A stretch of 64,000 bases of DNA, from the NCBI GenBank assembly GCA_964057225.1, contig OZ059894.1, forward strand, positions 3,410,001 to 3,474,000, written 5' to 3'. The position numbers and the translations under genes are program-made. This document shows positions 1 through 64,000 of the stretch, one piece after another. Each line of letters starts with the position of its first letter. Within the stretch, counting starts at the first letter, position 1. This DNA comes from Auanema rhodensis (Eukaryota > Animalia > Nematoda). The notes under the pieces are model-generated. The model did not search any database and had not been told where the DNA came from. It worked only from the letters and a program-made list of their open reading frames with translations.

Positions 1-3000
1 ATCAGTTGATATCTCGGTGCATTTTTAAGCTAGCGCAAATATGGTAACATAGATCGACGCAGCTCAAAAATCTACATCGAATGCACTATACTTCATTAAG
101 AAATGCTCAATACCAAAATTAGTTATGATCGTTTGGAAAATGATGCATTACTGTATGTTGAGTTTCAATGTACACTCAACATTGCTTTCAAAAACATTTT
201 GACAAAAATTTTCCCGAAAAATTTCGAAATAATTTCACGAAAAGTAGATGTTTTTAGATTTCTTTTTTCAAGGCGAAGACGATGGACAATGTTATTCAGC
301 GAAAAAATTAACTCTTCAGGGTGAAAATCGAGGATATAAGTGTGAACCGATATCAGTTGATATCTCGGTGCATTTTTAAGCTAGCGCAAATATGGTAACA
401 TAGATCGACGCAGCTCAAAAATCTACATCGAATGCACTATACTTCATTAAGAAATGCTCAATACCAAAATTAGTTATGATCGTTTGGAAAATGATGCATT
501 ACTGTATGTTGAGTTTCAATGTACACTCAACATTGCTTTCAAAAACATTTTGACAAAAATTTTCCCGAAAAATTTCGAAATAATTTCACGAAAAGTAGAT
601 GTTTTTAGATTCCTTTTTTCAAGGCGAAGACGATGGACAATGTTATTCAGCGAAAAAATTAACTCTTCAGGGTGAAAATCGAGGATATAAGTGTGAACCG
701 ATATCAGTTGATATCTCGGTGCATTTTTAAGCTAGCGCAAATATGGTAACATAGATCGACGCAGCTTAAAAATCCGCATTGCATGCACTATACTACATTG
801 AGAAAAGCTTTATACAAAAATTAGTTATGATCGTTTGAAAAATGATGCATTACTGTATGTTGAGTTTCCATGTACACTCAACATTGCTTCCAAAAACATT
901 TTGACAAAAATTTTCCCGGAAAATTTCAAAATAATTTCACGAAAAGTAGATGTTTTTAGATTTCTTTTTTCGAGGCGAAGATGATGGACAATGTTATTCA
1001 ACGAAAAAATTAGTTCTTCAGGGTGAAAATCGAGGATATAGGTGTGAACTTATATCAGTTGATATCTCGGTGCATTTTTAAGCTAGCGCAAATCTGATAA
1101 CACAGATCGACGCAGCTTAAAAATCCGCATTGAATGCACTATACTACATTGAGAAAAGCTTAATACAAAAATTAGTTATGATCGTTTGAAAAATGATGCA
1201 TTACTGTATGTTGAGTTTCCATGTACACTCAACATTGCTTCCAAAAACATTTTGACAAAAATTTTCCCGAAAAATTTCTAGATAATTTCACAAAAAGTAG
1301 ATGTGTTTAGATTCCTTTTTTCAAGGCGAAGATGATGGACAATGTTATTCAGCGAAAAAATTAACTCTTCAGGGTGAAAATCGAGGATATAAGTGTGAAC
1401 CGATATCAGTTGATATCTCGGTGCATTTTTAAGCTAGCGCAAATATGGTAACATAGATCGACGCAGCTCAAAAATCTACATCGAATGCACTATACTTCAT
1501 TAAGAAATGCTCAATACCAAAATTAGTTATGATCGTTTGGAAAATGATGCATTACTGTATGTTGAGTTTCAATGTACACTCAACATTGCTTTCAAAAACA
1601 TTTTGACAAAAATTTTCCCGAAAAATTTCGAAATAATTTCACGAAAAGTAGATGTTTTTAGATTTCTTTTTTCAAGGCGAAGACGATGGACAATGTTATT
1701 CAGCGAAAAAATTAACTCTTCAGGGTGAAAATCGAGGATATAAGTGTGAACCGATATCAGTTGATATCTCGGTGCATTTTTAAGCTAGCGCAAATATGGT
1801 AACATAGATCGACGCAGCTCAAAAATCTACATCGAATGCACTATACTTCATTAAGAAATGCTCAATACCAAAATTAGTTATGATCGTTTGGAAAATGATG
1901 CATTACTGTATGTTGAGTTTCAATGTACACTCAACATTGCTTTCAAAAACATTTTGACAAAAATTTTCCCGAAAAATTTCGAAATAATTTCACGAAAAGT
2001 AGATGTTTTTAGATTCCTTTTTTCAAGGCGAAGACGATGGACAATGTTATTCAGCGAAAAAATTAACTCTTCAGGGTGAAAATCGAGGATATAAGTGTGA
2101 ACCGATATCAGTTGATATCTCGGTGCATTTTTAAGCTAGCGCAAATATGGTAACATAGATCGACGCAGCTTAAAAATCCGCATTGCATGCACTATACTAC
2201 ATTGAGAAAAGCTTTATACAAAAATTAGTTATGATCGTTTGAAAAATGATGCATTACTGTATGTTGAGTTTCCATGTACACTCAACATTGCTTCCAAAAA
2301 CATTTTGACAAAAATTTTCCCGGAAAATTTCAAAATAATTTCACGAAAAGTAGATGTTTTTAGATTTCTTTTTTCGAGGCGAAGATGATGGACAATGTTA
2401 TTCAACGAAAAAATTAGTTCTTCAGGGTGAAAATCGAGGATATAGGTGTGAACTTATATCAGTTGATATCTCGGTGCATTTTTAAGCTAGCGCAAATCTG
2501 ATAACACAGATCGACGCAGCTTAAAAATCCGCATCGAATGCACTATACTACATTGAGAAACGCTTAATATAAAAATTAGTTATGATCGTTTGAAAAATGA
2601 TGCATTAGTGTATGTTGAGTTTCCATGTACACTCAACATTGCTTCCAAAAACATTTTGACAAAAATTTTTTTCGAAAAATTTCAAATTAGTTTAGCAAAA
2701 AGTAGATGTTTTTAGATTCCTTTTTTCAAGGCAAAAACGATGGACAATGTTATTCAACGAAAAAAGTAAATCTTCAGGGTGAAAATCGAGGATACAAGTG
2801 TGAACATATATCAGTTGATTTCTCGGTGCATTTTTAAGCTAGCGCAAATCTGATAACACAGATCGACGCAGCTTAAAAATCCGCATCGAATGCACTATAC
2901 TACATTGAGAAACGCTTAATATAAAAATTAGTTATGATCGTTTGAAAAATGATGCATTAGTGTATGTTGAGTTTCCATGTACACTCAACATTGCTTCCAA

Positions 3001-3594
3001 AAACATTTTGACAAAAATTTTTTTCGAAAAATTTCAAATTAGTTTAGCAAAAAGTAGATGTTTTTAGATTCCTTTTTTCAAGGCAAAAACGATGGACAAT
3101 GTTATTCAACGAAAAAAGTAAATCTTCAGGGTGAAAATCGAGGATACAAGTGTGAACATATATCAGTTGATTTCTCGGTGCATTTTTAAGCTAGCGCAAA
3201 TATGATAACATAGATCGACGCAGCTTAAAAATCCGCATTGAATGCACTATACTACATTGAGAAAAGCTTAATACAAAAATTAGTTATGATCGTTTGAAAA
3301 ATGATGCATTACTGTATGTTGAGTTTCCATGTACACTCAACATTGCTTCCAAAAACATTTTGACAAAAATTTTCCCGAAAAATTTCTAGATAATTTCACA
3401 AAAAGTAGATGTTTTTAGATTCCTTTTTTCAAGGCGAAGACGACGGACAATGTTATTCAACGTAAAAATTAGTTTTTTAGGGTGAAAATCGAGGATATAG
3501 GTGTGAACTTATATCAGTTGATATCTTGTTGCATTTTTAAGCTACCGCAAATCTGATAACACAGATCGACGCAGCTTAAAAATCCGCATCGAAT
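1..3594. repeat. 351/352-bp tandem satellite (Sat351), about 10 monomers, with a 1404-bp 4-mer higher-order repeat at the start
   Basis: Identical ORFs recur at 103, 454, 1507 and 1858 (periods 351 and 1404); monomers differ only by scattered SNPs and a 1-bp T indel. Confidence 0.97.
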
Positions 3595-3798
3595 AAGGAA
3601 AACCTTGACAAGGAAAACCTTGAGAACTCCACGAGTCTTTTCATAGATGAGTCGAGAGATACGCTTTACTCCACCACGACGAGCAAGACGACGGATAGCA
3701 GGCTTGTTTATACCTTGGATGTTATCACGGAGAACCTTACGATGGCGTTTGGCTTCTCCCTTTCCAAGACCTTTTCCTCCTTTAACACGTCCAGACAT
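3514..3798 (-). pseudogene. H4: Truncated histone H4 (codons 1-62; histone-derived part 3595-3798) fused in frame to Sat351
   Basis: Matches H4 N-terminus to KVFL with G4V, G14E, T30N, G48R and E53K, then a 15-bp duplication (VKVFL) and a satellite-derived tail; no stem-loop. Confidence 0.93.
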
Positions 3799-4234
3799 GC
3801 TGATCGAGCTGTGTGTTGAATAGTAACCCTAGCATTTACCTTATATACTAGTGCTGTAGAGGTCACCGCGCAAAAACCCATTGTAATCGCCACCAAGCAT
3901 ATTGGCGCTTAATTTTGCTGCTCAATTCTAAAAATGTATTTTCAAATTTCATATAAACGATAAGAATAACATAAACAACTGTTTATTTGCGAACAAACGT
4001 AGAATAGAAGCATGTGAGGCATTAGATATGATAACTGTTGTTGTTATCAACATGAAAGCATAATTAATGAAATTCATAAAAAAAAATGAAGATGGATATG
4101 GAATATCAAAGACAGGGATTCTCCTTTACATAACAACAAAACATATCATATCAATTAACATTACATAGCAAAAAAAGACAAGACAGACACAGTATTATAT
4201 TATAAATCATTATGAATACATCAAATTTAAGTGT

Positions 4235-4250
4235 GGCCCTGAAGAGGGCC
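4235..4250 (-). terminator. Histone mRNA 3' stem-loop of H3
   Basis: Minus strand reads CCCAAC-GGCCCT-CTTC-AGGGCC-ACAC, 26 nt after the H3 stop. Confidence 0.95.
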
Positions 4251-4276
4251 GTTGGGTTATGTAACGTTTCAAGTGC

Positions 4277-6989
<2,713 letters not shown>

Positions 6990-7234
6990 AAGGAAAACCT
7001 TGACAAGGAAAACCTTGAGAACTCCACGAGTATTTTCATAGATGAGTCGAGAGATACGCTTTACTCCACCACGACGAGCAAGACGACGGATAGCAGGCTT
7101 GTTTATACCTTGGATGTTATCACGGAGAACCTTACGATGGCGTTTGGCTTCTCCCTTTCCAAGACCTTTTCCTCCTTTAACACGTCCAGACATGCTGATC
7201 GAGCTGTGTGTTGAATAGTAACCCTAGCATTTAC

Positions 7235-7269
7235 CTTATATACTAGTGCTGTAGAGGTCACCGCGCAAA
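7235..7269 (-). promoter_or_regulatory. Putative H4 promoter (TTTGCGCG motif plus TATATAAG), present in all nine cassettes
   Basis: Minus strand has TATATAAG ending about 41 nt upstream of the H4 ATG, and TTTGCGCG 19 nt further upstream. Confidence 0.65.
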
Positions 7270-7629
7270 AACCCATTGTAATCGCCACCAAGCATATTGG
7301 CGCTTAATTTTGCTGCTCAATTCTAAAAATGTATTTTTAAATTTCATATAAACGATAAGAATAACATAAACAACTGTTTATTTGCGAACAAACGTAGAAT
7401 AGAAGCATGTGAGGCATTAGATATGATAACTGTTGTTGTTATCAACATGAAAGCATAATTAATGAAATTCATAAAAAAAAATGAAGATGGATATGGAATA
7501 TCAAAGACAGGGATTCTCCTTTACATAACAACAAAACATATCATATCAATTAACATTACATAGCAAAAAAAGACAAGACAGACACAGTATTATATTATAA
7601 ATCATTATGAATACATCAAATTTAAGTGT

Positions 7630-7645
7630 GGCCCTGAAGAGGGCC
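7630..7645 (-). terminator. Histone mRNA 3' stem-loop of H3
   Basis: GGCCCT-CTTC-AGGGCC downstream of the H3 stop. Confidence 0.95.
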
Positions 7646-7671
7646 GTTGGGTTATGTAACGTTTCAAGTGC

Positions 7672-8175
<504 letters not shown>

Positions 8176-8558
8176 TCACTATTTTGGTATTTTGACTATA
8201 AATATATTAAATCGGATCATAGCTACATAAATAAAGTGTTACAGTAATAAGGACAAAAACTTAGTAACTGTGCGTTGATTGGAATGTAATAGTAAATTGT
8301 ATTAAAACATTCACTGTTCCATTTAAAAAATAATTGTCTTCACGTATTATATAGTAAAATTTTTAATTAGAATACACTTGACCAATTATGGATATTTCAA
8401 CATCATTATAGCAAACATCTTAAAATTAACTAAATGCACCACTTGACAAGAGTTACTCATCTCATAAGAATTACATCAATATTAAGAAGCTCAAAAAAAC
8501 TAACTATAACAACAACCGATCAACTGCCATCTGTTTCAAAAATGAAATATCAATCAAA

Positions 8559-8921
8559 ATTATTGAACACGCCAGTTTGTTATTATATTTATTTTTATAT
8601 TATTTTATATTATATTTGTTTATAAATATTAGGTCCTGCATGGAAATTCCTTTTGTTCACTAAAAAACACGGTACGCAATTCGGGCAACACATTGTCTGG
8701 AATAATGTTGAAGCTCCAGTTAATTTATGCAATTAAGTTATTTTGTTAAAAGTTAGCTTTACTTTCGTAATTCATTATTGAACACGCCAGTTTGTTATTA
8801 TATTTATTTTTATATTATTTTATATTATATTTGTTTATAAGTATTAGGTCCTGCATGGAAATTCCTTTTGTTCACTAAAAAACACGGTACGCAATTCGGG
8901 CAACACTTTTTTTTTTTTTTT
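8559..8921. repeat. 133-bp direct duplication (8559-8691 and 8774-8906) followed by T15
   Basis: Two copies 215 bp apart with one visible mismatch. Confidence 0.9.
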
Positions 8922-9131
8922 ACTTTTTTATTTGGATGTGACATTACTTCCTTTTTTTTATTTGTGATTTTTCGATCATCTATATTTTAGTTATTATTAT
9001 TTAAATATACACAATGTATATTTAAAACACTTTTGTAGCATCTTGTTATTATGATCATGCTCAAATGAGTTGTTGCAGGTTGACCTCCCTGGTCCTAGTA
9101 TATAATGAAGAAAATTCTTCACTTCATCTCC

Positions 9132-11915
9132 TGGTTTGCGCGCTAACTAACATACAGGTCAGCAAAGGGAGTGGCACAATAACAGTTCATTCGTCAGCGT
9201 AAGAATAACCATGCCACCCAAGACATCCGCCAAGGGAGCTGAAGAAACGGAGAGAAGAAGAAGAGAAATTCCTGAAAGTAAGTTTTTAAGTTTTTAATGT
9301 TTAAATAATTCAAATAATTTCGAGTTGAATCAAATGTGTTTATCTATATTTTAGTTATTATTATTTAAATAAACACAATTCTTATAGTAAAGCTTCTAAC
9401 CAGAGTTGGGAGAATGGGGGCGTGGTTTGCGCGCTAACTAACATATAGGTCAGCAAAGGAAGTTGTACAATAACAGTTGATTCGTCAGCGTAGGAATAAC
9501 CATGCCACCCAAGCCATCCGCCAAGGGAGCTGAAGAGAAAGGAGAGAAGAAGAAGAGAAATTCCTGAAAGTAAGTTTTTAAGTTTTTAATGTTTAAATAA
9601 TTCAAATAATTTCAAGTTGAATCAAATGTCTGTATCTATATTTTAGTTATTATTATTTAAATATACACAATTCTTATAGTAAAGCTTCTAACCAGAGTTG
9701 GGAGAATGGAAGCGTGGTTTGCGTGCTAACTAACATATAGGTCAGCAAAGGGAGTTGTACAATAACAGTTGATACGTCAGCGTAGGAATAACCATGCCAC
9801 CCAAGCCATCCGCCAAGGGAGCTGAAGAAGAGAAATTCCAGAAAGTAAGTTTATATCAATAGTTTTCATGTAAAACAGCCTTTTATGAGGAAATTTAAAG
9901 TTTTTAATTTTTAAATAATTCAAATAATTTCAAGTTGAATCAAATGTCTTTATGTATATTTTAGTATATTATTATTCAAGTATACACAATTCTTATAGTA
10001 AAGCTTCTAACCAGAGTTGGGAGAATGGGGGCGTGGTTTGCGCGCTAACTAACGTATAGGTCAGCAAAGGGAGTTGTACAATAACAGTTGATTCGTCAGC
10101 GTAGGAATAACCATGCCACCCAAGCCATCCGCCAAGGGAGCTGAAGAGAAAGGAGAGAAGAAGAAGAGAAATTCCTGAAAGTGAGTTTTCAAGTTTTTAA
10201 TGTTTAAATAATTCAAATAATTTCAAGTTGAATCAAATGTCTTTATCTATATTTTAGTTATTATTATTCAAATATACACAATTCTTATAGTAAAGCTTCT
10301 AACCAGAGTTGGGAGAATGGGGGCGTGGTTTGCGCGCTAACTATCATATAGGTCAGCAAAGGGAGTTGTACAATAACAGTTGATTCGTCAGCGTAGGAAT
10401 AACCATGCCACCCAAGCCATCCGCCAAGGGAGCTGAAGAAGAGAAATTCCAGAAAGTAAGTTTATATCAATAGTTTTCATGTAAAACAGCCTTTTATGAG
10501 GAAATTTAAAGTTTTTAATGTTTAAATAATTCAAATAATTTCAAGTTGAATCAAATGTCTTTATCTATATTTTAGTATATTATTATTTAAATATACACAA
10601 TTCTTATAGTAAAGCTTCTAACCAGAGTTGGGAGAATGGGGGCGTGGTTTTCGCACTAACTAACATATAGGTCAGCAAAGGGAGTTGTACAATAACAGTT
10701 GATTCGTCAGCGTAGGAATAACCATGCCACCCAAGCCATCCGCCAAGGGAGCTGAAGAGAAAGGAGAGAAGAAGAAGAGAAATTCCTGAAAGTAAGTTTT
10801 TAAGTTTTTAATGTTTAAATAATTCAAATAATTTCAAGTTGAATCAAATGTCTGTATCTATATTTTAGTTATTATTATTTAAATATACACAATTCTTATA
10901 GTAAAGCTTCTAACCAGAGTTGGGAGAATGGAAGCGTGGTTTGCGTGCTAACTAACATATAGGTCAGCAAAGGGAGTTGTACAATAACAGTTGATACGTC
11001 AGCGTAGGAATAACCATGCCACCCAAGCCATCCGCCAAGGGAGCTGAAGAAGAGAAATTCCAGAAAGTAAGTTTATATCAATAGTTTTCATGTAAAACAG
11101 CCTTTTATGAGGAAATTTAAAGTTTTTAATTTTTAAATAATTCAAATAATTTCAAGTTGAATCAAATGTCTTTATGTATATTTTAGTATATTATTATTCA
11201 AGTATACACAATTCTTATAGTAAAGCTTCTAACCAGAGTTGGGAGAATGGGGGCGTGGTTTGCGCGCTAACTAACGTATAGGTCAGCAAAGGGAGTTGTA
11301 CAATAACAGTTGATTCGTCAGCGTAGGAATAACCATGCCACCCAAGCCATCCGCCAAGGGAGCTGAAGAGAAAGGAGAGAAGAAGAAGAGAAATTCCTGA
11401 AAGTGAGTTTTCAAGTTTTTAATGTTTAAATAATTCAAATAATTTCAAGTTGAATCAAATGTCTTTATCTATATTTTAGTTATTATTATTCAAATATACA
11501 CAATTCTTATAGTAAAGCTTCTAACCAGAGTTGGGAGAATGGGGGCGTGGTTTGCGCGCTAACTATCATATAGGTCAGCAAAGGGAGTTGTACAATAACA
11601 GTTGATTCGTCAGCGTAGGAATAACCATGCCACCCAAGCCATCCGCCAAGGGAGCTGAAGAAAAGGAGAGAAGAAGAAGAGAAATTCCTGAAAGTAAGTT
11701 TTTAAGTTTTTAATGTTTAAATAATTCAAATAATTTCAAGTTGATTCAAATGTCTTTATCTATATCTTAGTTATTATTATTTAAATATACATAATTTTTG
11801 TAGTAAAGCTTCTAACCAGAGTTGGGAGAATGGGTAAGGATAAGCTTCTAACCAGAGTTGGGAGAATGGGTAAGGATAAGCTTCTAACCAGAGTTGGGAG
11901 AATGGGGGAGTGGTT
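9132..11915 (+). repeat. H2B-5'-derived satellite, 9 monomers of about 292/319 bp
   Basis: ATGCCACCCAAG(C/A)CATCCGCCAAGGGAGCT (MPPKP/TSAKGA) at 9211, 9502, 9794, 10113, 10405, 10724, 11016, 11335 and 11627. Confidence 0.92.
11806..11906. repeat. 36-bp mini tandem repeat (about 2.8 copies) at the right end of the cassette
   Basis: AAGCTTCTAACCAGAGTTGGGAGAATGGG(TAAGGAT) at 11806, 11842 and 11878. Confidence 0.92.
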
Positions 11916-14900
11916 TCGAATGCACTATACCACATTAAGAAACGCTCAATACAAGACTTAGTTATGATCGTTTGAAAAATGATGCATTACTGTATGTTGA
12001 GTTTCAATGTACACTCAACATTGCTTCCAAAAACATTTTGACAAAAATTTTCCCGGAAAATTTCAAAATAATTTCACGAAAAGTAGATGTTTTTAGATTT
12101 CTTTTCTCGAGGCGAAGATGATGGACAATGTTATTCAGCGAAAAAATAAACTCTTCAGGGTGAAAATCGAGGATATAAGTGTGAACCTATATCAGTTGAT
12201 ATCTCGGTGCATTCTTAAGCTAGCGCAAATCTGATAACACAGATCGACGCAGCTCAAACATCCACATCGAAAGCACTATACTTCATTAAGAAATGCTCAA
12301 TACAAAAATTAGTTATGATCGTTTGGAAAATGATGCATTACTGTATATTGAGTTTCAATGTACACTCAACATTGCTTTCAAAAACATTTTGACAAAAATT
12401 TTCCCGAAAAATTTCTAAATAATTTCACGAAAAGTAGATGTTTTTAGATTCCTTTTTTCAAGGCAAAGACGATGGACAATGTTATTCAACGAAAAAATTA
12501 ATTCTTCAGGGTGAAAATCGAGGATATAAGTGTGAACTTATATCAGTTGATATCTCGGTGCATTTTTAAGCTAGCGCAAATCTGATAACACAGATCGACG
12601 CAGCTTGAAAATCCGCATCGAATGCACTATACTACATTGAAAAACGCTTAATACAAAAATTAGTTATGATCGTTTGAAAAATGATGCATTACTGTATGTT
12701 GAGTTTCAATGTACACTCAACATTGCTTCCAAAAACATTTTGACAAAAATTTTCCCGGAAAATTTCAAAATAATTTCACGAAAAGTAGATGTTTTTAGAT
12801 TTCTTTTCTCGAGGCGAAGATGATGGACAATGTTATTCAGCGAAAAAATAAACTCTTCAGGGTGAAAATCGAGGATATAAGTGTGAACCTATATCAGTTG
12901 ATATCTCGGTGCATTCTTAAGCTAGCGCAAATCTGATAACACAGATCGACGCAGCTCAAACATCCACATCGAAAGCACTATACTTCATTAAGAAATGCTC
13001 AATACAAAAATTAGTTATGATCGTTTGGAAAATGATGCATTACTGTATATTGAGTTTCAATGTACACTCAACATTGCTTTCAAAAACATTTTGACAAAAA
13101 TTTTCCCGAAAAATTTCTAAATAATTTCACGAAAAGTAGATGTTTTTAGATTCCTTTTTTCAAGGCAAAGACGATGGACAATGTTATTCAACGAAAAAAT
13201 TAATTCTTCAGGGTGAAAATCGAGGATATAAGTGTGAACTTATATCAGTTGATATCTCGGTGCATTTTTAAGCTAGCGCAAATCTGATAACACAGATCGA
13301 CGCAGCTTGAAAATCCGCATCGAATGCACTATACTACATTGAAAAACGCTTAATACAAAAATTAGTTATGATCGTTTGAAAAATGATGCATTACTGTATG
13401 TTGAGTTTCAATGTACACTCAACATTGCTTCCAAAAACATTTTGACAAAAATTTTCCCGGAAAATTTCAAAATAATTTCACGAAAAGTAGATGTTTTTAG
13501 ATTTCTTTTCTCGAGGCGAAGATGATGGACAATGTTATTCAGCGAAAAAATAAACTCTTCAGGGTGAAAATCGAGGATATAAGTGTGAACCTATATCAGT
13601 TGATATCTCGGTGCATTCTTAAGCTAGCGCAAATCTGATAACACAGATCGACGCAGCTCAAACATCCACATCGAAAGCACTATACTTCATTAAGAAATGC
13701 TCAATACAAAAATTAGTTATGATCGTTTGGAAAATGATGCATTACTGTATATTGAGTTTCAATGTACACTCAACATTGCTTTCAAAAACATTTTGACAAA
13801 AATTTTCCCGAAAAATTTCTAAATAATTTCACGAAAAGTAGATGTTTTTAGATTCCTTTTTTCAAGGCAAAGACGATGGACAATGTTATTCAACGAAAAA
13901 ATTAATTCTTCAGGGTGAAAATCGAGGATATAAGTGTGAACTTATATCAGTTGATATCTCGGTGCATTTTTAAGCTAGCGCAAATCTGATAACACAGATC
14001 GACGCAGCTTGAAAATCCGCATCGAATGCACTATACTACATTGAAAAACGCTTAATACAAAAATTAGTTATGATCGTTTGAAAAATGATGCATTAGTGTA
14101 TGTTGAGTTTCCATGTACACTCAACATTGCTTCCAAAAACATTTTGACAAAAATTTTTTCGAAAAATTTCGAAATAATTTAGCAAAAAGTAGATGTTTTT
14201 AGATTCCTTTTTTCAAGGCAAAGACGATGGACAATGTTATTCAACGAAAAAATTAATTCTTCAGGGTGAAAATCGAGGATATAAGTGTGAACCGATATCA
14301 GTTGATATCTCGGTGCATTCTAAAGCTAGCGCAATTTTGATAACACAGATCGACGCAGCTCAAAAATCCGCATTGAATGCACTATACTACATTGAGAAAC
14401 GCTTAATACAAAAATTAGTTATGATCGTTTGAAAAATGATGCATTACTGTATGTTGAGTTTCAATGTACACTCAACATTGCTTTCAAAAACATTTTGACA
14501 AAAATTTTCCCGAAAAATTTCGAAATAATTTCACGAAAAGTAGATGTTTTTAGATTCCTTTTTTCAAGGCGAAGACGATGGACAATGTTATTCAGCGAAA
14601 AAATTAACTCTTCAGGGTGAAAATCGAGGATATAAGTGTGAACCGATATCAGTTGATATCTCGGTGCATTTTTAAGCTAGCGCAAATATGGTAACATAGA
14701 TCGACGCAGCTTAAAAATCCGCATCGAATGCACTATACTACATTGAGAAAAGCTTTATACAAAAATTAGTTATGATCGTTTGAAAAATGATGCATTACTG
14801 TATGTTGAGTTTCCATGTACACTCAACATTGCTTCCAAAAACATTTTGACAAAAATTTTCCCGGAAAATTTCAAAATAATTTCACGAAAAGTAGATGTTT

Positions 14901-15783
14901 TTAGATTTCTTTTTTCGAGGCGAAGATGATGGACAATGTTATTCAGCGAAAAAATTAGTTCTTCAGGGTGAAAATCGAGGATATAAGTGTGAACTTATAT
15001 CAGTTGATATCTCGGTGCATTTTTAAGCTAGCGCAAATCTGATAACACAGATCTACGCAGCTTAAAAATCCGCATCGAATGCACTATACTACATTGAGAA
15101 ACGCTTAATATAAAAATTAGTTATGATCGTTTGAAAAATGATGCATTAGTGTATGTTGAGTTTCCATGTACACTCAACATTGCTTCCAAAAACATTTTGA
15201 CAAAAATTTTTTTCGAAAAATTTCAAATTAGTTTAGCAAAAAGTAGATGTTTTTAGATTCCTTTTTTCAAGGCAAAAACGATGGACAATGTTATTCAACG
15301 AAAAAAGTAAATCTTCAGGGTGAAAATCGAGGATACAAGTGTGAACATATATCAGTTGATTTCTCGGTGCATTTTTAAGCTAGCGCAAATCTGATAATAC
15401 AGATCGACGCAGCTTAAAAATCCGCATTGAATGCACTATACTACATTGAGAAAAGCTTAATACAAAAATTAGTTATGATCGTTTGAAAAATGATGCATTA
15501 CTGTATGTTGAGTTTCCATGTACACTCAACATTGCTTCCAAAAACATTTTGACAAAAATTTTCCCGAAAAATTTCTGGATAATTTCACAAAAAGTAGATG
15601 TTTTTAGATTCCTTTTTTCAAGGCGAAGACGACGGACAATGTTATTCAACGTAAAAATTAGTTTTTTAGGGTGAAAATCGAGGATATAGGTGTGAACTTA
15701 TATCAGTTGATATCTTGTTGCATTTTTAAGCTACCGCAAATCTGATAACACAGATCGACGCAGCTTAAAAATCCGCATCGAAT
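11916..15783. repeat. Sat351 array, about 11 monomers, with a 702-bp dimer higher-order repeat in the left part
   Basis: Tandem monomers with alternating variants. Confidence 0.97.
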
Positions 15784-15987
15784 AAGGAAAACCTTGACAA
15801 GGAAAACCTTGAGAACTCCACGAGTATTTTCATAGATGAGTCGAGAGATACGCTTTACTCCACCACGACGAGCAAGACGACGGATAGCAGGCTTGTTTAT
15901 ACCTTGGATGTTATCACGGAGAACCTTACGATGGCGTTTGGCTTCTCCCTTTCCAAGACCTTTTCCTCCTTTAACACGTCCAGACAT
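15703..15987 (-). pseudogene. H4: Truncated histone H4 fused to Sat351 (15-bp duplication present)
   Basis: Same translation as 6909-7193. Confidence 0.93.
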
Positions 15988-16422
15988 GCTGATCGAGCTG
16001 TGTGTTGAATAGTAACCCTAGCATTTACCTTATATACTAGTGCTGTAGAGGTCACCGCGCAAAAACCCATTGTAATCGCCACCAAGCATATTGGCGCTTA
16101 ATTTTGCTGCTCAATTCTAAAAATGTATTTTTAAATTTCATATAAACGATAAGAATAACATAAACAACTGTTTATTTGCGAACAAACGTAGAATAGAAGC
16201 ATGTGAGGCATTAGATATGATAACTGTTGTTGTTATCAACATGAAAGCATAATTAATGAAATTCATAAAAAAAATGAAGATGGATATGGAATATCAAAGA
16301 CAGGGATTCTCCTTTACATAACAACAAAACATATCATATCAATTAACATTACATAGCAAAAAAAGACAAGACAGACACAGTATTATATTATAAATCATTA
16401 TGAATACATCAAATTTAAGTGT

Positions 16423-16438
16423 GGCCCTGAAGAGGGCC
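16423..16438 (-). terminator. Histone 3' stem-loop
   Basis: GGCCCT-CTTC-AGGGCC. Confidence 0.93.
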
Positions 16439-16464
16439 GTTGGGTTATGTAACGTTTCAAGTGC

Positions 16465-19174
<2,710 letters not shown>

Positions 19175-19814
19175 AAGGAAAACCTTGACAAGGAAAACCT
19201 TGAGAACTCCACGAGTATTTTCATAGATGAGTCGAGAGATACGCTTTACTCCACCACGACGAGCAAGACGACGGATAGCAGGCTTGTTTATACCTTGGAT
19301 GTTATCACGGAGAACCTTACGATGGCGTTTGGCTTCTCCCTTTCCAAGACCTTTTCCTCCTTTAACACGTCCAGACATGCTGATCGAGCTGTGTGTTGAA
19401 TAGTAACCCTAGCATTTACCTTATATACTAGTGCTGTAGAGGTCACCGCGCAAAAACCCATTGTAATCGCCACCAAGCATATTGGCGCTTAATTTTGCTG
19501 CTCAATTCTAAAAATGTATTTTTAAATTTCATATAAACGATAAGAATAACATAAACAACTGTTTATTTGCGAACAAACGTAGAATAGAAGCATGTGAGGC
19601 ATTAGATATGATAACTGTTGTTGTTATCAACATGAAAGCATAATTAATGAAATTCATAAAAAAAAATGAAGATGGATATGGAATATCAAAGACAGGGATT
19701 CTCCTTTACATAACAACAAAACATATCATATCAATTAACATTACATAGCAAAAAAAGACAAGACAGACACAGTATTATATTATAAATCATTATGAATACA
19801 TCAAATTTAAGTGT

Positions 19815-19830
19815 GGCCCTGAAGAGGGCC
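19815..19830 (-). terminator. Histone 3' stem-loop
   Basis: GGCCCT-CTTC-AGGGCC. Confidence 0.93.
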
Positions 19831-19856
19831 GTTGGGTTATGTAACGTTTCAAGTGC

Positions 19857-23137
<3,281 letters not shown>

Positions 23138-23543
23138 CTAGCATTTACCTTATATACTAGTGCTGTAGAGGTCACCGCGCAAAAACCCATTGTAATCGCC
23201 ACCAAGCATATTGGCGCTTAATTTTGCTGCTCAATTCTAAAAATGTATTTTTAAATTTCATATAAACGATAAGAATAACATAAACAACTGTTTATTTGCG
23301 AACAAACGTAGAATAGAAGCATGTGAGGCATTAGATATGATAACTGTTGTTGTTATCAACATGAAAGCATAATTAATGAAATTCATAAAAAAAAATGAAG
23401 ATGGATATGGAATATCAAAGACAGGGATTCTCCTTTACATAACAACAAAACATATCATATCAATTAACATTACATAGCAAAAAAAGACAAGACAGACACA
23501 GTATTATATTATAAATCATTATGAATACATCAAATTTAAGTGT

Positions 23544-23559
23544 GGCCCTGAAGAGGGCC
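23544..23559 (-). terminator. Histone 3' stem-loop
   Basis: GGCCCT-CTTC-AGGGCC. Confidence 0.93.
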
Positions 23560-23585
23560 GTTGGGTTATGTAACGTTTCAAGTGC

Positions 23586-29678
<6,093 letters not shown>

Positions 29679-30084
29679 CTAGCATTTACCTTATATACTA
29701 GTGCTGTAGAGGTCACCGCGCAAAAACCCATTGTAATCGCCACCAAGCATATTGGCGCTTAATTTTGCTGCTCAATTCTAAAAATGTATTTTTAAATTTC
29801 ATATAAACGATAAGAATAACATAAACAACTGTTTATTTGCGAACAAACGTAGAATAGAAGCATGTGAGGCATTAGATATGATAACTGTTGTTGTTATCAA
29901 CATGAAAGCATAATTAATGAAATTCATAAAAAAAAATGAAGATGGATATGGAATATCAAAGACAGGGATTCTCCTTTACATAACAACAAAACATATCATA
30001 TCAATTAACATTACATAGCAAAAAAAGACAAGACAGACACAGTATTATATTATAAATCATTATGAATACATCAAATTTAAGTGT

Positions 30085-30100
30085 GGCCCTGAAGAGGGCC
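30085..30100 (-). terminator. Histone 3' stem-loop
   Basis: GGCCCT-CTTC-AGGGCC. Confidence 0.93.
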
Positions 30101-30126
30101 GTTGGGTTATGTAACGTTTCAAGTGC

Positions 30127-36570
<6,444 letters not shown>

Positions 36571-36976
36571 CTAGCATTTACCTTATATACTAGTGCTGTA
36601 GAGGTCACCGCGCAAAAACCCATTGTAATCGCCACCAAGCATATTGGCGCTTAATTTTGCTGCTCAATTCTAAAAATGTATTTTTAAATTTCATATAAAC
36701 GATAAGAATAACATAAACAACTGTTTATTTGCGAACAAACGTAGAATAGAAGCATGTGAGGCATTAGATATGATAACTGTTGTTGTTATCAACATGAAAG
36801 CATAATTAATGAAATTCATAAAAAAAAATGAAGATGGATATGGAATATCAAAGACAGGGATTCTCCTTTACATAACAACAAAACATATCATATCAATTAA
36901 CATTACATAGCAAAAAAAGACAAGACAGACACAGTATTATATTATAAATCATTATGAATACATCAAATTTAAGTGT

Positions 36977-36992
36977 GGCCCTGAAGAGGGCC
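36977..36992 (-). terminator. Histone 3' stem-loop
   Basis: GGCCCT-CTTC-AGGGCC. Confidence 0.95.
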
Positions 36993-37018
36993 GTTGGGTT
37001 ATGTAACGTTTCAAGTGC

Positions 37019-37522
<504 letters not shown>

Positions 37523-37905
37523 TCACTATTTTGGTATTTTGACTATAAATATATTAAATCGGATCATAGCTACATAAATAAAGTGTTACAGTAATAAGGA
37601 CAAAAACTTAGTAACTGTGCGTTGATTGGAATGTAATAGTAAATTGTATTAAAACATTCACTGTTCCATTTAAAAAATAATTGTCTTCACGTATTATATA
37701 GTAAAATTTTTAATTAGAATACACTTGACCAATTATGGATATTTCAACATCATTATAGCAAACATCTTAAAATTAACTAAATGCACCACTTGACAAGAGT
37801 TACTCATCTCATAAGAATTACATCAATATTAAGAAGCTCAAAAAAACTAACTATAACAACAACCGATCAACTGCCATCTGTTTCAAAAATGAAATATCAA
37901 TCAAA

Positions 37906-38268
37906 ATTATTGAACACGCCAGTTTGTTATTATATTTATTTTTATATTATTTTATATTATATTTGTTTATAAATATTAGGTCCTGCATGGAAATTCCTTT
38001 TGTTCACTAAAAAACACGGTACGCAATTCGGGCAACACATTGTCTGGAATAATGTTGAAGCTCCAGTTAATTTATGCAATTAAGTTATTTTGTTAAAAGT
38101 TAGCTTTACTTTCGTAATTCATTATTGAACACGCCAGTTTGTTATTATATTTATTTTTATATTATTTTATATTATATTTGTTTATAAGTATTAGGTCCTG
38201 CATGGAAATTCCTTTTGTTCACTAAAAAACACGGTACGCAATTCGGGCAACACTTTTTTTTTTTTTTT
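37906..38268. repeat. 133-bp direct duplication plus T15
   Basis: Copy of 8559-8921. Confidence 0.9.
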
Positions 38269-38478
38269 ACTTTTTTATTTGGATGTGACATTACTTCCTT
38301 TTTTTTATTTGTGATTTTTCGATCATCTATATTTTAGTTATTATTATTTAAATATACACAATGTATATTTAAAACACTTTTGTAGCATCTTGTTATTATG
38401 ATCATGCTCAAATGAGTTGTTGCAGGTTGACCTCCCTGGTCCTAGTATATAATGAAGAAAATTCTTCACTTCATCTCC

Positions 38479-41400
38479 TGGTTTGCGCGCTAACTAACAT
38501 ACAGGTCAGCAAAGGGAGTGGCACAATAACAGTTCATTCGTCAGCGTAAGAATAACCATGCCACCCAAGACATCCGCCAAGGGAGCTGAAGAAACGGAGA
38601 GAAGAAGAAGAGAAATTCCTGAAAGTAAGTTTTTAAGTTTTTAATGTTTAAATAATTCAAATAATTTCGAGTTGAATCAAATGTGTTTATCTATATTTTA
38701 GTTATTATTATTTAAATAAACACAATTCTTATAGTAAAGCTTCTAACCAGAGTTGGGAGAATGGGGGCGTGGTTTGCGCGCTAACTAACATATAGGTCAG
38801 CAAAGGAAGTTGTACAATAACAGTTGATTCGTCAGCGTAGGAATAACCATGCCACCCAAGCCATCCGCCAAGGGAGCTGAAGAGAAAGGAGAGAAGAAGA
38901 AGAGAAATTCCTGAAAGTAAGTTTTTAAGTTTTTAATGTTTAAATAATTCAAATAATTTCAAGTTGAATCAAATGTCTGTATCTATATTTTAGTTATTAT
39001 TATTTAAATATACACAATTCTTATAGTAAAGCTTCTAACCAGAGTTGGGAGAATGGAAGCGTGGTTTGCGTGCTAACTAACATATAGGTCAGCAAAGGGA
39101 GTTGTACAATAACAGTTGATACGTCAGCGTAGGAATAACCATGCCACCCAAGCCATCCGCCAAGGGAGCTGAAGAAGAGAAATTCCAGAAAGTAAGTTTT
39201 TAAGTTTTTAATGTTTAAATAATTCAAATAATTTCGAGTTGAATCAAATGTGTTTATCTATATTTTAGTTATTATTATTTAAATAAACACAATTCTTATA
39301 GTAAAGCTTCTAACCAGAGTTGGGAGAATGGGGGCGTGGTTTGCGCGCTAACTAACATATAGGTCAGCAAAGGAAGTTGTACAATAACAGTTGATTCGTC
39401 AGCGTAGGAATAACCATGCCACCCAAGCCATCCGCCAAGGGAGCTGAAGAGAAAGGAGAGAAGAAGAAGAGAAATTCCTGAAAGTAAGTTTTTAAGTTTT
39501 TAATGTTTAAATAATTCAAATAATTTCAAGTTGAATCAAATGTCTGTATCTATATTTTAGTTATTATTATTTAAATATACACAATTCTTATAGTAAAGCT
39601 TCTAACCAGAGTTGGGAGAATGGAAGCGTGGTTTGCGTGCTAACTAACATATAGGTCAGCAAAGGGAGTTGTACAATAACAGTTGATACGTCAGCGTAGG
39701 AATAACCATGCCACCCAAGCCATCCGCCAAGGGAGCTGAAGAAGAGAAATTCCAGAAAGTAAGTTTATATCAATAGTTTTCATGTAAAACAGCCTTTTAT
39801 GAGGAAATTTAAAGTTTTTAATTTTTAAATAATTCAAATAATTTCAAGTTGAATCAAATGTCTTTATGTATATTTTAGTATATTATTATTCAAGTATACA
39901 CAATTCTTATAGTAAAGCTTCTAACCTGAGTTGGGAGAATGGGGGCGTGGTTTGCGCGCTAACTAACGTATAGGTCAGCAAAGGGAGTTGTACAATAACA
40001 GTTGATTCGTCAGCGTAGGAATAACCATGCCACCCAAGCCATCCGCCAAGGGAGCTGAAGAGAAAGGAGAGAAGAAGAAGAGAAATTCCTGAAAGTGAGT
40101 TTTCAAGTTTTTAATGTTTAAATAATTCAAATAATTTCAAGTTGAATCAAATGTCTTTATCTATATTTTAGTTATTATTATTCAAATATACACAATTCTT
40201 ATAGTAAAGCTTCTAACCAGAGTTGGGAGAATGGGGGCGTGGTTTGCGCGCTAACTATCATATAGGTCAGCAAAGGGAGTTGTACAATAACAGTTGATTC
40301 GTCAGCGTAGGAATAACCATGCCACCCAAGCCATCCGCCAAGGGAGCTGAAGAAGAGAAATTCCAGAAAGTAAGTTTATATCAATAGTTTTCATGTAAAA
40401 CAGCCTTTTATGAGGAAATTTAAAGTTTTTAATGTTTAAATAATTCAAATAATTTCAAGTTGAATCAAATGTCTTTATCTATATTTTAGTATATTATTAT
40501 TTAAATATACACAATTCTTATAGTAAAGCTTCTAACCAGAGTTGGGAGAATGGGGGCGTGGTTTTCGCACTAACTAACATATAGGTCAGCAAAGGGAGTT
40601 GTACAATAACAGTTGATTCGTCAGCGTAGGAATAACCATGCCACCCAAGCCATCCGCCAAGGGAGCTGAAGAGAAAGGAGAGAAGAAGAAGAGAAATTCC
40701 TGAAAGTAAGTTTTTAAGTTTTTAATGTTTAAATAATTCAAATAATTTCAAGTTGAATCAAATGTCTGTATCTATATTTTAGTTATTATTATTTAAATAT
40801 ACACAATTCTTATAGTAAAGCTTCTAACCAGAGTTGGGAGAATGGAAGCGTGGTTTGCGTGCTAACTAACATATAGGTCAGCAAAGGGAGTTGTACAATA
40901 ACAGTTGATACGTCAGCGTAGGAATAACCATGCCACCCAAGCCATCCGCCAAGGGAGCTGAAGAAGAGAAATTCCAGAAAGTAAGTTTATATCAATAGTT
41001 TTCATGTAAAACAGCCTTTTATGAGGAAATTTAAAGTTTTTAATTTTTAAATAATTCAAATAATTTCAAGTTGAATCAAATGTCTTTATGTATATTTTAG
41101 TATATTATTATTCAAGTATACACAATTCTTATAGTAAAGCTTCTAACCAGAGTTGGGAGAATGGGGGCGTGGTTTGCGCGCTAACTAACGTATAGGTCAG
41201 CAAAGGGAGTTGTACAATAACAGTTGATTCGTCAGCGTAGGAATAACCATGCCACCCAAGCCATCCGCCAAGGGAGCTGAAGAGAAAGGAGAGAAGAAGA
41301 AGAGAAATTCCTGAAAGTGAGTTTTCAAGTTTTTAATGTTTAAATAATTCAAATAATTTCAAGTTGAATCAAATGTCTTTATCTATATTTTAGTTATTAT

Positions 41401-41829
41401 TATTCAAATATACACAATTCTTATAGTAAAGCTTCTAACCAGAGTTGGGAGAATGGGGGCGTGGTTTGCGCGCTAACTATCATATAGGTCAGCAAAGGGA
41501 GTTGTACAATAACAGTTGATTCGTCAGCGTAGGAATAACCATGCCACCCAAGCCATCCGCCAAGGGAGCTGAAGAAAAGGAGAGAAGAAGAAGAGAAATT
41601 CCTGAAAGTAAGTTTTTAAGTTTTTAATGTTTAAATAATTCAAATAATTTCAAGTTGATTCAAATGTCTTTATCTATATCTTAGTTATTATTATTTAAAT
41701 ATACATAATTTTTGTAGTAAAGCTTCTAACCAGAGTTGGGAGAATGGGTAAGGATAAGCTTCTAACCAGAGTTGGGAGAATGGGTAAGGATAAGCTTCTA
41801 ACCAGAGTTGGGAGAATGGGGGAGTGGTT
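38479..41829 (+). repeat. H2B-5'-derived satellite, 11 monomers (one is a 275-bp hybrid), ending in the 36-bp repeat at 41720-41820
   Basis: MPPKP/TSAKGA-coding motif repeated from 38558 to 41541. Confidence 0.92.
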
Positions 41830-44800
41830 TCGAATGCACTATACCACATTAAGAAACGCTCAATACAAGACTTAGTTATGATCGTTTGAAAAATGATGCA
41901 TTACTGTATGTTGAGTTTCAATGTACACTCAACATTGCTTCCAAAAACATTTTGACAAAAATTTTCCCGGAAAATTTCAAAATAATTTCACGAAAAGTAG
42001 ATGTTTTTAGATTTCTTTTCTCGAGGCGAAGATGATGGACAATGTTATTCAGCGAAAAAATAAACTCTTCAGGGTGAAAATCGAGGATATAAGTGTGAAC
42101 CTATATCAGTTGATATCTCGGTGCATTCTTAAGCTAGCGCAAATCTGATAACACAGATCGACGCAGCTCAAACATCCACATCGAAAGCACTATACTTCAT
42201 TAAGAAATGCTCAATACAAAAATTAGTTATGATCGTTTGGAAAATGATGCATTACTGTATATTGAGTTTCAATGTACACTCAACATTGCTTTCAAAAACA
42301 TTTTGACAAAAATTTTCCCGAAAAATTTCTAAATAATTTCACGAAAAGTAGATGTTTTTAGATTCCTTTATTCAAGGCAAAGACGATGGACAATGTTATT
42401 CAACGAAAAAATTAATTCTTCAGGGTGAAAATCGAGGATATAAGTGTGAACTTATATCAGTTGATATCTCGGTGCATTTTTAAGCTAGCGCAAATCTGAT
42501 AACACAGATCGACGCAGCTTGAAAATCCGCATCGAATGCACTATACTACATTTAAAAACGCTTAATACAAAAATTAGTTATGATCGTTTGAAAAATGATG
42601 CATTACTGTATGTTGAGTTTCAATGTACACTCAACATTGCTTCCAAAAACATTTTGACAAAAATTTTCCCGGAAAATTTCAAAATAATTTCACGAAAAGT
42701 AGATGTTTTTAGATTTCTTTTCTCGAGGCGAAGATGATGGACAATGTTATTCAGCGAAAAAATAAACTCTTCAGGGTGAAAATCGAGGATATAAGTGTGA
42801 ACCTATATCAGTTGATATCTCGGTGCATTCTTAAGCTAGCGCAAATCTGATAACACAGATCGACGCAGCTCAAACATCCACATCGAAAGCACTATACTTC
42901 ATTAAGAAATGCTCAATACAAAAATTAGTTATGATCGTTTGGAAAATGATGCATTACTGTATATTGAGTTTCAATGTACACTCAACATTGCTTTCAAAAA
43001 CATTTTGACAAAAATTTTCCCGAAAAATTTCTAAATAATTTCACGAAAAGTAGATGTTTTTAGATTCCTTTTTTCAAGGCAAAGACGATGGACAATGTTA
43101 TTCAACGAAAAAATTAATTTTTCAGGGTGAAAATCGAGGATATAAGTGTGAACTTATATCAGTTGATATCTCGGTGCATTTTTAAGCTAGCGCAAATCTG
43201 ATAACACAGATCGACGCAGCTTGAAAATCCGCATCGAATGCACTATACTACATTGAAAAACGCTTAATACAAAAATTAGTTATGATCGTTTGGAAAATGA
43301 TGCATTACTGTATATTGAGTTTCAATGTACACTCAACATTGCTTTCAAAAACATTTTGACAAAAATTTTCCCGAAAAATTTCTAAATAATTTCACGAAAA
43401 GTAGATGTTTTTAGATTCCTTTTTTCAAGGCAAAGACGATGGACAATGTTATTCAACGAAAAAATTAATTTTTCAGGGTGAAAATCGAGGATATAAGTGT
43501 GAACTTATATCAGTTGATATCTCGGTGCATTTTTAAGCTAGCGCAAATCTGATAACACAGATCGACGCAGCTTGAAAATCCGCATCGAATGCACTATACT
43601 ACATTGAAAAACGCTTAATACAAAAATTAGTTATGATCGTTTGAAAAATGATGCATTACTGTATGTTGAGTTTCAATGTACACTCAACATTGCTTCCAAA
43701 AACATTTTGACAAAAATTTTCCCGGAAAATTTCAAAATAATTTCACGAAAAGTAGATGTTTTTAGATTTCTTTTCTCGAGGCGAAGATGATGGACAATGT
43801 TATTCAGCGAAAAAATAAACTCTTCAGGGTGAAAATCGAGGATATAAGTGTGAACCTATATCAGTTGATATCTCGGTGCATTCTTAAGCTAGCGCAAATC
43901 TGATAACACAGATCGACGCAGCTCAAACATCCACATCGAAAGCACTATACTTCATTAAGAAATGCTCAATACAAAAATTAGTTATGATCGTTTGGAAAAT
44001 GATGCATTACTGTATATTGAGTTTCAATGTACACTCAACATTGCTTTCAAAAACATTTTGACAAAAATTTTCCCGAAAAATTTCTAAATAATTTCACGAA
44101 AAGTAGATGTTTTTAGATTCCTTTTTTCAAGGCAAAGACGATGGACAATGTTATTCAACGAAAAAATTAATTCTTCAGGGTGAAAATCGAGGATATAAGT
44201 GTGAACTTATATCAGTTGATATCTCGGTGCATTTTTAAGCTAGCGCAAATCTGATAACACAGATCGACGCAGCTTGAAAATCCGCATCGAATGCACTATA
44301 CTACATTGAAAAACGCTTAATACAAAAATTAGTTATGATCGTTTGAAAAATGATGCATTAGTGTATGTTGAGTTTCCATGTACACTCAACATTGCTTCCA
44401 AAAACATTTTGACAAAAATTTTTTCGAAAAATTTCGAAATAATTTAGCAAAAAGTAGATGTTTTTAGATTCCTTTTTTCAAGGCAAAGACGATGGACAAT
44501 GTTATTCAACGAAAAAATTAATTCTTCAGGGTGAAAATCGAGGATATAAGTGTGAACCGATATCAGTTGATATCTCGGTGCATTCTAAAGCTAGCGCAAT
44601 TTTGATAACACAGATCGACGCAGCTCAAAAATCCGCATTGAATGCACTATACTACATTGAGAAACGCTTAATACAAAAATTAGTTATGATCGTTTGAAAA
44701 ATGATGCATTACTGTATGTTGAGTTTCAATGTACACTCAACATTGCTTTCAAAAACATTTTGACAAAAATTTTCCCGAAAAATTTCGAAATAATTTCACG

Positions 44801-46399
44801 AAAAGTAGATGTTTTTAGATTCCTTTTTTCAAGGCAAAGACGATGGACAATGTTATTCAACGAAAAAATTAATTCTTCAGGGTGAAAATCGAGGATATAA
44901 GTGTGAATTTATATCAGTTGATATCTCGGTGCATTTTTAAGCTAGCGCAAATCTGATAACACAGATCGACGCAGCTTGAAAATCCGCATCGAATGCACTA
45001 TACTACATTGAGAAACGGTTAATACAAAAATTAGTTATGATCGTTTGAAAAATGATGCATTACTGTATGTTGAGTTTCAATGTACACTCAACATTGCTTT
45101 CAAAAACATTTTGACAAAAATTTTCCCGAAAAATTTCGAAATAATTTCACGAAAAGTAGATGTTTTTAGATTCCTTTTTTCAAGGCGAAGACGATGGACA
45201 ATGTTATTCAGCGAAAAAATTAACTCTTCAGGGTGAAAATCGAGGATATAAGTGTGAACCGATATCAGTTGATATCTCGGTGCATTTTTAAGCTAGCGCA
45301 AATATGGTAACATAGATCGACGCAGCTTAAAAATCCGCATCGAATGCACTATACTACATTGAGAAAAGCTTTATACAAAAATTAGTTATGATCGTTTGAA
45401 AAATGATGCATTACTGTATGTTGAGTTTCCATGTACACTCAACATTGCTTCCAAAAACATTTTGACAAAAATTTTCCCGGAAAATTTCAAAATAATTTCA
45501 CGAAAAGTAGATGTTTTTAGATTTCTTTTTTCGAGGCGAAGATGATGGACAATGTTATTCAGCGAAAAAATTAGTTCTTCAGGGTGAAAATCGAGGATAT
45601 AAGTGTGAACTTATATCAGTTGATATCTCGGTGCATTTTTAAGCTAGCGCAAATCTGATAACACAGATCGACGCAGCTTAAAAATCCGCATCGAATGCAC
45701 TATACTACATTGAGAAACGCTTAATATAAAAATTAGTTATGATCGTTTGAAAAATGATGCATTAGTGTATGTTGAGTTTCCATGTACACTCAACATTGCT
45801 TCCAAAAACATTTTGACAAAAATTTTTTTCGAAAAATTTCAAATTAGTTTAGCAAAAAGTAGATGTTTTTAGATTCCTTTTTTCAAGGCAAAAACGATGG
45901 ACAATGTTATTCAACGAAAAAAGTAAATCTTCAGGGTGAAAATCGAGGATACAAGTGTGAACATATATCAGTTGATTTCTCGGTGCATTTTTAAGCTAGC
46001 GCAAATCTGATAATACAGATCGACGCAGCTTAAAAATCCGCATTGAATGCACTATACTACATTGAGAAAAGCTTAATACAAAAATTAGTTATGATCGTTT
46101 GAAAAATGATGCATTACTGTATGTTGAGTTTCCATGTACACTCAACATTGCTTCCAAAAACATTTTGACAAAAATTTTCCCGAAAAATTTCTGGATAATT
46201 TCACAAAAAGTAGATGTTTTTAGATTCCTTTTTTCAAGGCGAAGACGACGGACAATGTTATTCAACGTAAAAATTAGTTTTTTAGGGTGAAAATCGAGGA
46301 TATAGGTGTGAACTTATATCAGTTGATATCTTGTTGCATTTTTAAGCTACCGCAAATCTGATAACACAGATCGACGCAGCTTAAAAATCCGCATCGAAT
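41830..46399. repeat. Sat351 array, about 13 monomers
   Basis: Tandem monomers. Confidence 0.97.
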
Positions 46400-46603
46400 A
46401 AGGAAAACCTTGACAAGGAAAACCTTGAGAACTCCACGAGTATTTTCATAGATGAGTCGAGAGATACGCTTTACTCCACCACGACGAGCAAGACGACGGA
46501 TAGCAGGCTTGTTTATACCTTGGATGTTATCACGGAGAACCTTACGATGGCGTTTGGCTTCTCCCTTTCCAAGACCTTTTCCTCCTTTAACACGTCCAGA
46601 CAT
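46319..46603 (-). pseudogene. H4: Truncated histone H4 fused to Sat351 (15-bp duplication present)
   Basis: Same translation as 6909-7193. Confidence 0.93.
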
Positions 46604-47039
46604 GCTGATCGAGCTGTGTGTTGAATAGTAACCCTAGCATTTACCTTATATACTAGTGCTGTAGAGGTCACCGCGCAAAAACCCATTGTAATCGCCACCA
46701 AGCATATTGGCGCTTAATTTTGCTGCTCAATTCTAAAAATGTATTTTTAAATTTCATATAAACGATAAGAATAACATAAACAACTGTTTATTTGCGAACA
46801 AACGTAGAATAGAAGCATGTGAGGCATTAGATATGATAACTGTTGTTGTTATCAACATGAAAGCATAATTAATGAAATTCATAAAAAAAAATGAAGATGG
46901 ATATGGAATATCAAAGACAGGGATTCTCCTTTACATAACAACAAAACATATCATATCAATTAACATTACATAGCAAAAAAAGACAAGACAGACACAGTAT
47001 TATATTATAAATCATTATGAATACATCAAATTTAAGTGT

Positions 47040-47055
47040 GGCCCTGAAGAGGGCC
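47040..47055 (-). terminator. Histone 3' stem-loop
   Basis: GGCCCT-CTTC-AGGGCC. Confidence 0.95.
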
Positions 47056-47081
47056 GTTGGGTTATGTAACGTTTCAAGTGC

Positions 47082-47585
<504 letters not shown>

Positions 47586-47968
47586 TCACTATTTTGGTAT
47601 TTTGACTATAAATATATTAAATCGGATCATAGCTACATAAATAAAGTGTTACAGTAATAAGGACAAAAACTTAGTAACTGTGCGTTGATTGGAATGTAAT
47701 AGTAAATTGTATTAAAACATTCACTGTTCCATTTAAAAAATAATTGTCTTCACGTATTATATAGTAAAATTTTTAATTAGAATACACTTGACCAATTATG
47801 GATATTTCAACATCATTATAGCAAACATCTTAAAATTAACTAAATGCACCACTTGACAAGAGTTACTCATCTCATAAGAATTACATCAATATTAAGAAGC
47901 TCAAAAAAACTAACTATAACAACAACCGATCAACTGCCATCTGTTTCAAAAATGAAATATCAATCAAA

Positions 47969-48331
47969 ATTATTGAACACGCCAGTTTGTTATTATATTT
48001 ATTTTTATATTATTTTATATTATATTTGTTTATAAATATTAGGTCCTGCATGGAAATTCCTTTTGTTCACTAAAAAACACGGTACGCAATTCGGGCAACA
48101 CATTGTCTGGAATAATGTTGAAGCTCCAGTTAATTTATGCAATTAAGTTATTTTGTTAAAAGTTAGCTTTACTTTCGTAATTCATTATTGAACACGCCAG
48201 TTTGTTATTATATTTATTTTTATATTATTTTATATTATATTTGTTTATAAGTATTAGGTCCTGCATGGAAATTCCTTTTGTTCACTAAAAAACACGGTAC
48301 GCAATTCGGGCAACACTTTTTTTTTTTTTTT
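47969..48331. repeat. 133-bp direct duplication plus T15
   Basis: Copy of 8559-8921. Confidence 0.9.
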
Positions 48332-48541
48332 ACTTTTTTATTTGGATGTGACATTACTTCCTTTTTTTTATTTGTGATTTTTCGATCATCTATATTTTAG
48401 TTATTATTATTTAAATATACACAATGTATATTTAAAACACTTTTGTAGCATCTTGTTATTATGATCATGCTCAAATGAGTTGTTGCAGGTTGACCTCCCT
48501 GGTCCTAGTATATAATGAAGAAAATTCTTCACTTCATCTCC

Positions 48542-51500
48542 TGGTTTGCGCGCTAACTAACATACAGGTCAGCAAAGGGAGTGGCACAATAACAGTTCAT
48601 TCGTCAGCGTAAGAATAACCATGCCACCCAAGACATCCGCCAAGGGAGCTGAAGAAACGGAGAGAAGAAGAAGAGAAATTCCTGAAAGTAAGTTTTTAAG
48701 TTTTTAATGTTTAAATAATTCAAATAATTTCGAGTTGAATCAAATGTGTTTATCTATATTTTAGTTATTATTATTTAAATAAACACAATTCTTATAGTAA
48801 AGCTTCTAACCAGAGTTGGGAGAATGGGGGCGTGGTTTGCGCGCTAACTAACATATAGGTCAGCAAAGGAAGTTGTACAATAACAGTTGATTCGTCAGCG
48901 TAGGAATAACCATGCCACCCAAGCCATCCGCCAAGGGAGCTGAAGACAAAGGAGAGAAGAAGAAGAGAAATTCCTGAAAGTAAGTTTTTAATGTTTAAAT
49001 AATTCAAATAATTTCAAGTTGAATCAAATGTCTTTATCTATATTTTAGTTATTATTATTTAAATATACACAATTCTTATAGTAAAGCTTCTAACCAGAGT
49101 TGGGAGAATGGGGGCGTGGTTTGCGTGCTAACTAACATATAGGTCAGCAAAGGGAATTGTACAATAACAGTTGATACGTCAGCGTAGGAATAACCATGCC
49201 ATCCAAGCCATCCGCCAAGGGAGCTGAAAAAGAGAAATTCCAGAAAGTAAGTTTATATCAATAGTTTTCATGTAAAACAGCCTTTTATGAGGAAATTTAA
49301 AGTTTTTAATGTTTAAATAATTCAAATAATTTCAAGTTGAATCAAATGTCTTTATCTATATTTTAGTATATTATTATTTAAATATACACAATTCTTATAG
49401 TAAAGCTTCTAACCAGAGTTGGGAGAATGGGGGCGTGGTTTTCGCACTAACTAACATATAGGTCAGCAAAGGGAGTTGTACAATAACAGTTGATTCGTCA
49501 GCGTAGGAATAACCATGCCACCCAAGCCATCCGCCAAGGGAGCTGAAGAGAAAGGAGAGAAGAAGAAGAGAAATTCCTGAAAGTAAGTTTTTAAGTTTTT
49601 AATGTTTAAATAATTCAAATAATTTCAAGTTGAATCAAATGTCTGTATCTATATTTTAGTTATTATTATTTAAATATACACAATTCTTATAGTAAAGCTT
49701 CTAACCAGAGTTGGGAGAATGGAAGCGTGGTTTGCGTGCTAACTAACATATAGGTCAGCAAAGGGAGTTGTACAATAACAGTTGATACGTCAGCGTAGGA
49801 ATAACCATGCCACCCAAGCCATCCGCCAAGGGAGCTGAAGAAGAGAAATTCCAGAAAGTAAGTTTATATCAATAGTTTTCATGTAAAACAGCCTTTTATG
49901 AGGAAATTTAAAGTTTTTAATTTTTAAATAATTCAAATAATTTCAAGTTGAATCAAATGTCTTTATGTATATTTTAGTATATTATTATTCAAGTATACAC
50001 AATTCTTATAGTAAAGCTTCTAACCAGAGTTGGGAGAATGGGGGCGTGGTTTGCGCGCTAACTATCATATAGGTCAGCAAAGGGAGTTGTACAATAACAG
50101 TTGATTCGTCAGCGTAGGAATAACCATGCCACCCAAGCCATCCGCCAAGGGAGCTGAAGAAGAGAAATTCCAGAAAGTAAGTTTATATCAATAGTTTTCA
50201 TGTAAAACAGCCTTTTATGAGGAAATTTAAAGTTTTTAATGTTTAAATAATTCAAATAATTTCAAGTTGAATCAAATGTCTTTATCTATATTTTAGTATA
50301 TTATTATTTAAATATACACAATTCTTATAGTAAAGCTTCTAACCAGAGTTGGGAGAATGGGGGCGTGGTTTTCGCACTAACTAACATATAGGTCAGCAAA
50401 GGGAGTTGTACAATAACAGTTGATTCGTCAGCGTAGGAATAACCATGCCACCCAAGCCATCCGCCAAGGGAGCTGAAGAGAAAGGAGAGAAGAAGAAGAG
50501 AAATTCCTGAAAGTAAGTTTTTAAGTTTTTAATGTTTAAATAATTCAAATAATTTCAAGTTGAATCAAATGTCTGTATCTATATTTTAGTTATTATTATT
50601 TAAATATACACAATTCTTATAGTAAAGCTTCTAACCAGAGTTGGGAGAATGGAAGCGTGGTTTGCGTGCTAACTAACATATAGGTCAGCAAAGGGAGTTG
50701 TACAATAACAGTTGATACGTCAGCGTAGGAATAACCATGCCACCCAAGCCATCCGCCAAGGGAGCTGAAGAAGAGAAATTCCAGAAAGTAAGTTTATATC
50801 AATAGTTTTCATGTAAAACAGCCTTTTATGAGGAAATTTAAAGTTTTTAATTTTTAAATAATTCAAATAATTTCAAGTTGAATCAAATGTCTTTATGTAT
50901 ATTTTAGTACATTATTATTCAAGTATACACAATTCTTATAGTAAAGCTTCTAACCAGAGTTGGGAGAATGGGGGCGTGGTTTGCGCGCTAACTAACGTAT
51001 AGGTCAGCAAAGGGAGTTGTACAATAACAGTTGATTCGTCAGCGTAGGAATAACCATGCCACCCAAGCCATCCGCCAAGGGAGCTGAAGAGAAAGGAGAG
51101 AAGAAGAAGAGAAATTTCTGAAAGTGAGTTTTCAAGTTTTTAATGTTTAAATAATTCAAATAATTTCAAGTTGAATCAAATGTCTTTATCTATATTTTAG
51201 TTATTATTATTCAAATATACACAATTCTTATAGTAAAGCTTCTAACCAGAGTTGGGAGAATGGGGGCGTGGTTTGCGCGCTAACTATCATATAGGTCAGC
51301 AAAGGGAGTTGTACAATAACAGTTGATTCGTCAGCGTAGGAATAACCATGCCACCCAAGCCATCCGCCAAGGGAGCTGAAAAAGAGAAATTCCAGAAAGT
51401 AAGTTTATATCAATAGTTTTCATGTAAAACAGCCTTTTATGAGGAAATTTAAAGTTTTTAATGTTTAAATAATTCAAATAATTTCAAGTTGAATCAAATG

Positions 51501-54500
51501 TCTTTATCTATATTTTAGTATATTATTATTTAAATATACACAATTCTTATAGTAAAGCTTCTAACCAGAGTTGGGAGAATGGGGGCGTGGTTTTCGCACT
51601 AACTAACATATAGGTCAGCAAAGGGAGTTGTACAATAACAGTTGATTCGTCAGCGTAGGAATAACCATGCCACCCAAGCCATCCGCCAAGGGAGCTGAAG
51701 AGAAAGGAGAGAAGAAGAAGAGAAATTCCTGAAAGTAAGTTTTTAAGTTTTTAATGTTTAAATAATTCAAATAATTTCAAGTTGAATCAAATGTCTGTAT
51801 CTATATTTTAGTTATTATTATTTAAATATACACAATTCTTATAGTAAAGCTTCTAACCAGAGTTGGGAGAATGGAAGCGTGGTTTGCGTGCTAACTAACA
51901 TATAGGTCAGCAAAGGGAGTTGTACAATAACAGTTGATACGTCAGCGTAGGAATAACCATGCCACCCAAGCCATCCGCCAAGGGAGCTGAAGAAGAGAAA
52001 TTCCAGAAAGTAAGTTTATATCAATAGTTTTCATGTAAAACAGCCTTTTATGAGGAAATTTAAAGTTTTTAATTTTTAAATAATTCAAATAATTTCAAGT
52101 TGAATCAAATGTCTTTATGTATATTTTAGTATATTATTATTCAAGTATACACAATTCTTATAGTAAAGCTTCTAACCAGAGTTGGGAGAATGGGGGCGTG
52201 GTTTGCGCGCTAACTATCATATAGGTCAGCAAAGGGAGTTGTACAATAACAGTTGATTCGTCAGCGTAGGAATAACCATGCCACCCAAGCCATCCGCCAA
52301 GGGAGCTGAAGAAGAGAAATTCCAGAAAGTAAGTTTATATCAATAGTTTTCATGTAAAACAGCCTTTTATGAGGAAATTTAAAGTTTTTAATGTTTAAAT
52401 AATTCAAATAATTTCAAGTTGAATCAAATGTCTTTATCTATATTTTAGTATATTATTATTTAAATATACACAATTCTTATAGTAAAGCTTCTAACCAGAG
52501 TTGGGAGAATGGGGGCGTGGTTTTCGCACTAACTAACATATAGGTCAGCAAAGGGAGTTGTACAATAACAGTTGATTCGTCAGCGTAGGAATAACCATGC
52601 CACCCAAGCCATCCGCCAAGGGAGCTGAAGAGAAAGGAGAGAAGAAGAAGAGAAATTCCTGAAAGTAAGTTTTTAAGTTTTTAATGTTTAAATAATTCAA
52701 ATAATTTCAAGTTGAATCAAATGTCTGTATCTATATTTTAGTTATTATTATTTAAATATACACAATTCTTATAGTAAAGCTTCTAACCAGAGTTGGGAGA
52801 ATGGAAGCGTGGTTTGCGTGCTAACTAACATATAGGTCAGCAAAGGGAGTTGTACAATAACAGTTGATACGTCAGCGTAGGAATAACCATGCCACCCAAG
52901 CCATCCGCCAAGGGAGCTGAAGAAGAGAAATTCCAGAAAGTAAGTTTATATCAATAGTTTTCATGTAAAACAGCCTTTTATGAGGAAATTTAAAGTTTTT
53001 AATTTTTAAATAATTCAAATAATTTCAAGTTGAATCAAATGTCTTTATGTATATTTTAGTATATTATTATTCAAGTATACACAATTCTTATAGTAAAGCT
53101 TCTAACCAGAGTTGGGAGAATGGGGGCGTGGTTTGCGCGCTAACTAACGTATAGGTCAGCAAAGGGAGTTGTACAATAACAGTTGATTCGTCAGCGTAGG
53201 AATAACCATGCCACCCAAGCCATCCGCCAAGGGAGCTGAAGAGAAAGGAGAGAAGAAGAAGAGAAATTCCTGAAAGTGAGTTTTCAAGTTTTTAATGTTT
53301 AAATAATTCAAATAATTTCAAGTTGAATCAAATGTCTTTATCTATATTTTAGTTATTATTATTCAAATATACACAATTCTTATAGTAAAGCTTCTAACCA
53401 GAGTTGGGAGAATGGGGGCGTGGTTTGCGCGCTAACTAACGTATAGGTCAGCAAAGGGAGTTGTACAATAACAGTTGATTCGTCAGCGTAGGAATAACCA
53501 TGCCACCCAAGCCATCCGCCAAGGGAGCTGAAGAGAAAGGAGAGAAGAAGAAGAGAAATTCCTGAAAGTGAGTTTTCAAGTTTTTAATGTTTAAATAATT
53601 CAAATAATTTCAAGTTGAATCAAATGTCTTTATCTATATTTTAGTATATTATTATTTAAATATACACAATTCTTATAGTAAAGCTTCTAACCAGAGTTGG
53701 GAGAATGGGGGCGTGGTTTTCGCACTAACTAACATATAGGTCAGCAAAGGGAGTTGTACAATAACAGTTGATTCGTCAGCGTAGGAATAACCATGCCACC
53801 CAAGCCATCCGCCAAGGGAGCTGAAGAGAAAGGAGAGAAGAAGAAGAGAAATTCCTGAAAGTAAGTTTTTAAGTTTTTAATGTTTAAATAATTCAAATAA
53901 TTTCAAGTTGAATCAAATGTCTGTATCTATATTTTAGTTATTATTATTTAAATATACACAATTCTTATAGTAAAGCTTCTAACCAGAGTTGGGAGAATGG
54001 AAGCGTGGTTTGCGTGCTAACTAACATATAGGTCAGCAAAGGGAGTTGTACAATAACAGTTGATACGTCAGCGTAGGAATAACCATGCCACCCAAGCCAT
54101 CCGCCAAGGGAGCTGAAGAAGAGAAATTCCAGAAAGTAAGTATATATCAATAGTTTTCATGTAAAACAGCCTTTTATGAGGAAATTTAAAGTTTTTAATT
54201 TTTAAATAATTCAAATAATTTCAAGTTGAATCAAATGTCTTTATGTATATTTTAGTATATTATTATTCAAGTATACACAATTCTTATAGTAAAGCTTCTA
54301 ACCAGAGTTGGGAGAATGGGGGCGTGGTTTGCGCGCTAACTATCATATAGGTCAGCAAAGGGAGTTGTACAATAACAGTTGATTCGTCAGCGTAGGAATA
54401 ACCATGCCACCCAAGCCATCCGCCAAGGGAGCTGAAGAAGAGAAATTCCAGAAAGTAAGTTTATATCAATAGTTTTCATGTAAAACAGCCTTTTATGAGG

Positions 54501-57500
54501 AAATTTAAAGTTTTTAATGTTTAAATAATTCAAATAATTTCAAGTTGAATCAAATGTCTTTATCTATATTTTAGTATATTATTATTTAAATATACACAAT
54601 TCTTATAGTAAAGCTTCTAACCAGAGTTGGGAGAATGGGGGCGTGGTTTTCGCACTAACTAACATATAGGTCAGCAAAGGGAGTTGTACAATAACAGTTG
54701 ATTCGTCAGCGTAGGAATAACCATGCCACCCAAGCCATCCGCCAAGGGAGCTGAAGAGAAAGGAGAGAAGAAGAAGAGAAATTCCTGAAAGTAAGTTTTT
54801 AAGTTTTTAATGTTTAAATAATTCAAATAATTTCAAGTTGAATCAAATGTCTGTATCTATATTTTAGTTATTATTATTTAAATATACACAATTCTTATAG
54901 TAAAGCTTCTAACCAGAGTTGGGAGAATGGAAGCGTGGTTTGCGTGCTAACTAACATATAGGTCAGCAAAGGGAGTTGTACAATAACAGTTGATACGTCA
55001 GCGTAGGAATAACCATGCCACCCAAGCCATCCGCCAAGGGAGCTGAAGAAGAGAAATTCCAGAAAGTAAGTTTATATCAATAGTTTTCATGTAAAACAGC
55101 CTTTTATGAGGAAATTTAAAGTTTTTAATTTTTAAATAATTCAAATAATTTCAAGTTGAATCAAATGTCTTTATGTATATTTTAGTATATTATTATTCAA
55201 GTATACACAATTCTTATAGTAAAGCTTCTAACCAGAGTTGGGAGAATGGGGGCGTGGTTTGCGCGCTAACTATCATATAGGTCAGCAAAGGGAGTTGTAC
55301 AATAACAGTTGATTCGTCAGCGTAGGAATAACCATGCCACCCAAGCCATCCGCCAAGGGAGCTGAAGAAGAGAAATTCCAGAAAGTAAGTTTATATCAAT
55401 AGTTTTCATGTAAAACAGCCTTTTATGAGGAAATTTAAAGTTTTTAATGTTTAAATAATTCAAATAATTTCAAGTTGAATCAAATGTCTTTATCTATATT
55501 TTAGTATATTATTATTTAAATATACACAATTCTTATAGTAAAGCTTCTAACCAGAGTTGGGAGAATGGGGGCGTGGTTTTCGCACTAACTAACATATAGG
55601 TCAGCAAAGGGAGTTGTACAATAACAGTTGATTCGTCAGCGTAGGAATAACCATGCCACCCAAGCCATCCGCCAAGGGAGCTGAAGAGAAAGGAGAGAAG
55701 AAGAAGAGAAATTCCTGAAAGTAAGTTTTTAAGTTTTTAATGTTTAAATAATTCAAATAATTTCAAGTTGAATCAAATGTCTGTATCTATATTTTAGTTA
55801 TTATTATTTAAATATACACAATTCTTATAGTAAAGCTTCTAACCAGAGTTGGGAGAATGGAAGCGTGGTTTGCGTGCTAACTAACATATAGGTCAGCAAA
55901 GGGAGTTGTACAATAACAGTTGATACGTCAGCGTAGGAATAACCATGCCACCCAAGCCATCCGCCAAGGGAGCTGAAGAAGAGAAATTCCAGAAAGTAAG
56001 TTTATATCAATAGTTTTCATGTAAAACAGCCTTTTATGAGGAAATTTAAAGTTTTTAATGTTTAAATAATTCAAATAATTTCAAGTTGAATCAAATGTCT
56101 TTATCTATATTTTAGTATATTATTATTTAAATATACACAATTCTTATAGTAAAGCTTCTAACCAGAGTTGGGAGAATGGGGGCGTGGTTTTCGCACTAAC
56201 TAACATATAGGTCAGCAAAGGGAGTTGTACAATAACAGTTGATTCGTCAGCGTAGGAATAACCATGCCACCCAAGCCATCCGCCAAGGGAGCTGAAGAGA
56301 AAGGAGAGAAGAAGAAGAGAAATTCCTGAAAGTAAGTTTTTAAGTTTTTAATGTTTAAATAATTCAAATAATTTCAAGTTGAATCAAATGTCTGTATCTA
56401 TATTTTAGTTATTATTATTTAAATATACACAATTCTTATAGTAAAGCTTCTAACCAGAGTTGGGAGAATGGAAGCGTGGTTTGCGTGCTAACTAACATAT
56501 AGGTCAGCAAAGGGAGTTGTACAATAACAGTTGATACGTCAGCGTAGGAATAACCATGCCACCCAAGCCATCCGCCAAGGGAGCTGAAGAAGAGAAATTC
56601 CAGAAAGTAAGTTTATATCAATAGTTTTCATGTAAAACAGCCTTTTATGAGGAAATTTAAAGTTTTTAATTTTTAAATAATTCAAATAATTTCAAGTTGA
56701 ATCAAATGTCTTTATGTATATTTTAGTATATTATTATTCAAGTATACACAATTCTTATAGTAAAGCTTCTAACCAGAGTTGGGAGAATGGGGGCGTGGTT
56801 TGCGCGCTAACTAACGTATAGGTCAGCAAAGGGAGTTGTACAATAACAGTTGATTCGTCAGCGTAGGAATAACCATGCCACCCAAGCCATCCGCCAAGGG
56901 AGCTGAAGAGAAAGGAGAGAAGAAGAAGAGAAATTCCTGAAAGTGAGTTTTCAAGTTTTTAATGTTTAAATAATTCAAATAATTTCAAGTTGAATCAAAT
57001 GTCTTTATCTATATTTTAGTTATTATTATTCAAATATACACAATTCTTATAGTAAAGCTTCTAACCAGAGTTGGGAGAATGGGGGCGTGGTTTGCGCGCT
57101 AACTATCATTTAGGTCAGCAAAGGGAGTTGTACAATAACAGTTGATTCGTCAGCGTAGGAATAACCATGCCACCCAAGCCATCCGCCAAGGGAGCTGAAG
57201 AGAAAGGAGAGAAGAAGAAGAGAAATTCCTGAAAGTGAGTTTTCAAGTTTTTAATGTTTAAATAATTCAAATAATTTCAAATTGAATCAAATGTCTTTAT
57301 CTATATTTTAGTTATTATTATTCAAATATACACAATTCTTATAGTAAAGCTTCTAACCAGAGTTGGGAGAATGGGGGCGTGGTTTGCGCGCTAACTATCA
57401 TATAGGTCAGCAAAGGGAGTTGTACAATAACAGTTGATTCGTCAGCGTAGGAATAACCATGCCACCCAAGCCATCCGCCAAGGGAGCTGAAGAAGAGAAA

Positions 57501-58969
57501 TTCCAGAAAGTAAGTTTATATCAATAGTTTTCATGTAAAACAGCCTTTTATGAGGAAATTTAAAGTTTTTAATGTTTAAATAATTCAAATAATTTCAAGT
57601 TGAATCAAATGTCTTTATCTATATTTTAGTATATTATTATTTAAATATACACAATTCTTATAGTAAAGCTTCTAACCAGAGTTGGGAGAATGGGGGCGTG
57701 GTTTTCGCACTAACTAACATATAGGTCAGCAAAGGGAGTTGTACAATAACAGTTGATTCGTCAGCGTAGGAATAACCATGCCACCCAAGCCATCCGCCAA
57801 GGGAGCTGAAGAGAAAGGAGAGAAGAAGAAGAGAAATTCCTGAAAGTAAGTTTTTAAGTTTTTAATGTTTAAATAATTCAAATAATTTCAAGTTGAATCA
57901 AATGTCTGTATCTATATTTTAGTTATTATTATTTAAATATACACAATTCTTATAGTAAAGCTTCTAACCAGAGTTGGGAGAATGGAAGCGTGGTTTGCGT
58001 GCTAACTAACATATAGGTCAGCAAAGGGAGTTGTACAATAACAGTTGATTCGTCAGCGTAGGAATAACCATGCCACCCAAGCCATCCGCCAAGGGAGCTG
58101 AAGAAGAGAAATTCCAGAAAGTAAGTTTATATCAATAGTTTTCATGTAAAACAGCCTTTTATGAGGAAATTTAAAGTTTTTAACTTTTAAATAATTCAAA
58201 TAATTTCAAGTTGAATCAAATGTCTTTATGTATATTTTAGTATATTATTATTCAAGTATACACAATTCTTATAGTAAAGCTTCTAACCAGAGTTGGGAGA
58301 ATGGGGGCGTGGTTTGCGCGCTAACTAACGTATAGGTCAGCAAAGGGAGTTGTACAATAACAGTTGATTCGTCAGCGTAGGAATAACCATGCCACCCAAG
58401 CCATCCGCCAAGGGAGCTGAAGAGAAAGGAGAGAAGAAGAAGAGAAATTCCTGAAAGTGAGTTTTCAAGTTTTTAATGTTTAAATAATTCAAATAATTTC
58501 AAGTTGAATCAAATGTCTTTATCTATATTTTAGTTATTATTATTCAAATATACACAATTCTTATAGTAAAGCTTCTAACCAGAGTTGGGAGAATGGGGGC
58601 GTGGTTTGCGCGCTAACTATCATATAGGTCAGCAAAGGGAGTTGTACAATAACAGTTGATTCGTCAGCGTAGGAATAACCATGCCACCCAAGCCATCCGC
58701 CAAGGGAGCTGAAGAAAAGGAGAGAAGAAGAAGAGAAATTCCTGAAAGTAAGTTTTTAAGTTTTTAATGTTTAAATAATTCAAATAATTTCAAGTTGATT
58801 CAAATGTCTTTATCTATATCTTAGTTATTATTATTTAAATATACATAATTTTTGTAGTAAAGCTTCTAACCAGAGTTGGGAGAATGGGTAAGGATAAGCT
58901 TCTAACCAGAGTTGGGAGAATGGGTAAGGATAAGCTTCTAACCAGAGTTGGGAGAATGGGGGAGTGGTT
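48542..58969 (+). repeat. Expanded H2B-5'-derived satellite, about 34 monomers, ending in the 36-bp repeat at 58860-58960
   Basis: MPPKP/TSAKGA-coding motif repeated from 48621 to 58681 at mostly 292/319-bp spacing. Confidence 0.93.
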
Positions 58970-61900
58970 TCGAATGCACTATACCACATTAAGAAACGCT
59001 CAATACAAGACTTAGTTATGATCGTTTGAAAAATGATGCATTACTGTATGTTGAGTTTCAATGTACACTCAACATTGCTTCCAAAAACATTTTGACAAAA
59101 ATTTTCCCGGAAAATTTCAAAATAATTTCACGAAAAGTAGATGTTTTTAGATTTCTTTTCTCGAGGCGAAGATGATGGACAATGTTATTCAGCGAAAAAA
59201 TAAACTCTTCAGGGTGAAAATCGAGGATATAAGTGTGAACCTATATCAGTTGATATCTCGGTGCATTTTTAAGCTAGCGCAAATCTGATAACACAGATCG
59301 ACGCAGCTTGAAAATCCGCATCGAATGCACTATACTACATTGAAAAACGCTTAATACAAAAATTAGTTATGATCGTTTGAAAAATGATGCATTAGTGTAT
59401 GTTGAGTTTCCATGTACACTCAACATTGCTTCCAAAAACATTTTGACAAAAATTTTTTCGAAAAATTTCGAAATAATTTAGCAAAAAGTAGATGTTTTTA
59501 GATTCCTTTTTTCAAGGCAAAGACGATGGACAATGTTATTCAACGAAAAAATTAATTCTTCAGGGTGAAAATCGAGGATATAAGTGTGAACCTATATCAG
59601 TTGATATCTCGGTGCATTCTTAAGCTAGCGCAAATCTGATAACACAGATCGACGCAGCTCAAACATCCACATCGAAAGCACTATACTTCATTAAGAAATG
59701 CTCAATACAAAAATTAGTTATGATCGTTTGGAAAATGATGCATTACTGTATATTGAGTTTCAATGTACACTCAACATTGCTTTCAAAAACATTTTGACAA
59801 AAATTTTCCCGAAAAATTTCTAAATAATTTCACGAAAAGTAGATGTTTTTAGATTCCTTTTTTCAAGGCAAAGACGATGGACAATGTTATTCAACGAAAA
59901 AATTAATTCTTCAGGGTGAAAATCGAGGATATAAGTGTGAACTTATATCAGTTGATATCTCGGTGCATTTTTAAGCTAGCGCAAATCTGATAACACAGAT
60001 CGACGCAGCTTGAAAATCCGCATCGAATGCACTATACTACATTGAAAAACGCTTAATACAAAAATTAGTTATGATCGTTTGAAAAATGATGCATTAGTGT
60101 ATGTTGAGTTTCCATGTACACTCAACATTGCTTCCAAAAACATTTTGACAAAAATTTTTTCGAAAAATTTCGAAATAATTTAGCAAAAAGTAGATGTTTT
60201 TAGATTCCTTTTTTCAAGGCAAAGACGATGGACAATGTTATTCAACGAAAAAATTAATTCTTCAGGGTGAAAATCGAGGATATAAGTGTGAACCGATATC
60301 AGTTGATATCTCGGTGCATTCTAAAGCTAGCGCAATTTTGATAACACAGATCGACGCAGCTCAAAAATCCGCATTGAATGCACTATACTACATTGAGAAA
60401 CGCTTAATACAAAAATTAGTTATGATCGTTTGAAAAATGATGCATTACTGTATGTTGAGTTTCAATGTACACTCAACATTGCTTTCAAAAACATTTTGAC
60501 AAAAATTTTCCCGAAAAATTTCGAAATAATTTCACGAAAAGTAGATGTTTTTAGATTCCTTTTTTCAAGGCAAAGACGATGGACAATGTTATTCAACGAA
60601 AAAATTAATTCTTCAGGGTGAAAATCGAGGATATAAGTGTGAATTTATATCAGTTGATATCTCGGTGCATTTTTAAGCTAGCGCAAATCTGATAACACAG
60701 ATCGACGCAGCTTGAAAATCCGCATCGAATGCACTATACTACATTGAGAAACGGTTAATACAAAAATTAGTTATGATCGTTTGAAAAATGATGCATTACT
60801 GTATGTTGAGTTTCAATGTACACTCAACATTGCTTTCAAAAACATTTTGACAAAAATTTTCCCGAAAAATTTCGAAATAATTTCACGAAAAGTAGATGTT
60901 TTTAGATTCCTTTTTTCAAGGCGAAGACGATGGACAATGTTATTCAGCGAAAAAATTAACTCTTCAGGGTGAAAATCGAGGATATAAGTGTGAACCGATA
61001 TCAGTTGATATCTCGGTGCATTTTTAAGCTAGCGCAAATATGGTAACATAGATCGACGCAGCTTAAAAATCCGCATCGAATGCACTATACTACATTGAGA
61101 AAAGCTTTATACAAAAATTAGTTATGATCGTTTGAAAAATGATGCATTACTGTATGTTGAGTTTCCATGTACACTCAACATTGCTTCCAAAAACATTTTG
61201 ACAAAAATTTTCCCGGAAAATTTCAAAATAATTTCACGAAAAGTAGATGTTTTTAGATTTCTTTTTTCGAGGCGAAGATGATGGACAATGTTATTCAGCG
61301 AAAAAATTAGTTCTTCAGGGTGAAAATCGAGGATATAAGTGTGAACTTATATCAGTTGATATCTCGGTGCATTTTTAAGCTAGCGCAAATCTGATAACAC
61401 AGATCGACGCAGCTTAAAAATCCGCATCGAATGCACTATACTACATTGAGAAACGCTTAATATAAAAATTAGTTATGATCGTTTGAAAAATGATGCATTA
61501 GTGTATGTTGAGTTTCCATGTACACTCAACATTGCTTCCAAAAACATTTTGACAAAAATTTTTTTCGAAAAATTTCAAATTAGTTTAGCAAAAAGTAGAT
61601 GTTTTTAGATTCCTTTTTTCAAGGCAAAAACGATGGACAATGTTATTCAACGAAAAAAGTAAATCTTCAGGGTGAAAATCGAGGATACAAGTGTGAACAT
61701 ATATCAGTTGATTTCTCGGTGCATTTTTAAGCTAGCGCAAATCTGATAATACAGATCGACGCAGCTTAAAAATCCGCATTGAATGCACTATACTACATTG
61801 AGAAAAGCTTAATACAAAAATTAGTTATGATCGTTTGAAAAATGATGCATTACTGTATGTTGAGTTTCCATGTACACTCAACATTGCTTCCAAAAACATT

Positions 61901-62135
61901 TTGACAAAAATTTTCCCGAAAAATTTCTGGATAATTTCACAAAAAGTAGATGTTTTTAGATTCCTTTTTTCAAGGCGAAGACGACGGACAATGTTATTCA
62001 ACGTAAAAATTAGTTTTTTAGGGTGAAAATCGAGGATATAGGTGTGAACTTATATCAGTTGATATCTTGTTGCATTTTTAAGCTACCGCAAATCTGATAA
62101 CACAGATCGACGCAGCTTAAAAATCCGCATCGAAT
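58970..62135. repeat. Sat351 array, about 9 monomers
   Basis: Tandem monomers. Confidence 0.97.
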
Positions 62136-62339
62136 AAGGAAAACCTTGACAAGGAAAACCTTGAGAACTCCACGAGTATTTTCATAGATGAGTCGAGAGA
62201 TACGCTTTACTCCACCACGACGAGCAAGACGACGGATAGCAGGCTTGTTTATACCTTGGATGTTATCACGGAGAACCTTACGATGGCGTTTGGCTTCTCC
62301 CTTTCCAAGACCTTTTCCTCCTTTAACACGTCCAGACAT
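62055..62339 (-). pseudogene. H4: Truncated histone H4 fused to Sat351 (15-bp duplication present)
   Basis: Same translation as 6909-7193. Confidence 0.93.
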
Positions 62340-62775
62340 GCTGATCGAGCTGTGTGTTGAATAGTAACCCTAGCATTTACCTTATATACTAGTGCTGTAG
62401 AGGTCACCGCGCAAAAACCCATTGTAATCGCCACCAAGCATATTGGCGCTTAATTTTGCTGCTCAATTCTAAAAATGTATTTTTAAATTTCATATAAACG
62501 ATAAGAATAACATAAACAACTGTTTATTTGCGAACAAACGTAGAATAGAAGCATGTGAGGCATTAGATATGATAACTGTTGTTGTTATCAACATGAAAGC
62601 ATAATTAATGAAATTCATAAAAAAAAATGAAGATGGATATGGAATATCAAAGACAGGGATTCTCCTTTACATAACAACAAAACATATCATATCAATTAAC
62701 ATTACATAGCAAAAAAAGACAAGACAGACACAGTATTATATTATAAATCATTATGAATACATCAAATTTAAGTGT

Positions 62776-62791
62776 GGCCCTGAAGAGGGCC
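62776..62791 (-). terminator. Histone 3' stem-loop
   Basis: GGCCCT-CTTC-AGGGCC. Confidence 0.95.
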
Positions 62792-62817
62792 GTTGGGTTA
62801 TGTAACGTTTCAAGTGC

Positions 62818-63321
<504 letters not shown>

Positions 63322-63704
63322 TCACTATTTTGGTATTTTGACTATAAATATATTAAATCGGATCATAGCTACATAAATAAAGTGTTACAGTAATAAGGAC
63401 AAAAACTTAGTAACTGTGCGTTGATTGGAATGTAATAGTAAATTGTATTAAAACATTCACTGTTCCATTTAAAAAATAATTGTCTTCACGTATTATATAG
63501 TAAAATTTTTAATTAGAATACACTTGACCAATTATGGATATTTCAACATCATTATAGCAAACATCTTAAAATTAACTAAATGCACCACTTGACAAGAGTT
63601 ACTCATCTCATAAGAATTACATCAATATTAAGAAGCTCAAAAAAACTAACTATAACAACAACCGATCAACTGCCATCTGTTTCAAAAATGAAATATCAAT
63701 CAAA

Positions 63705-64000
63705 ATTATTGAACACGCCAGTTTGTTATTATATTTATTTTTATATTATTTTATATTATATTTGTTTATAAATATTAGGTCCTGCATGGAAATTCCTTTT
63801 GTTCACTAAAAAACACGGTACGCAATTCGGGCAACACATTGTCTGGAATAATGTTGAAGCTCCAGTTAATTTATGCAATTAAGTTATTTTGTTAAAAGTT
63901 AGCTTTACTTTCGTAATTCATTATTGAACACGCCAGTTTGTTATTATATTTATTTTTATATTATTTTATATTATATTTGTTTATAAGTATTAGGTCCTGC
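63705..64000. repeat. 133-bp direct duplication, second copy cut by the window end
   Basis: Copy of 8559 onward. Confidence 0.85.

Follow-up and report, generated by a model that had tools for sequence, protein, structure and literature searches.

Tandem arrays built from the promoter and broken 5′ part of a histone H2B gene

We analysed a 64-kb stretch of nematode DNA (hereafter, the window) and found on its + strand three head-to-tail arrays that together hold 54 ATG-bearing monomers. On the basis of sequence comparison, the repeated unit comes from a nematode histone H2B gene, of which it holds the promoter, the leader and a broken stretch of 5′ coding sequence. The arrays are most likely a passenger without a job, and a clear record of a gene fragment that has turned into a satellite.

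Results

Organization of the arrays

The three arrays contain 9, 11 and 34 monomers (numbers as they stand in the assembly) and sum to 16.6 kb. Monomers are 275–319 bp long, fall into 19 distinct sequences and are mostly spaced by 292 or 319 bp. About 54 copies in three arrays, with a monomer of 292/319 bp, is what the original prediction had proposed, and the count gives exactly 54, with these two spacings predominating; the two peptides that it quoted are present in 23 and 19 copies. Coordinates of the arrays and of the other features are collected in Table 1. At its 3′ end array 1 carries a 36-bp unit repeated 2.8 times and then a terminal partial promoter finishing with TGGTT, and these last five nucleotides are also its first five. 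The opening monomer, the closing monomer and the same five bases at start and stop are common to all three arrays; each array is therefore a whole number of units. One monomer of array 2, 275 bp long, is a recombinant between the 292 type and the 319 type, and array 3 shows higher-order patterns, namely a 4-mer (a b c d, 1222 bp) and a 3-mer (a b d). High-similarity tandem monomers, multi-kb arrays, higher-order structure and a recombinant monomer are the features by which we class these sequences as a satellite.

Table 1. Features of the H2B-derived arrays and of the cassette that encloses them (positions within the window)
Feature	Position	Strand	Remarks
Target-site duplication, left copy	6984..6989	+	TCGAAT
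H4 promoter and codons 1–63	6990..7293	-	5 amino-acid changes; 9 copies in window
Intact intronless histone H3 gene	7606..8082	-	3′ stem-loop
H3–array spacer	8083..9131	.	1049 bp; H3 promoter, 136-bp duplication, source-like copy of the AT-rich block at 8978-9038
H4-promoter paralog	9064..9105	+	canonical TATATAA; score 40, reached by 0/1000 shuffles
Array 1	9132..11915	+	9 H2B-derived monomers, type order e f b c d a b c g
First monomer, closest to parent	9211..9278	+	lacks GC box
Histone-promoter element, typical monomer	9413..9434	+	GC box and TGCGCGC; homologous to element upstream of JU1783 H2B
Weak TATA-like motif	9442..9449	+	CATATAGG; the JU1783 gene at locus L015 has CATATAAC
H2B leader	9450..9501	+	9477-9488 identical (12/12) to JU1783 H2B leader at L015
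H2B codons 1–10 (MPPKPSAKGA)	9502..9531	+	29/30 nt identical to JU1783 H2B
H2B codons 23–32, after internal deletion	9541..9570	+	27/30 nt identical to JU1783 H2B
Donor-like GTAAGT	9570..9575	+	junction of codon 32 and AT-rich part; putative splicing role
AT-rich part of monomer	9576..9679	+	9634-9671 identical to spacer 8978-9015
Target-site duplication, right copy	11916..11921	+	TCGAAT; right border of array 1
Host 351-bp satellite	11916..15783	+	one of ten blocks in window
Array 2	38479..41829	+	11 monomers; first and last as in array 1
Array 3	48542..58969	+	34 monomers; first and last as in the other arrays

Origin of the monomer from an H2B gene

Reference genes were obtained in two steps. 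A degenerate search of metagenome contigs with the first ten codons returned four loci, all of them true H2B genes (the exact 29-nt H2B start had no match in the metagenome contigs searched), and a protein search seeded with one of those genes led to Auanema sp. JU1783 genes at loci L015–L017. The reference set comprises three partial H2B genes of Auanema sp. JU1783, which is a congener and not the host's own gene; cluster look-ups yielded no additional Auanema H2B, and the leader with its ATG had no match in viral contigs, a negative of little weight. The peptide MPPKPSAKGA is present in 79 of the best 120 protein matches, mostly from nematodes where the organism is named.

When the 100 nt upstream of the monomer ATG were aligned with the corresponding regions of two JU1783 H2B genes, z-scores were 6.8 and 5.5, and 0/2000 dinucleotide shuffles reached the alignment score for each of these two targets. 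The upstream regions of the window's H3 and H4, used as controls against the same targets, gave z ≤ 2.2, and the monomer against the H2B upstream regions of two other loci gave 0.5 and 2.1. The upstream blocks in common with JU1783 H2B are the GC-box/TGCGCGC element, which is seen at three JU1783 histone loci, and the 12-nt leader block. Homology thus spans the upstream element, the leader, codons 1–10 or 1–12, and codons 23–32. The proposal that an H2B promoter and start module became satellite DNA is borne out, on firmer grounds than were first offered, by this match of promoter, leader and two coding blocks to JU1783 H2B and, given the upstream and leader similarity (z 5.5–6.8, measured against a congener), the resemblance to real H2B upstream sequence therefore reaches beyond the 30-nt start motif. 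We also considered whether the monomer is the first exon of a non-histone gene starting with MPPK, and rejected this because the promoter and both of the distinct coding blocks correspond to H2B.

The GA-rich stretch that follows codon 10 had been described as non-histone. It turns out to be H2B codons 23–32, with an alignment score reached by 0/5000 shuffles and a translation of GEKKKRNS* against GDKKKRKSRK in JU1783 H2B. The first monomer of each array consists of codons 1–10, an extra G, codons 11–12, a 29-nt deletion and codons 23–32, and this structure is likely the ancestral lesion. In the 292 type the frame has been regained and codon 31 reads TGA, whereas the 319 type keeps AGA at this codon, is missing 17 nt that lay between short direct repeats, and has 43–44 extra nt further on. 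The early stop that had been noticed is indeed there, and in the 292 type it is an AGA-to-TGA change at H2B codon 31. The ATG context and codons 1–10 are intact in 50 of the 54 copies. The monomer fails as a functional H2B gene, with codons 13–22 and everything past codon 32 absent; no histone 3′ stem-loop was found in the array.

The AT-rich part of the monomer shares 38 bp with the spacer that precedes array 1 (8978-9015), and the last monomer lengthens this match to 9038; for the remaining 60–105 bp no clear source was found. The simplest reading of this sequence identity is that the H2B 5′ region was tandemly duplicated along with its own upstream DNA.

Regarding the promoter, the element of the monomer is also related to the element upstream of the window's H3. 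The original prediction presented the GGGGCGTGG-TTTGCGCG pair followed by a TATA box as typical: the pair exists but is intact in only 25/54 copies, and a TATA-like motif does occupy the expected site but reads TATAGG rather than TATAAA. Its further observations hold as made, since TTTGCGCG lies upstream of the H4 TATA box (in 9 copies, - strand) and a GC box and CATATA precede H3.

A histone cassette inserted in a 351-bp satellite

Nearly all of the window can be resolved into a few modules, in which a 351-bp satellite is broken nine times by a histone-derived cassette that had escaped the original prediction, as had the donor-like motif described below. The full cassette (6990-11915) is made of an H4 part (-), H3 (-), a spacer, the H2B-derived array (+) and the 36-bp unit in 2.8 copies. 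Three cassettes are complete, a fourth runs off the end of the window, and in five the sequence from H3 codon 36 onward is missing, with a TT microhomology where the cassette meets the satellite again; the copies are 99.7–100% identical to each other. TCGAAT flanks the cassette, being duplicated at 9/9 left and 3/3 right junctions, and is single at unoccupied satellite sites; the cassette is therefore an insertion with target duplication. A transposon would also leave such a duplication, but we rejected this explanation: the ends of the cassette fall inside the H4 coding sequence and the H2B promoter; no transposase or reverse-transcriptase coding sequence, poly(A) tail or element-like ends were found in the cassette, and its recognisable ORFs are all histone-derived.

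The H4 fragment is truncated at the satellite with a 15-bp duplication. Identical copies of the H3 gene lie at 37019-37429, 47082-47492 and 62818-63228; its 3′ stem-loop matches Rfam RF00032 with an E-value of 1.9e-5, under the gathering score, and an exact look-up of H3 matched other animals. Amino-acid changes affect 0/136 codons in the cassette H3 and 5/63 in H4 (p 0.003), and part of the cassette may be under selection, as H3 is unchanged while H4 has five changes. The H4-promoter paralog in the spacer, whose own gene is absent, lies 26 nt ahead of the first monomer and is directed into the array. Reading the - strand of 9060-9105 as a divergent H2A promoter was discarded, as the H4-promoter match is on the + strand only. 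Downstream of the arrays there is no intact gene: the 36-bp repeat is followed by the 351-bp satellite, and the nearest intact gene, H3, points away.

Variation, splice-like motifs and folding

No other part of the monomer is as polymorphic as the promoter element, which has five shared variants in 22 nt and a pi of 0.086, compared with 0.032 in the AT-rich block and 0.001 in codons 1–10. In 29 of the 54 copies the element is damaged, and the alleles responsible differ from the JU1783 form. In post hoc comparisons of shared variable sites, the element exceeds the rest of the H2B-derived part (5/22 versus 4/123, Fisher p 0.004), and the leader with codons 1–10 falls below the AT-rich block (2/81 versus 14/107, p 0.015), while for the whole H2B-derived part against the AT-rich block p is 0.08. 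The low variation of the leader and codons 1–10, like the unchanged H3, could reflect conversion from intact histone genes, or selection.

All 54 copies carry a donor-like motif at the end of codon 32, as GTAAGT in 44 and GTGAGT in 10, a variant that also fits the consensus; 19% of shuffled monomers also contain GT(A/G)AGT. With candidate acceptors finishing at 9646, 9679 and 9695, the 292 type would have candidate introns of 77, 110 or 126 nt; reading exon by exon, stops follow within 30 codons of every candidate acceptor except one weak AAG site. The encoded peptides have no common end, and at least three unrelated endings arise from frameshifts and a nonsense change.

With respect to RNA structure, the monomer folds no better than its shuffles (z +0.67), it contains no long inverted repeat, and no Rfam covariance model matched the array at E ≤ 5. 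A hairpin precursor was discarded for want of both a stable fold and a long inverted repeat, and an SL-RNA- or snRNA-like unit for want of an Rfam match.

Discussion

How did a piece of a histone gene become a satellite? We consider it likely, judging from the sequence, that the arrays are a young gene-derived satellite with no selected function, neutral and growing through unequal exchange, and that this DNA is probably germline-limited. First, a piece of a replication-dependent histone cluster, comprising the 5′ part of H4, H3, the spacer and the 5′ part of H2B, would have entered the 351-bp satellite, presumably by capture at a double-strand break, leaving the 6-bp target duplication. The H2B part had already gained, or would then have gained, the 1-nt insertion, the 29-nt deletion and the truncation past codon 32, lesions that are seen by comparison with the H2B of the congener, and the truncated gene would have been fused to AT-rich sequence of the spacer upstream of it. 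The resulting unit, some 300 bp long, would next have been tandemly duplicated and would have split into a 292 and a 319 type; through unequal exchange or slippage it may then have expanded into the 3- and 4-mer patterns now observed. Subsequently, the whole cassette would have been recopied together with the host satellite to give the nine copies in the window, five of which have lost the portion from H3 onward, with the number of monomers then drifting array by array to 9, 11 and 34. In this respect, the cassettes are near-identical and their monomer counts unequal, and copy number therefore shifted after cassette duplication. Where promoters survive, leaky transcription may yield non-coding RNA that is spliced from the accidental donor. 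This DNA probably sits in one of the germline-limited blocks of Auanema, in which repeats would meet weak selection.

Do the arrays have a function? The original prediction offered several: a tandem promoter battery, a sink for histone-gene transcription factors, or a source of micropeptides or small RNAs. The high variability of the promoter element, with variants that depart from the JU1783 form, argues against a maintained battery or sink; what a battery would use is the least conserved part of the monomer, with no intact gene downstream to drive, and what a sink would use is decaying. Micropeptides fit poorly with endings in unrelated frames, and for small RNAs we found no sequence support, folding being no better than in shuffles. 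On the whole, the sequence gives weak support to a functional role of the arrays.

More elaborate roles can nevertheless be envisaged. It is unlikely, in our judgement, that the monomer promoters, or the promoter at 9064-9105, drive a co-opted, spliced multi-exon non-coding RNA that enters 22G-RNA pathways, where it would either tune H2B mRNA through the approximately 110 nt of shared leader and coding sequence, or mark the 351-bp satellite together with opposite-strand read-through from unterminated H4 fragments. The nearly invariant leader and codons 1–10, the retained donor, the canonical TATATAA promoter directed into the array and the H4 fragments that lack a 3′ end and are oriented the opposite way all agree with such an RNA, and C. 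elegans histone mRNAs can enter HRDE-1 22G-RNA silencing (PMC7038979). However, the promoter element is decaying, the donor-like hexamer is present in about a fifth of shuffled monomers, the array is very young, local and devoid of a hairpin, and just ten of the 360 eliminated A. rhodense genes exceed 3 TPM (10.64898/2026.08.27.747507). We hold a little less probable the broader proposal of a germline-limited regulator, removed from the soma, that would act through spliced RNAs giving 22G-RNAs against H2B mRNA or the satellite, or through titration of factors. Less probable again is an action of the arrays as DNA, either as a sink or nucleation site for histone factors or as an enhancer battery for the adjoining H3 genes in the manner of rDNA spacer repeats. 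An intact H3 with no amino-acid change begins 1.05 kb from each array, and an element common to Auanema histone genes is kept in 25 copies within the 64 kb; but this same element is the least conserved part of the monomer, otherwise identical cassettes show a four-fold spread in copy number and five cassettes have lost the array, and should elimination of the block occur at the 12-cell stage, the arrays could act only in the germline and the earliest embryo.

Two further explanations concern coding potential, and both appear very improbable. One is that the monomer represents a genuine first exon with the beginning of its intron, from an H2B variant gene that has introns, and that its donor was not created by the junction, given that a consensus donor stands directly past the AA of codon 32 in every copy and that intron-containing histone variants exist in Auanema (L018). 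Against this, in the intron-containing nematode H2B genes that we fetched (L008, L011, L014 and L018) the first intron comes after a Gln at about codon 45 and not at codon 32, and we therefore take the donor to be accidental; the best-matching JU1783 genes (L015–L017) are intronless at codon 32, the AT-rich part matches the local upstream spacer, and a downstream H2B exon is absent from the window. The other, which we hold the least probable of all, is that the monomers are micro-genes for basic, H2B-tail-like peptides of 20–28 residues. The intact ATG context and codons 1–10 in nearly all copies would suit micro-genes, as would the common 292 type, which is in frame with H2B codons 23–30, but not the divergent endings that frameshifts and the nonsense change impose on the peptides, nor an array that has neither a stem-loop nor any other 3′ signal.

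If the neutral origin is correct, the window offers a rare instance of satellite birth in which the parent, the intermediate steps and the drift in copy number are all readable. Each step can be located with single-nucleotide precision, and the starting material was a Pol II promoter with a coding fragment, as opposed to the usual rDNA spacer or transposon. Should the block be germline-limited, it would be a tangible example of the proposal, already in the literature, that repeats find shelter in eliminated DNA. The arrays also offer a test of whether promoter-bearing repeats in eliminated DNA yield transcripts, or small RNAs directed at a gene family that is essential.

Known satellites include some that arose from parts of multigene repeats, with the rDNA intergenic spacer and transposable elements as sources (PMC5615363). 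As in those cases, a sub-segment of a repeated gene unit has here turned into a head-to-tail array that shows higher-order structure and traces of unequal exchange; unlike them, the seed is the Pol II promoter and 5′ coding part of a protein-coding gene. No published satellite derived from histone H2B was found in a limited literature search that covered few subscription papers. A recent preprint on A. rhodense, probably the same genome, reports that about 61% of the genome is eliminated, mostly as tandem repeats of 167–504 nt, a range that includes our monomer, and proposes that weak selection in the eliminated blocks lets repeats accumulate (10.64898/2026.08.27.747507). Read depth over the eliminated blocks is there about one-eighth of the reference (29x versus 236x). 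The preprint also describes gene-bearing repeats (5S, tRNA, U2) and an eliminated divergent H3 cluster, and its main text makes no mention of H2B or an H2B-derived repeat (10.64898/2026.08.27.747507). The four A. rhodense FISH probes had no match in the window, the best alignments having 9–11 mismatches.

The arrays can also be compared with rDNA spacer promoters, which they resemble in having tandem promoter-bearing copies whose number changes by unequal crossing over. Such spacer promoters and enhancer subrepeats also occur in Drosophila and Xenopus. In Daphnia, the A repeats of the rDNA intergenic spacer are tandem promoter-bearing segments whose number varies by unequal crossing over (PMC3036644). 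However, rDNA spacer repeats lie upstream of the intact gene that they serve, whereas the arrays described here run into satellite and carry a broken coding fragment and a decaying promoter element.

Closer to the present case in gene content are displaced histone genes in satellite, with promoters able to read into it. These include histone orphons, and the histone clusters of the newt, which are embedded in satellite. Read-through of satellite from upstream gene promoters has been reported in the newt (PMC2114352). There, the satellite bears no relation to the histone clusters, which are intact, whereas here the histone fragment has itself become the repeat unit.

Discussion

Within the cassette, the slice of a histone cluster inserted in the 351-bp satellite, H3 carries no amino-acid changes in its 136 codons whereas the H4 fragment carries five in 63 (Fisher p 0.003), and both the promoter and the stem-loop of H3 are intact. 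Either selection has acted on this H3, or else it was converted or added recently. The satellite sequence also opens five H3 frames without the tail in the window. Small tandem duplications in the left end, spacer and right end of the cassette suggest recurrent slippage or end-joining repair.

The paralog of the H4 promoter has a canonical TATATAA and is an orphan: its gene, which might be H2A or a second H4, is absent. It is a candidate driver of read-through into the H2B array. By geometry, transcripts reading rightward out of an H2B array would overlap, over the 351-bp satellite, with those reading leftward out of the unterminated H4 fragment that follows. The spacer contains a single match to CTGTTTCA, the core motif upstream of piRNAs in C. 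elegans; this lone match is probably due to chance.

Coordinates of features in the window and in histone loci of Auanema sp. JU1783 (L015, L016, L018)
Feature	Position	Strand	Remark
H4 fragment	window 7005-7193	-	and copies
H3	window 7672-8082		and copies
15 bp x2 duplication	window 6990-7018		left end; missing from three copies
CTGTTTCA	window 8529-8536	+	spacer
136 bp x2 duplication	window 8559-8909		spacer
H4 promoter paralog	window 9064-9105	+	orphan
36 bp x2.8 tandem unit	window 11806-11906		right end
Satellite block, H2B array to next H4 fragment	window 11916-15783		and similar blocks
Tail-less H3 frame 1	window 4277-4621	-	satellite-opened
Tail-less H3 frame 2	window 16465-16809	-	satellite-opened
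Tail-less H3 frame 3	window 19857-20201	-	satellite-opened
Tail-less H3 frame 4	window 23586-23930	-	satellite-opened
Tail-less H3 frame 5	window 30127-30471	-	satellite-opened
GC-box/TGCGCGC element	L015 408-431
GC-box/TGCGCGC element	L016 60-79
GC-box/TGCGCGC element	L018 9834-9852
Variant H4, H2B, H2A cluster	L018 8792-10467		with introns

A GC-box/TGCGCGC element is common to several histone genes of Auanema sp. JU1783, where it lies upstream, including upstream of an intron-containing H2A/H2B pair; this shared motif may represent a histone promoter element at the level of the genus Auanema. The intron-containing H4, H2B and H2A cluster of JU1783 stands apart from the intronless H2B genes of the same species.
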